Shown piece by piece: positions 1 to 64,000 of a stretch of 64,000 nucleotides of DNA. Location of the stretch: positions 544,001 through 608,000 of the forward strand of contig CAXXVZ010000005.1 in assembly GCA_963678065.2 (NCBI GenBank). The letters are read 5' to 3'. The notes under the pieces are model-generated. The model was not told the DNA's origin, did no database searches, and saw only the letters and a program-made list of their open reading frames with translations. The position numbers and the translations under genes are program-made. The first letter of the stretch is position 1. Every line of letters starts with the position of its first letter. The stretch comes from Treponemataceae bacterium. Lineage in GTDB: Bacteria > Spirochaetota > Spirochaetia > Treponematales > Rectinemataceae.

Positions 1-1767
1 ATCGAGTCCGATGTTGCGGCAGACCAGATCCTCTCCGACCATCGAGCACATCTCGTTGAGCCAGGCCGGCTCGGAAAGTCCCTGGGCGATGCTCTTCACG
101 TTGAAGTGGATCATGTGCTGGTACTCGTGGGCGAGCGTCGAAAGCACATAATTCTGGTATTTGTCGGTAAAATGCGCATCGACATAGAAAATTTCGGCAT
201 AATTCGTTCTGGGGCTGGTCGATGAATAACCGAGATCGGCTTGGCTGTAGTAGTCCTTGCCCCAGAAATACCCGAGAGTGCCGCCAGTCTGCGTGGAGAC
301 ATAGTCTTGATCCACATCGTAGACGAGTATGGATATGTGCTGGTCTCCGTCGCGTCCGCCCGAACCGCCAGGGCCGCCGCCATACTCATTGCCGAAGATC
401 GTGCTGACATTGAGGTAGATTCCGTCCTTGTATGAATTGGCCGGTGTCCCGTCGAATTTGTCCCGAAGCGCTGCGGCCTGGGCTGAAGTAATCATGTCGT
501 CGTCATTGGCGGCGGAAGTATTGCTGTAATTGGCATCCGCGACCCAGATGTAGCAATACCGGCCGACGGCGCGCAGAGTCGCTCTCGACTGGAACCAGCT
601 CTTGTCCGCCGCCTGAACCCAAAAATACTTGTATGAAGTATCGACGCTCAAGGCGGGATCGGCGGAGCCGTAGCTGATCGTGGAAGACCTGCCCGGGGCG
701 AGGTCTTTTGATCCCGATCCGCCACTTCCGACCGGAGGCGGATTCGCATTGAAGGCGGCGGCCTCGGCATGCTCGAAGCGGAGCGGGCGTCCAGGATCAG
801 GGATCTCCGGAGCCTCGGGTTCGACGAGAGAGCGGGAATACGGGACCTTTTCCGAAACGGAGGAGGCCGAACCCGTCGTCGCCGCCGAGGCGGAGGCGGC
901 TGCCTGGTTGGACTTGACGAGGTAGAGAGAATGCCCCGCGGCTCCGGTGACGGTGAGCGTCTTCGAGGACGCACCGGCGAAGTTCACCTGACAGACCGGC
1001 CAGGAAGCATTGTAGGCGAAGGTCGACGCGGCGTGGCTTATGCTGCGGTCGAGGGTTTTAGCCGAGGTGTAGCCGGAATAGACTTGGACCGCCTCGGTGA
1101 GTGTCTCCTTCACTGATCCTGATTTCTTCAGCTGGATGGAGAGGACATAGTTGCCCGCGGGCTTGGTGGCGAGGTAGCGCAGGGAGTTCCCGCCCGCTGC
1201 GATAGCGAGCGAGAGGGTCTCCGCGCTTCCCCCCACGGGAGTCAATGTCCCCGTCGCCGCGTCGTAGTCTGAGGCGACTTCCCAGTTCACCGTCACATCC
1301 ACGCTGCCGTTTCCCGCGATACGCTCGAGATAGACCGTCTGGGAAGAAACGGAATCTGCGGAAACTGCGGCAGTGAAAATTGTGGACGCCACGAGGTGGC
1401 CCCCCGAGTTGTATCCGTAGACGGCGATTCGCCATCCGCCCATGATAAGGCCGGAGACTCTGAACGAGGTGGCAGAAAAAGGAGAGGAGACAAAACTCGC
1501 GCCTTCGTTTTCCGATCCGATCCCGATGCCTTGAACGACGTAGTCGGTGATCGTGTAGGCGGAAGCGTCGGAGGGAAGGATCGTCTTCGCGCCTTTCTCG
1601 ATAGCGAGTTCGAGGGTCCCGCGCCCTGCGGACCCGTTTCCGGAAGCTTGCGTGCCGCCCACAGGCGGAACGCAGGCCGCGAACAGGGCGACGGTCGCCG
1701 CCGCGAGCAGAATAAAAAGAGGAACAAAGAATATCCCTGGGCGCCGGTATCCGGTCAAGTTTTTCAT
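1..1767 (-). CDS. Lipoprotein with C-terminal peptidase M30 (hyicolysin)-like zinc metalloprotease domain; runs off the window start (missing from the ORF track)
   Basis: Manual translation from ATG 1767 gives MKNLTGYRRPGIFFVPLFILLAAATVALFAAC (lipobox). The same frame near base 1 reads STLAHEYQHMIHF...WLNEMCSMVGED (HEXXH plus downstream NExxS). Confidence 0.8.
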   Translation of the reverse strand, partial: MKNLTGYRRPGIFFVPLFILLAAATVALFAACVPPVGGTQASGNGSAGRGTLELAIEKGAKTILPSDASAYTITDYVVQGIGIGSENEGASFVSSPFSATSFRVSGLIMGGWRIAVYGYNSGGHLVASTIFTAAVSADSVSSQTVYLERIAGNGSVDVTVNWEVASDYDAATGTLTPVGGSAETLSLAIAAGGNSLRYLATKPAGNYVLSIQLKKSGSVKETLTEAVQVYSGYTSAKTLDRSISHAASTFAYNASWPVCQVNFAGASSKTLTVTGAAGHSLYLVKSNQAAASASAATTGSASSVSEKVPYSRSLVEPEAPEIPDPGRPLRFEHAEAAAFNANPPPVGSGGSGSKDLAPGRSSTISYGSADPALSVDTSYKYFWVQAADKSWFQSRATLRAVGRYCYIWVADANYSNTSAANDDDMITSAQAAALRDKFDGTPANSYKDGIYLNVSTIFGNEYGGGPGGSGGRDGDQHISILVYDVDQDYVSTQTGGTLGYFWGKDYYSQADLGYSSTSPRTNYAEIFYVDAHFTDKYQNYVLSTLAHEYQHMIHFNVKSIAQGLSEPAWLNEMCSMVGEDLVCRNIGLD

Positions 1768-1779
1768 GTCTGTCCCGCC

Positions 1780-2733
1780 TTACTTGCTGAAAGAATACTC
1801 TTCGGAGAAGCTGACGCCCCTGCGGGTGGCTACGCCGACCAGCCGGTGAGTTCCCGAACTCAAAGATGAGGGCGAAAGCAATACACTGTTGGTGGTGATG
1901 GAATCCTGCAAAATTCCGTCCAGATACCATGAAAAGGCTGTTGTGGAAGTGAGGGCATCGTCGCCCTGGATCCTGATGCCGAACCCGCCCGTAGCCGACC
2001 CGCCATGCCAGGGTCTGATCCTAAGCTTGACCTTCTGCGCGTATGGCACGGAGACAGAGACGCCGGTCGAATATCCGCTATCCGAGTCGGCGGCCCAGCC
2101 GTCGACCCGCGTGACACCATCCGAAAGGAAGGCCCCGACTTCTATATCGGCATTGTAGAATTTCGCGGAATCCGGGGCCATGGACCCGTCGTAAAGATCG
2201 TCCCAATAGACTGTATACGTTTTGCCCGCCAGAGCTGAAAAACTGAGCCAGATATAATCGGAACTGTCGACCCGCCACGTGGTCCACCCGTTTATCGGAA
2301 GTTCAGGTCCGAGCCCCATGGAAACGAGGGTTCCACCCGACGATGCCGGACGCGTATACAGCCTCGACTCTTTCGGCGTCGACTCGATGACTGTATCCGT
2401 CGATCCCGTGGCTATCCACCTGGCGTAGAAAACGAGATCGTGGGCAGGCATCGGATAGGCGGCGCCGGGAGGGATCGGGGAGCCATATCCATCGGAGGAG
2501 GTGCTCCAGCCCCGAAACGCGAAGCCGGTTTTGACCAGATTGCCGGTGTTGCCCAAAACGGTAATTGTATAGTTGTATGGGTACGGTGTCGGGTCGACGG
2601 GAACTGCGCCGCCGGTATTGCCATTGCCCGAGTAGGTGACCGTATAGGTCGCGACGGGCGCAAGGGGATTACCGCAGCCCGCGAGAATCATGAAAAAAAC
2701 AAAAAATACCGAAAACGCGAACGCTTTCTTCAC
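1780..2733 (-). CDS. Lipoprotein with InlB B-repeat (Listeria-Bacteroides repeat) domain
   Basis: Signal peptide with ILAGC lipobox; YTVTYSGNG...KTGFAFRGW...FYARW repeat signature. Confidence 0.75.
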   Translation of the reverse strand: MKKAFAFSVFFVFFMILAGCGNPLAPVATYTVTYSGNGNTGGAVPVDPTPYPYNYTITVLGNTGNLVKTGFAFRGWSTSSDGYGSPIPPGAAYPMPAHDLVFYARWIATGSTDTVIESTPKESRLYTRPASSGGTLVSMGLGPELPINGWTTWRVDSSDYIWLSFSALAGKTYTVYWDDLYDGSMAPDSAKFYNADIEVGAFLSDGVTRVDGWAADSDSGYSTGVSVSVPYAQKVKLRIRPWHGGSATGGFGIRIQGDDALTSTTAFSWYLDGILQDSITTNSVLLSPSSLSSGTHRLVGVATRRGVSFSEEYSFSK

Positions 2734-2859
2734 GGCCTACAGCCTCCATCTACGGTTTTCTTCTATTGTACCATGCCTTCTGGGAGGTGCGACAGTTATA
2801 TGGATTTTTTTTAAACCAGACAAAGACAGCACATTTCCCGCGACGAGGGCTCTTCCTCA

Positions 2860-5800
2860 TCATCCGGCAATCTCGAGTCTCGATCCGGACCTGCCCTTTG
2901 TGACGACGATCTGGGAGGGGATGCGCGAGCGCAACTCGGCGACGTGGGAGACGATGCCGATGACGCGCGCTCCACGGATGCGGTCCAGCACGTCGAGGGC
3001 GCGGTCGAGGGCCTCTTCGTCGAGGGAGCCGAAACCTTCGTCGATGAAGATCGCGTCGAGCGACACGCCTCCGGAGCGGAGACGGATGGTGTCGGCCAGC
3101 CCCAGGGCGAGGCTGACCGCCGAAATGAAGCGCTCGCCGCCGGAGAGGGTTCCGGCCGGGCGCGACTGGCCGGTATAGGAATCCCGCACGAGGATCTCGA
3201 GCCCGATCCGGCCCTGTCCCCGCGCGCTTCCCTCGTCGGCCACAAGAGTGTAGCGGCCGTCCGACATCTCACAGAGGCGGAGGCTCGCGTGCCGCACGAC
3301 AGTCCTGAAATACATGCCGAGGACGAAGCTCTTGAAGGGCAGTCGCCTGCCGGCCAGGTTGCCGGAAAGCAGTTCGGAGAGGCCGTGAAGCGCGGCAGAA
3401 CGCTCTCCCGCCTCTTTCCGGCGGGCGGCCAGATTCCGGAGCTCCGCAACGAGAGCAGAGAGGCGCTCGACCCTGATTCCGGCCTTCTCAAGCGATCCGC
3501 GCCGCTCTTCCGCGAGGGCGGCCGCCTCGGCGACCTGATTTTCGAGGGCCGGCAGGTCGGGAAGCGAGGCCCGGTCGGCGCCGGCCTCCTGACCGAGGGC
3601 TTCGACCTCGGCCCTGGCGGCCGCGATGGCTGTCGCGTACGCGGAGGCTTCCGTCTCGAGCCGGGCGAGCGCGTCTTCAGGGAGGAAGGCCGCCCTCACC
3701 CTGTCGCGGCGGGCAAAACCGCGCGCGATCACCGCGGATTCTGTCTGCGAGACGAGGATCGCATGTTCCTCTTCAAGCGCGGCGAGGCGCCGGGCGGCGG
3801 CGGCCTGCATAGCCCGGGCGCCCGCGATTCGACCTTCCCAGTCCTCCACTGACTTGTCGATGCGCGTCAACTCGGCTTCCGCCAGGCCGCGCTTGTGGCG
3901 GAGAGCTTCGATCCGCGGCGAGGGATCGGCCCCGCCAGAGTGATCCGAGGCCGCGTTCCGGCTCGCCTTCGCGGAGGCGGATTTCTGCATGGCCACGGCC
4001 AAGGCCCCGGCGGCGGCGGACAGGGAAAGGCGCAGGGAAGAGAGCTGCAGAGTCAGTTTTTCGGCTTCGACCTTGCGCGTTTCGAGGTCGTCAACCTTGA
4101 GGCGCAGAAAGGCCTCGGTTTTTTCCGCGGCCACGAGACGCTTTTTCGCCGCCTCGAACTCACCCGCGGGGTCACTCAGGGTGGCTTCGACCCTGTCGAT
4201 GCCGGGACCGGCGAAGCTGCCGGGATCAGGAGCGCCGGTTCCGGGCGCCAGATCAGGAGACGGGAAGGCGGCGTAGAGCGAGACCGCCTGTGCGAGCGTT
4301 TTCCGGTTTTCCCCGAGGAGCTTCCGCGCGGACTCAAAGGAGGTGCCGGCCGAGGCCTGGGCGGCGAGGGCCTTGTCCAGAGCCGCTTTAAGCTTGATGC
4401 GCTCGGCCTCGGAGACGCCTTCTCCGGTTCCGGCCGCCGGCGCCGGGTGGTGGAGAGAGCCGCAGACGGGGCATGGCGCGCCTTCCTCGAGTTCCCTGGC
4501 GAGGCCGGCGGCCCGATCGCGCAGGAAACGGGACTCGGCCAACTCGAAGGCGAATCGCGCCTCGTCGAGTTTCTTTTCAGCCCTGGAGACTTCGAGGCCG
4601 AGCCTCGCCTCCTCCCTGGCGGATTGCTCCGCCTTCGCGGCCAGGGCGACGAGTTCTTTGGCCTGACGGAGCCTTTCGACTGCTGTCTGCCGCGCCACCG
4701 CAGCGTTTCCGAGGGCCGCGCGGGCCGCCGACTCGGTCGCCGAATCCACGGCGAGCTCCGCGAAGCGCGCCACGAGGCCGGCTTCCTGCGCGATGCAGTC
4801 TTCGTGCACCGCGCGGGCGCTGCGCTCTTCCGCCTCGGCTTTCCGGCAGAGGGCATCGGCCTCGACGAGTTTTTTCCAGGAGATGAGGGCGGACTCCAGC
4901 TCCCCTCTTTCCCGGTCCAGAGACTGCAACTCGTCGGTCAGGGCGAGTCGCCGCGCCTTGGCCGCGTCCACGGAGGAACCTTCGGTCTCGAGACCCGCGA
5001 GCGCCCGGACGGCGAGCGCGGATTCTTCCCGGGCCTTCGCCAGAAGGAGGGCACTCCGCTCTTCCGTCTCGATGGCCGGCAGGGCTGCCGCGGCGGCGCG
5101 GGCGGTCGCTATCCTGTCGAGTCGGGCTTTCGCCCCGGCGCTTTCTTTTTCGAGAACAGCGAGCCTCTCCCGGGCGAGCCGGGCCTTCTCTTCACGGGCG
5201 CAGGCTTCGCGCGCGAGACCAAGGGCGAGCCGCTTCGAGGACAGAGCCTCGGTCGCTTCGTCGGCGGCGGTCTTGAGCTTTGCACTTTCCGCGAAGAGCG
5301 CGGCGAGACGGCCCTCAGGATCCTCTTCCGCCTCCACGGCGCGGCGGGCGATTTCGTCGTCGAGATCCCTGACGGCCTTCGCCGCGTCCCTGTCCTGCTC
5401 CCGGGCGAGCTCGGTGACCGCGCCGTGAAGCGCCACGGGGAAAAGCTTTTCCAGGACCTGCACGCGCTCGGGCGATGGCATCTGAAGGAATCGCTGGAAT
5501 TCCCCCTGGGGCAGGAGGATGATCTTGGAGAACTCGTCGACGGTGAGACCGATCCGCGACTCGATGAGCGCGTTCGCGTCCCTGATGCTGTCGGCGCGCA
5601 GAGCCCATCCGCCGCCTATCTTCTGGTAGACGCAGGCCTCGGGAGGGACATCGGCGAGGCCGCCGCCGCGCTTGGGGCGCCTGTAGGGAGGAACGCGGAT
5701 GGCCCGGAACTCCTCGTCTCCGAGAAAGAACTCGAATTCGACGAGGGGCTTGTCGCCGGGAGCGGCGTGCTGGGACCAGAGCTGGGATTCGAGCCCTTCG

Positions 5801-5973
5801 CGGGAGCCCGGCACTTTTCCGTAGAGAGCGTAGGTCAGTGCGTCGAAGATTGTCGTTTTTCCCGAGCCGGTCTTCCCGCAGACAAGAAAAAACGGACCGA
5901 GCTTTCCGAAATCGATCTCGGCCCTCTCCCTGTAAGCGCCGAAGTTGGTCATCGCGAGCCTAGACGGCCGCAC
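2860..5973 (-). CDS. sbcC: SbcC (Rad50-like SMC ATPase)
   Basis: Walker A GKTGSGKTT, LPQGEFQRFL, long coiled coil, CPVCG zinc hook, LSGGE, FIDEGFGSLD; probable GTG start at 5973. Confidence 0.93.
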   Translation of the reverse strand: MRPSRLAMTNFGAYRERAEIDFGKLGPFFLVCGKTGSGKTTIFDALTYALYGKVPGSREGLESQLWSQHAAPGDKPLVEFEFFLGDEEFRAIRVPPYRRPKRGGGLADVPPEACVYQKIGGGWALRADSIRDANALIESRIGLTVDEFSKIILLPQGEFQRFLQMPSPERVQVLEKLFPVALHGAVTELAREQDRDAAKAVRDLDDEIARRAVEAEEDPEGRLAALFAESAKLKTAADEATEALSSKRLALGLAREACAREEKARLARERLAVLEKESAGAKARLDRIATARAAAAALPAIETEERSALLLAKAREESALAVRALAGLETEGSSVDAAKARRLALTDELQSLDRERGELESALISWKKLVEADALCRKAEAEERSARAVHEDCIAQEAGLVARFAELAVDSATESAARAALGNAAVARQTAVERLRQAKELVALAAKAEQSAREEARLGLEVSRAEKKLDEARFAFELAESRFLRDRAAGLARELEEGAPCPVCGSLHHPAPAAGTGEGVSEAERIKLKAALDKALAAQASAGTSFESARKLLGENRKTLAQAVSLYAAFPSPDLAPGTGAPDPGSFAGPGIDRVEATLSDPAGEFEAAKKRLVAAEKTEAFLRLKVDDLETRKVEAEKLTLQLSSLRLSLSAAAGALAVAMQKSASAKASRNAASDHSGGADPSPRIEALRHKRGLAEAELTRIDKSVEDWEGRIAGARAMQAAAARRLAALEEEHAILVSQTESAVIARGFARRDRVRAAFLPEDALARLETEASAYATAIAAARAEVEALGQEAGADRASLPDLPALENQVAEAAALAEERRGSLEKAGIRVERLSALVAELRNLAARRKEAGERSAALHGLSELLSGNLAGRRLPFKSFVLGMYFRTVVRHASLRLCEMSDGRYTLVADEGSARGQGRIGLEILVRDSYTGQSRPAGTLSGGERFISAVSLALGLADTIRLRSGGVSLDAIFIDEGFGSLDEEALDRALDVLDRIRGARVIGIVSHVAELRSRIPSQIVVTKGRSGSRLEIAG

Positions 5974-7306
5974 GTTCGGCCTCCCCCACAAGTTCGCGGA
6001 ACAGCTCCGCCACGGGTTCTGCGGGCTTTGCGCCCCGCATCTCTGTGTAAAACTCCATAAAATCCGCGAGAACGGCCCGGACAGGATCGAGCGCAGCTTC
6101 CGCGCCGCCCGGCGCAGGATTCTCGTCAATCGCTCTTTCTCCTCGCGGGGGTTCATTCCCTGCTTCGAAGGCTTCCTGGCGGACTGACAGGAGGTTCGGA
6201 TACCTTTGACGCAGGAGATCGCGGGGATTCAACACAGGTTCGGGGTCGGTGAGAACCGCCTCGATATAATCGAGGGACTCGACGCTGTCGAGGCCGCTGG
6301 AGCCGACCGGAGACGGTGGGGCGAGCCCGGGAAGGAATCCCGCTTCCGCCGCCTTTGACGGTCCGGCAAGGCCTGATTGCCCGCCGTCGCCGGCAAGCTC
6401 GACGGAACTGCCGCGGATCTTCCGCATCCGATGCAGGGGGCTGAAGGGGATGAAGTCGACATTCAACCTCTTTCCCGACAGCTCGATGTACGCGAAGCCT
6501 TTCTCCTGGCCGGATTCGCCGAAGCTGTACGCGAGAGGAGAGCCCGGGTAGCGGATGCGCCCCGATCCTCCAGGCGTCTGCGGCCGATGAAGATGCCCAA
6601 GAGCGACATAATCGAATCCTGCGAACAGGCCGAGGTCCACCTGCTCGGCCATCCCGACAAAGCTCCGCTCCGAATCGCTCGATGCGGCCCCCGCGACAAA
6701 ACAGTGGGCGACAAGGATGTTGGTCATCGCGGGGTCCATGACCTTTCTGATGCGCGAAAGTGCCTCGAGCATGAGTTCGGACTGGGATCGGGGAGCCGCG
6801 CCTTCATCTGGGGAATCGCCGCCGGCCTCCTCCCCCTCTTCCGCTCCCTTCCCCTCTTCCGCCCTCTCCCCAGCCTCCGGATACCGGAACGAGCCCGGCG
6901 TGAGGAAGGGAAGAGCCCAGAAAAGTGCGGTCTCTTTCTCCTTCGTCACGGAAATGGGGCGGTCGCAGTCCTCCGCGGATGTCCGTATGTGAAGCCCCGA
7001 CCGCGCGAGCAATCCGGCGCCGAAAGAGAGACGGGCCGCCGAATCATGGTTGCCGGGGATGAGGATGACGGTCGTTCCCGGAGATCTCCGGTACAGGTCC
7101 ATGAGGAAGGTATCGAAGAGCCGCACAGCATCGGGTGGAGGTATGCTCCGGTCATAGATGTCGCCCGCTATCACGAGAACCTCGGCGCCACGCTTCGTGA
7201 CCGCTCCGGCGAGGCCCTCCAGCATGTGTGCCTGGTCTTCCGAGATGTCGCGCTCGTGAAGGGTCTTCCCGAGATGGAGGTCTGCTGTGTGGATGATCCT
7301 GATCAT
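5960..7306 (-). CDS. sbcD: SbcD (Mre11-like nuclease)
   Basis: HTADLHLG, AGDIYD, GNHD and LGHLH phosphoesterase motifs; directly upstream of sbcC. Confidence 0.93.
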   Translation of the reverse strand: MIRIIHTADLHLGKTLHERDISEDQAHMLEGLAGAVTKRGAEVLVIAGDIYDRSIPPPDAVRLFDTFLMDLYRRSPGTTVILIPGNHDSAARLSFGAGLLARSGLHIRTSAEDCDRPISVTKEKETALFWALPFLTPGSFRYPEAGERAEEGKGAEEGEEAGGDSPDEGAAPRSQSELMLEALSRIRKVMDPAMTNILVAHCFVAGAASSDSERSFVGMAEQVDLGLFAGFDYVALGHLHRPQTPGGSGRIRYPGSPLAYSFGESGQEKGFAYIELSGKRLNVDFIPFSPLHRMRKIRGSSVELAGDGGQSGLAGPSKAAEAGFLPGLAPPSPVGSSGLDSVESLDYIEAVLTDPEPVLNPRDLLRQRYPNLLSVRQEAFEAGNEPPRGERAIDENPAPGGAEAALDPVRAVLADFMEFYTEMRGAKPAEPVAELFRELVGEAERAAV

Positions 7307-7382
7307 TGTCGCAAGCCTACCGGCGACCGAAGCGGGGGTCAAGGCGCCGGACAAAACCGCGGCCATGCGGTATACTCTCCTC

Positions 7383-7853
7383 ATGGAATCGACGAAAGCG
7401 CATACAATCCGCCGCGTCGCCAGGCCGGCGGCCCTCACTATCGCTCTGGTTCTCTGCGCGGGACTCGCGTCCTGCTTCTCCGCGGCCAAGGCGCAGAAAA
7501 GTGAAACCCCCATGCTGCACGACATCGTGGTATCGGAGAAGGACAACGGCAGGACTGTCGAACTCTACAAGGGCAGTCTTGTGGAGATCCGCCTCGAGGG
7601 CAACCCGACGACAGGCTATGCCTGGGCGCGCGGCGCGGAGACAGAAAACGATCTTGTCCTCAAGGCCCTGGACGAACCCGGCTACACTCCCTCGAAACCA
7701 GCTCTTACAGGGTCAGGCGGCACATTCGTATTCAAGTACATGGCTGCCAACCCGGGCGTGGCCAGACTCGTCTTCGGCTACGCGCGGTCGTGGGAACACG
7801 TTCCTCCGCTGAAAACCTGGACAGTGACCGTCAAGGTCAACGATGTCCACTGA
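7383..7853 (+). CDS. Chagasin-family (I42) cysteine protease inhibitor lipoprotein
   Basis: LASC lipobox; NPTTGYAW, GSGG and YARSWE loops. Confidence 0.85.
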   Translation: MESTKAHTIRRVARPAALTIALVLCAGLASCFSAAKAQKSETPMLHDIVVSEKDNGRTVELYKGSLVEIRLEGNPTTGYAWARGAETENDLVLKALDEPGYTPSKPALTGSGGTFVFKYMAANPGVARLVFGYARSWEHVPPLKTWTVTVKVNDVH

Positions 7854-8526
7854 AAGAGGGAAAATCCCTCTGCCCCAGGACAGCCCTCACGAGCGGCATT
7901 ACAGCGCCGGCGAAGAGATCGCGAACGCCGTCAGCCACGGCACGGGCGCCATACTTTCCGTGGTTGCCCTCGTCCTGCTCGTCGTCGCCGCCGTCCTCAA
8001 GGGAACCGCACTGACTGTCATGGCCTATTCGGTATTCGGCGCATCCCTCGTCATCCTGTACACGATGTCGACGGTCTACCATTCCCTGTCGCGAACGAAG
8101 GCCAGGCGCGTCCTCGAGATTCTCGACCACTCTTCGATCTACATTCTCATCGCCGGAAGCTACACGGCGTTTTGCCTCTCCGCCCTGCGCGGTCCCCTCG
8201 GCTGGACGATCTTCGCCGCGAGCTGGACCCTCGCCCTCATCGGCATCGTCCTGAAAGCTCTCTGGTTCGAGCGCTTCCCCCGGCTCTCGGTCGTCGGTTA
8301 CCTCGCGATGGGCTGGCTCATCGTCTTCGCCTTCAAGCCGCTCGCTCTGGCGCTGCCGGGCAGGGCCCTCGCGCTCCTCGTGGCGGGAGGACTCGCCTAC
8401 AGCGTGGGAACGATCTTCTACGCCCTGAAACGCGTCCGCTGGTTCCACGCGGTCTGGCACCTCTTCGTCCTCGCGGGCTCGACCTGCCACGTCCTGTCGG
8501 CGATTTTCGCGCTGACCATGCGGTAA
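7843..8526 (+). CDS. Hemolysin III / PAQR-family membrane protein
   Basis: EEIANAVSHG, STVYH, LDHSSIYILIAGSYT, HAVWHLFVL; about 7 TM segments. Confidence 0.92.
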   Translation: MSTERGKIPLPQDSPHERHYSAGEEIANAVSHGTGAILSVVALVLLVVAAVLKGTALTVMAYSVFGASLVILYTMSTVYHSLSRTKARRVLEILDHSSIYILIAGSYTAFCLSALRGPLGWTIFAASWTLALIGIVLKALWFERFPRLSVVGYLAMGWLIVFAFKPLALALPGRALALLVAGGLAYSVGTIFYALKRVRWFHAVWHLFVLAGSTCHVLSAIFALTMR

Positions 8527-8665
8527 GGCTGCAACGCGTTGATGCTCTATCCAGCAGGCCCATTTTGCGGAGCGAGGATGACGAGGCACTCTGTTGCGAG
8601 ATCGGTATGCTCGGGGATTGCCGATCGTGGATTTGTCCAGTCGTCGAGCACGGCCTCGAGAAGTG

Positions 8666-9253
8666 TTATTTCAGGTCTATGGCGATGGAATCGGATGTAC
8701 AGACGATGCCGACGCAGCCGATGATCGGCGGATAACCACTTCGCAACAGGAGCGAACTGTAGCCCGTAGTGTATTGTCTGGTGTGCGGATCTTCATATGC
8801 TGTTCTCGTCTTGAGCTGTCGGAGGGCTCCGTTTTCCACGACCCAGTTTCTCATGTTTGCGGACCCTGTTTTGTTCGTTCCCGAAGCCCAGAGCGTCCTT
8901 GTGGCGAGTGCATCGGAAGTCTCGGTCCACGCCGATGCCGGGGAAGTCAGTTTTGTTTCCACATCGACCAAAGCGAAGAGAACGATCATGGAATCGCGGT
9001 CGATGAGCAACATGGTCGTCGTATCGATGAATTCGATATCGAAGCGCCACCCTGCGGGCATGTTTTTTACACGGACGTTCAGAAAATACTGGATAGTATT
9101 CCCTCCGTACAAGATGGCTGCATCGTGGCCGATGGTTTCATACGGATCGAGTACATGGAAGAATACTTTTTTAGACTGGACAACCGAATCCTTGACTTGG
9201 TCCACAAACCATCGCCCCAGTCTATCCTGCTCGTCGGGCTCTCCGGTGCCACG
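8666..9253 (-). CDS. Lower-GC hypothetical ORF, probably a 5'-truncated gene fragment
   Basis: 179-aa ORF from GTG 9205; frame stays open upstream to a stop at 9254-9256; no evident RBS; abuts the mrr remnant. Confidence 0.35.
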   Translation of the reverse strand, partial: RGTGEPDEQDRLGRWFVDQVKDSVVQSKKVFFHVLDPYETIGHDAAILYGGNTIQYFLNVRVKNMPAGWRFDIEFIDTTTMLLIDRDSMIVLFALVDVETKLTSPASAWTETSDALATRTLWASGTNKTGSANMRNWVVENGALRQLKTRTAYEDPHTRQYTTGYSSLLLRSGYPPIIGCVGIVCTSDSIAIDLK

Positions 9254-9276
9254 TCAAGGAAAGAGCGAACATGCTG

Positions 9277-9503
9277 CTTTTCGAGGAGCTCGTCAGAAAG
9301 GTTCTCGGTAAGCTTTTGGTAGCCGTACTCGAGAGCTTCTTCCGGCGTCGAATGTACAGAGTGCTCCTCCCCCTGATCCTCTATAGCCCTCTTCTGAACT
9401 GGTTGGAAAGCTTATCGACTGCCTCGGCCATGCTGTGCTCTTCTCCATCGGAGGCGAAGACCAGAAGGGGCAACATACAGGATTGGTAGTCGGGGATGGC
9501 CAC
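9277..9503 (-). pseudogene. mrr: Mrr (type IV restriction endonuclease) remnant
   Basis: RBS AAGGAGG then GTG 9503: (M)AIPDYQSCMLPLLVFASDGEEHSMAEAVDKLSNQF, stop at 9381. A shifted frame gives STPEEALEYGYQKLTENLSDELLEK. No catalytic domain follows. Confidence 0.8.
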
Positions 9504-9517
9504 AGGAGCCTCCTTCT

Positions 9518-11167
9518 TCACTTCCCTTTCTTCGGCTTTGTGACCTCTGCCTGGCTAACCGCGGGCAGCAGTGGCAGCCCGAGCTCGGCGAGGAACTCGT
9601 TGTGCTTCTTTGTGGCATCGGCAATCGTGGCGTCCAGGGCCACGAGCTCGGCATGGGTCGCGACGAGGTCGATCTCCTCCTCGGCCACGGCGGTGCTCAC
9701 ATAGCGAGAGATATTAAGGTTGTAGTCATTGTCGGCTATCTCCCCCATGGGGACGCGGCGGGAGAAGCGCTCCTCCTCCGTCCGGAACTGATAGGCAGAA
9801 AGAATTTTTTCGATGTGCTCGGGGAGGAGGCGGTTCTGGCGCTTGCCCTTCTCGAAGAGCTCGGCCGCGTTGATAAAGAGGAGGTCGTCGGGCTTTTTGC
9901 ACTTTTTGAGCACGAGGATGCATACGGGAATGCCGGTGGAGAAGAAGAGGTTGGCCGGCAGGCCTATCACCGTGTCGATGTTGCCATCGATAAGAAGTTT
10001 ACGCCTGATCCGCTCCTCGGCCCCGCCGCGGAAGAGGACGCCGTGGGGCAGGATGATTGCCATGCAGCCTTCGGTGGCAAGGAAGTGGAAGCCGTGGAGG
10101 AGGAAGGCGAAGTCGGCCGCAGACTTGGGCGCGAGGCCGTAGTCCTTGAAGCGGAAATCCTCTCCCAGGGCCTCGGTAGGCTCCCAGCGGTAGCTGAAGG
10201 GCGGATTGGCGACCACCGCGTCGAAGAGCATCTTCTTGGCCGGGTTCTGTTCAGCGAGGATGCCCCAGTCGTTGAGCAGGGAGTCGCCGTGGTGGATCTC
10301 GAACTCCGAGTCCTTGACCCCGTGCAAGAGCATGTTCATCCGCGCCAGGTTGTAGGTGGTGATGTTCTTCTCTTGGCCGTAGATCTTGCCCAGGCCGTGG
10401 GGGCCGAGGCGGCGGCGCACGTTGAGAAGGAGGGAGCCCGATCCGCAGGCGAAGTCCAGGACCTTGTCCAGCTTCTTCTTGGGGCCCAGAGCTGGCTCCT
10501 GGCTGTCAAGGGTGACGATGCCCGAGAGGATGCTGGATATCTGCTGGGGCGTGTAGAACTCGCCCGCCTTCTTACCCGAGCCCGCAGCGAACTGGCCGAT
10601 CAGGTACTCGTAGGCATCCCCCAAGATGTCGCTGGAGGTCGAGAACTGAGCTATGCCCTCGGCCACTTTCGTGATGATGGTGCAGAGCTTGTCGTTCCGA
10701 TCCTTGTAGCTCCGGCCAAGTTTCTCCGAGTCGAGGTTGATCTCGGAGAAAAGGCCCTTGAAACTGCTCTCGAAGGACTCGTTCTCGATATAGCGGAAGC
10801 CGGCCTGTAGGGTCTTGAGGAGCTCCCCGTTCTGCTTGCGGGCCATCTCGGAAATCGAGCTCCAGAGGTGCTCGGGCCGGATCACGTAGTGGATCTTGCG
10901 CCGCAGCTGGGCTTCGAAAGCGTCGACGTCGCCGGGGTTAGCCTCGTACCAGCGGCTCAAGGGAGGGAGGCTCAATTCCTCCTCGATCTTCGGATAGTCC
11001 CGCCCGAGCTCCTTTTTAGCGGCAGCCTCGTAGTTGTCAGAGAGGTAGCGGAGGAAGAGGAAGGAGAGCATGTAGTCCCGGAAGTCGTCGGCGTTCATGG
11101 CGCCCCGGAGCTGGTCGGCGATGGACCACAAGGTGTTGCCGAGCTCGCGCTGGTCTTTATCGTTCAT
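9518..11167 (-). CDS. hsdM: Type I RM methyltransferase subunit M
   Basis: LWSIADQLRGAM, GEFYTP, DFACGSG, ANPPF, PHGVLFRG, YNLNISRYV. Confidence 0.97.
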   Translation of the reverse strand: MNDKDQRELGNTLWSIADQLRGAMNADDFRDYMLSFLFLRYLSDNYEAAAKKELGRDYPKIEEELSLPPLSRWYEANPGDVDAFEAQLRRKIHYVIRPEHLWSSISEMARKQNGELLKTLQAGFRYIENESFESSFKGLFSEINLDSEKLGRSYKDRNDKLCTIITKVAEGIAQFSTSSDILGDAYEYLIGQFAAGSGKKAGEFYTPQQISSILSGIVTLDSQEPALGPKKKLDKVLDFACGSGSLLLNVRRRLGPHGLGKIYGQEKNITTYNLARMNMLLHGVKDSEFEIHHGDSLLNDWGILAEQNPAKKMLFDAVVANPPFSYRWEPTEALGEDFRFKDYGLAPKSAADFAFLLHGFHFLATEGCMAIILPHGVLFRGGAEERIRRKLLIDGNIDTVIGLPANLFFSTGIPVCILVLKKCKKPDDLLFINAAELFEKGKRQNRLLPEHIEKILSAYQFRTEEERFSRRVPMGEIADNDYNLNISRYVSTAVAEEEIDLVATHAELVALDATIADATKKHNEFLAELGLPLLPAVSQAEVTKPKKGK

Positions 11168-11517
11168 TGCAGTGCTCCCAAGGCAGTTGCTTCTTCAAGC
11201 CCTAGCTCGGTGCGGACGAACAGGGGTCGGGCGGCCTGGTCGATATGGGCGCGGAGGGGAGTGTAGGCGATCGAGTTGTAGCTTTTTACGTCCACCGAGA
11301 TCGACAGACTGCTCTCCCGGAACAGGGTGCTCAAGCGGGCGCAGAGAGGGTCATCGACCTTGCCGAAAAGCACGAGGTCGATATCGGAATTGGGGCGATA
11401 GGTCCCCTGGGCGCGGGAGCCGAAAACGGAGACGGCTTCGATTTTATCCCCTGCCTGGCCCAGAATTTCTCGGATAATGGCGCGATCCTCGCCGCTGAGG
11501 CCGTAGCTATCGGTCAT
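11164..11517 (-). CDS. Minimal nucleotidyltransferase (MNT, antitoxin-type)
   Basis: 117 aa, FGSRAQGTYRPNSDIDL (GSx10DxD); ATGA overlaps with the HEPN gene and hsdM. Confidence 0.9.
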   Translation of the reverse strand: MTDSYGLSGEDRAIIREILGQAGDKIEAVSVFGSRAQGTYRPNSDIDLVLFGKVDDPLCARLSTLFRESSLSISVDVKSYNSIAYTPLRAHIDQAARPLFVRTELGLEEATALGALQ

Positions 11518-11936
11518 TCGCCCTCGCCCATGTCCTTCGCCATGAGGAAATCGTAGAGCTCCTCGAAGGCGGAGAGGTAGCCAGCCTTGATATCGGCGAT
11601 CACCTGCTCGAAGACCTTGATGTCGTAGGTGTGGGACATGAGGTTCCGTGCATCCAGGGCCTTTTGCCAGACCTCGCCCTGACGAATGACACCCGCCTCG
11701 AAGGCGCTCCTGATGACTGTCCGAGGGGTGACCTGGTCCAAGACCAGGCCTTCGCTCTCCAGGTAATCCTTCAAAGTCTTCCAGGCGAGCTCGGTGCTGT
11801 ACTCGAAGCGCTGGATCAGGCCTTCCTTCTCGAGCTGAGAAAGAGGCTCTTCCTTGTCCACCGCCTCGCGCAGGAGGGTAAAGGCTCGGCGATAATTGGC
11901 GAAGCGGTACTTCCATCTGGGAGTCGGGTCGCTCAT
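11514..11936 (-). CDS. HEPN protein (HI0074 / nucleotidyltransferase substrate-binding family, toxin-type)
   Basis: GLIQRFEYSTELAWK and RNLMSHTY (Rx4HxY). Confidence 0.9.
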   Translation of the reverse strand: MSDPTPRWKYRFANYRRAFTLLREAVDKEEPLSQLEKEGLIQRFEYSTELAWKTLKDYLESEGLVLDQVTPRTVIRSAFEAGVIRQGEVWQKALDARNLMSHTYDIKVFEQVIADIKAGYLSAFEELYDFLMAKDMGEGE

Positions 11937-13075
11937 GGATGATTCGTCTCCTTCGTGCCACTATTGTATACGCTGCTCATCGATCGCGCAGCTCCGTCCG
12001 TGTCGTCTGCGAAAAGCTCGGGATCGAACGGATAGCGGTCCAGGAAGTCAGTGAGGATCCTCCTGAAGTACTCCTTGTTCTCCTCCAGCATCTCCTGGGG
12101 CTCGTAGAGTGAGTAATTGCCATGGCTGAGGATGTTGACGATCCTCGAGAACACGGTGCCGTCCGGATCGTCGTCGCCGCGCTTTAAGCAGGCCGAGAAG
12201 TTCTCGTAGCCGTGGAAATGCGCCGTCTTCTCAAGGATACTCCGTAGGACATTGAAATGATAGGTATAGAGCTTCCCAGCCTTGGCGGCACGGAAAAGCT
12301 CTTGGAGCATAGCGACGTGGTAGAAGAAGGGCGTTTCGTTCGTGGACTTGAGCGAATACTCTCCCGATGCCTCGGAATGGTCGAGAAAGCAGGACTCGGT
12401 CTGCTTCTTGTGCCTGAGCTCGTTCCACATCACATTGAAGAAGAGGGCGTGATGGGAGGAGATCACGAAGCGATGGCCGTCCCTGTGGGCCTTCAGAAGC
12501 TGGGCGAGGTCGCTCGCCACGGCGATGGCGTTGTTGTCGTCAAGGGAGGATATGGGATCATCCACATAGATGTATTTGACCCAGGCGTAGTCGGCGACTC
12601 CTTCGAGCGCCATCTTGCAGATAGCCAGGAAGAAGCACCAGATGAAGATGTTTTCCTCGCCCCGGGAGATCTTGATGTCCTCCGAGTCGTCCCGGTAGAA
12701 GGAGACGAACCACTGATCATAGTCGATCCGGAAGTTGAAACTCGCATAGCGCGATAGGTACTCACCGATCCTCTCCTCAATATTGATGTCCGCGATGCCC
12801 TTGAAGAAGCGCGATCCTGAGTTGATCCGCAGCCTGCGCGCGCTGTCGCCCTCGAGGTCGTTGTCCCAATAGAAGAGGTCCTCGGTGTAGGCGTTGAAGT
12901 AGAGAGTATCCCGAGCCTCCCCTCGCTTCCCCTCGTCCTTGAAGGCCATGGAGAGCCGAGTCTTGCCCGTGCCGTTGTAGGCGTAGATAAGGAGGAACTT
13001 CTTCTCCTCGAGGACAACGCGGAGATGGGATGCGAGGTCCTCGATGGTGGGATATTTGGTAATGGGGTCGCTCAT
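11933..13075 (-). CDS. prrC: PrrC-type anticodon nuclease (ABC-ATPase + HEPN)
   Basis: YAYNGTGKTRLS, PrrC box YFNAYTEDLFYWDND, SRGEE signature, YVDDPISSLD, H-loop, C-terminal LRSILEKT...SRIVNILSH; lies inside an hsd operon. Confidence 0.88.
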   Translation of the reverse strand: MSDPITKYPTIEDLASHLRVVLEEKKFLLIYAYNGTGKTRLSMAFKDEGKRGEARDTLYFNAYTEDLFYWDNDLEGDSARRLRINSGSRFFKGIADINIEERIGEYLSRYASFNFRIDYDQWFVSFYRDDSEDIKISRGEENIFIWCFFLAICKMALEGVADYAWVKYIYVDDPISSLDDNNAIAVASDLAQLLKAHRDGHRFVISSHHALFFNVMWNELRHKKQTESCFLDHSEASGEYSLKSTNETPFFYHVAMLQELFRAAKAGKLYTYHFNVLRSILEKTAHFHGYENFSACLKRGDDDPDGTVFSRIVNILSHGNYSLYEPQEMLEENKEYFRRILTDFLDRYPFDPELFADDTDGAARSMSSVYNSGTKETNHP

Positions 13076-14421
13076 CGATCGGCCTCGGCGGCGGAGGGGA
13101 AGAGTCCCTGCATGAGGCCCTTCTTGTAGGTCTTGAGTTTCTCGATCTGAGCCGCCTGGGCGACGATGAGATCGTCGAGGGAGGAGAGACAGGAGGATAT
13201 CTTGATTTGTTCATCATACGATGGACGGTATAATGAGAAAGACCGGATCTGGGCAAAGTTTAATCCCTGTCTGTTCCCACCAGCCTGGAAACTATCGATT
13301 TGCTTCTGCCCAATTTGCGATAATAAGAACTGATTTAGGAAATAAGGATTTAGTGCGTGTTCCTTAGTGCGAATTATACAGACATGTTGATTAACATTGC
13401 CGCCATGTATTCTTGAATCCGCAACTGCGCTCCTTCCAATAGAGGCGCCGGTTATATTTAACAGGACATCTCCTTCTGTAACTTCAGTTGCTGAGAATGT
13501 TGAATGCGTAGCCTCGTCAATATTCACTACATCATCAAGAATCAAATTCCCCCAACCAACATTCTGGCTACGGATGAATGGCCTCCCACTTCTTTTGTAA
13601 TTCACCTCGCCGCCGAGGGGTGTAATACCGCTACCGACTTTTACAGTCAATCGACCAAGTTCATTCTCATCCCACTCCCCGGCATCCCTGAACTCCGGGA
13701 AACGCAGCCTCGGCACACTCTCTCCCTCCGCTGGGAAGAGCTGCTGCATGAGGCCTTTCTTGTACTTCTTGAGGGCATCGAGCTTTTTCGAGTGAGTGGC
13801 TATGAGAGCATCGAGGGATGAGAGGCAGGAGGCGATTTTTAGCTGCTCTGTTTTGTTCATCGGGTAGATAACATTTGTTTTATTTGCATTCTCAATCGTA
13901 TACGTTCCGACTGTCCCGATACCGGCAGCTTTAATTATTTGTTGTTGAATAAAGTCGCTAAGGAAAAGCATTAGCAAAAACGATCCAAGAATTTCATGTT
14001 CATCGTTCTGAAGCCAAATGATATTGCCGTCTTTAAAATAGAAGCGATCATGCAGTTTCACTAAATATGGAATACCAATTGAGCCAACTCCCGTAACTAG
14101 TAGATCACCAGCTTTTATTTCTCCACTCAGGTTAGTATTCACTTGATATAACTTTTCACTGATATATAGCGGGGAGATTCTTTCTCCGTTATTTAGGGCA
14201 ACTAACTCACGGGCGCGATAGAATGGCACCCCCTCCTTTGCCCAATCAGCTTCGTAAATTCGTTTGCACGAAGTTATATTCAGAACCTGTCCAAGATATT
14301 TCTCTTCCCACTCCCCCGCATCCCTGTATTCCGGAAAACGTAACCTAGGCACGCGCCTACCCGCATGCTTCGCCTGGGCGCGCGGCGGACTCGCGCGTAC
14401 GAAATCGCCTTTATTTCTCAT
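13072..14421 (-). CDS. hsdS: Type I RM specificity subunit S with two TRDs
   Basis: Duplicated VPRLRFPE(Y/F)RDAGEW and EQxKI.SCLSSLD.LI...KKGLMQ.LFP; AT-rich TRDs. Confidence 0.95.
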   Translation of the reverse strand: MRNKGDFVRASPPRAQAKHAGRRVPRLRFPEYRDAGEWEEKYLGQVLNITSCKRIYEADWAKEGVPFYRARELVALNNGERISPLYISEKLYQVNTNLSGEIKAGDLLVTGVGSIGIPYLVKLHDRFYFKDGNIIWLQNDEHEILGSFLLMLFLSDFIQQQIIKAAGIGTVGTYTIENANKTNVIYPMNKTEQLKIASCLSSLDALIATHSKKLDALKKYKKGLMQQLFPAEGESVPRLRFPEFRDAGEWDENELGRLTVKVGSGITPLGGEVNYKRSGRPFIRSQNVGWGNLILDDVVNIDEATHSTFSATEVTEGDVLLNITGASIGRSAVADSRIHGGNVNQHVCIIRTKEHALNPYFLNQFLLSQIGQKQIDSFQAGGNRQGLNFAQIRSFSLYRPSYDEQIKISSCLSSLDDLIVAQAAQIEKLKTYKKGLMQGLFPSAAEADR

Positions 14422-17377
14422 ACGCCGCCAGTCCCGAGATGTCCCGCCCACCCGCAATCTTGTGCAGGTAGGGCGCGAGGTCGTTCATGAGGCTCAGCTC
14501 TTTCTGAGTCCTGGCCTTCCAGCCCAAGTCGAGGGGGGCGAGAAGCTCGCTCAGAGTCTCGCCGTCGAAGATCATGCGGGCCATGATGCCCTCCACGAAG
14601 GTCATAAATGAAGCCGGGTCGAGGCCGTGTTTTTGGGCCATAACAGCGAGAATTTGGGCTTCCTTCTCGACCTTGAAGGCCTCGTAGCCCGTGCGGATCT
14701 CCTTTTCGTTCAGCGCCTCGCCGGCCTTGAGAGTCCGTATGTACTCGGCTATATCCTCGCCCTCGCCTGCGAACTTGGAGTCGGCCTTGATAATGCCGAT
14801 GAGCTGATCCCGAGTCATGCTCTGCTTGGTCGGCGCGGCCTGTGTGTAGTTCGAGATGAGACGCATGATGTAATCGTAGTCGATGAGGGCCGAGGCGAAG
14901 AGAACGAACTCGAAGTCCAGCTCCTGCGCTCCCACGATCACCTCGTCTGTCCTGCCCCGCTCCTCCCGCATGCGCTGGGCAGTCTCCAGGTACACCCCCC
15001 GGAATCCCTGGAGCCGATCGGTGGAGATCGCGCCTTCGATCTCCGCTTTTTCCTTGGAGCCGAGGTGGGTGTACTGGTCGAGCTGGGTCTTGTGGCGCTG
15101 CACTTCCTTGAAGAGGTTGATGAACTGGGCTCGGGCCTCGTCGCCCTTGAGATTGGGCACTTCCTCAGGGAGGCTCTTGAGGCCCTGGGAGGCCATGAAC
15201 TCGTCCAGGGCGGCCACCGCCGTCTTGAGCTTCCCGATCACAGCGGGGGCCGGGTCGACTAGCCAGATCTCCTTGGCCCGCTCCGTCGCTTCGCCTGAGA
15301 AGAGGGTTATGGCCTCGTCCACTTCCTTCTGCTGGCCTCGGAAGTCCAGGATGTTGCCAGCGGGCTTCGTGTCGTTGAGCACCCGGTTGGTGCGAGAGAA
15401 GGCTTGGATGAGGCCGTGGTACTTGAGGTTCTTGTCCACATAGAGGGTGTTGAGGTACTTCGAGTCAAAGCCCGTGAGGAGCATGTCCACAACGATGGTG
15501 AGGTCGATCTTCTTCTCCCGGGGATAGTCCTGATTCGAGTACTGCTGGTCCTTTATGCGCTTCTGAACGTCTTGGTAGTAGAAGTCGAAGTTGTTTATGT
15601 CGTGGTTCGTACCGTAGTGCCTATTGTATTCGGCGATGATGGCCATGAGGGCCGCCTTTTTCTTGTCGGGCTCCACCTCGTTGTCAGCCTTCTCTTGGGG
15701 CAGGTCTTCCTGGATCTGCTGCACGTCCTTGTTCCCCTCGGCGGGGGGCGAGAAGACGCAAGCCACGCCCAGTGGCCGGAAGGATGGATCCTTGGCCGCG
15801 CGCTCGGCCTGGACTGCCTTGAAGAGAGAGTGGTACGCGATGGCGTCGTTGATCGAGGCAGTGGCGAGGAGGGCATTGAACTTGCGGCTTCCGGTGGAGG
15901 CGTCGTGCTTGTCCAGTATCGCCTCCACGACCGCCTTCTGGGCCAGCGCCTCGCCGGGCTTCGGCGCCCCTTCGCCCTCGCTCTTGTAGTAGTCCACCCG
16001 GAAGCGTAGCACGTTCCGGTCCTCTATGGCGTTGGTGATGGTATAGGCATGGAGGCACTTCTGGAAGATGTCGTCGGTGGTCCGGTAAGAGCCCTCCTCT
16101 CCCTCGAACTGCTTGTAGCTTGCGTTCGCGTCGAAGATGGGCGTGCCGGTGAAGCCGAAGAGCTGGGAGTTGGGGAAGAACTCCTTAATGGCTTTGTGGT
16201 TCTCCCCGAACTGAGAGCGGTGGCACTCATCGAAGATGAACACCATGCGCCTCTCGCGCAGGCCCTCAAGACGCTCTTTGTACTTGCGCGTGCTCCCGCC
16301 CTCCAGGGCTAGGCCGAGCTTCTGGATCGTGGTTACGATGACCTTGTTCGCGTAGTCGTCGGAGAGGAGGCGCCGCACCAGGGTTTCGGTGTTCGTGTTC
16401 TCCTCGACGCAGCCTTCCTGGAAGCGGTTGAACTCCTCCCGGGTCTGGCGGTCCAGGTCCTTGCGGTCCACAACGAAGAGGCACTTGTAGATGTCGTCGT
16501 TGTCCTTGAGGAGCGTCGAGGCTTTGAAGGAGGTAAGGGTCTTGCCCGAGCCGGTGGTGTGCCAGATGTAGCCGTTGCCCCGGTTCTGGTGGATACAGTC
16601 CACGATGGCTCTGACTGCGTAGATCTGGTAGGGCCGCATCATAAGGAGCTTGCGCTCACTGGCCACTAGAACCATGTAGCGGTTTATCGTCTGGCCGAGC
16701 GTACACTTGGGGAAGAAGCTCTCGGCGAAATCGTCGAGCTGGACGATTTTGCGGTTCGTCTCGTCGGCGAACTGGTAGAGAGGGAGGAACTTCTCGTCGG
16801 CGCCGAAGGAGAGGTGCCGCTCATCGTTGTTGGCGAAGTACCATGTGTCGGTACGATTTGACACAATGAAGAGCTGCATGAAGCAGAGGAGGCTGTTCGT
16901 GTAACCGTTGCCCACCTCCTTCTTGTAGTCGACGATCTGCTGCATGGCCACCCGGGGCTGGATGCCCAAGGCCTTGAGCTCGATCTGCGCGAGGGGCAGA
17001 CCGTTTATGAGGATGATCACGTCGTAGCGCTGGTTCGAGTTCTTCGTGTTGATGTGGAGCTGGTTCACCGCCTCGTAGCTGTTCTTGCACCAGTCTTTGA
17101 GGTTCACCAGCGAGAATTGCAGGGGTGTGCCGTCGTCCCGCATAAAGGTGTTGTACTCCCGGAGGCGGCTGGCCGAAGCGAAAACGTCGGGGTCGACGAT
17201 CTGGTCCAAGAGGCGGGCGAACTCGGAGTCCAGGAGCTTCACGCGGTTGAGCGCCTCGAACTTCTCCCGGAAGTTGCGCTCAAGGGCTTCGCGGTCGCGG
17301 ATTTCCGGGCGGTAGTCATACTTTAGGTCAGTAAGTTTCGCGATAAAGGCTTGCTCGATCTGGCTTTCGGTTGTCAT
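14411..17377 (-). CDS. hsdR: Type I RM restriction subunit R
   Basis: DVIILINGLPLAQIELK, WHTTGSGKT, DECH, FTGTP, MLLTGFD, QAFSRTNR. Confidence 0.97.
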   Translation of the reverse strand: MTTESQIEQAFIAKLTDLKYDYRPEIRDREALERNFREKFEALNRVKLLDSEFARLLDQIVDPDVFASASRLREYNTFMRDDGTPLQFSLVNLKDWCKNSYEAVNQLHINTKNSNQRYDVIILINGLPLAQIELKALGIQPRVAMQQIVDYKKEVGNGYTNSLLCFMQLFIVSNRTDTWYFANNDERHLSFGADEKFLPLYQFADETNRKIVQLDDFAESFFPKCTLGQTINRYMVLVASERKLLMMRPYQIYAVRAIVDCIHQNRGNGYIWHTTGSGKTLTSFKASTLLKDNDDIYKCLFVVDRKDLDRQTREEFNRFQEGCVEENTNTETLVRRLLSDDYANKVIVTTIQKLGLALEGGSTRKYKERLEGLRERRMVFIFDECHRSQFGENHKAIKEFFPNSQLFGFTGTPIFDANASYKQFEGEEGSYRTTDDIFQKCLHAYTITNAIEDRNVLRFRVDYYKSEGEGAPKPGEALAQKAVVEAILDKHDASTGSRKFNALLATASINDAIAYHSLFKAVQAERAAKDPSFRPLGVACVFSPPAEGNKDVQQIQEDLPQEKADNEVEPDKKKAALMAIIAEYNRHYGTNHDINNFDFYYQDVQKRIKDQQYSNQDYPREKKIDLTIVVDMLLTGFDSKYLNTLYVDKNLKYHGLIQAFSRTNRVLNDTKPAGNILDFRGQQKEVDEAITLFSGEATERAKEIWLVDPAPAVIGKLKTAVAALDEFMASQGLKSLPEEVPNLKGDEARAQFINLFKEVQRHKTQLDQYTHLGSKEKAEIEGAISTDRLQGFRGVYLETAQRMREERGRTDEVIVGAQELDFEFVLFASALIDYDYIMRLISNYTQAAPTKQSMTRDQLIGIIKADSKFAGEGEDIAEYIRTLKAGEALNEKEIRTGYEAFKVEKEAQILAVMAQKHGLDPASFMTFVEGIMARMIFDGETLSELLAPLDLGWKARTQKELSLMNDLAPYLHKIAGGRDISGLAAYEK

Positions 17378-17639
17378 ACGCCAGCAACCTCAATGACGTC
17401 TTTTATAATATTGCCAACGCAGCCAATGGTAACTTCAACCGCATTATCTGCTGACAGCGGATACTTCATGGTATGCATTGCGCTAAGTCCTTTACTAATA
17501 AAGCATCATGAGGAACGCGTTCGAGCGACATGGTACCTCAGAAACCGGCGGGGAGCAAGATGACTTGTTCCTGAATCTTGATCCCGAACCAAGCGTTTCA
17601 ATGTTGGCGGTCAGGGCGAGATGATGCGACGCCCGGCCG

Positions 17640-18317
17640 CTAGTTCGCCGATTCGACGATTGCCTTCAGATGTTCCATCCCCGAAAGCAGGCTGGAGAGT
17701 ACAGGCTTGCCCGTCGCCGCGACAAGCTCGTTCTCGATGACGGACATCGATGCCTGGGCGAGGAGAAAAACGTCCGCCTGGTCGGCCAGTTTGGCTGCAG
17801 TTTCGAGGATGATCCGGTTGTGGCTGGCCGCGTCCCCGCCGATGAGGGCCTGGAACGCTCCGTCGGCCAAGCCGTTCACCATGATGACATCGCGGTTTTC
17901 ACGCTTCGCCATCATTTCCACGTAGCGCATGGTCGGCCCGAGAGTCGTCGGGAGGGTCGCGAGCACGGCGATCCGCGTCCACTTCCGGACTGCCTGACGC
18001 GCCATCGCTTCGTCGATGCGGACGATGGGAATCTTCACGAAGCTGCGCGCAGCCTCGGTCGCGTCGCCGATCGACGAGCATGTCGTGAAGATGTAGTCGG
18101 CGCCGGCCTCTTCGGCCGACCAATAGTGGTAGAGGAGGCGCCTCGCCGAGGCAGAGGTCACGCATCCGTCGCGGATGACCTGGCCGATGTAGCCCTCGTC
18201 CACGATGTTGACGAGCCTGAGCTCGGGCATCATCTGTCTGAACAATTCGGTGCAACGCGACACCAGAGTGGGGGCCGTGTAGAAGGCCGCCACGGTGATC
18301 TGTCTGGATTGGTCCAT
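17640..18317 (-). CDS. Asp/Glu/hydantoin racemase-family protein
   Basis: TCSSIG, VRIDEAMA, VLATLPTT, LAQASM, PVLSS. Confidence 0.75.
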   Translation of the reverse strand: MDQSRQITVAAFYTAPTLVSRCTELFRQMMPELRLVNIVDEGYIGQVIRDGCVTSASARRLLYHYWSAEEAGADYIFTTCSSIGDATEAARSFVKIPIVRIDEAMARQAVRKWTRIAVLATLPTTLGPTMRYVEMMAKRENRDVIMVNGLADGAFQALIGGDAASHNRIILETAAKLADQADVFLLAQASMSVIENELVAATGKPVLSSLLSGMEHLKAIVESAN

Positions 18318-18322
18318 ATTCG

Positions 18323-19144
18323 TCAACCTTTGAGCGATCCGGCCGTGAGGCCGTCGATTATGTATCGCTGCATCGAGAAATACACGATGAGCATGGGAGC
18401 CATGACGAGCATCATGAAGGCGAAGACGATGCCCCAGTTCGTCTGGTACTGCGAGACGAAGCTGTAGATCGAGATCATGATCGTCCACTTCCTGAAATCG
18501 GAAACGAGATAGAAGGAGCCGAAAAAGTCATCCCAGACCGCTATCGAGACGACGATCGTCGTGGTGACGACGACGGTCATAAGTAGGGGCATGACGATCT
18601 GGAAAAACATGCGCAGGTATCCGCAGCCTTCCAGTAAGGCCGATTCGTCGAGCTCCTTCGGGATCGTCTTCATGAATCCCGTCAGGAGGAAAATCGAGAA
18701 AGGAAGGTTGACCGCCATGTAGTACAGGATGATTCCGGGATACGTGTTGTGCAGATGGAGGCTCATCATGAGACGGATCGTCGGAATGATGGACACCGGA
18801 ATTATGAGGCCCAGAAAGAACACGAGGTAGGCGGCGCGGGAGAAGCGTCCCGGTCTTCTCTGGATCACGAAGGCCGCCATCGCCGCGAATATGTCGGTGA
18901 GAAGGACGGTCACCACACCGATTATCAGCGTGTTGAGGAATCCCCTGAGCACGGAGGGCTTCGAGAGCACGACGGAATAATTCTTCCAGACGAATTCCTT
19001 CGGCCAGGCGAGGCTGAAGAGGGCGGACTCGCGGGCGTTCTTGAAGGAACTGATGAAGATCATCGCGAAGGGCACGATTATCACGAGCGAGACGAGGGCG
19101 CTCGCGGCGAAGAGCGCTATCTGCGCGGGTTTTCTGGTTTTCAC
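18323..19144 (-). CDS. Carbohydrate ABC transporter permease
   Basis: IPKELDESALLEG EAA loop, multiple TM segments; GTG start at 19144. Confidence 0.9.
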   Translation of the reverse strand: MKTRKPAQIALFAASALVSLVIIVPFAMIFISSFKNARESALFSLAWPKEFVWKNYSVVLSKPSVLRGFLNTLIIGVVTVLLTDIFAAMAAFVIQRRPGRFSRAAYLVFFLGLIIPVSIIPTIRLMMSLHLHNTYPGIILYYMAVNLPFSIFLLTGFMKTIPKELDESALLEGCGYLRMFFQIVMPLLMTVVVTTTIVVSIAVWDDFFGSFYLVSDFRKWTIMISIYSFVSQYQTNWGIVFAFMMLVMAPMLIVYFSMQRYIIDGLTAGSLKG

Positions 19145-20052
19145 AGCTCGACCTCCCTCTTGCGGAGCCAGAACAGCACGGGGAAACCGATGGCGATGAT
19201 GAGGAGGGTGAGGAGAAGATTCGCCGCCGTGCCGTAGCCGTACCTGCCGAGACTGAACTCGCTCATCACGTAGGTGTTGACGACCTCGGTCGCGTAGCCG
19301 GGACCCCCGTTCGTGAGGACGAGTATCATGACGAAGACCTTCATGGTTCCGATGAGGGAGAGCACGAGGTTGACCGTCACCGATGGGGAGATGAGGGGAA
19401 ACATGATGTGGCGGAAGGTCTTCCAGTAGCGGGCTCCGTCCAGGGCCGCGGTTTCGTATAACTCCGTGGGTATCATCTGCAGTCCCGCGAGGTAGATGAC
19501 CATGGCGAAGCCCGAAGTGCGCCACACGTCGACCATGATCGTCGAGAAGAGGGCGTATTTCGGATCGTTGAGCCAGTCCACCGCGAGGAATTTCAGGCCG
19601 ACGAGCTTCAGCCCCTCGTTGAGCAGGCCGTGCGAGGGCTGGTAGATGGCCGTGAAGAGGTAGCCGATGATGAGGGGCGAAATGACGTAGGGCAGGAATA
19701 TGAGAGTGCGGAAGAGGTTCTGCATCCGGATCTTCGTGTTGAGCATGAGGGCCAGAAGAAGCCCGATCGCGTTGCGCAGGAAGGTCACGGCGAAGGCGTA
19801 GATCAGGGTGTTGACGAGGGCGGCAACGAGTTTTTTGTCCGCGAAGAGTTCGCGGAAATTCTGCAATCCGATGAACTTGATGCTCGTCGTGTTGATGTTC
19901 CAGTCCGTCAGGCTGTAGTACAGGCCGGTCAGCGTGGGGGTCAGGAAAAGCAGGGCAAAAACCCCGAGGGCGGGAAAGAGGAAATAGTAGGGATAGCCTC
20001 TTCGTGTGGATTGCGGCACGGTGTATTCAGCCTCCATGACGGTCGTTCGCAT
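19141..20052 (-). CDS. Carbohydrate ABC transporter permease
   Basis: YLAGLQMIPTELYETAALDGA. Confidence 0.9.
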   Translation of the reverse strand: MRTTVMEAEYTVPQSTRRGYPYYFLFPALGVFALLFLTPTLTGLYYSLTDWNINTTSIKFIGLQNFRELFADKKLVAALVNTLIYAFAVTFLRNAIGLLLALMLNTKIRMQNLFRTLIFLPYVISPLIIGYLFTAIYQPSHGLLNEGLKLVGLKFLAVDWLNDPKYALFSTIMVDVWRTSGFAMVIYLAGLQMIPTELYETAALDGARYWKTFRHIMFPLISPSVTVNLVLSLIGTMKVFVMILVLTNGGPGYATEVVNTYVMSEFSLGRYGYGTAANLLLTLLIIAIGFPVLFWLRKREVEL

Positions 20053-20069
20053 CGTGTTTTTCGAAATGG

Positions 20070-20113
20070 AAAAGAAAGAGGCCGGCGGGCCACGCGGCGC
20101 TGCCGGCCTCTTT
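20070..20113 (-). terminator. Hairpin with U-tract after the solute-binding gene
   Basis: AAAGAGGCCGGC (20075-86) pairs with GCCGGCCTCTTT (20102-13); followed by a T-run on the minus strand. Confidence 0.6.
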
Positions 20114-20124
20114 CCGCAGATGGA

Positions 20125-21399
20125 TCAGAATCCGGGAAGGGCGCGGGCCTTGCCGGTCTTGCGGAAGTTTTCGTCGAGCATGTCGAGGCCGGCCTGGACC
20201 TTGCCGTCCATGTAGATGGTCTGGATGATCTTCGGGTAGTCGGTGAAGGAGGAGGAGAGCCTGTTCTGGACATTGATCTTGGCTTTTCCGGCCTTCACGT
20301 AGGCGAGAACGTCGGCCTGGGCCGGGTAGAGGGTCGAGGTGGCTTCGGTGAAGACGGGGATGCCGGGCATGACCTTGTAGAGGATGTCCACGTTGGCCTT
20401 CTCGGTCATGAAGCGGACGAGTTCGACGGCTTCCTTGACGTTCTTGGTCAGGCGGGGAACGAGGATCTGGCCGGCGGGAGAGAGCATCGCGATGCCCTTG
20501 TCCTTGTCGGAGGGCAGGGGGAACCAGCCGACATTGTCGACCACGTACTGCTTGCCGAACTTCATTTCGAGGGCGGAGAGGAAGGCCGGGATCTGTGTGA
20601 CCATGGCCACCTTGTTCTGGCCGAAGAGCTCCTGCTGCTCCTCGTAGGTGCCGGCGAGAACGTTTTCCTGGACATAGCCGGCCTTCATGAGGTCGTACTG
20701 GCGCTGGAGGACATCCGCGAGGGCCGGGATGGCGTTCAGCCTGAGCTCGTTCTTCTCGAGCTTGCGCACGCCCGAGTCGCCGATGGCCGGGTCGACGAAG
20801 GTAGTCCAGCCGGAGAGGGAGAATACCTGGAGCGGCCAGCCGGTCTTCACGGCATCGTAGAGAGGAATGTAGCCCGCCGCCTTGGCGGCCTTGAGGATGG
20901 CTACGAAATCCGCCCAGTTGTTCGGCATGGATTTGCCGAGGGCCTTGAAGACGGCCTTGTTGTAGTAAACGCCCATGGATCCGGTCGAGCCCCAGGGAAT
21001 ACCGTAGATCTTGTCGTCGAGGGTCTGGAAATCGACGGTTGAGGGCGCGATCCTCTTGATGATCGGATCGTCGGTCCAGTCGTAGAGGGTCTCGTCGGCC
21101 CTGAACTTGATGTACTGCTTGGTGCCCGCGTCCATCTCGAAGAGGTCGGGATAGTCCTTGGTGGCGAAACGGGTCTGCATGAGGCGGCCGAATTCTTCGC
21201 CGGAGGGGAGGGCCTGGATTTCGACGGTGATTCCCGTCCTGGCCTTGAAGGCCGCGAAAATCTGCTCGTAGGCAGCGGGATTCGTCTCGTTCTTCATGAC
21301 GAATGTCAGGGTTTTCTTCGCCTGCGCGCTCACCGATGCGGGGACGAGAGTCGCGAGGATGGCGAGTGCGAGCAGGGACAACAGGATCTTCTTTTTCAT
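20125..21399 (-). CDS. Carbohydrate ABC transporter solute-binding protein (SBP_bac_1-like)
   Basis: GGAGG RBS, signal peptide MKKKILLSLLAL...AQA, GIPWG...VYYNK. Confidence 0.88.
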   Translation of the reverse strand: MKKKILLSLLALAILATLVPASVSAQAKKTLTFVMKNETNPAAYEQIFAAFKARTGITVEIQALPSGEEFGRLMQTRFATKDYPDLFEMDAGTKQYIKFRADETLYDWTDDPIIKRIAPSTVDFQTLDDKIYGIPWGSTGSMGVYYNKAVFKALGKSMPNNWADFVAILKAAKAAGYIPLYDAVKTGWPLQVFSLSGWTTFVDPAIGDSGVRKLEKNELRLNAIPALADVLQRQYDLMKAGYVQENVLAGTYEEQQELFGQNKVAMVTQIPAFLSALEMKFGKQYVVDNVGWFPLPSDKDKGIAMLSPAGQILVPRLTKNVKEAVELVRFMTEKANVDILYKVMPGIPVFTEATSTLYPAQADVLAYVKAGKAKINVQNRLSSSFTDYPKIIQTIYMDGKVQAGLDMLDENFRKTGKARALPGF

Positions 21400-21487
21400 C
21401 CAACACCTCCATTGATGGTCGGGATGACCACATTGCGCGCGGACCTCATTCAAAGGCCGCGCTTGATCGCGAAGACATAGAAAACAT

Positions 21488-21590
21488 AAAACATATGATG
21501 TCTTATGCTTTGCAACTGCATGATACAGCCACTCTTGAAATCTGTAAAGAAAAATCTTTCGAAAAAAATCGAAAATATACGAAATAAATA
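21488..21590. promoter_or_regulatory. Candidate operators: ACATATGATGT pseudo-palindrome and CGAAA repeats at 10-bp spacing
   Basis: AAACATATGATGTCT at 21489-21503; CGAAA at 21560, 21570 and 21580. Confidence 0.5.
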
Positions 21591-21728
21591 CGCGCTGCGA
21601 GTGGCCACGAGTGACCGCTTTCCGGGTTCCCGGGCCTCCGGCCGTCGGCAGGGCCGGCGGCGGGGCCGACGCAGGGCCAGAGGCGGCACATTCCTCGCCT
21701 CTGGCCCTGCCGACGGTCTTCGTCGGGG

Positions 21729-24512
21729 TCAGTCGACCGAAAGCCCGAAGGAGTACGACCCGGAGGCCACCGAGAGGCAGAGCCTGTCTTTGCGCAGCAC
21801 CGGCCCGGCGAGGAGCCAACGCGGCGCACCGCCGTCTTTGCCGGCGCTCTCCACAGAGCGGGCCGGGAGGAGCTCTCCGGATTCCGAAAGGACGGGATTC
21901 TCCCCGTGAACCGGAATCTCGAGCTCGGCCGTGACGCCCACGGGAAGGTCGACGGCGATGGAAAAGCCCTTCTCACTCCGCTTCCACGACGCACAGACGG
22001 TGCCGCGGATCGTGTCGACCTTCGCCCCCGCGTGATTGAGGTCATCGAAGGCGTAAGGCTTGATCCGCAGGCTCCGCCATCCGGCTTCGAGCGGCACGAT
22101 GCCGCCGAGGCTGCGGTAGAACCAGGCATCGACCGAACCGAACATGATGTGGTTGTGGCTGTTCATGCCCATGCCGCCGAGTTTTTCCCAGCGTTCCCAG
22201 AGTGTTGTCGCGCCCTCGGCGACCATGTAGCCCCAGCCCGGGTAACTCGTCTGCGTGACGATGGCCCAGGCGAGGTCGGCGCGGCCGCCCTCGCGCAGCA
22301 CCTCGAGAAGGTAGCGCGCTCCGACGATGCCCGCGTCGATATGGCCGTCCGCGTTTTTGACCACCGCTTCGACGAGTCGGGCGAAGGCTCTCTCCTTCTG
22401 CCCCGCGGGGACCATGTCGTGGTAGATGGGCAGAGCCTGGGAGGTCTGGCCGACTGTCCTGTCGATCTTGCTCATGGGAACGGTCGCGTAGCGGCCGTCG
22501 GCCAGAAGGAATTCCGCGTTGAAGGCCGCCGCGATCTCCGCGGCTCTTGCGGCATAGACGGCTGCCTCGCCGTGCTTCCCGAGAACCGCGGCGATCCGGG
22601 AGAACACGAGCGTGTCGTTGTACAGGTACCAGGTCGAGGTGAGCTCGATCGGGGTTTTCTTGGGGTAGATGCAGCCGGGCGGGCACCAGTCTCCGTAGCG
22701 GCCGAGCGAGTCGTTGATGTGCCCCGGAGAGTTCGCGTCGAGGAAATCGACGTAGCGCCTCATGCCCTCGTAATGGCGTTCGAGGATCTCGAGGTCGCCG
22801 TACATGGCGTACATGGCCCATGCGAGGGTGACGTAGGCGCTGCCCCAGGCGGGGTCCGTCGGGTAGAGGGGCCAGTAGGGCGGCACGACATCGGAGAGGC
22901 TGCCGTCCGTAAGCTGGGCGAGGCGGATGTCCTCGAGGTATTTCGCGTAGAAACCGGCCATGTCGAAGTTGTTGCAGGCTTCCTCGCTCGCGAGCTGGGC
23001 GTCGCCGAGCCAGCCCATGCGCTCGCCGCGCTGGGGACAGTCGGTGGGTGCGCTCATGAGGTTGGAGAGCTGTCCCCAGAGAATGTTGGAGTGGATTCTG
23101 TTCACGAGTTGGTTCGAGCAGAGGAAGGCGCCTGTCCTCTCGACGTCGGTGTGGATGACGAGGCCTTCGAGGGTATCGACCGTCGGTATTCCGGGAAATC
23201 CCCTCAACTCGGCGTAGCGGAAGCCGTGATAGGTGAAGCGCGGTTCGAAGGTCTCGAGGCCTTCGCCCTTCAGGATGAAGAGGTCCGAGGACTGGGATTC
23301 ACGGTTCGTCCCCAGATTGAGGCTCCCCGATCCGGTCAGAAGTTCGGAGAAACGTATTCTGATCCCTGTGCCGCGCGGTCCCTCGGCTCTGAGTCGGACA
23401 ACGCCGGAAAAATTCTGGCCGAAGTCGAAGATGTGGACGCCGGGTTCGGGGGAAGACAGGGCCCGGGCGGGCATTGTCGCGACGACCCTGATCGGGGGGA
23501 GGACTTGAGCCTCCAGCTTCGGGCCGTCCACTATTTCCGCCGGGCGCCAGGCGGAGTCGTCGAATCCCGGGAGATCCCAGCCGGGCTGTTCGAGTCGGGC
23601 GTCGTAGACCTCGCCCGAGTAGATGCCGTTGTGGACGATGGGGCCGTGGGATGTCTTCCAGGAGCCCTCGCTCACGACGACGCGCCTCGCGCCGTCGTCG
23701 AACTCGAGGAGGAGCTGAAGCATGAGGCGGGGCTTCCCGAAACCGTAGGCGTCGACGTAGCGTCCGTTGCCGAGGATGACGCCGAGGGCGTTCTCTCCGG
23801 TCCTGAGGGAGTCCGTGACATTGTGGACCGAGTAGAGGGCGCGGAGACGGTAGTCGGTCTGGCCGGGGTCGAGGCGGTTCCGCCCGGCCCGGCGGCCGTT
23901 GACGAAGCACTCGTTGTAGCCGAGGCCGCAGACATACATGCAGGCGCGGACAGGCAATCTCTCCAGCGAGAAGCTGGAGCGAAGGTAGATGCCGTGGTAG
24001 AGGCGCGCGGCGACGTGGCGGTTGTTGTTGATGTCGCCCTCGACGAGCAGCACGGTCGTCTCGTCGAATTCCGGCTCCGGCATGGAAATCCACGAGGACT
24101 TCCAGGAATCCGGATCGAGGATGGCTGTCTCGAAGGAGGAGAGGGCCCAGGGGCTCTCGGCGAGATCGACGGCATCGGCGCCGCTCTTCTTTTCGCCGGT
24201 GGCGGCGCACCATATCTTCACCGCCCAGAAAAACCGCGTACACTCCGGCAGACCGGCACCGCCGAAGCGGACGAGGTTGTTCTCTCCCGATTCGACCTTC
24301 CCGGAATCCCAGACTGCGCCGACGCCGGCCAGGGCAGATTCTTTGTCCCGGGAGACGATTATGCGGTAGGCTTTCTGGGTCGATCCCCGGCGCTCGTCGC
24401 GGGGTACCCACGAGAAGCGCGGCTTCGCGGTGTCGACAACCACCACCGCGGAGCTGTCAGCCTCGAGAGGCTCCGGCATGTGTTCACACTTGAGTCCGCT
24501 TATCCGTATCAC
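21729..24512 (-). CDS. GH78 alpha-L-rhamnosidase-family glycoside hydrolase
   Basis: DFGQNFSG, FTYHGFRY, PTDCPQRGERMGWLGD, GATTLWERW, SHNHIMFG. Confidence 0.92.
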   Translation of the reverse strand: MIRISGLKCEHMPEPLEADSSAVVVVDTAKPRFSWVPRDERRGSTQKAYRIIVSRDKESALAGVGAVWDSGKVESGENNLVRFGGAGLPECTRFFWAVKIWCAATGEKKSGADAVDLAESPWALSSFETAILDPDSWKSSWISMPEPEFDETTVLLVEGDINNNRHVAARLYHGIYLRSSFSLERLPVRACMYVCGLGYNECFVNGRRAGRNRLDPGQTDYRLRALYSVHNVTDSLRTGENALGVILGNGRYVDAYGFGKPRLMLQLLLEFDDGARRVVVSEGSWKTSHGPIVHNGIYSGEVYDARLEQPGWDLPGFDDSAWRPAEIVDGPKLEAQVLPPIRVVATMPARALSSPEPGVHIFDFGQNFSGVVRLRAEGPRGTGIRIRFSELLTGSGSLNLGTNRESQSSDLFILKGEGLETFEPRFTYHGFRYAELRGFPGIPTVDTLEGLVIHTDVERTGAFLCSNQLVNRIHSNILWGQLSNLMSAPTDCPQRGERMGWLGDAQLASEEACNNFDMAGFYAKYLEDIRLAQLTDGSLSDVVPPYWPLYPTDPAWGSAYVTLAWAMYAMYGDLEILERHYEGMRRYVDFLDANSPGHINDSLGRYGDWCPPGCIYPKKTPIELTSTWYLYNDTLVFSRIAAVLGKHGEAAVYAARAAEIAAAFNAEFLLADGRYATVPMSKIDRTVGQTSQALPIYHDMVPAGQKERAFARLVEAVVKNADGHIDAGIVGARYLLEVLREGGRADLAWAIVTQTSYPGWGYMVAEGATTLWERWEKLGGMGMNSHNHIMFGSVDAWFYRSLGGIVPLEAGWRSLRIKPYAFDDLNHAGAKVDTIRGTVCASWKRSEKGFSIAVDLPVGVTAELEIPVHGENPVLSESGELLPARSVESAGKDGGAPRWLLAGPVLRKDRLCLSVASGSYSFGLSVD

Positions 24513-25492
24513 AGTTTTTTCCTCCCCGCGGCGGCCCGCGCCGCGGTTTTTATGTCAGTTATGGACATCCCATATTTGTCGAGAAGGGCCTCGCCCTCAC
24601 CCGATTCGGGAAAGACGTCGCGAAGTCCCATTCTCTCGATGGGTACAGGGTACCATGCGGCGGCGGTTTCCGCGATGGCGCTGCCGAGACCGCCGATTAC
24701 GGTATGGTCCTCGAGTGTAAGAGCGGCGCCCGTCCGAGCGAGCACGGAGGCCACGGTGCCCGTATCCAGGGGCTTTATCGTGTGTACTTCGACGACGCAG
24801 GCGCCGAAGCCTTCGTCTTTCAGTTCGGCGGCGGCGCGCAGCGCCCGCGCAAGAATGGAGCCGCAGGCAAAAATGGCCAGATCATCGCCGTAATTCGCGT
24901 GTATCCGCGCGGCTCCGGGCAGGAATCCCGAGCCCGCGGGCAAGACCCGCGCGTCCTTGCTGCCCGCGACGCGGAGGTAGGCAGGACCGGGCTTCTCGAA
25001 GAGGCTCTCGAAAGCCAGCCCCGCCTGCTCGGGATCGCAGGGGGAAAGGACCCTGAAACCGGGGATGCTCCGGACGATGGAGAGATCCTCGAAGAACTGG
25101 TGGGTGACCCCTTCCCTCTCCCCGGCCGCGATGCCGCCGTTGGCGCCGACAAACTTGACGTCGAGACCAGTGTATCCGACAAAAGTCCTCAATTGCTCGC
25201 AGGCCCTCATGCTGAGAAAGCCCGCATAGGTGGCGACGATCGGTCTGAAGCCGCAGGAGGCGAGGCCGACCGCAAAGGAGACGGCCTGCTGCTCGGCTAT
25301 ACCGACGTCGAAGATGCGGTCGGGGAATCTGGCCGCGAAGCCTGCCATCCTCATCGCCTTGACCGAGTCAGGGCAGACGACGACGATTTTCGGGTCGCGC
25401 TCCGCGAGCCTCAGCGCCGCGGCGGCGACAGCCTCCCGCATGTTGGCGTATTCCGGCCTGTCCGGAGCTGTCGCAAGAAGAGTCGCGTTCAT
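24509..25492 (-). CDS. Split transketolase, C-terminal subunit (copy 1)
   Basis: DVGIAEQ, RACEQLR, GVTHQ, EDHTVIGGLG. Confidence 0.9.
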   Translation of the reverse strand: MNATLLATAPDRPEYANMREAVAAAALRLAERDPKIVVVCPDSVKAMRMAGFAARFPDRIFDVGIAEQQAVSFAVGLASCGFRPIVATYAGFLSMRACEQLRTFVGYTGLDVKFVGANGGIAAGEREGVTHQFFEDLSIVRSIPGFRVLSPCDPEQAGLAFESLFEKPGPAYLRVAGSKDARVLPAGSGFLPGAARIHANYGDDLAIFACGSILARALRAAAELKDEGFGACVVEVHTIKPLDTGTVASVLARTGAALTLEDHTVIGGLGSAIAETAAAWYPVPIERMGLRDVFPESGEGEALLDKYGMSITDIKTAARAAAGRKKL

Positions 25493-26313
25493 CGTGTTCC
25501 TCCCAGGGCTTCCATGGCCGCCGCGTATTCGGCCGCAGTGGGCACCTTCTTGTGCCAGGCGTTCTCGTTCTCCATGAAAGGGACGCCCTTCCCCTTCACC
25601 GTCTTCGCGACGATCATCGAGGGCCTCCCCTCAACGCGGGCCGCCTCGCCGAGGGCGTCGAGGATCTGCGCCATGTCGTGGCCGTCGATCTCGCGGACAT
25701 GCCAGCCGAAGCTCGCGAAGCGCGCTCCGATGTCGCGCATGCCGCTGACCTCCTCGATCCGGCCGTCGCCCTGGAAGCCGTTGTTGTCGACAATCGCGAC
25801 GAGACGGTCAGCCTTGAACCTGACCGCGGAGATTGCGGATTCCCAGACGAGGCCTTCGTTGAGCTCGCCGTCGCCGAGCAGGACATAGACCCGGAAGTCG
25901 GCCCCGAGCATGCGGGAAGCCACGGCCATGCCCGATCCGATACCGATGCCGTGGCCGAGGGAGCCCGCGGTCATGTCGACGCCGGGCGTCTTGTTCATGT
26001 CGGGATGGCCCTGCAGGGGCGAGCCGAGGGTCCTGAGCGTCGCAAGGAGGTCCGGGGAAAAGTACCCTCGCCGCGCGAGCGCCGCGTAGAGCACGGGACA
26101 GGCGTGTCCCTTCGACAGGATGAACCTGTCGCGGTCGGCTTTACGCGGGTCGGCCGGGTCGACGCGCATGACCGAGAAGTACAGCGCGGCGACGATATCG
26201 GCGGCCGAAAGAGAGCCGCCCGCGTGGCCGTCCCCCGATTCCCGGATCATGGTGACGACATCGCGCCGGAGCGTCCGCGCGATCTCTTCAAGCCGGGCTG
26301 TTTCATTGTTCAT
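25489..26313 (-). CDS. Split transketolase, N-terminal subunit (copy 1)
   Basis: GHAGGSLS, LSKGH, LQGHP, GDGE...VDNN ThDP motif. Confidence 0.9.
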   Translation of the reverse strand: MNNETARLEEIARTLRRDVVTMIRESGDGHAGGSLSAADIVAALYFSVMRVDPADPRKADRDRFILSKGHACPVLYAALARRGYFSPDLLATLRTLGSPLQGHPDMNKTPGVDMTAGSLGHGIGIGSGMAVASRMLGADFRVYVLLGDGELNEGLVWESAISAVRFKADRLVAIVDNNGFQGDGRIEEVSGMRDIGARFASFGWHVREIDGHDMAQILDALGEAARVEGRPSMIVAKTVKGKGVPFMENENAWHKKVPTAAEYAAAMEALGGTR

Positions 26314-27112
26314 GGTTCTGCCTTTGCCCCGAGATCGAGGCCTCATGATCGGAACCCTCATTGTCGAGGCCCTCATGATTGAGGAACCTCCAGACATCGT
26401 CGTGTTCGCGGACCATGTCGAGGGCGAGTGAGAGATTGCGCTCGCGCAGTGCCCGCGCCAGCTTCAGGTGCGTCTCAGTGCCGAACCCGGGCCTCATCGT
26501 GGGGGCGAGGAGGTCGATCACGAAGGTGTATACGTTCGCTACGAGGCGGTTGTGGGTCAGCCGTCCGAGTTCGGTGTGGTAGCGCTTGTCGATATCGAAG
26601 AGCGCCCGGGATGCCGGCGGAAGGAGCGCTTCGGGGACCTCGCCGGCTTCGCGCACTCCACCGGCCCCGCCGGCCGCGCACGCTTCGCTCGCGGCCATTT
26701 CCGCGCAAATCTTCTCGATTCCGTCGAAATCCGAGTCCCCCGCGCGGTCGATGATGAGCCTGATGACGCCCTCCTCGACCAGACTCCGGAGCTCCGCGAG
26801 CTCCCCGATCTCGCGCGAGGTGACGAGAAGATTGAACAAGAGCGGATCGAAGAGCATGCCGCCGGACGAAGTCGCCACGTAGGTCCCGTTTCCCCTGCGG
26901 ATCTCGACCACCCCGAAGGCCGAAAGTATCTTCATCGCCTCCCGGATGGAGCCCCTGCTGATCGCCAGAGTCGAAGCGATCTCGTTCTCGCTCGGAAGGA
27001 GATCGCCCGGCTTGAGCTTCCTGTCGATGAGGAGTTGCCTGATCGTCGAGACGACTGTCTCCACGGCCGTGTGGGAGCGATCCCTCGGCGGGAAGACTTC
27101 CAGAACGGGCAT
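26303..27112 (-). CDS. GntR/FadR-family regulator
   Basis: KPGDLLPSENEIASTLAISRGSIREA...RRGNGTYV plus FCD-like C-terminus. Confidence 0.9.
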   Translation of the reverse strand: MPVLEVFPPRDRSHTAVETVVSTIRQLLIDRKLKPGDLLPSENEIASTLAISRGSIREAMKILSAFGVVEIRRGNGTYVATSSGGMLFDPLLFNLLVTSREIGELAELRSLVEEGVIRLIIDRAGDSDFDGIEKICAEMAASEACAAGGAGGVREAGEVPEALLPPASRALFDIDKRYHTELGRLTHNRLVANVYTFVIDLLAPTMRPGFGTETHLKLARALRERNLSLALDMVREHDDVWRFLNHEGLDNEGSDHEASISGQRQNHEQ

Positions 27113-29085
27113 CAGACCCACCGGAGGGGCAGCCAGACGCTCATCTCGCTCTGCCCCCTGTTGTCCCACGCGAAGTAGGGCAGAAATGTCGCAAAGATGT
27201 CCTCCATGGACCACTTCCCGAGTTCTGTGTAGAGCCCCTCTGAGGGCTCGCGCGCTTCGCCGGCGAGGCCGGGGGATGAAAGGCGGCACACAGTCCCGCG
27301 CAGAAGAGTCATGCCCGAGAGCGCCCCGCTTCCTTGCAGTGTCCCGAGGCGAATCGCGGTCGGGATGTAGACCTCATCCAGTTTCGTCCCTTCGGGCAGA
27401 TCCTTCGATTCGAGGCAGTAGACGATGGGGCCTCTCAGGATGGCCGCCTGGTTGCGGGTCTCCTCCACGAGGTGGTGGGCGAGGACGAGTCTCGGGTTCA
27501 TGGGCAGGTCGAGCTCGATGATGTCGCCCTTCTTCCACGCGCGCGTCACCGGAAGGTAGCTGCAGGGCCGGATTTCCTCTTCGCAGGCGCTCCCGTTGAC
27601 CGAGACGCTCGCCCCTCTGGCCCAGGAGGGAATCCTGAGCGAGATCGCGAAGGCGCGACCGGGAACCTCGGCCAGCTCGATATGGATCTTCCCGTCCCAG
27701 GGATAGTCCGTCTTCTGCGACAGCGAAACCCGACTGCCGTCCGCGAGGCTCGTGGAGAGGCTGTTTCCCCCGTAGAGGTTCACGGTCAGCCCCTCCCGGG
27801 TGATGCCGTAGGCCATGGCCCCGGCCCCCGCGATCGTCCTGAGGACATTGGGAGGGCAGCAGAAGCTCGAGAGGTAGCGGCTCCTCGTCCGGGGCCAGCG
27901 GAGCGAGAAGGGAAGCGCCCGCTCCTGACGCAGGGCGTTCTGGTAGAAGAATTTCGTGCCGTCCAGACTGATTCCGGAGAGCACGCTGTTGTAGAGGACG
28001 GTCTCCACCGTGTCCATGAAGCGGGCCTCGCCCGTGATCCTGAACATGCGCCAGTTCCACAGGGCGTTGCCGATGTTGGCGCAGGTCTCGTTGTAGGCTG
28101 TCATGTTGGGCAGCTGATACTCGCGGCCGTAAGCCTGGTGGATGCGCTGGATGGCCCAGTGGTCCTCGTCGCCGTCGGGCGATACCCCATCGTAGAGGGC
28201 GCCCGTGGCCCCCGTGATGTAGGTCTTGGTGTGCGCGACGTTCTTCCATATCGACTCGAGCGGTTCGAGGAGGCTCGGGTCTCCGTTTTCCGCGTAGACA
28301 TCGGCGGCGCCCGAGTACAGATAGTTGGCGCGGACGGCGTGGCCGACGGCCTTCCTCTGGGCGCGGAAGGGTATTCTGTCCTGGTTGTCGTCGGTCCCGT
28401 CCTTTATGATGTCGCGGCTGTCGATGAGGGCGGCCGCGAGCTCCACGTACTTTCGCTCTCCGGTCTGACGGTAGAGGTCGACGAGGCCCATGAGGTGGGA
28501 GGGACAGATGTTGTTCTTGGCCGTCTCGGGATCGGGGTTGCGGAAGCGCTCGATGAGATAGTCGGCGACCCTGCGGGCGACGGCGAGGAGGCTGTCCTTG
28601 CCGGTAGCCTGGGCGTGCCTGCAGGCCGTCGTCATGAGGTGGCCGAAGTTGTAGACCTCGAAGTGGAGGCGGTCGCCGGCATCGCGTTTTCCCACTTCGC
28701 TCCCGTTCTTCTGGGCGATGAGGACAGGGGTGTGGAGGTAGCCGTCACCACGCTGGGCCGCCGCGATGACCGCGATGACCTCGTCCATGAGGCGGTCCAA
28801 CTCCGCGTCCTGAGTCTGCGCGTAGATATCCGCCACCGATTCGAGCCACTTGTAGAGGTCGCCGTCGAAGAAAGGCGGGCCGGAGTGCCTCCCTTCTTCG
28901 AGCCCGGCGGCAATCCTGAAATTCGCGAAAGCGTGGCTCAGGGCGGGATCGTCCAGGATTTTCCACATCGAAGGGATCATCGTCGTGTGGCAGCGCGCGA
29001 TGCGTCCCGCCCAGAAGCCGTTCTCCCATTTCACATCGGCGACCGCGGGTTCGGCGACGCGGGCATAAGGACTTATCTTCACCAT
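27112..29085 (-). CDS. GH127 glycoside hydrolase (beta-L-arabinofuranosidase/aceric acidase family)
   Basis: DGDLYKWLE, GHAVRA, YNETCA, CCPPN, TDYPWDG, PYFAWDNR. Confidence 0.9.
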   Translation of the reverse strand: MVKISPYARVAEPAVADVKWENGFWAGRIARCHTTMIPSMWKILDDPALSHAFANFRIAAGLEEGRHSGPPFFDGDLYKWLESVADIYAQTQDAELDRLMDEVIAVIAAAQRGDGYLHTPVLIAQKNGSEVGKRDAGDRLHFEVYNFGHLMTTACRHAQATGKDSLLAVARRVADYLIERFRNPDPETAKNNICPSHLMGLVDLYRQTGERKYVELAAALIDSRDIIKDGTDDNQDRIPFRAQRKAVGHAVRANYLYSGAADVYAENGDPSLLEPLESIWKNVAHTKTYITGATGALYDGVSPDGDEDHWAIQRIHQAYGREYQLPNMTAYNETCANIGNALWNWRMFRITGEARFMDTVETVLYNSVLSGISLDGTKFFYQNALRQERALPFSLRWPRTRSRYLSSFCCPPNVLRTIAGAGAMAYGITREGLTVNLYGGNSLSTSLADGSRVSLSQKTDYPWDGKIHIELAEVPGRAFAISLRIPSWARGASVSVNGSACEEEIRPCSYLPVTRAWKKGDIIELDLPMNPRLVLAHHLVEETRNQAAILRGPIVYCLESKDLPEGTKLDEVYIPTAIRLGTLQGSGALSGMTLLRGTVCRLSSPGLAGEAREPSEGLYTELGKWSMEDIFATFLPYFAWDNRGQSEMSVWLPLRWV

Positions 29086-29118
29086 GAATTCCTCCTCAGG
29101 CACGGAGTCAGGTCAATG

Positions 29119-29210
29119 TTATACATCATACGTCTAATGTTTATATCGACATCTTTGCCCTGTCAAGGGCGAATCGAAAAAAGTCGAAGGCACGACATTT
29201 TCGAAAACTT
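29119..29210. promoter_or_regulatory. Divergent promoter region with ATACATCATACGTCT and CGAA repeats
   Basis: 12/15 match to the reverse complement of the 21489 motif; CGAA at 29175, 29185 and 29202. Confidence 0.5.
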
Positions 29211-29240
29211 CTGCTATACTCAAGGCCAACGGAGATCCAC

Positions 29241-30035
29241 ATGGCCCGAAAAGACACAGGCGGCAACGAACTACTCGCCCAGGAACGCAGACGGAAGATA
29301 CTCGAACTCCTGCAGGAAGAGGGAAGCGCGCGGGTGCGCAAGCTCAGCGCCCTCTTCAAGGTCTCGGAGCCGACGATACGGCAGGATCTGGAGAAGCTCG
29401 ACCAGGAAGGCTTCGTGACCCGCGAGCATGGAGGGGCCTTTCTCCGCACCGTGTCGCAGCAGGTGGGCTCCCAGTCCCTCCAGCACAACGACAATCTCGA
29501 CCGGAAGCTCCTCATCGCGCGCCGGGCCGCGGCCCTCGTGCGGCCCGGAGACCGGATCATCCTCGACTCCGGCTCGACCATAACGGAACTCGCCAAGTGC
29601 CTCAAGGATACTCCCGACCTGACCGTCATCACCAACGCCCTCAACATCGCCCTCATCATGGGCACCAACCCCAGCTGCAAGCTCATGGTCACGGGAGGCG
29701 AGTTCAAGGCCCCCACCCTCTCCCTCACCGGCGAAAAAGCCGCCCTGTTCTTCCGCAACATCTATGTCGACAAGCTCTTCCTGGCCACCGGAGGAATTTC
29801 CCCCAGCCTCGAACTGACCTACCCGGGATTCTCGGACCTCGTCGTCAAACAGGCCATGATCGACGTCTCGCGGGAGACGACGGTCCTCGCCGACTCGACA
29901 AAATTCGGCAAGGCCTCTCTCGCCTCTCTCGGCTCGATGGGCTTCGCGACTCGTATCATCACGGACGAGGGCATTCCGGAGGAAATTCGCGCGAAGATCA
30001 AGGATCTGGGCGTGGAAGTCATGATCGCTTCCTGA
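29241..30035 (+). CDS. DeoR/GlpR-family regulator
   Basis: ERRRKILELL...VSEPTIRQDL...HGGA, LDSGST, LADSTKFG. Confidence 0.93.
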   Translation: MARKDTGGNELLAQERRRKILELLQEEGSARVRKLSALFKVSEPTIRQDLEKLDQEGFVTREHGGAFLRTVSQQVGSQSLQHNDNLDRKLLIARRAAALVRPGDRIILDSGSTITELAKCLKDTPDLTVITNALNIALIMGTNPSCKLMVTGGEFKAPTLSLTGEKAALFFRNIYVDKLFLATGGISPSLELTYPGFSDLVVKQAMIDVSRETTVLADSTKFGKASLASLGSMGFATRIITDEGIPEEIRAKIKDLGVEVMIAS

Positions 30036-30070
30036 TACTTTCTATTACTTTCGAATTTTTTCTTTTTATT

Positions 30071-30100
30071 TTGACATTTTCCTCGAATCCAGTATACAAT
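30071..30100 (+). promoter_or_regulatory. Sigma70-like promoter
   Basis: TTGACA-N18-TACAAT upstream of the transketolase/kinase operon. Confidence 0.6.
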
Positions 30101-30214
30101 CCTCATGACCGTCCCGAGGCTATCATTCCGCGGGGCGGGCCGGGCAAAGCGGTGCATGCGTCGGGAACGACCTCCGTGCCACGCTGCCGGGAATACACGA
30201 TGAGGGAGGACCGG

Positions 30215-31063
30215 GTGAACGAAAACATACCCCTGTCCCGAACGGCGGCAGAAATACGAAAAAACATCGTCCGCATGGTCACGCGGGCAGGTGGCGGACA
30301 CATCGGCGGCTCCCTGTCCTCCGTGGACATCCTGACCGCGCTCTTCTTCCACTCCATGCGCCACGATCCTGCGAATCCGCGCGCTCCTGACAGGGACAAA
30401 TTCATCCTGAGCAAGGGTCACAGTGTCGAAGCCTACTACTGCGCCCTCGCGCGCTCGGGCTACTTCCCCGAAGCCAGGCTCCTCGACTACGGCGTCTTCG
30501 GCAGCGAACTCTACGGCCATCCTACGAAAAAGATCCCCGGCATCGAAATGCCGACCGGGGCCCTCGGCCACGGACTCTCCGTCGGGGTCGGCATCGCCAT
30601 CGGGGACAAACGGGACGGGAGGGATTGCAGGAGCTTCGTCCTCATGGGCGACGGGGAGCTCGCCGAGGGCTCGGTCTGGGAGGCAGCCATGGCCGGGGCC
30701 CACTACGGCCTCGACAACCTCGTCGCCATCATCGACTACAACAAATTGCAGATATCGGGCCAGGTGGACAGGGTCATGAGAAGCTCCGATCTCGGCGAAA
30801 AATGGCGGAGTTTCGGATGGGATGTCATCGAGACGGAGGGCAATAACCCCGATTCCCTCGCGCGGGTCTTCGATTCCCTGAAACCGGCCGGCGGCATGCC
30901 CCGCGTCGTCATAGCCCACACGACCAAGGGCAAAGGAGTATCCTTCATGGAGAATCTGGCAGTCTGGCACCATAAATCGACGAGTGAGGACGAATGCGAC
31001 CGGGCCATCGCCGAGATCGACGAGGCCATCGCCCGGTCCGAAAACTGTGGAGCGGGATCATGA
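30215..31063 (+). CDS. Split transketolase, N-terminal subunit (copy 2)
   Basis: GGAGG then GTG; GHIGGSLS, LSKGH, GDGELAEG...IDYN. Confidence 0.9.
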   Translation: MNENIPLSRTAAEIRKNIVRMVTRAGGGHIGGSLSSVDILTALFFHSMRHDPANPRAPDRDKFILSKGHSVEAYYCALARSGYFPEARLLDYGVFGSELYGHPTKKIPGIEMPTGALGHGLSVGVGIAIGDKRDGRDCRSFVLMGDGELAEGSVWEAAMAGAHYGLDNLVAIIDYNKLQISGQVDRVMRSSDLGEKWRSFGWDVIETEGNNPDSLARVFDSLKPAGGMPRVVIAHTTKGKGVSFMENLAVWHHKSTSEDECDRAIAEIDEAIARSENCGAGS

Positions 31064-32115
31064 GTTCCAGCGGTTTCAGCAACAGACACGCCTTCAGCCG
31101 CACTCTTCTGGAGGAAGCCCGGGCCAATCCCGCCATCTACGCGGTCACCTCGGACGCGCGGAACTCGGTCACCATCCAGGATTTCGCGACGGCTCTTCCC
31201 GGACAGTTCGTCGAGGTGGGCATCGCGGAACAGGACGCCGTGGGCATCGCGGCCGGACTCGCCATCGTCGGGAAGCGGGTCTTCGTCTGCGGCCCCGCCT
31301 CATTTTATTCGGCGCGCAGCCTCGAGCAGGTCAAAAACGATGTCGCCTACGCTGGCTCCGACGTCAAGGTCATAGGCGTATCCGGCGGCGTCAGCTACGG
31401 CGCCCTCGGAGGAACCCACCACTCGCTGCACGATCTGGCCGTCATGCGCACTTTTCCGGGCCTGCGCGTCTTCCTGCCCTGCGACGCCTACCAGACGGCG
31501 GCCATAACCCGGCTCATGGCTTCTAATCCCTGGCCCTGCTACATGCGTACAGGCAGGGATCCTTCGGCGGAGGTCTACCCAGCCGGATGGAAAGGGAGCT
31601 TCGAGGCGGGCGCGGCCGTGATGCTCAGGGATGGGGCTGACGGCGCCATCGTGGCGGCGGGAGAGACGGTCCAGAGCGCTCTCGGCGCGGCCGATATCCT
31701 CGCTTCGCGCGGAATCGGTGTCAGGGTTCTCGACTGCTGGTCCATCAAACCCTTCGACAGGGGGGCCATAGAAGCGGCGGCCAGAGAGACCGGCCTCATC
31801 GTCACGGTGGAGGAGCACAGCGTTTTCGGCGGTCTCGGTGCCGCGGTGGCCGAGGCTGTGGTACAATCCACTCCCGTGCCGGTAAAAATCATCGGCTTCC
31901 CGGACGAGTGGGCCCCTGCCGGGAACGCCCGCGAACTCTTCGACTATTACGGTCTGTCCGCGGGCAAACTGGCGGAGAGCGTGGAATCCGCAATTCGTGA
32001 AAAAACCGCAAAACGCGGGGCCGGGACAGGAATCAGCGGCGTCAGTTCCGGGGCCGGAGCCGGCAACGCCAGGTCTGGGACCGGGCCTGGCGCAGGAGGA
32101 GGGTTTTCGCGATGA
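31060..32115 (+). CDS. Split transketolase, C-terminal subunit (copy 2)
   Basis: EVGIAEQ, ARSLEQVKND, GGTHHS, EEHSVFGGLG. Confidence 0.9.
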   Translation: MSSSGFSNRHAFSRTLLEEARANPAIYAVTSDARNSVTIQDFATALPGQFVEVGIAEQDAVGIAAGLAIVGKRVFVCGPASFYSARSLEQVKNDVAYAGSDVKVIGVSGGVSYGALGGTHHSLHDLAVMRTFPGLRVFLPCDAYQTAAITRLMASNPWPCYMRTGRDPSAEVYPAGWKGSFEAGAAVMLRDGADGAIVAAGETVQSALGAADILASRGIGVRVLDCWSIKPFDRGAIEAAARETGLIVTVEEHSVFGGLGAAVAEAVVQSTPVPVKIIGFPDEWAPAGNARELFDYYGLSAGKLAESVESAIREKTAKRGAGTGISGVSSGAGAGNARSGTGPGAGGGFSR

Positions 32116-33677
32116 GTGGTCAGAGCATCATCCTGGCCGTCGACCAGAGCACCTCGGGCACCAAGGCCCTCGCCTTCGACGCCGAGGGACGGCGGCTCGG
32201 CAGGGTCACGATCGCCCACGAACAATTCTACCCCGCCCCGGGACTCGTCGAGCACGATCCCGAGGAGATCCTCGCGGCCACGCGCCGGGCCGTGGCCGAG
32301 CTCGTCGCCGCGCTCAGGATCGATCCCGCCGACATCGCCGCCCTCGCGCTCACGAACCAGAGGGAGACGGTCGTCGCCTGGGACGCCCAGACCGGAAGAC
32401 CCCTGCACAGGGCCCTCGTCTGGCAGGACGCGCGCGGACGCGGCATCTGCGAAGAGCTCGCCGCCAGAAAGGACTGTCACTCCGGGAAAAACGCGGGCCT
32501 CGGGCAGCGCGTGAAGGACATAACCGGCCTCCCCCTCGACCCCATGTTCTCTGCTTCCAAGCTCGCCTGGCTCGTCGCCAACGACGCGGATGCGAAGGCC
32601 TGCCTCGATTCAGGCAGGCTCATGGCCGGGACGATCGACAGCTGGCTTATCTGGAAACTGACGGGCAAAGAGGTCTTCGCCTGCGACCTCTCCAACGCGT
32701 CGAGGACCATGCTCCTCGACATCCACAGGCTTTCCTGGAGCGCGGAAATTCTCGAACTGTTCGGACTCTCCGGTATCAGGCTCCCCGAGCCCCGGCTTTC
32801 CGACGCAGGATTCGGCGAGGCCTATTTCCCCGAATTGGGCAGGAAGATACCGATAGCCGCGGTGATGGGGGACAGCCACGCGGCCCTCTTCGGCCACGGC
32901 GCGAGGACTCCGGGCTCGGCCAAATCTGGCTACGGGACGGGCTCGTCGGTCATGTCCTACATCGGCCCCGACCCGGGCACGAGCCCCTCGGGCATCGTGC
33001 TCTCCCTCGGCTGGGGATTCCGGGGCTCCCCGGCCTATGTCTACGAGGGGAACATCCAGTCCACGGGCGACACGATGCGCTGGCTCCGCGACAACCTCGG
33101 CCTCTTCCAGAATCACGACGAGGCCGAGGCGATGGCCGAGTCGGTGTCCGACACCGCCGGCATCCTCCTCGTCCCCTCTTTTTCCGGATTGGGCGCTCCC
33201 CACTGGGCCGCGACGGCGGGAGCTCTCATCGTCGGCATGCCGCGAGGCTCGGACAAACGCCACCTGGTGCGCGCCGGCCTCGAATCCATCGCCTACCAGG
33301 TCGCGGAACTCGTCACCGAGATGGACCGCCTCACGGGCACTCCTTTAAGGAGCCTCATGGTCGACGGCGGCCCCACGCGCAACCGCTTTCTCATGCAGTT
33401 CCAGGCCGATATTCTCGGCATACCCGTCATCGTTCCGGAGACGGAGGAGATACCCGCCCTCGGCGCGGCGCTCATGGCGGCTGCCGCCCGCGGCCTCGGC
33501 GATCCCGATGCCCTTTCGCGGAACAGGGAGCAGCGCGAGTATCTGCCGCGCATGCAGGCTTCCCGGCGCGAGGCGCTGCTCTCGGCCTGGCGCGACGCTG
33601 TTTGTACAGCCATAGACCACCAGACGATCCGCGCCCGCGATCAGAAAACCATCCAGACAGGAGCGATTCATGAATAG
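32112..33677 (+). CDS. FGGY-family carbohydrate kinase (glycerol-kinase-like)
   Basis: DQSTSGTK, TNQRET, WQD, SNASRTML, GYGTG, FSGLGAPHW, VDGG. Confidence 0.88.
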   Translation: MSGQSIILAVDQSTSGTKALAFDAEGRRLGRVTIAHEQFYPAPGLVEHDPEEILAATRRAVAELVAALRIDPADIAALALTNQRETVVAWDAQTGRPLHRALVWQDARGRGICEELAARKDCHSGKNAGLGQRVKDITGLPLDPMFSASKLAWLVANDADAKACLDSGRLMAGTIDSWLIWKLTGKEVFACDLSNASRTMLLDIHRLSWSAEILELFGLSGIRLPEPRLSDAGFGEAYFPELGRKIPIAAVMGDSHAALFGHGARTPGSAKSGYGTGSSVMSYIGPDPGTSPSGIVLSLGWGFRGSPAYVYEGNIQSTGDTMRWLRDNLGLFQNHDEAEAMAESVSDTAGILLVPSFSGLGAPHWAATAGALIVGMPRGSDKRHLVRAGLESIAYQVAELVTEMDRLTGTPLRSLMVDGGPTRNRFLMQFQADILGIPVIVPETEEIPALGAALMAAAARGLGDPDALSRNREQREYLPRMQASRREALLSAWRDAVCTAIDHQTIRARDQKTIQTGAIHE

Positions 33678-35139
33678 CGCACAATCATACGTGAAAGATG
33701 CCCCGCGCGGAATCCGCGGCATCATGGGCAAGAAGTCCGTGTTCGGCGTAATCGTCAGCTCGCGTTCATTCTTCAACGCGGAGCACGCGCGCGGAGCGCG
33801 GGAAGGCGTGCTCGGTCACCTCGCCTCCCTCGGAATCGAGGCCGTGACAGGAAGCCCGGAGCTGACGCCGGACGGGGCTGTCGCCACGCACAGCGACGCC
33901 CTGAAATACGCCGAACTCTTCCGCTCCCGCTCTGCCGACATCGACGGCATCGTCGTCGTCCTCGCCAACTTCGGGGACGAAATCGCCGTAACCGAGACGA
34001 TCAAACTCTCGGGTCTCGATGTTCCCGTCCTCGTGCAGGCCTCTGCCGACGATCTCGACAAGCTCGACGTCCACGGCCGTCGCGACGCGTACTGCGGGAA
34101 AATATCGGTCTGCAACAATTTCCGGCAATCCAAAATCGCCTGGACGGATACGGCGGGTCACGTCTGCCCGGCCGGCTCCGATGAATTCCGCGGCGACCTC
34201 GAAAACTTCGCCCGCCTGTGCCGCACCGTGAAGGGCTTGCGGACAGCCCGCGTCGGAGCCATCGGCGCGAGGCCCGGGGCCTTCCGCACCGTCCGCTACA
34301 GCGAAAAACTCCTCCAGGATTCCGGCGTCACCGTCGTTCCTGTCGACCTCTCCGAAATTTTCGCCGCCGCCGAATCCATCGGCGACGCGGAGCCCGGACT
34401 CGCGGCCGTCCTCTCGCGCATCGGCGCCTACGGCCGGATTCCGGAGGGCATCGCCAGGGCGAACATCATGAAACAGGCCCGATTCACCCTCGCCGTGGAG
34501 CGCTGGATGGACGAGAACGACTGCGATGCGAGCGCCATCCAGTGCTGGGAGTCGATGCAGAAGAACTACGGCTGCGCGAGCTGCCTGTCCATGAGCATGA
34601 TGGGCGAGGCTCTGCGCCCCAGCGCCTGCGAGGTCGACGTCACGGGCGCGGTATCCATGTACGCCCTCACGCTGGCTTCGGGCCGGCCTGCGGGCTTTCT
34701 CGACTGGAACAACAACTACGGCGACAGGGAGGATTTCGTCGTCGGCACCCACTGCAGCAATTTCCCGAAGGGCTTCATGGGCTCCGATATCGAGATATCC
34801 AATCTCGACATTCTCGGCGAGAGCCTCGGGCGCGAGCGCTGTTTCGGAGCCATCAAGGGGAAGGTCGCCCCCGGTCCCTTCACCTTCTTCCGCCTCTCCA
34901 CCGACGACGTCGCGGGGAAAATCAAGTGCTACACCGGCGAGGGCGAGTTCACGGCAGACCCCTTCCCCATGGACGGCGGAATAGCGGTCTGCCGCATTCC
35001 CGGCGTGCGCGATCTCATGCGGCACGTCACGCGCGAGGGCTTCGAACACCACGTCGCGATGGCGCGGGGCTCCTCGTCCGCGATCCTGGAAGAGTCCGTC
35101 GTCCGCTACCTGGGCTGGGATTTCCACAGGCACGGATGA
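33670..35139 (+). CDS. L-fucose/L-arabinose isomerase-like protein
   Basis: NFGDE, RRDAYCGKIS, IQCW, CEVD, DWNNN, HCSN, GFEHH. Confidence 0.8.
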   Translation: MNSAQSYVKDAPRGIRGIMGKKSVFGVIVSSRSFFNAEHARGAREGVLGHLASLGIEAVTGSPELTPDGAVATHSDALKYAELFRSRSADIDGIVVVLANFGDEIAVTETIKLSGLDVPVLVQASADDLDKLDVHGRRDAYCGKISVCNNFRQSKIAWTDTAGHVCPAGSDEFRGDLENFARLCRTVKGLRTARVGAIGARPGAFRTVRYSEKLLQDSGVTVVPVDLSEIFAAAESIGDAEPGLAAVLSRIGAYGRIPEGIARANIMKQARFTLAVERWMDENDCDASAIQCWESMQKNYGCASCLSMSMMGEALRPSACEVDVTGAVSMYALTLASGRPAGFLDWNNNYGDREDFVVGTHCSNFPKGFMGSDIEISNLDILGESLGRERCFGAIKGKVAPGPFTFFRLSTDDVAGKIKCYTGEGEFTADPFPMDGGIAVCRIPGVRDLMRHVTREGFEHHVAMARGSSSAILEESVVRYLGWDFHRHG

Positions 35140-35267
35140 CCGCGGCGCCGTTGACCTTGTCGGGTAACGGCGCGGGACAGCCGCCGTTACCTGTCCCGCA
35201 GTAGCTGCGCCGTGTCGACAGGGCCCCGGCGCAGGCGTTACACTTGCAGGACGGAACGGAGGAATAC

Positions 35268-36245
35268 ATGGAATACAGAAGACTCGGCTCGGCCGGCATA
35301 AAGGTATCGGCGCTGTCCCTCGGATCCTGGGTGACCTACGGCTCCCAGGTCGACATCGACGCGGCGGCGGCCATGATCAAGGCCGCCTACGACGCGGGTG
35401 TCAATTTCTTCGACAACGCCGAAGTGTACATGAACGGCAAGGCCGAGGAGATCATGGGCGCGGCCTTCAAGCGCCTCGGACTCCGCCGCGGTTCCTGGCT
35501 CATCTCGACGAAGCTCTTCTGGGGCATCAACGAGGGTCCGAACGAAAAGAACACCCTCAACCGCAAATATCTCATGGAGTCGATGGACGGCTCCCTGCGC
35601 CGACTCGGCATGGACCACGTCGACTTCGTCTACTGCCACCGCCCCGATTCAGAGACGCCGATCGAGGAGACCGTCTGGGCCATGAACGACATCGTCGCCT
35701 CGGGGAAAGCCCTCTACTGGGGCACGAGCGAGTGGTCGGCCGAGCAGATCCGCGAGGCCTGGGAAATCGCCGACCGGCGCAACCTGCGCAAGCCCCAGAT
35801 GGAGCAGCCCCTCTACAACATGATCTCCCGCAAACGCGTCGAGGTCGAATACGCCCGTCTCTACGACGGTGTAGGGCTCGGCCTCACGACCTTCAGCCCC
35901 CTCGCCTCCGGGCTCCTCTCGGGCAAATACTCCAACGGCATCCCCGAAGGTTCGCGCTTCTCGCTTCCCGGCTACGGCTGGCTCAAGTCGCGCTACTACC
36001 AGGAAGAGCTCTTGAAATGCGTCGCGGCCCTCGAGCCCATCGCGCGCGATCTTAGCTGCTCCATGTCCCAGCTCGGCATAGCCTGGGTGGCGAAAAACCC
36101 GAGAGTCAGCTCGGTCATCACCGGCGCGAGCCGCATCGAGCAGCTCACCGAAAACATGAAGGCCCTCGAAGTCCTCCCCAAGCTCACGCAGGACGTTCTC
36201 GCCCTCATCGACGAAGTCCTCTCGCCCGTCCTCAAGGCGGAATGA
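35268..36245 (+). CDS. Aldo/keto reductase (Kv-beta-like subfamily)
   Basis: MEYRRLG, FDNAEVY, STK, CHRPD, WGTSEW, SPLASG. Confidence 0.92.
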
Positions 36246-36339
36246 GCGATGGCGGGGTTCCGGGCGCGCGCCAGCCTCTGGCGGGCCGCGCTCCGGATTT
36301 CCCGTTTCCATTACCCGCGACACCGCGGGCGGAGCGCGA

Positions 36340-37170
36340 ATGCTCGTCGATTTTCATACCCACCTTCACCTCTACCGGGACCGGACAGCCTGTCTTTGTG
36401 AAATCGCCGCGGGCCGGATTCTTTCCGTCGCCTCGTCCATGGACATCCCCTCCTACCGCGTCACCCTCGATCTCGCCGCGCGGCCGGAGGCGCGCGGCCT
36501 GGTCGTCCCCAGCTTCGGCATCCACCCGCACTGCGCCGCGCAGTGCCTGACCCCGGTCGGGGACGACCAGACCGTTCTTAACGCGCTCGACTCTCTCATC
36601 GCCTCGAGTCCCATCATCGGCGAGATCGGTCTCGACTTCTTCTGGGAGAAGGAAGTCGACCCTCGCGCCCAGGAAAAGGTCTTCGTCCACTTCCTCGAAA
36701 AGGCGGCCGAACAGGACAAATATTGCGTCATCCACACCAAGGGCGCCGAATCGCGCATCCTCGACATCCTCTCGGTCCGGGGCTTCCGGAAAATCGTCGT
36801 CCACTGGTACCACGGCCCGGAGACTATCTTCCGGAAGCTCGCGGATCTCGGTTGCCACTTCACCTTCGGCTGCGAAGTCCGGCACTCGCAGGAAGTCCGC
36901 GACCTTTTGAAGCTGGCCCCGGAGGACCGCGTTCTCGCGGAGACGGACAACCCCGGCAGCGAAATCTGGCTCGGCGGAGAGCGGGATGATCCGGGCCTCA
37001 TCGGGCGAGTCATAGCCGACATGGGATCTGTGCTCGGGAAAAGCCCATCCGAGATGGAATCCCTCGTGGAGCGCAACTCTCTCGCCATCCTGCGGGATGC
37101 GGGCATCGCCATTCCGGGCCGCGCCGGGAGCACTCCGGGCGGGGAAAAGGAAGCAAAGGACGAGTTATGA
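36340..37170 (+). CDS. TatD-family metallohydrolase
   Basis: DFHTH, GIHP, GEIGLD, IHTK, VHWY, AETD. Confidence 0.88.
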   Translation: MLVDFHTHLHLYRDRTACLCEIAAGRILSVASSMDIPSYRVTLDLAARPEARGLVVPSFGIHPHCAAQCLTPVGDDQTVLNALDSLIASSPIIGEIGLDFFWEKEVDPRAQEKVFVHFLEKAAEQDKYCVIHTKGAESRILDILSVRGFRKIVVHWYHGPETIFRKLADLGCHFTFGCEVRHSQEVRDLLKLAPEDRVLAETDNPGSEIWLGGERDDPGLIGRVIADMGSVLGKSPSEMESLVERNSLAILRDAGIAIPGRAGSTPGGEKEAKDEL

Positions 37171-38132
37171 CGGGAGAAAGGAAAAATGCGCTCGCGGGCG
37201 CGATCGAACTCTCCGCCGCGGCGGCGATCTGGGGCGGCGTCTTCGTCGTCAGCAAATATGTCATGGACTACGTCCCGCCCTTCGCGATCATCTGGATACG
37301 CTATCTGATCGCCTCAGCGGTCCTGTTCGCCATGATGAAGCTCAGGACGCGAAAAGCCGCGGCCGGCAAGGCGACAGGAGGCAAACCCGCCGCGATTTCA
37401 AAACCATCGGGGAGGGACTGGCTCCTCGTGGCCGCGATAGGGTTCGTGGGCTATTTCGTCTCGATCGCCTGTCAGTTCGCCGGGACAAGGCTCGCCGACG
37501 CGCACACGGGCGCCCTCATCACCTCGGCCTCGCCCGTCTTCACGGTGCTGTTCGCGCGCATCCTCCTCGGCGAGCCTGTCACCTTGCGCAAAATCGCCTC
37601 CCTCGTCCTCTCGGGATCGGGTGTCGTCGTCATCATCGGGACAGGAGGGGGAGGCGGAATCGACGACTACACGCTCGGCGTCATCGTACTCGTCGTCGCG
37701 GCGGCAACCTGGGCCCTCCTCTCGGTCTTCGTCAGGATGGCGAGCTTCCGCCTCGACTCCATGACCACGACGGCCTGGGCCATCCTCTTCGCCGCGGCCT
37801 TCACGACTCCCGCCATGCTCGTCGAGTCGGGGACGAATCCCATCGGCCCCATCAACCCGGCCGTGATCGCGGGCATCCTCTACATCGGCGTCGTCTCCAC
37901 GGCCCTCGCCTACTACCTCTGGAACAAGGGACTCGAGCGGATCGACGCGGGGCGCGCCAGCCTCTTCATCTTCGTGCAGCCCGTCGTCGGTTCGCTCCTC
38001 GGCTTCCTCGTCCTCGGCGAGAGACTTTCCGCGCGCTTTTTCGCGGGTGGCCTCCTCGTTCTCGCGGGCGTCGTCCTCTCGATACTGAATCCGGGAAAAA
38101 TCGCGAACGGGCGAAAACCTGACAGGCCGTAA
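37167..38132 (+). CDS. DMT/EamA-family transporter
   Basis: IWG, RYLIA, about 10 TM segments, duplicated ILLGE/VLGE. Confidence 0.88.
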   Translation: MTGERKNALAGAIELSAAAAIWGGVFVVSKYVMDYVPPFAIIWIRYLIASAVLFAMMKLRTRKAAAGKATGGKPAAISKPSGRDWLLVAAIGFVGYFVSIACQFAGTRLADAHTGALITSASPVFTVLFARILLGEPVTLRKIASLVLSGSGVVVIIGTGGGGGIDDYTLGVIVLVVAAATWALLSVFVRMASFRLDSMTTTAWAILFAAAFTTPAMLVESGTNPIGPINPAVIAGILYIGVVSTALAYYLWNKGLERIDAGRASLFIFVQPVVGSLLGFLVLGERLSARFFAGGLLVLAGVVLSILNPGKIANGRKPDRP

Positions 38133-38139
38133 ACGCGAT

Positions 38140-40338
38140 TTATGATCCGGCGCCCGTTCCTGCGGCAATTCCCTGTGCGGCTCCATCATCCGGAAGACTC
38201 TGATATCGCATAACCTCGACTCCGATCGCGTGCATGACGCAGGCATGCGAAGCTCCCGTGCCCGCGGTCGAGGTGAACATATTGGCAGATCCGGCCAGAT
38301 CGACGCCATCGCCGTCGGGTTCGTACCAGATGCCTTCGGGCAGGCAGACGACGCCCGGCACGATGTCGGGACTGAGGCGGACCCCGATCCGGGATCTTCC
38401 GCGCGCATTGAAGACGAGCGCGCAGTCGCCATCGGCGATGCCGCGAACCGCGGCGTCTTTCGGGTTCATTTCGAGAGCGTGCGCGGCTTTCTCCGCGATC
38501 CGGGCGATGTTGCTTCCCTGCGAGTGTGTCCTGTGCGGCGATTTTGGCGTGATGAGAGACAGAGGATATGCCGGATCGCTAGGCGGGGCGCGCCAGGTCG
38601 GGATGGCAGGATATCCTGTTTTCATGCGGTAATTCTCACTCGCGATCTCGACCTTGCCCGAGGGCGTCCGCAGGGGAAAACGCTCCGGGTCCGCCGCGAA
38701 ATCCGCGAGCCCGACGCGGTCCTCTTCCCTTCCCCGATAGATGCCGCTGCGCATGAAGGCTTCGGGATCGTCGATCTCCGACTGGGCGATGCATTTTCGC
38801 ACCCACTCCGGCGCGCTCCGGCCTTCGGAAAACTCCGCGCCGAAGCCGAGCAACTCCGCGAGGCCGCAGAATATGTCGTAATCGCTGCGCGCGAGTCCCC
38901 GGGGAGCGACGACCTGCGGCTTGTACAGAAGGTAATTTCCGAGCCAGGGAATGCCGATGTCTTCCTTTTCCAGGGCCGTCGCCGCGGGGAGGATCACGTC
39001 GCTCCACCTCGCCGTCGGCGTCATGAAGAACTCCTGCGACACGACGAAATCGACCTTTTCGAACGCGGCTCTGTTTTTGCCGATGTCGGCGCCCTGGTTG
39101 AGAAAATTTCCGCCCGCGGAATAGATGGCGCGAATGTCCGATGGATATCCCCCCGCCCGCCCTTCCAGGACAGCGTCCGGCCAGCGCGAAGTCGGCACCG
39201 CACATATGGTGACTCCGGGCGGCTCCGGCACTCCGATCCTGCCGACCTTCGGAGTCGGAAGTCTGTTGTTGAGCGATCCTGTCGATCCGCCGCGGATGCC
39301 GAAGTTGCCCGTCGCGATCTGCAGCGCCACCGCGAGCCGGTATGTCTCCTCCCCCGCATGCACGCGCTGTATCGAATATCCCGGGAGGAGCATGGTGGGT
39401 TTCGTCGCTGCCCAGGCCCGCGCCAGCGCGCGGATTTCGTGCGCGGGCACTTTGCAGATGCCTTCAGCCCACTCAGGACTGCAGGCGCACGCATCCGGGA
39501 GGCCGAGAACATAGCTCTCGAGCTCATCGAAGCCCGCGCTGTGGCTCTCGATGAAATCGCTGTCCGCGAGCCTTTCGGCGAACAGCACGTTGAGGATGGC
39601 GAGCATGAGGGCGGCGTCGGTGCCCGGCCGGCAGGGTATCCACCACGTCGCGGCCCGCTTCACCGTTCCGGAACGCCGCGGGTCGATGACGACAATCCGC
39701 GCCCCGCGCTTTTTCGCCTCCATGAGACGCGCCGGTATCTCCGAGCCGAGCCGGGCCTCGAGGACGTTGGCGCCCCAGAGGATGATCATGTCCGAGTACC
39801 GCATGGTGGACGCGTCGAAACCGGATCGCTTCCAGTCATCGCCGAAAAGGTAGGGCAGAATGAAGCTGGCGGCCGCGTTGCTGTAGTTCCCCGACAAACC
39901 CGTGTACCCGCCGAGGAGCGAAAAAAAGCGCTCCGTGAGCGTCGCGGTATCGTGCACCGCGCCGATCGATCCCGCGCTGCCGAGATTGAGCACGGACTCC
40001 GGGCCGTACCCTCCGCGTATCTCCGCGAGCCTTTCCGCCACGACAGTGAGCGCTTCATCCCAGGACGCCGCGCGGAATTCCCCCGAGCCCCTCGGCCCCC
40101 TGCGCACAAGCGGCTCCAGGATGCGGTCCGGGGCGTAGGTCTCAAGGGCGAGATCCATTCCGCGCGAGCAGGCCCGCGCATAGCTGTCGCCCGCGGGGTT
40201 GTGGCCTATCCGGACAACGCGGCCCTCTTCCACAGTCGCCACGAGCGGGCAGGCCCCGCCCCCACAGTCCTTGCCGCAGAATACGGGATATGTCTGCGAG
40301 GAGACAGGAACCGTCGATGCCATCGTTTTTGTCGTCAC
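38140..40338 (-). CDS. Molybdopterin oxidoreductase, DMSO-reductase family catalytic subunit
   Basis: N-terminal CGKDCGGGAC...CSRG, SWDEAL, IDPR, RPGTD, SDVILPA, RTHSQ, MNPKDA. Confidence 0.88.
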   Translation of the reverse strand: MTTKTMASTVPVSSQTYPVFCGKDCGGGACPLVATVEEGRVVRIGHNPAGDSYARACSRGMDLALETYAPDRILEPLVRRGPRGSGEFRAASWDEALTVVAERLAEIRGGYGPESVLNLGSAGSIGAVHDTATLTERFFSLLGGYTGLSGNYSNAAASFILPYLFGDDWKRSGFDASTMRYSDMIILWGANVLEARLGSEIPARLMEAKKRGARIVVIDPRRSGTVKRAATWWIPCRPGTDAALMLAILNVLFAERLADSDFIESHSAGFDELESYVLGLPDACACSPEWAEGICKVPAHEIRALARAWAATKPTMLLPGYSIQRVHAGEETYRLAVALQIATGNFGIRGGSTGSLNNRLPTPKVGRIGVPEPPGVTICAVPTSRWPDAVLEGRAGGYPSDIRAIYSAGGNFLNQGADIGKNRAAFEKVDFVVSQEFFMTPTARWSDVILPAATALEKEDIGIPWLGNYLLYKPQVVAPRGLARSDYDIFCGLAELLGFGAEFSEGRSAPEWVRKCIAQSEIDDPEAFMRSGIYRGREEDRVGLADFAADPERFPLRTPSGKVEIASENYRMKTGYPAIPTWRAPPSDPAYPLSLITPKSPHRTHSQGSNIARIAEKAAHALEMNPKDAAVRGIADGDCALVFNARGRSRIGVRLSPDIVPGVVCLPEGIWYEPDGDGVDLAGSANMFTSTAGTGASHACVMHAIGVEVMRYQSLPDDGAAQGIAAGTGAGS

Positions 40339-40484
40339 TGGTCAACTCCTCGCGATGGAATGGAAATGGAACCCGCAACATATACCTCCGCCGGGCAGAG
40401 AAGACAAGCGGTGATGCCCTCCCGGCCGGCAAACAGGGCGCGGGAATGCCCATGGCCGGATATGCATCGCCAGAGAAAAGGCAT

Positions 40485-40508
40485 TGCCAATGCCAATGCC
40501 AATGCCGA
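40485..40508. repeat. Short tandem repeat (TGCCAA)x3 + TGCCGA
   Basis: Read directly; GGCATTG just upstream can pair with CAATGCC. Confidence 0.7.
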
Positions 40509-40581
40509 ATACTATTCTTGATATTCATAAAATAAACGATTATCTATTGGAATTTTTCAAATTATTGTGTATCATATTCGT

Positions 40582-41070
40582 ATGATAGACAAGATAGATC
40601 GCGATCTCCTCACGCTTCTTCAAAAGGATGCCCGGCTGTCCAATGCCGATTTGGCCGAGGCTGTCGGCCTGAATGCATCATCTGTCTTCGAGCGGGTCAA
40701 GAAGCTCGAACGAAAGGGAATCATAACAGGCTATGTCGCCAAGGTGGATGCCAAGAAACTCGGCAAACCGCTTCTCGCATTCATGCGATTGACCTTAGGA
40801 GCGTCACAGCCGGAAGGGTTCAAAGCCACCATGGATAAAATTGCCGCTCTCTGCTCCGCCGAACCGGACATTCTCGAATGTCACGATGTCGCGGGCGAAG
40901 ACTGCCTCATTCTGAAACTCCACGCCGCCGGGCCTGGCGAGCTGCAGAATCTCCACGCTGCGATACGCGACTGTACCCAGAGCGCAAGGACCGTCACGAG
41001 CATCGTTCTTTCGACATTCAAAGAATCCTCTGCGGTGGAACCCGCTGCGGAGACCAAGGCCGAAGATTGA
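40582..41070 (+). CDS. Lrp/AsnC-family regulator
   Basis: IDKIDRDLLTLLQKDARLSNADLAEAVGL...RVKKLE.KGII, ECHDVAGED. Confidence 0.92.
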   Translation: MIDKIDRDLLTLLQKDARLSNADLAEAVGLNASSVFERVKKLERKGIITGYVAKVDAKKLGKPLLAFMRLTLGASQPEGFKATMDKIAALCSAEPDILECHDVAGEDCLILKLHAAGPGELQNLHAAIRDCTQSARTVTSIVLSTFKESSAVEPAAETKAED

Positions 41071-41088
41071 TTCGGCGAAGGAGGAAAT

Positions 41089-41370
41089 ATGAGCTCCGAC
41101 ACGATGAGCATCAGTTTAGGCGAACTCGCCCACGATAGCGCCCACTCTGACCGCAGTTTACGGCTGACCATGGTCCACGGGGAGGTCCTGCGGGTTCCGA
41201 AATCGGCGCGGAAGCTCCGGGTACTCTCAGGGCAGGCCTGGGTTTCCTTCGAGGGAAAGGACATTATCCTGGACCGCGGCGAAAGCCTCATGCTGCCTCG
41301 TAGCGCCCGCCACGAGGCGATCGTTTCCGTCACGGAACATGCAGACGCGCTTTTTTTCGAGCTCGAGTGA
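41089..41370 (+). CDS. Small cupin-like protein (DUF2917-like)
   Basis: AGGAGG RBS; LRVLSGQAWVS...DIILDRGE. Confidence 0.65.
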   Translation: MSSDTMSISLGELAHDSAHSDRSLRLTMVHGEVLRVPKSARKLRVLSGQAWVSFEGKDIILDRGESLMLPRSARHEAIVSVTEHADALFFELE

Positions 41371-41442
41371 GATGATGCTGTATCCGGATGCGCGCCGTGC
41401 ATCGCGCGTGAGTCCCATACCTCCACGCCATCAAATATATTT

Positions 41443-41497
41443 CTATATGTAGTAACATCATATAGTACTTGACGGCTTTTCCGTAGGGCGATAGTAT
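41443..41497 (+). promoter_or_regulatory. Sigma70-like promoter with upstream inverted repeat
   Basis: CTATATG-N9-CATATAG (41443-65), then TTGACG-N17-TAGTAT (41469-97). Confidence 0.6.
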
Positions 41498-41514
41498 CCT
41501 CACCCATACCTCGA

Positions 41515-41685
41515 GAGGGCGCCTAGGGTTCCTCCCGCGGTCGCGATTCCCTGCGCGCAGGCACCGTGCGCAGGCGGAAGGCGATCGGCGGGGCACGGTC
41601 CAAGCGGCGTCGGCACCGGCCGCGATCAGGGCATGAGCCCCGACAGCCGGTGAAACACCCCCGGGACAAAAGCCAGGGGAAGGAG
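41515..41685 (+). ncRNA. ykkC-motif riboswitch (guanidine-I-like scaffold, variant)
   Basis: CTAGGGTTCC (41523), long hairpin, GGTCCAAG (41597), P2 CACCGGC/GCCGGTG, ACAC, GGGACAAAAGCC (41663); located in a 5' UTR downstream of a promoter. Confidence 0.85.
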
Positions 41686-41830
41686 TCTCGATCACCGAGC
41701 CCTTTCCATGTCCGAAGCGGGTGTCCGCCGGTCCTTTTCCAGGATCGGTCTTCCAACTATTCGACACAGCCGACAGCGCGGGAACAGTCACCCGCCCGGG
41801 ACGAAAGGGCCGACGCAAGGGGAGAACGTG

Positions 41831-42874
41831 ATGAATATCATCGCGGCCCGCTCGCTCTCCAAGACCTTCCGCACCCGTACCAAGGCAGAGGGGCTCGCCG
41901 CCGGCGCGCGCGCCTTCTTCAGGCCCCAGTACCGCGACGTGGCGGCAGTCGACTCCATCGATCTCGAAGTCTCGCGCGGCGAGGTCGTCGCATTCCTCGG
42001 TCCGAACGGGGCCGGAAAGTCGACGACCATCAAGATGCTCACCGGCATCCTCACCCCGAGTTCCGGCCACGCGACTGTCCTCGGCCTCGATCCGTCGAGG
42101 GAGAGAACGAAACTCGCCTCGCGCATCGGGGCTGTCTTCGGCCAGCGCAGTCAGCTCTGGCTCCACCTGCCCCCCTCCGACTCCTTCAAGCTTCTCGGGG
42201 CGATCTACGAAATCGAGCCGGAGCTTCTCGCGCGGCGCCGCGCCGAACTCGAGGAGCGCTTCGACATACGGGAACTCATGGACGTACCGGTGCGCAAGCT
42301 CTCTCTCGGACAGCGCATCCGCTGCGAAATCGCGGCGAGCCTCCTGCACGCGCCGGAAGCCCTCTTTCTCGACGAGCCGACGATCGGCCTCGACGTGATC
42401 GCGAAGCGGGAAATCCGCGCCCTCCTCGAGGAGCTCAACAAACGCGACGGCGTCACCATCTTCCTCACGAGCCACGACATCGGCGACATCGAGAAAATCT
42501 GCAAGCGCGCCGTCATCATCCACCACGGGAAGATCGTCGTCGACGAGTCGATGAAGACGCTCAAGCACAGGGCCCTCGCGCGCAAGCTCATCGGCGTGAA
42601 GTACGCCTTCCCCGTCGACCTGGACCTGCCCGGGCTCGCGCCCGTGAAACGCACGGCCGACGCGGCGCGGTATGAAGTCGATACGCGCGTGCACAGGCTC
42701 GAGGATGTATTGCGGGCCCTCGTCGCGCGCGGCGAACTCGAGGACCTCACGGTCGAGGACGAGCCCCTCGAGAACGTGATCGCGGAAATCTACGCGTCGA
42801 AGAGCGCGGGGGAGGCCGGGGCGACGATCGTCGGAAGGGCGCGGGCCGAAGTGGCGGCGGGAGGCGGAACATGA
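41831..42874 (+). CDS. ABC transporter ATP-binding protein
   Basis: GPNGAGKS, VFGQRSQLW, LSLGQ, FLDEPTIGLD. Confidence 0.92.
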   Translation: MNIIAARSLSKTFRTRTKAEGLAAGARAFFRPQYRDVAAVDSIDLEVSRGEVVAFLGPNGAGKSTTIKMLTGILTPSSGHATVLGLDPSRERTKLASRIGAVFGQRSQLWLHLPPSDSFKLLGAIYEIEPELLARRRAELEERFDIRELMDVPVRKLSLGQRIRCEIAASLLHAPEALFLDEPTIGLDVIAKREIRALLEELNKRDGVTIFLTSHDIGDIEKICKRAVIIHHGKIVVDESMKTLKHRALARKLIGVKYAFPVDLDLPGLAPVKRTADAARYEVDTRVHRLEDVLRALVARGELEDLTVEDEPLENVIAEIYASKSAGEAGATIVGRARAEVAAGGGT

Positions 42875-43743
42875 CAGTCACCAGAGCGAAGGTGCGCAAA
42901 TACTCCGCGGCGGCGCGGATAGCGCTCCGCAACCGCCTCGCGTACAGGGGAAATTTCGCGGGCGCGCTCGTCACATACGGGCTCTTCGTGTTCGTGTTCT
43001 CGCGCATCTGGGCCACGGTCTACGCCGACAAGGCCTCGATCGCCGGCTACACGAGGGCTATGTGCGTCTGGTACTTCGTGATCGCGGAGCTCGTCGCCTA
43101 CGGCTTCGGCCGCTTCTACTGGACGCTCGACCGCGAACTCAAGAACGGGCAGATCGCCTACCTCGTCGCGAGGCCCTACAGCTTCACCATCTTCCAGTAC
43201 TGCCAGGCCATGGGGCCGGCCGCGATCGAGTCGGCCATCCTCTTCGCGGAGGGCAGCCTCATCGCGCTCGCGGGGACGGGACTGCCTCCCCCACTGGCGG
43301 GCATGGGTGCGGGCGCCGCAAACCTGACAGCCGGCGCATGGTCGGCCGCGGCCAGAATCTGGCCTGAAATTCTCCGCGGCGTCTGCGTCATCGTCGCTCT
43401 CCTTCTTTCAGGGAGCATCTCCTTCCTCCTCCACCTCAGCATCGCCATGACGGCGTTCTGGTTCGAGGAGAACGCGGCCTTCTTCTGGATCTTCCAGAAA
43501 TTCACCCTGATTGCGGGCACTCTTCTGCCGATCGAATTCCTGCCCGCGCGGGCGAGGGATATTCTCAGATTCACGCCCTTCCCCTCGATGGCCTACACGC
43601 CGGCCCGCATCATGGCGGCCTTCGATCCGAAAGAGGCGGCGGCTCTCATCGGCAGGCAATTCCTCTGGGTCGCCCTGGCGGCGGCTCTCGCATCAGTGGT
43701 CTATTCGCGGGGCACGCGGCGCCTCGCCGTGAACGGAGGCTGA
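42871..43743 (+). CDS. ABC-2-type permease (DUF990-like)
   Basis: LAYR, GQIAYLVARPY, G.LLPIEFLP, C-terminal VNGG. Confidence 0.85.
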   Translation: MTVTRAKVRKYSAAARIALRNRLAYRGNFAGALVTYGLFVFVFSRIWATVYADKASIAGYTRAMCVWYFVIAELVAYGFGRFYWTLDRELKNGQIAYLVARPYSFTIFQYCQAMGPAAIESAILFAEGSLIALAGTGLPPPLAGMGAGAANLTAGAWSAAARIWPEILRGVCVIVALLLSGSISFLLHLSIAMTAFWFEENAAFFWIFQKFTLIAGTLLPIEFLPARARDILRFTPFPSMAYTPARIMAAFDPKEAAALIGRQFLWVALAAALASVVYSRGTRRLAVNGG

Positions 43744-43745
43744 AC

Positions 43746-44582
43746 ATGAAGACAGATACATCGCAAGGCTCAGGCCGACGGCGGCGAACCGCGACCCTCC
43801 GCGCATACGCTCGTTTCATGCGCGCGGCATTCGTCGCCAACATCCAGTCGGTGATCGAGTACCGCGCGAGCTTCCTCCTCCAGGTCTTCGGCATGATGCT
43901 GAACAATGGCGCCTTCGCCCTCTTCTGGGCCGTTCTCATCGGACGCACAGGCGGAGTCGGAGGATACGGTTTCTCCGACATCATGTTCGTCTGGGGACTC
44001 GTGTCGACATCCTTCGGCATCGCGCACGTCGTCTTCGGGAATGTACGCAGCATCGGGCGCATCGTCATGGAGGGCGAGCTCGACCTCTACCTCCTCCAGC
44101 CGAAGAACGTGATGCTCAACCTCCTCGCGTCGCGCACCGTCGTGTCGGCCTGGGGTGACCTCATCTACGGCTTCATCGTCCTCGCGTGCCTGCCCGGTTT
44201 CGGCCTGGAGAAGCTCGCCCTGTTCGCGGCCCTGTCCCTCTCGGGCGCGGTGATTCTCACGGCCGTTTTCGCGGCCGCCGAGTCGCTCACGTTTTTCATG
44301 GGCAATTCCAGCGCGATATCGCAGGCGGCGACCGAATTCATGCTGAGCTTCTCGCTCTATCCCGAGTCGATCCACGGCACGGCTACGCGCTGGCTCCTCT
44401 ACAGTCTCCTGCCCTCGGCCTTCGTCGCCTTCGTGCCGCTCAGGGTTTTCACGGGGCTCGACTGGCCGGCCCTGCCGCTTCTGTTCGCCATCGCGGCCCT
44501 CTACATGGCGGCCAGCTACGGCCTCTTCCGGCTCGGGCTGCGGCGCTACGAATCGGGAAACCAGATCGGAATGCGGGTCTGA
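43746..44582 (+). CDS. ABC-2-type permease (DUF990-like)
   Basis: EYRASF, GELDLYLLQP, YP, GLRRYESG. Confidence 0.85.
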   Translation: MKTDTSQGSGRRRRTATLRAYARFMRAAFVANIQSVIEYRASFLLQVFGMMLNNGAFALFWAVLIGRTGGVGGYGFSDIMFVWGLVSTSFGIAHVVFGNVRSIGRIVMEGELDLYLLQPKNVMLNLLASRTVVSAWGDLIYGFIVLACLPGFGLEKLALFAALSLSGAVILTAVFAAAESLTFFMGNSSAISQAATEFMLSFSLYPESIHGTATRWLLYSLLPSAFVAFVPLRVFTGLDWPALPLLFAIAALYMAASYGLFRLGLRRYESGNQIGMRV

Positions 44583-44634
44583 CCGGATTCGGGCCTCCTG
44601 CCGTCGCTTACTTCCGGGAAAACATGAAATTATG

Positions 44635-44664
44635 TTGACGTGGCAAAACGGGGGGGCGTATGAT
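44635..44664 (+). promoter_or_regulatory. Sigma70-like promoter
   Basis: TTGACG-N18-TATGAT. Confidence 0.5.
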
Positions 44665-44727
44665 TCCATCGAGACCGGAGGGGTCATACGCCGAGAGGGC
44701 GGGGTTCCGGAGAAAAGGGAGGATTAC

Positions 44728-45666
44728 ATGAAAAAGGCGATATTTCTGGCGCTCATCGCTGTGGCGGTTTCCGGTGCCTTCGCCCAGACACCCGGACTCA
44801 CCTTCGGAACCTGGAGCTACGCGGAAGGGACCCTCAACACGTCACCCCTCTTCGAGATTTACAACGAAGTCTACATCGCCTACAAAGCCCGCGACATGGG
44901 GCTCAACTCCACAATCGTCGGCACCACCAGCTGGACATCCGGAGCGCTCACCGGGCCCACACTCGACTTCCAGGATTTCGCGATCTGGTACAAGCCCTTC
45001 CCGTTCCTGAAAGCCACCGCGGGCAAGCTCCTCGAAACCGGCGACGCGACCCTTTCGTCCTACATCGACGGCAACAAATTCTCCCGCCAGATGGCGAAGA
45101 TGGAGCCGGGAATAATGGCGACGGTCTATCCGACCCGCGAACTGACCTTTTCCGCCTTCACTCCCTTCACGGAATCGGGGATACTCGCCACCATCGCGAA
45201 GTCCTCCTTCAGCCTCAAGTACGCCATTCCCAAATTCGCGAACCTCGTCGCTTCCTACAGACTCCGCGAATATGAGTTCGCCGCCGGCATCGACTTCCGC
45301 ATGATCAGCGACCTGACGCTCAAAATCGGTTTCAAGCATTTCACGGCGCCGAGCGTCCAATCCGGCCTTCTGTTCACCGCGGGAAAACGTTTCGGCGATC
45401 TGAATCTGGGACTCGACTCCGACCTCGTCATCCTGCCCGGCATCGCGGTCGGCGTAAAGGGAATGGTCGAATACACCATCGGGAAATACATCCTCGGCAC
45501 CACGGTCGCCCTGGACACCAACGATTTCTGGTATGCCAACAACGGGACAGTCATCGCCGCCTACATACGGCAGGATTTTTCGGCCGGTTCAGTCAGGGCC
45601 ATGGTCTCCTACAACACCGCGACGAGGGACTGGAGACTCCCTCTCCGCTTCGTGATCTTCTTCTGA
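44728..45666 (+). CDS. Exported protein, possible outer-membrane beta-barrel
   Basis: GGAGG RBS, signal peptide ending AFA, alternating amphipathic segments, C-terminal Phe. Confidence 0.6.
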   Translation: MKKAIFLALIAVAVSGAFAQTPGLTFGTWSYAEGTLNTSPLFEIYNEVYIAYKARDMGLNSTIVGTTSWTSGALTGPTLDFQDFAIWYKPFPFLKATAGKLLETGDATLSSYIDGNKFSRQMAKMEPGIMATVYPTRELTFSAFTPFTESGILATIAKSSFSLKYAIPKFANLVASYRLREYEFAAGIDFRMISDLTLKIGFKHFTAPSVQSGLLFTAGKRFGDLNLGLDSDLVILPGIAVGVKGMVEYTIGKYILGTTVALDTNDFWYANNGTVIAAYIRQDFSAGSVRAMVSYNTATRDWRLPLRFVIFF

Positions 45667-45700
45667 GTCATCTTAGTCTTCCGAGTCATCAGGAACTGTC

Positions 45701-48265
45701 ATGAGGCCGGCAATCCTCGCACTCGCGGCAGCGCTGACCTTGGCCGCCGGCGTCTCCGCCGCGCCCCGCGCGGGTTTTACACACTCCGGAGCCGAGATCC
45801 GCGATATCAGGGTTCTGGGCGACGAGTGGATCTGCGTGGTCCGGGACCCGACCGACGCCATCCTCGCCGAGAGGATTCGGCGTTACGGCCCTCTTCCGAA
45901 ATACCAGGACCCCGGGCACTGGAAACGGCTCCGCGAAATCGGAGTCCAGATCGACGCGATCAGCGCCGAGGCCTCCGCCGCGACTCTCTCCCGGGACTCG
46001 AACTCCGCGTCGTGGCTCGTGAACGGCCTTCCGGTCCGGGCAGTCTCCCTCTGGGCGCAGTCCGTCGGCGCCTTCCCCGACCCCGAATACTCCGATCGTT
46101 CGCTTGAAAGACCGCGGCTCGCGGAATATCTCTACCTGAGGCTCCCTTCCGGACTTCCGGGCCCGACGGGGCCGCGGAGTATTTCGCTCACGCTGACCGC
46201 CCCCGACAAGAGCCTGCACAGCTTCGGGCTGGGCGGAGAGGGCAGCCTGTGCTGGAGTCTCAAGGTCGACCAGGAGGGCTATCTGCCGAAAGGGCCGAAA
46301 ACCGCGTTTTTCGGAATGTGGCTCGGAAAGGCGGGAGCCATGCCCTCAGCACAGCTTGCAGGGCGCTGTTTCCACATCATTCCGGCCGCGACCTCAGCCG
46401 GCACGATGGACCCGAAGCCGGGATCTGCGCCGACGGCGGTCTTCACCGGCACGATCAGGCCCCGCTCGCGGGACGCGGCCACGACGCACAAAGGCGCCCC
46501 CATCTCCGGCGAAGAGCTCTGCGAGCTGGATTTTACCGCCCTCGAAACTCCCGGAACGTACAAGGTCTACATCCCGGGGATCGGAAGTTCCTTCCCCTTT
46601 TCCATCGGCGCGGATGTATTCGGAAACGCGTTCTTCGCGACGGCGCGCGCCCTCTACCATCAGCGCTGCGGCGTCGCCCTGACCCCGGAGTACACGGCCT
46701 GGACGCGCGCAGCCTGCCATACGCAGACCTTCGCCGCCGCCTATCCGCCCGACAACGGCGAAATATACAACAACGCCGCGGGAATCGAGGAGGGGAACAG
46801 AACCTACGGCTTCCGCCTCGCCGACGGAAAGCCCGTGGCCGTCGATGCCTTCACCGTCATCCGCTCCACCGCGACCGGGCGGCCCGTGCCGGGAGTATCG
46901 GGGGGGCATCACGACGCGGCGGACTATGACAGGAGAGCGAGGCATTTCGCCCTGACCTGGTACCTCTGCGGCATCCAGGAACTCTACCCGGAGCACTTCG
47001 CCGACGGCCAGCTGCGGATACCCGAATCAGGGAACGGGATACCTGACATCCTCGACGAGGCCGCGGTCGATGTCGATCTCTGGATGAAGGCCCGCGGGCC
47101 TTCCGGCGAGGTCCCCGGCTGGATCGAAGAGACGCGTCACCCGACGCGGACCGAAACCGCGGCCGAGGACAGCTCTCCGATGTATCTCTCCCTGCCGGAC
47201 CGGGCCTCATCCTTCGCCTTCGCGGCAGCAGCCGCCCTTCTCTCGCGCCGGATCGCGCCCTACGCCCCCGCGAAAGCCAAGTCCTACATCGAGGCGGCGG
47301 TGAAAGCCTACACGTGGGCGGCGGACCCGGAAAACAGAATCAAGGGGCTGTCATTCCGGATCAAGGACGAGGAGGGCCGCTCCGGACTCGCGGGCAAGCT
47401 CGTCCTGTACGACGAGGCGCCGGAGTTGTCGGCGCGGGGAAGGCTGGACAGCCTCCTCGCAGCCCTCCAGCTCGCCGCCGCGACCGGCGACCGGCGGTAT
47501 ATCGCGGATTTTCGCTCACCTGGAGGCGCCGCACGAAAATCAGGCATCGACGCGCTCCTCGCGGCCCTGCCGGACGCCATCCCGCCATTCGCCCTCGTGA
47601 CCCCGCTCTTCGGCGGGATTCTCGAGAAGGCCGAGCGGGACAAACTGGCCGCCGCGGTCCTGCGGGAGGCCGATCTCCTGCGCTCAGGCTCGGAGAGCCT
47701 TCCCTACCGGACCCTGTGGCGTCCTGCAGAGCACGGGTACTTCAGTTTCATGGCATGGGGGAGCGTGCACGGGGCCCTGCGGGCCGGGATGGAAATACTC
47801 GCGTTCAGACTGACGGGTTCGGATCTCTATCGGCAGGCCATGCTGCGCGGGGCGGACTGGGAGCTCGGGGCGAACGAACTGGGCTCATCCATGATAACCG
47901 GTCTCGGCACGGTCTTCCCCGTCGTCCTCCAGCACATCGAGAGCGACAGGGACGGAATACCGGAACCGGTGCCCGGCATCGCGCCCTTCGCCCTGACATA
48001 CGGAATCACGCAATCGGCCCGGAAATGGCAGTTCGGACCGCTCGCGCTGGCCGGGGAACCGGAAGATGTCTATCCGATAATGCGGAGGAAATTCATCCAT
48101 CCCTTCCTCGAACCCTCGCAGAACGAGTTCACCGTGATGGAGAGCGTCGCTCCCCAGGCAGCGCTTTTCGGCGCCCTGATCCCGGCGGGATGGACGCCGC
48201 CGCGCGGTCTCGAGACGAGAAGCCCCCGCCCCGCGGCGAGCCTCGTCAGCTACCCCCAGCCCTGA
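45701..48265 (+). CDS. Secreted GH9-family glycoside hydrolase with N-terminal Ig-like domain
   Basis: VDQEGYLP, LYHQRCG, GGHHDAADY, PESGNGIPDILDEA, LGAN..G.SMITGLG, QNEFTV. Confidence 0.82.
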   Translation: MRPAILALAAALTLAAGVSAAPRAGFTHSGAEIRDIRVLGDEWICVVRDPTDAILAERIRRYGPLPKYQDPGHWKRLREIGVQIDAISAEASAATLSRDSNSASWLVNGLPVRAVSLWAQSVGAFPDPEYSDRSLERPRLAEYLYLRLPSGLPGPTGPRSISLTLTAPDKSLHSFGLGGEGSLCWSLKVDQEGYLPKGPKTAFFGMWLGKAGAMPSAQLAGRCFHIIPAATSAGTMDPKPGSAPTAVFTGTIRPRSRDAATTHKGAPISGEELCELDFTALETPGTYKVYIPGIGSSFPFSIGADVFGNAFFATARALYHQRCGVALTPEYTAWTRAACHTQTFAAAYPPDNGEIYNNAAGIEEGNRTYGFRLADGKPVAVDAFTVIRSTATGRPVPGVSGGHHDAADYDRRARHFALTWYLCGIQELYPEHFADGQLRIPESGNGIPDILDEAAVDVDLWMKARGPSGEVPGWIEETRHPTRTETAAEDSSPMYLSLPDRASSFAFAAAAALLSRRIAPYAPAKAKSYIEAAVKAYTWAADPENRIKGLSFRIKDEEGRSGLAGKLVLYDEAPELSARGRLDSLLAALQLAAATGDRRYIADFRSPGGAARKSGIDALLAALPDAIPPFALVTPLFGGILEKAERDKLAAAVLREADLLRSGSESLPYRTLWRPAEHGYFSFMAWGSVHGALRAGMEILAFRLTGSDLYRQAMLRGADWELGANELGSSMITGLGTVFPVVLQHIESDRDGIPEPVPGIAPFALTYGITQSARKWQFGPLALAGEPEDVYPIMRRKFIHPFLEPSQNEFTVMESVAPQAALFGALIPAGWTPPRGLETRSPRPAASLVSYPQP

Positions 48266-49181
48266 CCAGCTCCTCGATCTCGCTCCTGAAGGGCATGGCC
48301 GGGGCGGTCCCTATCCGCGTCACGGAGATGGCGGCCGCCGCGCTCGCGAAGGAGGCCGCCGCGACGACGTCCCGCCCCTCGGCTATGGCCACCGCGAAGG
48401 CTCCGTTGTAGGAGTCGCCGGCGCCCGTCGTGTCAACGACCTCGACCCGATACGCCGGGACGAAGGTATACTGCCCTTTTCTGTCCAGGACGAGAGAACC
48501 CTTGTCCCCGAGGGTGACGATGACCGTGGCCGCCCCGCGCGAGCGCAGGATTTCCGCAGCCAGTCCCGCATCCTCGACTGTCTTCACGCCGAGGCCGGAG
48601 AGGGTCGAAGCTTCAGCCTCGTTCGGAGTCAGATAATCGATCAGAGGATAGCACTCCGGCGGTATTTCCTGCGCGGGGGCCGGGTTGCAGACAGTCATCA
48701 TGCCGAGCTCGCGCGCCTTGGCGAGCGCCGCGGACATAGCGTCCATGTTCGTCTCGAGCTGGACGACAAGAACTTTGGCCTTTCCCTGCGCCGCGATCGC
48801 GGCTTCGACCCGCGCCGGATCCAGATGGTCGCAGGCTCCGGGAATGACCAGGATGGAATTGTCGCCCGTATTCTCGTCGACGAGGATGAGGGCCGCGCCC
48901 GTCGGATGTTCATCCGTCCTCGAAACGCCGGAAGTCCCGATGCCTTCGGCGCGGAAATTGGCCATGGCCATTTCGCCGAAATCATCGTTGCCGAGCTGGG
49001 TGATCATGGACACCTCGCCTCCTGCCCGCGCGGCCGCGACGGCCTGGTTGGCGCCCTTCCCTCCCGGCCCCATTTTGAAGAATCCGCCTTTGACGGTCTC
49101 CCCCACGCCGGGAAGCCTCGGGCCGCGCCCCATGAGGTCGGCCACGAAACTCCCCATCACGATAATGCCTGGCTTGGACAT
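48246..49181 (-). CDS. rbsK: Ribokinase/PfkB-family kinase
   Basis: GGKGANQAVAAAR, NPAPA, PNEAEA, VDTTGAGD. Confidence 0.85.
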   Translation of the reverse strand: MSKPGIIVMGSFVADLMGRGPRLPGVGETVKGGFFKMGPGGKGANQAVAAARAGGEVSMITQLGNDDFGEMAMANFRAEGIGTSGVSRTDEHPTGAALILVDENTGDNSILVIPGACDHLDPARVEAAIAAQGKAKVLVVQLETNMDAMSAALAKARELGMMTVCNPAPAQEIPPECYPLIDYLTPNEAEASTLSGLGVKTVEDAGLAAEILRSRGAATVIVTLGDKGSLVLDRKGQYTFVPAYRVEVVDTTGAGDSYNGAFAVAIAEGRDVVAAASFASAAAAISVTRIGTAPAMPFRSEIEELVRAGGS

Positions 49182-49816
49182 CAGTTTATCCCCGGCTCCC
49201 ACGCGATATACTCGGAAAGGCTCTCGAACAGAATCTTTCCGACGACGGCGCCGCCGTCGACGATGCCGAGACTCTTGTCCCCGTAATACGCGGCTCGGCC
49301 ATGCACGGACTTCATCATCTTGGTGTTCTCGCTGCCTTGGGCCGCCGCCTCCGCGGCGTAGCGGAAGGCCACCCGGCTGCCTTCGGCGGCATGCTCCGCG
49401 AGCGCCTTCACGGCGGGGCAGACCGAATCGAGGATGGTCTTCTCGCCCGGTTTGGCCTTGGTCTTTTCCATCACCATCGCGACCCCGGCTTCCATCGCAG
49501 CGACGAGATCGGAGAAGGTCGCATGGGCCTTCCCCTTCATCGCCTTGGCCATCGCGAGAAAGAAGATGGAGGTGATGGTCCCCAGGGTCGAGGGGGCGCT
49601 CTCATTGAAGATCGACGAGCATCTCATGAGCGCCTTCCCGAGGTCGGTCTCCTCCGTCGAGTCGAGCCAGCTGAAAATGGCGTTGTAGCCTTCGCTCATG
49701 GAAATGCCGAGATCCCCGTCGCCGTTGCGCTGGTCGAGTTCGACGAGATATTCCTTGTTGTCGGACATGGCCGCGCTTATGCAGTCGATCGCGCCTCTCA
49801 GGTTCGAAATATCCAT
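49181..49816 (-). CDS. dhaL: Dihydroxyacetone kinase subunit L-like
   Basis: LD..NGDGDLG, GEKTILD, GRAAY, DGGA. Confidence 0.85.
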   Translation of the reverse strand: MDISNLRGAIDCISAAMSDNKEYLVELDQRNGDGDLGISMSEGYNAIFSWLDSTEETDLGKALMRCSSIFNESAPSTLGTITSIFFLAMAKAMKGKAHATFSDLVAAMEAGVAMVMEKTKAKPGEKTILDSVCPAVKALAEHAAEGSRVAFRYAAEAAAQGSENTKMMKSVHGRAAYYGDKSLGIVDGGAVVGKILFESLSEYIAWEPGIN

Positions 49817-49827
49817 CGCGTCCCCGC

Positions 49828-50835
49828 CTATTTGTTGGAGTTGGTGTAGAAGGGCGTCGAACCGGGAGCCATGAGAAGGGCTTTCCGCTCCGTATCCAGT
49901 TTCATGACCGTGATGGAGAGGCCGGCCATCTCCATCGAGGTCGCGAACTCCCCTATGTGGGGCATGAAAGCGGCGATTCCCGCCGTTTTCAGCTTCGAGA
50001 AGACGCGGCGATAGACGATGAGGAGCTCCTCGAGCGGAGTCGCCCCGAGCCCGTTCACCATGACGGAGACCTCATCGCCCGGGGCCAGCGGCATATCGGC
50101 GAGAATCCGCGCGAGGACAGTGTCGGCGATCTCGTCGGCGCTCATCATGGGCCGCACCTCGATTCCGGGCTCGCCGTGGATGCCCATGCCGATTTCGATT
50201 TCGTCGTCCGCGATCGAGAACGTGGGTTTCCCGACCTGAGGGACGATGCAGGGGGAGAGGGCCACGCCCATGGTGCGCGTATTGTCCAGGGCCTTCTGCG
50301 CGACGGCTGCGACTTCCTCGAGTGTCCTGCCCTCTTCCGCGGCCGCCCCCGCGATTTTGAAGGCGTAGACCATTCCCGCGACACCGCGGCGCTTGTCGGA
50401 ATTTCCGGCGATGGCGGAAGCCACGTCATCCTTGACGCGGACCGTCTTCGTCTTTATGTCCTCGAAATCCGCCATCTCGCAGGCCATGTCGAAATTGAGA
50501 TTGTCGCCGCCGTAATTTCCGTAGAGACAGAGGACGCCGGAGCCGTGGTCGCAGGCTTTTATCATATTGAACATTTTCTGGGAGGAAGGCGACGCGAATA
50601 CATTGCCGACAGCGCAGCCGTCGAGCATCCCTTCCCCGACGTAGCCGAGGAAGACGGGCAGGTGCCCCGATCCGCCGCCCGTCACGATGCCGACCTTGCC
50701 GGGCCGCACCGGGGTATTCCGGAGGACTATCCTTCTGTCGCCGTCGAGGGTTTTCAGCTTGTCGCCGTAGGCGCACATGATGCCATCGATCACTTCGTCC
50801 ACGAAGTTTTCGGGTCTGTTGATGACTTTTCTCAC
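49828..50835 (-). CDS. dhaK: Dihydroxyacetone kinase subunit K-like
   Basis: GGGSGH.P, GNVFASP, NYGGD, DDVAS, RRGVAG, GMGIHGEPG. Confidence 0.88.
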   Translation of the reverse strand: MRKVINRPENFVDEVIDGIMCAYGDKLKTLDGDRRIVLRNTPVRPGKVGIVTGGGSGHLPVFLGYVGEGMLDGCAVGNVFASPSSQKMFNMIKACDHGSGVLCLYGNYGGDNLNFDMACEMADFEDIKTKTVRVKDDVASAIAGNSDKRRGVAGMVYAFKIAGAAAEEGRTLEEVAAVAQKALDNTRTMGVALSPCIVPQVGKPTFSIADDEIEIGMGIHGEPGIEVRPMMSADEIADTVLARILADMPLAPGDEVSVMVNGLGATPLEELLIVYRRVFSKLKTAGIAAFMPHIGEFATSMEMAGLSITVMKLDTERKALLMAPGSTPFYTNSNK

Positions 50836-50848
50836 AGTATTCCTCCCT

Positions 50849-50876
50849 GACTCTGTGTCGCCGACTCTGTGTCGCC
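50849..50876. repeat. 14-bp perfect tandem duplication GACTCTGTGTCGCC
   Basis: Read directly, just upstream of the dhaK RBS. Confidence 0.8.
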
Positions 50877-50913
50877 GCGGATAGTGCCCGCAAAGCGACA
50901 GGCCTGGCATCCG

Positions 50914-51624
50914 TCAAATGCCCAGATATGCCTTCCTGACTTCGGGATCGACGAGGAGGGCCTTCCCCGTGCCTTCCGTCGCTATGTGCCCGGTCACGAG
51001 AACGTAACCCCGGTCCGCCACCTGGAGCGCCATGGCCGCATTCTGCTCGATCAGCAGTATCGTCTTTCCCCGCTTCTTGATCTTGAGGATGAGCTCGAAA
51101 ATTTCCTCGACGACGATGGGCGCGAGGCCGAGCGAGGGTTCGTCGAGCATGATCAGCTCGGGATCCATCATGAGTCCGCGGGCTATGGCCAGCATCTGTT
51201 GCTCTCCGCCCGAAAGCGAACCGCCTCCCTGCTCCATGCGCTCGGAGAGGCGGGGGAAGAGTGTGTACACTTCCTCGAACAGCCTCTCCTTGTCTTCCTT
51301 CTTGAGAGAAGGATTCCCGACAGTCCCGGCCACGAGGTTTTCGCGCACGGTGAGCGCCGGGAATATGCGCCGCCCTTCGGGAACGTGGCAGATTCCCATC
51401 TTCACGATCCTGTGCGGCGGCATCCTGGTGATGTCGGCGCCCTTGAAGGTTATGCGACCTTCCATTTTGTCGACGAGATTGGAGATGGACATGAGGGTCG
51501 TCGTCTTCCCCGCGCCGTTGCCGCCGATCAGCGTGATGATCTCGCCTTGTCCGACATGGAGGCTCACACTGGCGAGGGCGGAAATGTGCCCGTAGTTCAC
51601 GCTGAGGTTTTCTATGACGAGCAT
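50914..51624 (-). CDS. LivF-like ABC ATPase
   Basis: GGNGAGKTT, VPEGRRIF, LSGGEQQMLA, LDEPSLGLAP. Confidence 0.9.
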   Translation of the reverse strand: MLVIENLSVNYGHISALASVSLHVGQGEIITLIGGNGAGKTTTLMSISNLVDKMEGRITFKGADITRMPPHRIVKMGICHVPEGRRIFPALTVRENLVAGTVGNPSLKKEDKERLFEEVYTLFPRLSERMEQGGGSLSGGEQQMLAIARGLMMDPELIMLDEPSLGLAPIVVEEIFELILKIKKRGKTILLIEQNAAMALQVADRGYVLVTGHIATEGTGKALLVDPEVRKAYLGI

Positions 51625-52409
51625 CACGCAATCCCCCCGACGATCAGTCCCTTTCCGAAATAAGCCTCGTTCACACCCTTGTCGCCCCGCACCGTTTCGG
51701 GACTGCCCTCGCATATCTTCTGGCCGAAATTGAGCACAAGGATACGGTTGCAGGTGTTCATGACGAATTTCATGTCGTGTTCGATGACCGCTATCGTATA
51801 ACCGTCCTTGTTGAGCTTGATGATGAAATCGCTCAGGGACTTGGTCTCTATCGGATTCATGCCTGCGACAGGCTCGTCGAGGAGGAGGATCTTCGGGTCG
51901 AGGGCGAGGGCCCGGGCGATCTCGACCTTGCGCTGTATACCGTAGGGAAGATTGCTGGCCAGGGTGTCCCTGAACTCGGTGAGCCCGACCCGCTCGAGGA
52001 CCTCGAGTCCTTTTTCCGTCGCGAGCGTTTCGTCGGCCCGGTATTGTCTGTCGCGCAGCATCGCCTGGAGCATACCCGTCTTCGTGCGGATGTGGAAGCC
52101 GATCTTCACGTTCTCGAGGACGGTCATGTACTTGAAAAGCTGTATGTTCTGGAAAGTCCGGGCCATGCCGAGTCGGGCGATCTTCTCGGAGGGCAGGCCG
52201 TTTATGGACTGTCCCCGGAAAAAGATTTCTCCGGAGGTCGGCTTGAAAATTCCGGAACATATGTTGAAGAAAGTCGTCTTTCCCGCGCCGTTCGGCCCGA
52301 TGACGCCGAATATGTCGCCCTCTTCGATGCGCATGTTGACTTTCTCGACCGCCTTGAGTCCGCCGAAATACTGACAGACATCGCGGGCTTCGAGCATGGG
52401 CGTTTTCAT
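51624..52409 (-). CDS. LivG-like ABC ATPase
   Basis: FGGLKAV, GPNGAGKTT, RTFQN, LPYG, LDEP, IEHDM. Confidence 0.9.
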   Translation of the reverse strand: MKTPMLEARDVCQYFGGLKAVEKVNMRIEEGDIFGVIGPNGAGKTTFFNICSGIFKPTSGEIFFRGQSINGLPSEKIARLGMARTFQNIQLFKYMTVLENVKIGFHIRTKTGMLQAMLRDRQYRADETLATEKGLEVLERVGLTEFRDTLASNLPYGIQRKVEIARALALDPKILLLDEPVAGMNPIETKSLSDFIIKLNKDGYTIAVIEHDMKFVMNTCNRILVLNFGQKICEGSPETVRGDKGVNEAYFGKGLIVGGIA

Positions 52410-53434
52410 TTTGCGCCTCCCGCGGTCTTGACGCCGGCCTTGCGCGGCAGACGCCCGCCTTTGCGCATGCGCCCTCCGGCGAGGATGGAATTGGAGGCGC
52501 CCACAAGACCCTGCGGCCTCAGCCACATCATGATGATGATGAGGAGGGCGTAGACGACGAGACGGTACTGCGAAATGGGTCTGAGGAATTCCGTGAGGAA
52601 GTTGACGATGACGGAACCGACGATCGGTCCCACCAGCGTTCCCTGGCCGCCGATGATGACCATCGAGAGGATGTTGAATCCCTCGTCGAGGGTGAACATG
52701 TCCGACGAGATGAACTTGAAATAGGGCGCGAAGGCTGCGCCCGCTATTCCGGCCCAGAACGCTCCGTACATGAAATTCATGGCCTTGTAGCGGCTCGTCT
52801 CGACGCCGAGAGATTTCGCGGCGAGTTCGTCCTCGCGGATGGAGACCCAGGCGCGTCCGACGCGCGACTTGATGATCCTGTTCGTCAGGAAAAAGAAGAT
52901 GAGGGCCAGGGCGTAGAATATGTAGTAGTAGTGTATCGACCTCGAGATCTTGAATCCGCCCAGGAAGGGCGAGGGGATATTCTTGATCCCGACGGGGCCG
53001 CCGGTGAAGGCTTCCCAGTTGAGGACGATGAGCCGGATGATTTCGGAGGATCCCAGGGTGACGATCGCGAGGTAGATACCCCGGAGCCGGAGCGTCGGCA
53101 GCGAGACAAACAAGCCGATCAGCGCCGCCGCGACGCCCGAAACCGGCAGCGCGATCCAGAAGGATATGCCGAGCTTCGTCGCCAGAATGGCCTCGCAGTA
53201 CGCCCCCACGCAATAGAACCCGGCGTGTCCGATGTTGAACTGACCGGAATATCCGTTGATGACGTTGAGCGATCCCGCGAGGATGGAATACATGAAAATG
53301 CGGCACATCACACCCATCGCGTAGGACTTCGGATAGATCTGCGGAAGGACGACGAGGAAGAGAAGCAGGGCGCCGAGAAGGGCATACCGGACAGTCTTCG
53401 GTATTTTCCGGAACAGTGTGACGGCGGCGTTCAT
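52406..53434 (-). CDS. LivM-like ABC permease
   Basis: GYSGQFNIGH, RLRGIYLAIVTL, IREDELAA. Confidence 0.9.
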   Translation of the reverse strand: MNAAVTLFRKIPKTVRYALLGALLLFLVVLPQIYPKSYAMGVMCRIFMYSILAGSLNVINGYSGQFNIGHAGFYCVGAYCEAILATKLGISFWIALPVSGVAAALIGLFVSLPTLRLRGIYLAIVTLGSSEIIRLIVLNWEAFTGGPVGIKNIPSPFLGGFKISRSIHYYYIFYALALIFFFLTNRIIKSRVGRAWVSIREDELAAKSLGVETSRYKAMNFMYGAFWAGIAGAAFAPYFKFISSDMFTLDEGFNILSMVIIGGQGTLVGPIVGSVIVNFLTEFLRPISQYRLVVYALLIIIMMWLRPQGLVGASNSILAGGRMRKGGRLPRKAGVKTAGGAK

Positions 53435-54306
53435 GGCCGTGCTCCTTTCTTGCGTGCGAATCCTTCGGGTTTGAAGAGGAGTACGAGGAGAAGGAAGATG
53501 AAGGCGAAGATGTCGCGGAAACTGGCCGACGCCACCGTGATACCGAGGTTCTCTATGATGCCAAGGCAGAGACCTCCGAGGGCGGCGCTCGGCACATCGG
53601 TGAGGCCGCCGAGGACGGAGGCGGAGAAGGCCTTCATGCCGGCGGATCCTCCCATCGTCGCTATGAGAGTCTGGTAGTATATCGCGAGAAGCATTCCCGC
53701 TATTCCCCCGAGGCCGCAGCCGATGCAGTTGCCCGCGAGGGTCGTAAGCTTCACGTTGATGCCCATGAGGGCGGCCGCTTTCTTGTCCTGACTGACGGCC
53801 CGCAGCATGACGCCCCACCGGGTCCGGTTGAAGAACAGGAACAGGAGAAGGGAGAGCGAGAGGACGGTCGCGATGACGATTATCTGGACGAGGGTGAGTC
53901 CCACTTTTCCCCATCCGAAAAACCTGTTCGGAACGATCTCGAGGAGGGGAAGGTTGTTGGGTCCGATGAGTATCTGCGTGAGGTTCTTGAGGAGCATGCT
54001 CACGCCGATGGTGCAGATGAGGGAAATGTGCCGCGGCGCGTCGAAAAACCTTTCGTAGCAGACCTTGTAGACGAAGACGCCTATGAGGGCCGAGGCGGCG
54101 AAGCTCGCGATGATTCCCAGGAAGAGATTGTTGCCGAAGAACTGGAAGGCGAAATACGAGGCGAAGGCCCCCAGCATCATCACTTCGCCGTGCGTGAAGG
54201 TGACAAGCCCGACGACGCCGACGACCACGGAATACCCGATGGCCATGAGGGCGTAGATCGAACCCTGGCAGATTCCGTTTATCAATTGCGAAAGGTAGTA
54301 ATCCAT
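53431..54306 (-). CDS. LivH-like ABC permease
   Basis: QLINGI..GSIYAL.AIG, HGE, RAVSQD, KPEG. Confidence 0.9.
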   Translation of the reverse strand: MDYYLSQLINGICQGSIYALMAIGYSVVVGVVGLVTFTHGEVMMLGAFASYFAFQFFGNNLFLGIIASFAASALIGVFVYKVCYERFFDAPRHISLICTIGVSMLLKNLTQILIGPNNLPLLEIVPNRFFGWGKVGLTLVQIIVIATVLSLSLLLFLFFNRTRWGVMLRAVSQDKKAAALMGINVKLTTLAGNCIGCGLGGIAGMLLAIYYQTLIATMGGSAGMKAFSASVLGGLTDVPSAALGGLCLGIIENLGITVASASFRDIFAFIFLLLVLLFKPEGFARKKGARP

Positions 54307-54418
54307 TCCGAATCCTTGCGTATCCCGGATGCCGGACATCGCCCGAGCCGCCAGAGACATCCATTGTCCCTGTCGGCCCGGGCGGTGACCTTGTTTGAAA
54401 ATGCTGTCTTTTCAGCCT

Positions 54419-55561
54419 TTACTTGGCGAAATTGAAATCGGTCTTCTTCACGAACTGTCCATTCTCGACGGCGACGATGAGGTACTTGCGATAGATGTCT
54501 CCGTCCGGATTGAACTTGATCGGGCCGGTGAGGCCGGTGAAATCCTTGTTGTTCTGGAGATTCTCGCGGATCGAGTCGCGGGTGACCTTGGCGCCGGAAA
54601 GCTTGATGGCGGCCTCGAGGAGGTAGACGCAGTCGTAGGCTACGGCGGGGTGGACGGTGGGAGCGAATCCGGCGGCCTTCTGGAAGGTGTCGGACCAGGC
54701 TTTGTCGCGTGCGTTGGTCATGTCGAAGAAGAAGGGGGTCGTGAGGAGGAGGCCTTCCGCGTTCTTCTTGGTGAGGTTGAGGATCTGCGCGGAGGTGCCC
54801 GGTCCGAGGGTCGTGATCCTGACATTGGTCCAGCCCGCCTGGGCGATCTGGTTGATGATGGTCGGAACGGCGCCCTGGTCGAGGATGACGATGTGGTCGG
54901 GACTGGGCTTGCGGAGCTTGGCGATGGTGGAACTGAAATCCTTCTCGTCGGCGATGTAGTTGACGTCGGATACGACTTCGAGTCCGTCTTTCAGGGCCTG
55001 AGCCACGAGGTTATCGTGGGCCGACTTGCCCCAGTCGGAGTTGACCCAGATGACACCGATTTTCTTGGCGCCGGCGTACTTCTTGAGGAGGTAGGTCGCG
55101 AAGAAGGGCGCTTCGCCGTCCTGCCGTCCCATGGCGGAGAAGGCGAACTTGCTCATCGACGCGTAGTTGGGATTGGACGCTGTCGGGGAGAGCTGGACGA
55201 TTCCGGCCTCGTCGATGATGGGCGCGTTGGCCATGCAGCAGGAGCTCGTGAAATCGCCGATGATGGCCATGACGCTCTGGTCGTCGCCGAACTGGCGGGC
55301 GAGGTCGGCGCTCTCTTTCGGATCGCCCTTGGAATCCTTGACGATGAGCTCGATCTTCATCTCGCCCTTGGCGTTGATCTCATCGGCGGCCATTTTCGTC
55401 GCAATCTGGAAGCCCTTGCCGTACTCGGCGTTGGTGCCCGTGATGGGCGCGAGGACGCCGAATTTGTAGGTCTTCACCGGGCCGGCGCCGAAGGCCACCG
55501 CGGCCGAAGCCAGAAGCAAAACGCCCAGAACCAGAACGCGGAAGCTTGTACTCTTCTTCAT
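54419..55561 (-). CDS. LivJ/K-like periplasmic binding protein
   Basis: Signal peptide, GVLAPITG, INAKG, IIGDFTS, YD, G.TGPIKF. Confidence 0.88.
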   Translation of the reverse strand: MKKSTSFRVLVLGVLLLASAAVAFGAGPVKTYKFGVLAPITGTNAEYGKGFQIATKMAADEINAKGEMKIELIVKDSKGDPKESADLARQFGDDQSVMAIIGDFTSSCCMANAPIIDEAGIVQLSPTASNPNYASMSKFAFSAMGRQDGEAPFFATYLLKKYAGAKKIGVIWVNSDWGKSAHDNLVAQALKDGLEVVSDVNYIADEKDFSSTIAKLRKPSPDHIVILDQGAVPTIINQIAQAGWTNVRITTLGPGTSAQILNLTKKNAEGLLLTTPFFFDMTNARDKAWSDTFQKAAGFAPTVHPAVAYDCVYLLEAAIKLSGAKVTRDSIRENLQNNKDFTGLTGPIKFNPDGDIYRKYLIVAVENGQFVKKTDFNFAK

Positions 55562-55630
55562 TCCTCTTCTCCTTGCGGAAATTTCCATCCACAAAACTTG
55601 TGGATACGCCTCAGAATTCATCGACTCCGG

Positions 55631-56125
55631 TCACTTGTGAAAATGGAGCTTGCAGGTCGCGCAGCCGTGGGAAATCGTATCGCCGAGATCGAACTTGAGA
55701 CCCATGGCCTCGGCGATGCCCCTGTCGCCGTCCATCGCTATGTCGCAGAACAGCTCGATCTTCTCGGCCGAAAGACCCAACTTCTGCCAGGCCGCGACGA
55801 GAGGACAGTAATGGAATTCGGCCTTCAGGTTTTTTCCGTCCACGCCGACGACGTCGATCTCGAAATTCTTCTTTCCATCCTCGAAGAGGAAGACATCGTT
55901 GAAGACCGTGACATCGTCGGGATTGCTGCAGCGCGCCTTGATGCCCACTCCGTGGATGTTTCCGCATTTGCGGACCGCCGCGCGGGTGAGTTTTTCCGCG
56001 TCGACGCCGGCCTTCTCCATCTCGTCGTAGGTGAGCGCCATCCAGGTCGCACGGTGTTCGATGCACATGCGCGCAAGATCGATCTTTTCTTCCTTGATGC
56101 TCGGAACATTGACTATCTCAGCCAT
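55631..56125 (-). CDS. L-2-amino-thiazoline-4-carboxylate (ATC) hydrolase-like protein
   Basis: FHYCPLVAAW...LFCDIAMDGD...TISHGCATC cysteine pattern. Confidence 0.65.
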   Translation of the reverse strand: MAEIVNVPSIKEEKIDLARMCIEHRATWMALTYDEMEKAGVDAEKLTRAAVRKCGNIHGVGIKARCSNPDDVTVFNDVFLFEDGKKNFEIDVVGVDGKNLKAEFHYCPLVAAWQKLGLSAEKIELFCDIAMDGDRGIAEAMGLKFDLGDTISHGCATCKLHFHK

Positions 56126-56134
56126 GATCTCTCC

Positions 56135-56803
56135 CTATCTCTGTAAGAGTATGTTTTTAAGCACGAGGATATCCTCGCGCATGAGCGCCTGGGCCTTTTC
56201 CGAATCTCCGTCGCGCACAGCCTTGAGGATGGAAACATGGAGATGTTCTTCCTTGGGCTTGAGCCGCCCCTCGTGGATGAGCTGTATGCTCGCGCGGCGG
56301 ATGAGGTCGATGATGGGGGCTATGCAGCGCGCGAGGATGACATTGTTGGACATCTCCGCGAGGAAGAGGTGTATCGAATCCGCGCTCGAAATCCAGAGGT
56401 GGAGGTTTTCGTCGGAATCGTTCACGCAGCTGTATCGGACTATCAGGTCATCGAGCATTTCCAGACTCTCGGGCGAACGGTTGAGACAGGCCCGGCGAAC
56501 GCTCTCTGTCTCGAGGAGGAGGCGCACCTCGACGCAATCGAGGATCTCGCGCAGACTTATGGGCGCGACGCGGTAGCCCATGCGGGGCACGCTCTCCATG
56601 ATCCGCTCGGTGCACAGGGCGTGGAGGGCCTCGCGCACGGGGGCCCGGCTCATGCCGAAGGCCTCCGCGAGGCGCTGTTCGGCGAGGAATTCGTATTCCT
56701 TCACCTCGCCATGCAGGATCATGTCGAGGATGAGCCTGTAGGCTTCTTCCTTGCGGGTCCGACTCTGCGCCGCCCGCGCGCGGACGACGATGTCGGCGTT
56801 CAC
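56135..56803 (-). CDS. GntR/FCD-family regulator
   Basis: EQRLAEAFGMSRAPVREAL, EVRLLLE, EHL.IL. Confidence 0.88.
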   Translation of the reverse strand: MNADIVVRARAAQSRTRKEEAYRLILDMILHGEVKEYEFLAEQRLAEAFGMSRAPVREALHALCTERIMESVPRMGYRVAPISLREILDCVEVRLLLETESVRRACLNRSPESLEMLDDLIVRYSCVNDSDENLHLWISSADSIHLFLAEMSNNVILARCIAPIIDLIRRASIQLIHEGRLKPKEEHLHVSILKAVRDGDSEKAQALMREDILVLKNILLQR

Positions 56804-57744
56804 GAGTTCGCCCCCGCGATCGAGGCTTCCTTGAGCGCCAGCATGTTCTCTTTCGGCGTTCCCTCGAGGAATGTGCAGCCGGGCGCGAGAATGAAGCCAC
56901 GCCCGCCCGTCTGTCTGATCGCGTCGAGGGCCTGGGCGCGCACGCTGTCCGCAGAGGCGGTCACGGCGGCGACATGGTCCACGCCGCCAATGAGGCACTT
57001 GGCGGTTTTCACCCGCGCAGCGTCGAGGGAGGGGCCGGCCTGGCGGTCTTCCCAGCTCACGCCCTCGCTATCGTAGGAAGAGATGATGTCGAAATAGGAA
57101 CCGTGCTCGCCGTGGGAATGCACCATGACGGGCAAGGGTCGCATCGCGGCGATTACCTCGCGGTCAAAAGGCGCGGCGATGGAAGCATATTCGTCGTGGC
57201 TGAGCCAGGAGGGCTCGCAGCCGAAGCATCCGAGGAAGAAACCATCGATCCCTGCCTCTTTCCGCGCAGCTCCGACAAAGGCGACGAGGTTTCGCGAGAT
57301 CGTCGCGAGGCCGCGGACCGTCCTCTCCCGGTCTCTCCGGCAGTCCAGGACCAGCCTGGACCAGGCCATGCGGACGGCGATGTGGAAGGGGGAAAACACG
57401 GTGGCGACGACGGGCGTGTCGACATCGACAGCCTCCCTGATGCGCTTGAGCGATTCGAGATAGCGGCCCAAAGCGGCCTTGTGCGGGTCCAGGTCGACGA
57501 GGAGATCCCAAACCGAGGAGTCTACGGCAAACTGGTAGTTGACCGGAGTGTCGTAGAGCTCATCGTACATGACTTTCACATAATCCGGATCGAATTCCTT
57601 GTGGAATGCGAGAGTGTAGGCGACGAATTCGTCGACTCCGCGGTCCAGAACCGTCGAATGCTGGTAGATGGAGACGGGCACGCGGTCCGGCTTCCCGCCC
57701 TTGAGGGTACATTCCAACCTTTCCCGTTTGGTCATGCGGCTCAC
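56800..57744 (-). CDS. Uroporphyrinogen-decarboxylase/methyltransferase-superfamily protein
   Basis: MTKRERL...PDRVPVS, TVFSPF, HSHG, IGGVD, FILAPGC...EN. Confidence 0.75.
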   Translation of the reverse strand: MSRMTKRERLECTLKGGKPDRVPVSIYQHSTVLDRGVDEFVAYTLAFHKEFDPDYVKVMYDELYDTPVNYQFAVDSSVWDLLVDLDPHKAALGRYLESLKRIREAVDVDTPVVATVFSPFHIAVRMAWSRLVLDCRRDRERTVRGLATISRNLVAFVGAARKEAGIDGFFLGCFGCEPSWLSHDEYASIAAPFDREVIAAMRPLPVMVHSHGEHGSYFDIISSYDSEGVSWEDRQAGPSLDAARVKTAKCLIGGVDHVAAVTASADSVRAQALDAIRQTGGRGFILAPGCTFLEGTPKENMLALKEASIAGANS

Positions 57745-57751
57745 TTCCTGA

Positions 57752-57801
57752 TCATATCAGTGATATGACCAATGATATGAACAGCTTTTGAAATCTGTCA
57801 A
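57752..57801 (-). promoter_or_regulatory. Palindromic operator overlapping a promoter
   Basis: TCATATCA-G-TGATATGA (57752-68) plus a third half-site (57773-80); minus-strand TTGACA(57801-796)-N18-TATCAT. Confidence 0.7.
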
Positions 57802-58292
57802 CTGGGATTTTTCGGAAAGCCGGAGCGATGATCACAGGCTTGAATCGGGGGAATCCGCTTCGACGAGGAGCTGGAGATCCAGGGATCGGCCGATCCGGCC
57901 TGCCTCGAGAGATTGCTCCTGGACTTGCCTGACCTGGCGGGAACGGGCGGTTCGGGGAATGTCGCAAAAAACAAGCTCATCTGGCGCTCGGACGGAGCCG
58001 CCGACATGCGGACGGGCAGGAAAACCAGGCTCGAAATCTTCGTCGATCCGACGGCGGCGGGATCTATGGCGGCCTCGTGGGCGGACTGGGACTGGGCGCA
58101 GGCATGGGGGTGGGCGTCGGACTCGGAGCGATGCATTCGCCCGCTTTTGCGCTCATCTTTGCCGCCGCTTCGCTCGCGGGATCCTTCGGCCTGGCGCGGG
58201 TTGCAAACCGCCTGTCGCAGTCTGCAGCCCGTCACCCCGCAGTCGGCTGCACCCCGCCCCCGCAGTCTGCAGCCGCGGCAGGGCGCGGATGC

Positions 58293-59336
58293 CTACCTCT
58301 TGTTGAGGTACTTTCTGATATCGATGGCGACGGCCGCCACGATGATGGCTCCCTTCACGATCTGCTGCCAGTAGGGCGACATGCCGATGAAGGTGAGGCC
58401 GTAGTTGATCACCGAGAAGATGAGAACACCCACGATCATGCCGGGCACCGTTCCGACGCCGCCCGAGGTGGAGACACCGCCGACGACGGCCGCCGCGATG
58501 GCGTCGAGCTCGTAGGAGTTGCCGTAACTGTTCGTCGCGCCGCCCGTACGGGCAGCCTCGAGACAGCCGGCGAGGCCGTAGAGTGCCCCGGCGAGCGCGT
58601 ACACGATGAGAAGGTTTCTCGCGACCGAGACGCCTGAGACGCGGGCCGCCTCGGAGTTGCCGCCGATCGCGTAGATGTTCTTGCCGAAGCGGGTCTTGTT
58701 GTGGAGTACCCAGATTATGAACGCCATGCCGAGGGCTATGAGAACGATGTAGGGCAGAGAGTAGGTTGAGTCCGCCCCGATGTAGCCCGATCCGAGATTG
58801 ATGAAGCGCTTGTCCAAGCCCCCGATGGGCTGGGCGCCGTAGGGCGGCCTGTCGAAGTAGATCGAGTTGAGGCCGTAGATGGCGACCATGCTTCCGAGGG
58901 TCGCGATGAAGGGCGGGACCTTGAGGTAGGCGACGATGACGCCGTTCAGGAAGCCGAGCAGGGCGCAGATGGCGACGGCGGCGAGTATGGGGACGATGAC
59001 CGGCAGGAGCGGCAGGTCGGGGTACATGCGCCTCGCGTAGTCGGCCTGCTGCATCATGGATGCGGACACGACGGCCGCGAGGCCGACCATCCGGCCCGCG
59101 GAGAGATCGGTTCCGCCCGTGATGAGGATTCCGCCGACGCCGAGGGCGATGATGATCCTCGTCGCCGACATCGAGAGAATGTTCCTGAAATTGTCGATCG
59201 AGAGGAAAGAGGGCTCCAGGGCGATGATGACGCCGATTATGACAAGAAAGACCATGTAGATGGCATATTGCAGGGCGAGATCGCCCATCTTGATCGCATT
59301 GCGCGTTGCTGTTCCGGTTTTCTTCGGTTCGGACAT
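58293..59336 (-). CDS. mglC: Galactose/methyl-galactoside ABC permease
   Basis: GTDLSAGR, PPFIATLG, GAQPIGG, YELDAIAA.VVGGVS. Confidence 0.88.
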   Translation of the reverse strand: MSEPKKTGTATRNAIKMGDLALQYAIYMVFLVIIGVIIALEPSFLSIDNFRNILSMSATRIIIALGVGGILITGGTDLSAGRMVGLAAVVSASMMQQADYARRMYPDLPLLPVIVPILAAVAICALLGFLNGVIVAYLKVPPFIATLGSMVAIYGLNSIYFDRPPYGAQPIGGLDKRFINLGSGYIGADSTYSLPYIVLIALGMAFIIWVLHNKTRFGKNIYAIGGNSEAARVSGVSVARNLLIVYALAGALYGLAGCLEAARTGGATNSYGNSYELDAIAAAVVGGVSTSGGVGTVPGMIVGVLIFSVINYGLTFIGMSPYWQQIVKGAIIVAAVAIDIRKYLNKR

Positions 59337-59347
59337 GATCCTTCCTC

Positions 59348-60859
59348 TCACATGAACTGGGTGGCAAGGGTCATGATCGACTCCTGGGTCGCATCCCTGC
59401 CTTCGAGAATTCCTGTCATCCTGCCCTCGCACATGACCATGATCCTGTCGGACATGCCGAGAAGTTCGGGCATTTCCGAGGAGATCATGATGATACTTTT
59501 CCCCTTTTTGGCGAGATCGGCGATGATGGTGTAGATTTCGTACTTCGCTCCGACATCGATGCCGCGGGTCGGCTCGTCCAGGATGAGGATATCGGGCTCG
59601 GTCAGGAGCCATCGGGCGAAAAGCACTTTCTGCTGATTTCCACCCGAGAGATCCTTGATCCTGGTCCTCTCTGTCGGCGTCTTCACCCGAAGCGTATCGA
59701 TGCTCCGCTTCACATCGGCCTTTCCCCTCGCCTCGTCGAGAAACACATAGCGGATGTAGGACCCGAGATTGGCTATCAGCATGTTGTCCAGGACGGAGAG
59801 CATGGGAATGATGCCGGTGGCGCGCCGCTCTTCCGTCAGAAGGGCCATCTTCAGCCTCTTGGCTTTGATCGGGCTCAGGACCTTTTCCGCCTTGCCGCCG
59901 AGGATGAGGGAGCCGGATTCCACGGGACGAAGTCCGAATATCGACTCGACGAGTTCGGTGCGTTTGGCGCCGACGAGCCCGCCTATCCCGAGAATCTCGC
60001 CTTTGCGCAGCTCGAAGTTCACGTCGCGAAAGGAGCGCCGCTCCGCAGAGCTGAAGTCGCGCACGGAGAGGATCACCTCGCCCGGCACGTTGTCGCGCGG
60101 CGGGAAGCGGTTGGAGAGGTCGCGGCCGACCATAAGCTTGATGATGGCGTCCGTCGTGAGATCGGCGGCGTCGCGGGTGGCGATGCACTTCCCGTCGCGC
60201 ATGATCGTCACTTCGTCGGAGATTTCGAGAATCTCCTCCATCTTGTGGGAGATGTAGATGATGGCGACGCCCTTGGCGCGCAGGTCGCGTATGATGCGGA
60301 AAAGATGGTTGACTTCGTTCTCCGTGAGGGAGGAAGTCGGCTCGTCCATGATGATGACTTTTGCGCTGTACGACACGGCCTTGGCTATCTCGATGGACTG
60401 GATCTTGGAGACGGAGAGTTCGCGGACCCACTGCTTCGGGTCTATGTCGATCTTGAGTTCCGTGAAAACCCGCTGCGATTCCCTGTACATCTTCTTGTGG
60501 TCGACGAGGGCGAAGGGACCGAATTTCCGCACCGGGTAGCGGCCGAGCCAGAGGTTTTCCATGACGCTCCGGTAGGGAATCGGCAGCAGTTCCTGGTGGA
60601 TCATGGATATGCCCGAGTCCAGGGCCTGCCTCGAATTGGCGAAGGCCACCTGTTTCCCTTCGAGGAGGATCTCTCCGGCATCGGGGGTATAGATACCGAA
60701 AAGGCACTTCATGAGTGTCGATTTTCCGGCGCCGTTTTCGCCCATGAGGGCGTGCACCGTCCCCGGCTTCACCCTGAGGGTGACATCGTCGAGGGCGTTG
60801 ACGCCGGGGAATTTCTTCGTGATGCCCTTCATTTCGAGGACATAGCTTTGTTCTGTCAT
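59348..60859 (-). CDS. mglA: Galactose/methyl-galactoside ABC ATPase
   Basis: MGENGAGKSTLMKCLFGIY, MDEPTSSL, LSGGNQQKV, LDEPTRGIDVGAK. Confidence 0.88.
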   Translation of the reverse strand: MTEQSYVLEMKGITKKFPGVNALDDVTLRVKPGTVHALMGENGAGKSTLMKCLFGIYTPDAGEILLEGKQVAFANSRQALDSGISMIHQELLPIPYRSVMENLWLGRYPVRKFGPFALVDHKKMYRESQRVFTELKIDIDPKQWVRELSVSKIQSIEIAKAVSYSAKVIIMDEPTSSLTENEVNHLFRIIRDLRAKGVAIIYISHKMEEILEISDEVTIMRDGKCIATRDAADLTTDAIIKLMVGRDLSNRFPPRDNVPGEVILSVRDFSSAERRSFRDVNFELRKGEILGIGGLVGAKRTELVESIFGLRPVESGSLILGGKAEKVLSPIKAKRLKMALLTEERRATGIIPMLSVLDNMLIANLGSYIRYVFLDEARGKADVKRSIDTLRVKTPTERTRIKDLSGGNQQKVLFARWLLTEPDILILDEPTRGIDVGAKYEIYTIIADLAKKGKSIIMISSEMPELLGMSDRIMVMCEGRMTGILEGRDATQESIMTLATQFM

Positions 60860-60999
60860 CGTACCGACCCTGTAGTTCCGGATTTCATGATGTCGCCCGT
60901 AAAGATATGCCGAAGCGGGAAGCGCCCTTGGCGATCCGTAGAAATGTATTTCCACGGACCGCCAAGGTCTCCCGCTCCGATCATGAGACCGCGCGCTGT

Positions 61000-61986
61000 T
61001 TACTTGAAGTTCTTGTAGTTGGACCTGGTGACCATCTGGTAGGGGACCCAGACGTACTTTCCGTCGGAGATCTTCCAGCTGGTGGAGGTGACGGGTTTGC
61101 CCGTAGCGAGGGCGTAGGCGAGGTCGAAGGTGGCCTTGCCCTGGTTCTTGGCGTCGTTGAGGACGGTGCCGAGGAGGGTGCCCTGCTCGAGCGCGGCGAG
61201 GGCGGGGGCTGTGGCGTCGACGCCGACGACGGGGAGATACTTGGAGCCGGTGAAGTAGCCTTCCTGGCGGAGGGCTTCGATGGCGCCGAGGGCCATATCG
61301 TCATTGTTGCAGAGCACGACTTCGATCTTGTCGCCGAACTTGGCGTAGAAAGCCTTCATCTTCTCGACAGCTTTGGGGCGGTCCCAGTAGGCGGTGTCTT
61401 CGGCGAGTTTCTCGACCTTGATTCCGGCGGCGGCGATGGCCTTCATGGAGAACTCGGTGCGGAGCTCGGCGTCCTGATGTCCCGGCTCGCCCTTCAGCAT
61501 GATGTACTGGATGACGCCGTCCTTGTTCTTGTCGGCGGCGGGATTGGACTTCCAGTAGTCGACGACGATCTGGCCCTGCATGGTTCCGGACTGCTCGGCC
61601 TTGGCGCCGACGTAGTAGACCTGGTCCCACTTGGCCATGTCTTCGGGCAGGGGCTCGCGGTTGAAGAAGACGACCGGGGTCTTTTTGGCCTTGGCCTTGT
61701 CGATGATGGCGGCCGCAGCGGTGCGGTCGACAGGGTTGATGGCGATGGCGGCCATTTTCTTGGTGAGGAACTGGTCGACCTGGTCATTCTGGGTGGGCTG
61801 GGCGTTCTGGCTGTCCACCATCTCTACCGTCGCCTTGCCTTTGCCGTTCTCGAGAATGGAGTTGCGGACATAGGACATGAAGGTATCGTCGAATTTGTAG
61901 ATCGCCACACCGATCCTGGGTGTCTGGGCGAAGGCCATCGTGCCGCAGCACAGTGCCACAAGAGCCAGGGCAAGGAATCTTTTCAT
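61000..61986 (-). CDS. mglB: Galactose/glucose-binding periplasmic protein
   Basis: IYKFDDTFM, DSQN.Q..QNDQVD, FNREP, LKGEPGHQDA, NNDDMALG. Confidence 0.9.
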   Translation of the reverse strand: MKRFLALALVALCCGTMAFAQTPRIGVAIYKFDDTFMSYVRNSILENGKGKATVEMVDSQNAQPTQNDQVDQFLTKKMAAIAINPVDRTAAAAIIDKAKAKKTPVVFFNREPLPEDMAKWDQVYYVGAKAEQSGTMQGQIVVDYWKSNPAADKNKDGVIQYIMLKGEPGHQDAELRTEFSMKAIAAAGIKVEKLAEDTAYWDRPKAVEKMKAFYAKFGDKIEVVLCNNDDMALGAIEALRQEGYFTGSKYLPVVGVDATAPALAALEQGTLLGTVLNDAKNQGKATFDLAYALATGKPVTSTSWKISDGKYVWVPYQMVTRSNYKNFK

Positions 61987-62190
61987 CAAATCCTCCTGAT
62001 TTTTCCGGCTCGATCGCCGGTTCCGGCTTGATGCCGGTATGCTCATGGTAAGCCCTGTCCTGAAAACGCGATACAGGAAGGTTTTTGCGAGTTACAGGAT
62101 ATTCGCGCAGATGTGGCGTGGCCGCCGGGGAGAGTCTAGCACAAAAACCACCTGAAGGTAAAAAATTTACTATCCCGTAGAGAGCAGGAC

Positions 62191-62230
62191 TCAGTCACTT
62201 CTTCCTGTGCTCGGTCACTTCTTCCTGCGC
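62191..62230. repeat. 20-bp imperfect tandem duplication spanning a stop codon
   Basis: TCAGTCACTTCTTCCTGTGC / TCGGTCACTTCTTCCTGCGC (18/20). Confidence 0.75.
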
Positions 62231-63351
62231 CCGATCACATTCCGGTACACATCCTCCTCGAGCTGGAAGCCATCCTTGATGACCGTCTCCTTGAGGTTTT
62301 CCGCGCGCACGGACACCGGCTCGAGGATGTACCAGGGAACCCTGTATGTGCCGTCGGAGATGGCCTTGTGCACCGAGACGCGCTCCGAGCGGGCCTGGTA
62401 CATGGCGAGTTCGGCGGCCTTGGCCGCGATTTCACCGATGGGCTTGTAGACGGTCATGTACTGGCTGCCTTCCGCGATCCTCTGGCAGGCCGCGAGGTCG
62501 GCGTCGGCCCCGGCGACGGCCACTCTGCCCGCGAGGCGGTGGACCGACAGGGCCTTGATCGCGGCCTCGGCGAAAAAGTCGTTGGCCGCGATGATGGCGT
62601 CGAGCTGGAGACCCTCGCGGGCGAGACCGTCCGCGAAGGCGTAGGCCTCCTCGCTCCGCAGGCCCTCGGGGTGGAAATCTCCAGCCAGCTTGACCTTGCC
62701 CGCGGAGATGGCGGGTTCCAGGACCTGCATCCATCCTTCCCGTATCATGGCCGAGGTGGGATCGCTCGCGATGCCGTTTATCAGCGCCACGGTTCCGGTT
62801 CCTATCCGGTCGAGGATATCTTGGGCCTGAAGACGGCCGACCTTGCGGTAATCGAAGGAGAGGTAGAGATCGGAGTTGGCGTCACGGACGAGGCGCTCGT
62901 AGCTGAGGACCGGAATGCCTTTCCGCCTCGCCGCGGCGACGGCCTTGCTGAGGTAGACCGTGTCGCTCGCGATGACGACGAGGGAGTCGACCGGCATTTC
63001 CGCCATGGCGGTGATCTGCCGTTCCTGGAGACTTCTGTCTTCGTCCGCGATCTGGATCAGGACTTCGCCCCCGAGTTCCTTCACGGTGGCCGTGAAGATG
63101 TCGCGGTCCTTGGTCCAGCGGTCGGCGACGATGGAGTCGAGGGAGTAGCCGATGAGGGGCCGCGCGCGACTGGGTTTTGGTTTGGGGCTCTCCCGGGTGC
63201 AGGACAGAAGACCGGACAGGGCACAGCCAAGAATGACGAAAAAGACGAAAGGAGCGAGAGAGGAACGGGCACAGGCAGAGGATGGCGGCAGAATCTTTCG
63301 CGCGCGCGTCGCGGCCGCGCGGTTCACCGCGGGGATCGGGAGGAATTTCAT
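62215..63351 (-). CDS. XylF-like sugar-binding lipoprotein
   Basis: LLSC lipobox, RWTKDRDIF, GADADLAA..RI..G.Q.MTVYKP. Confidence 0.82.
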   Translation of the reverse strand: MKFLPIPAVNRAAATRARKILPPSSACARSSLAPFVFFVILGCALSGLLSCTRESPKPKPSRARPLIGYSLDSIVADRWTKDRDIFTATVKELGGEVLIQIADEDRSLQERQITAMAEMPVDSLVVIASDTVYLSKAVAAARRKGIPVLSYERLVRDANSDLYLSFDYRKVGRLQAQDILDRIGTGTVALINGIASDPTSAMIREGWMQVLEPAISAGKVKLAGDFHPEGLRSEEAYAFADGLAREGLQLDAIIAANDFFAEAAIKALSVHRLAGRVAVAGADADLAACQRIAEGSQYMTVYKPIGEIAAKAAELAMYQARSERVSVHKAISDGTYRVPWYILEPVSVRAENLKETVIKDGFQLEEDVYRNVIGRRKK

Positions 63352-64000
63352 TTCGTCTGTCCCCCCTGCCCCGCCGCGTACTCGCTCGGCGTCAGGCCGC
63401 AGACTTTCTTGAACAGCCTGGAAAAATAGTTCGGGTCGGAGTAGCCCGAGCCGGCGGCGATCTCCTTGATGCTGAGAATCCCCTCCGCAAGCTTGCGCCG
63501 CGCGCGCTCCATCCTGATGCCTGTGAGGTATTCGATAAAGGTGGTCCCCACTTCTTCGGAGAAGATCCGGGAGAGGTAGGCGGGGTTTGCGCCCACAGCC
63601 TCAGCCGTCTCCTCGAGGGAGATGGCCCTCGCGTAGTTTTCCCCCACGAATCTGAGGGCGTTTTCCACCACGCGCGGGCGGGTCGGGCGCGGACGGGATG
63701 GAATCCGCTCGGGGAATGCGGACAAGACTGCCGCAGAGTCCGGAGCTCCCGGCCCTGCGCCGCGCCCGCCACCGGTCTCGACGAGCTTCCCTGTGGGGGC
63801 CGATTCGGCGGCCGCGCGGGCCCCCAGCCAGACCCTCCGGGCCTCGATGCCGGTCCGGGCGAGTCCCACTCCGGCGGCGAGACCCTCTCCTCCGGGATCG
63901 GAGAGTATCGACGAGGCGGCAAATAAGGCGGCGGCGGCTCCCTCGGGGCCGGAGACGACGAACAAGACGGGAAAGGCGTTGTCCTCAGGCTGGCCGAAAA
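63348..64000 (-). CDS. AraC-HTH regulator C-terminus (possibly a YesN-like response regulator); 5' end outside the window
   Basis: ISLEETAEAV..NPAYLSRIF, FIEYLT..RM, GYSDPNYFSRLFKK..G.TPSEY; frame open to the window edge. Confidence 0.85.
   Translation of the reverse strand, partial: FGQPEDNAFPVLFVVSGPEGAAAALFAASSILSDPGGEGLAAGVGLARTGIEARRVWLGARAAAESAPTGKLVETGGGRGAGPGAPDSAAVLSAFPERIPSRPRPTRPRVVENALRFVGENYARAISLEETAEAVGANPAYLSRIFSEEVGTTFIEYLTGIRMERARRKLAEGILSIKEIAAGSGYSDPNYFSRLFKKVCGLTPSEYAAGQGGQTK

Follow-up and report, generated by a model that had tools for sequence, protein, structure and literature searches.

We analysed a 64,000-nt stretch of DNA from a Treponemataceae bacterium, hereafter the window. 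It carries six open reading frames on the minus strand in the order hsdR-hsdS-prrC-HEPN-MNT-hsdM, the order first proposed in a sequence-only reading, and a decayed gene directly after them:

17377-14411, minus strand: hsdR, type I restriction subunit, 988 aa
14421-13072, minus strand: hsdS, specificity subunit with two target-recognition domains, 449 aa from its ATG
13075-11933, minus strand: prrC, ABC-ATPase and HEPN protein of the anticodon-nuclease family, 380 aa
11936-11514, minus strand: HEPN, HepT-type toxin of the HI0074/PF08780 subfamily, 140 aa
11517-11164, minus strand: MNT, MntA-type minimal nucleotidyltransferase antitoxin, 117 aa
11167-9518, minus strand: hsdM, type I methyltransferase, 549 aa
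9202-9503, minus strand: decayed mrr-like remnant in two frames, with a partial Mrr_N match

All six frames are open and overlap their neighbours, by 11 nt at hsdR/hsdS and by an ATGA at each of the other four junctions, again as first read. Matches to NCBIfam, Pfam and PADLOC, together with the motifs, supported the gene identities assigned in that reading, and catalytic motifs were found in every protein checked. HsdR scored 398 bits against TIGR00348 (cut-off 285) and 1122 bits against PADLOC REase_I, and it has a nuclease motif as well as the Walker A and DECHR motifs of an SF2 translocase (at 117, 273 and 383). HsdM scored 383 bits against TIGR00497 (cut-off 243) and contains DFACGSG and NPPF. 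HsdS matched PF01420, and its two target-recognition domains and conserved repeats place it among type I subunits; GC content was 37-46% in the target-recognition stretches versus 55-58% in the conserved parts, and the internal HsdS repeats were the sole meaningful ones in a repeat scan. Each of the six genes is single-copy in the genome. Promoter and terminator scans stayed at chance level (3 versus 2.8; 11 versus 8.9), and neither terminal repeats nor a tRNA gene were found in the window. No RNA data set covering the locus was among those listed, a result with no bearing on whether it is expressed. In the remnant after hsdM, positions 9503-9384 matched Mrr_N at E 1.3e-5, under the family cut-off; the piece in the second frame drew no match in a Pfam scan and presumably also resembles Mrr. 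Judged by its sequence, the operon is an intact type I restriction-modification (RM) operon of a widespread R-S-prrC-M family.

The HEPN protein scored 141 bits against PF08780 and 97 bits, above the cut-off, against TIGR01987 (HI0074). Its RNLMSHTY at 97-104 fits the RX4HXY motif, its nearest solved relative is the Legionella structure 8XDJ (E 5.5e-24), and its Q42 and E45 align with Legionella Q44 and E47. The MNT protein matched PF18765/PF01909, carries GSX10DXD as GSRAQGTYRPNSDID at 33-47, and has Legionella 8XEH/8XEO as its nearest solved relatives (E 2e-4). Against the Shewanella-type MntA equivalog NF047752 it reached 35.7 bits, below the cut-off of 60, and by these profile scores the pair belongs to the HI0074/HI0073 subfamily rather than to NF047752. 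Class I HepT/MntA modules are defined, in the accessible text of PMC7641770, by an adjacent PF08780 or PF01934 toxin and PF01909-clan MNT. The window has adjacent PF08780 and PF01909-clan genes, the toxin having RX4HXY and the antitoxin GSX10DXD, and the pair thus classifies as a class I HepT/MntA (type VII toxin-antitoxin) module of the HI0074 type. For the Legionella HEPN, the available sections of PMC11586414 locate the active site for RNA cleavage at a Mg ion coordinated by Q44/E47 and name the motif Tyr as the AMP acceptor. By analogy with the systems in PMC7641770 and PMC11586414, as far as their accessible texts describe them, we infer that the window HEPN would be an RNase neutralised by Tyr AMPylation.

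Relatives of the pair in the window's own family and phylum were at most 53% identical, whereas metagenome proteins reached 87%, which points to a probable horizontal arrival of the pair. No HEPN relatives were found in viral contigs, and 131 plasmid records held distant HEPN relatives, all below 60% identity.

PrrC scored 461.6 bits against the PADLOC model PrrC (E 4.7e-139). Its ABC-ATPase motifs AYNGTGKT (Walker A), SRGE (signature), DDPISSLD (Walker B/D-loop) and SSHH (His switch) were conserved over 85 aligned rows, and R278, E282 and H318 were invariant in 85/85 rows (one locus entered twice). These residues match the catalytic triad Arg-x3-Glu...His given for PrrC in the accessible part of PMC2610378. 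The locus holds two separate predicted HEPN-type RNase genes, prrC and HEPN, in agreement with the sequence-only reading. In the available text of PMC12707154 and PMC3632139, PrrC is a latent anticodon nuclease freed by anti-restriction proteins; by this likeness, the window PrrC is likely a tRNA-cutting backup that the restriction complex keeps in check, with tRNA-Lys as its putative target by analogy with E. coli PrrC.

At least 568 PrrC relatives were confirmed in GTDB genomes, and the best 80 were analysed. The order R-S-prrC-M occurred in 68 of these 80; 8 showed S-prrC-M with hsdR unseen in the flanking sequence examined, and in 4 hsdS or hsdM was unseen there, so that prrC was flanked by both genes in 76. 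Other cargo at the junctions comprised RhuM, YhcG, Bro-N, a PIN toxin, an IrrE-like gene, SMC with Schlafen, a DEAD helicase and transposases. The HEPN-MNT pair was found in 0 of the best 80 of at least 568 loci by tblastn and an iterated profile, and the RM-PrrC backbone therefore appears independent of it. Among the relatives without the pair, overlaps of 4 nt were present at 41/65 hsdS/prrC and 42/69 prrC/hsdM junctions, and in one metagenome locus (L092) a gap of about 19 nt, not an overlap, separates the same pair from hsdM. Since the ATGA before hsdM is thus the family default, we rejected the special translational coupling of methylase to antitoxin that had been proposed.

It had also been speculated that MNT AMPylates PrrC and so helps to keep it latent. 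The stretch RIVNILSHGNY on which this idea drew is present in PrrC, placing a Tyr near the catalytic His; the genes are adjacent, and the order prrC-HEPN-MNT recurs in L088, L432 and X11. However, the PrrC motif reads R-x6-H-G-N-Y. Because Tyr321 lies at H+3 and is kept in 81/85 aligned PrrCs, it is a feature of PrrC rather than an RX4HXY acceptor; 80 of the 85 loci have no MNT, and L092 has the pair with no prrC. We consider modification of PrrC by MNT extremely improbable.

Near-identical strains revealed a natural deletion within the operon, and the edges of a candidate island were placed from contig joints:

12222-17134, no strand assigned: stretch lost in near-identical strains, 4907 nt, from contig joints in runs X9 and X6
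8527-17625, no strand assigned: probable extent of an inserted island between convergent hlyIII-like and racemase-like genes, weakly placed

The X9 contig joined 12221 to 17129, and a single X6 contig joined 12231 to 17139; the deletion ends share a 6-nt microhomology (12222-12227 and 17129-17134). The deletion is shared by these strains, which come from two studies; it takes out hsdS entirely, the greater part of hsdR, and prrC from codon 1 to about codon 284. Both keep HEPN-MNT-hsdM at about 99% identity, with no indel in the pair among the differences listed (340 others lie outside that list); this evidence consists of assembled contigs at a depth of 4-10, and the reading frames of the pair are likely intact. 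In a further genome (G1253), a stub of the last ~82 prrC codons precedes HEPN and MNT, with no hsd gene within 16 kb. The island edges rest on one X9 contig joint (8526 to 17626) with just 30 letters on the short side. GC content of the island is below that of its flanks, and a search through the flanking racemase-like gene (E 1e-60) found no empty site in 68 genomes of the family.

The X6 and X9 deletions argue against a toxin caged by HsdS or HsdR in this lineage, and they also bear on the suggestion that the pair is an addiction module, through which cells losing the RM island would die and the island would be maintained in the population. The pair outlives RM genes in G1253, X6 and X9 like a hard-to-lose element, hsdM fragments beside two other pairs (L109, L127) suggest the same, and the pair depends on the operon promoter, internal promoters scoring no better than chance. 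Yet what these deletions removed was hsdR, hsdS and prrC, the very genes that a module stabilising the RM system, as first proposed, should have protected. The R-S-prrC-M family has moreover spread across many phyla and plasmids without the pair. A covalently silenced toxin would also make a poor post-segregational killer, although the incomplete HEPN modification reported for Legionella in the accessible text of PMC11586414 weakens this last objection. Overall, we regard addiction as distinctly unlikely.

The arrangement in the window is not a one-off. We examined the best 80 of 527 metagenome HEPN loci; 38 of these 80 had 500 nt of sequence to either side. The closest of them, L088, has the order hsdR-hsdS-prrC-HEPN-MNT as far as its contig extends, and one contig from a related strain (run X11) covers 11053-15215 in the window's gene order. 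X11 differs at 59 positions in the 2141 nt from hsdM to the 3' end of hsdS, and both of its HsdS target domains are swapped for unrelated stretches of 437 and 573 nt. L092 reads hsdR-rhuM piece-hsdS-PIN gene-HEPN-MNT-hsdM. In a HEPN tree with many unresolved forks (232 rows, being 238 less 6 identical; 128 columns), the window fell in a clade of 9 (support 97), of which 4 members are linked to RM genes or prrC and 5 are unlinked. L089 is unlinked with full flanks; the other four have just 81-436 nt upstream, which tempers their weight for a self-contained reading of the pair. A single origin of the RM-embedded pairs was rejected: they occur with three HsdM lineages (at most 31% identity) and in several HEPN clades. 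Different HEPN clades fill the same slot within one HsdM lineage, and similarity tracked weakly between HsdM and HEPN (Mantel rho 0.20) compared with HEPN and MNT (0.49).

We next counted an HI0074-type gene as linked when its 1.5-kb flank contained prrC or any hsd gene. Linked loci numbered 8/17 in the order of Methylobacter (G350), 1/25 in the phylum of Desulfocapsa (G352), 4 of the 30 best in the class of Thiothrix (G351; one by a prrC stub only), and 3 of the 29 best of 88 in the window's own phylum, with 0/11 in its own family. A search that started from MNT, covering 401 genomes of the class of Flavobacterium (G688) with flanks of 1.5-3 kb, gave 3/67. The pooled 19/179 compares with a rough 0.5% by chance; Fisher's test is descriptive here, kin being non-independent. 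As controls, the 30 best loci each in the order of G350 gave 5/30 for DUF86-type HepT and 0/30 for ParE. The near-obligate hsd linkage expected of an RM guardian was not seen, given 19/179 linked loci, 5/9 unlinked clade members and survival of hsdR/hsdS deletion.

In the reverse direction, we surveyed 60 loci, taken in listing order from the proteins of 450-630 aa among 124 HsdM-type matches (71 genomes); two tandem copies were covered by a neighbour's region, and 53/60 showed at least two hsd genes; 112 of 119 cargo ORFs were scanned, 7 PrrC being left out. Cargo inside the 60 loci comprised YhcG (10), Fic (9), PrrC (9), RhuM (4), VapBC (4), HI0074-type HEPN-MNT (4), HipBA (1) and Xre-RES (1). 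From this variety, the slot between hsd genes is, as far as gene content tells, a general cargo site with MNT-HEPN among its favoured passengers. Genes embedded in type I RM operons have been used for 'guilt-by-embedding' by Payne et al. (bioRxiv 10.1101/2024.01.29.577857), who, in the accessible text, find them mostly neither mobile-element nor housekeeping genes; PrrC with RhuM or Fic in type I operons appears in the available part of PMC3710099.

Another reading makes the pair a neutral passenger that has no part in phage defence and moves with hsdS cassettes when these are exchanged. In keeping with this, type I genes were missing from the examined flank in 160/179 sampled HI0074-type loci, the slots also receive insertion sequences, and a literature listing contained no publication showing phage protection by HepT/MntA. 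However, embedding at about 10% exceeds the rough 0.5% by chance, ParE is absent from the same slots, and the finding of Payne et al. in its accessible part speaks against mere mobile-element cargo. We consider neutrality unlikely.

A profile of 27 MNTs scored 8000 proteins, 737 of them at least 225 aa long. The top 120 of these long relatives contained 104 MNT-HsdS proteins and one HEPN-MNT-HsdS protein (P0189), 105 fusions together. MNT was always N-terminal, and GSX10DXD was present in 120/120, a figure which the profile search itself favours. At 75/98 scorable junctions there was no Met, and the main cluster of 66 fusions shares a linker-free join followed by differing target domains. Nine fusions located in genomes lie in hsdM-HEPN-MNT::hsdS operons of two HsdM lineages, with an HI0074-type HEPN directly upstream in 9/9, intact in eight and broken in one (L475). 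On an MNT tree of 96 rows (37 fused, chosen for diversity), the fused or free state had to change 16 times, and well-supported branches forced at least 6 of these changes; by this tree the fusions arose repeatedly. The AlphaFold model of one fusion (P0170) was confident across the junction (pLDDT 93.3, pTM 0.86), and its parts matched HsdS structures and the Legionella MNT, no listed PDB match spanning both. A HEPN-based search, incomplete in that it missed the triple fusion P0189, returned 22 long proteins; one of these carries an N-terminal domain of HsdM.

The window MNT is itself unfused, a separate ORF before hsdM, and fusions were seen with two other HsdM lineages and none with the window's own. 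A fusion query left the MNT part unmatched among 25 listed of 27 plasmid records. PADLOC HsdS model PDLC03138 contains an MNT segment. No description of MNT::HsdS fusions or of HI0074-type pairs in type I operons was found in a search of mostly non-subscription literature that covered the main text of Payne et al.; the architecture is thus already in databases but apparently undescribed in the literature. Recurrent embedding and MNT::HsdS fusion form a wider pattern that was absent from the sequence-only reading.

These fusions bring up the possibility that the pair guards the RM system: the methylase complex would tether or stabilise MntA, by covalent linkage in the fusions and non-covalently in the window, as with PrrC or Ronin, and when the RM system is disabled or lost, AMPylation would stop and HEPN be freed. 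The abundance of N-terminal fusions with their motif kept, the HEPN gene upstream of all nine genomic ones, the repeated changes of state, the seamless Met-free junctions kept across different target domains and the predicted fold of P0170 are consistent with such a link, as is the scarcity of long HEPN relatives, of which one is the HsdM N-terminal fusion. Several points weigh against it. The window's HsdM lineage shows no fusion, and its MNT precedes hsdM, not hsdS; the pair persists without HsdS and HsdR; the broken HEPN upstream of the L475 fusion means that a fused MNT can be leftover baggage; and where the order is M-HEPN-MNT-S, losing one stop codon in a single step is enough for fusion, which HsdS may simply tolerate. 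The MNT/HEPN asymmetry in fusions is merely indicative because the HEPN search missed P0189, and motif retention is biased by the profile search. AMPylation being covalent, release would require new synthesis or a de-AMPylase. Complex prediction for the window MNT with HsdS (alignments A1, A3) scored 0.01 and carries no weight either way. We hold the guard reading to be doubtful, and view with equal reserve its broader form, in which HepT/MntA is a recurrently recruited guard layer of type I RM, RM state or ATP burnt sets RNase activity, and the window represents an unfused stage stacked with PrrC. The guard, neutral-passenger and addiction readings overlap.

The explanation we favour, and consider fairly probable, is that HEPN-MNT is a self-contained toxin-antitoxin layer, co-expressed with the restriction operon and not controlled by the RM system. 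The pair appears independent of RM and PrrC because 5/9 members of its own clade lack hsd genes in the flanks examined and because of G1253, X6 and X9. Beside the observed gene order, intact motifs, mobility of the pair and survival after loss of hsdR, hsdS and prrC, the proposed mechanism draws on studied relatives. As in EcoprrI, HsdRMS would restrict unmethylated DNA, and a phage anti-restriction protein that disables it would release PrrC. As in Shewanella and Legionella HepT/MntA, MntA would use ATP to oligo-AMPylate HEPN Tyr104, and unmodified HEPN dimers would cut RNA, probably at the Mg site of Q42/E45. When AMPylation lags, through low ATP or loss of MntA, the toxin might be unmasked as a second translation-arrest layer, triggered independently of PrrC; an ATP-sensor idea for toxin release is cited in the accessible text of PMC13000451. 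The pair would share the operon transcript and travel as swappable cargo between conserved hsd genes.

Some results run counter to this self-contained reading. MNT-HEPN genes are commoner at type I operons than a generic toxin-antitoxin gene (8/17 for the HI0074 type and 5/30 for the DUF86 type versus 0/30 for ParE in one order; kin not independent), and the repeated MNT::HsdS fusion suggests selection for a physical link in other lineages. X6 and X9 still keep hsdM, and only G1253 and the standalone copies exclude a need of the pair for HsdM.

Taken alone, the window is one more cargo-loaded type I operon, with known parts in a known slot. The natural deletion and the TRD-swapped alleles of its locus illustrate how cassettes exchange and how a toxin-antitoxin pair outlasts its host system. 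Beyond it stands a frequent, repeatedly evolved MNT::HsdS fusion labelled merely 'subunit S' in databases, and at these loci one could test directly whether a type VII antitoxin signals the state of the restriction machinery. If the guard reading were true, the HEPN-MNT family would gain a defined anti-phage trigger, and hsdM-HEPN-MNT::hsdS-hsdR operons would represent a new HsdS class that carries an enzyme domain.

Compared with known systems, the window resembles EcoprrI/PrrC of E. coli in its ABC-ATPase motifs, its Arg-x3-Glu...His triad and a type I hsd operon in which prrC adjoins hsdS; it differs in the order R-S-prrC-(cargo)-M, and loci of the M-S-prrC-R type, such as L444, encode a PrrC just 36-38% identical to that of the window. 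Like the embedded genes of Payne et al., its pair is co-oriented cargo between hsd genes, for which those authors, in the accessible text, propose multi-layer defence; the window MNT weakly matches their candidate PDC-S09 (E 5e-9), while 'MNT' and 'nucleotidyltransferase' occur 0 times in the main text. In the available part of PMC3710099, HEPN-T is noted as clustering with R-M genes and HEPN-M as fused to methylases, whereas MNT::HsdS is not mentioned. With class I HepT/MntA modules (Legionella 8XDJ/8XEH; H. influenzae HI0074/HI0073) the pair shares the RX4HXY acceptor Tyr, GSX10DXD, the Q/E pair and the toxin-first order, but it is embedded in a type I RM operon, and in relatives the antitoxin is joined to HsdS. 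The guard reading is modelled on Ronin (bioRxiv 10.1101/2023.04.06.535777), likewise a toxin gene tightly linked to hsdM/hsdS. Its RonA is described in the accessible text as a 61-aa membrane toxin caged by hsdMS with no antitoxin of its own, whereas the window toxin is paired with an enzyme as its own antitoxin and is also found where hsd genes are absent.

Directly 3' of hsdM in the window's operon, we located the remains of a further gene, followed by an ORF of 51% GC lying within the probable island:
window 9202-9503: decayed mrr-like remnant, spread over two frames
window 8666-9205, minus strand: 179-aa ORF
The 179-aa ORF had no match in Pfam, PADLOC or NCBIfam, and one contig assembled from sequencing run X11 skips window positions 8584-9072. 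On the other side of the operon, a contig from run X9 departs from the window at 17576, and its letters beyond that point resemble a tRNA 3' end; no tRNA gene was found within the window. Within the operon, 26 nt at the start of HEPN (window 11915-11940) are 81% identical to 26 nt at the start of prrC (window 13054-13079), a likeness that may be due to chance.

Genome G029, from the same family as the window's organism, carries another member of this R-S-prrC-M operon family; it is heavily decayed and lies at a site (L443) without the genes that flank the window's operon. Across the compared loci, a DEAD-box helicase of 1080-1140 aa recurred as cargo within four type I operons, and was placed between hsdS and prrC in three of these cases:
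L017, 2720-5965: DEAD-box helicase
L027, 2729-5968: DEAD-box helicase
L455, 8889-12287: DEAD-box helicase
L477, 8618-12046: DEAD-box helicase
Three other loci (L029, L043 and L066) carried an 880-aa SMC-like ATPase and a RecG-C-terminal-domain protein between hsdR and hsdS, accompanied by Schlafen in two.

Antitoxin-first MNT-HEPN pairs, of the DUF86 type plus one of the HI0074 type, were also found in or beside type I operons (L436, L437, L438, L439 and L441), several of them between hsdS and hsdR. In addition, hsdM fragments adjoin otherwise standalone HEPN-MNT pairs (L109:1086-1832; L127:6949-7608), and are possibly scars left by lost RM operons.

MNT::HsdS fusion proteins, annotated as subunit S only, form a large family (P0123-P0239) with the operon order hsdM-HEPN-MNT::hsdS (L310, L314, L315, L433, L434, L435, L467, L475 and L482), and this fusion has evolved repeatedly. 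At L467 (2119-4922), two differing HEPN-MNT pairs stand in tandem 3' of hsdM, with the second MNT fused to HsdS. Two further architectures were seen: P0189 (628 aa) is a HEPN-MNT-HsdS triple fusion, and P0244 (376 aa; 18 member sequences) joins the N-terminal domain of HsdM to an HI0074-type HEPN. Besides MNT::HsdS, a second MNT fusion type recurs, in which MNT is attached N-terminally to a beta-CASP metallo-beta-lactamase RNase (~570 aa; P0168, P0219 and P0240).
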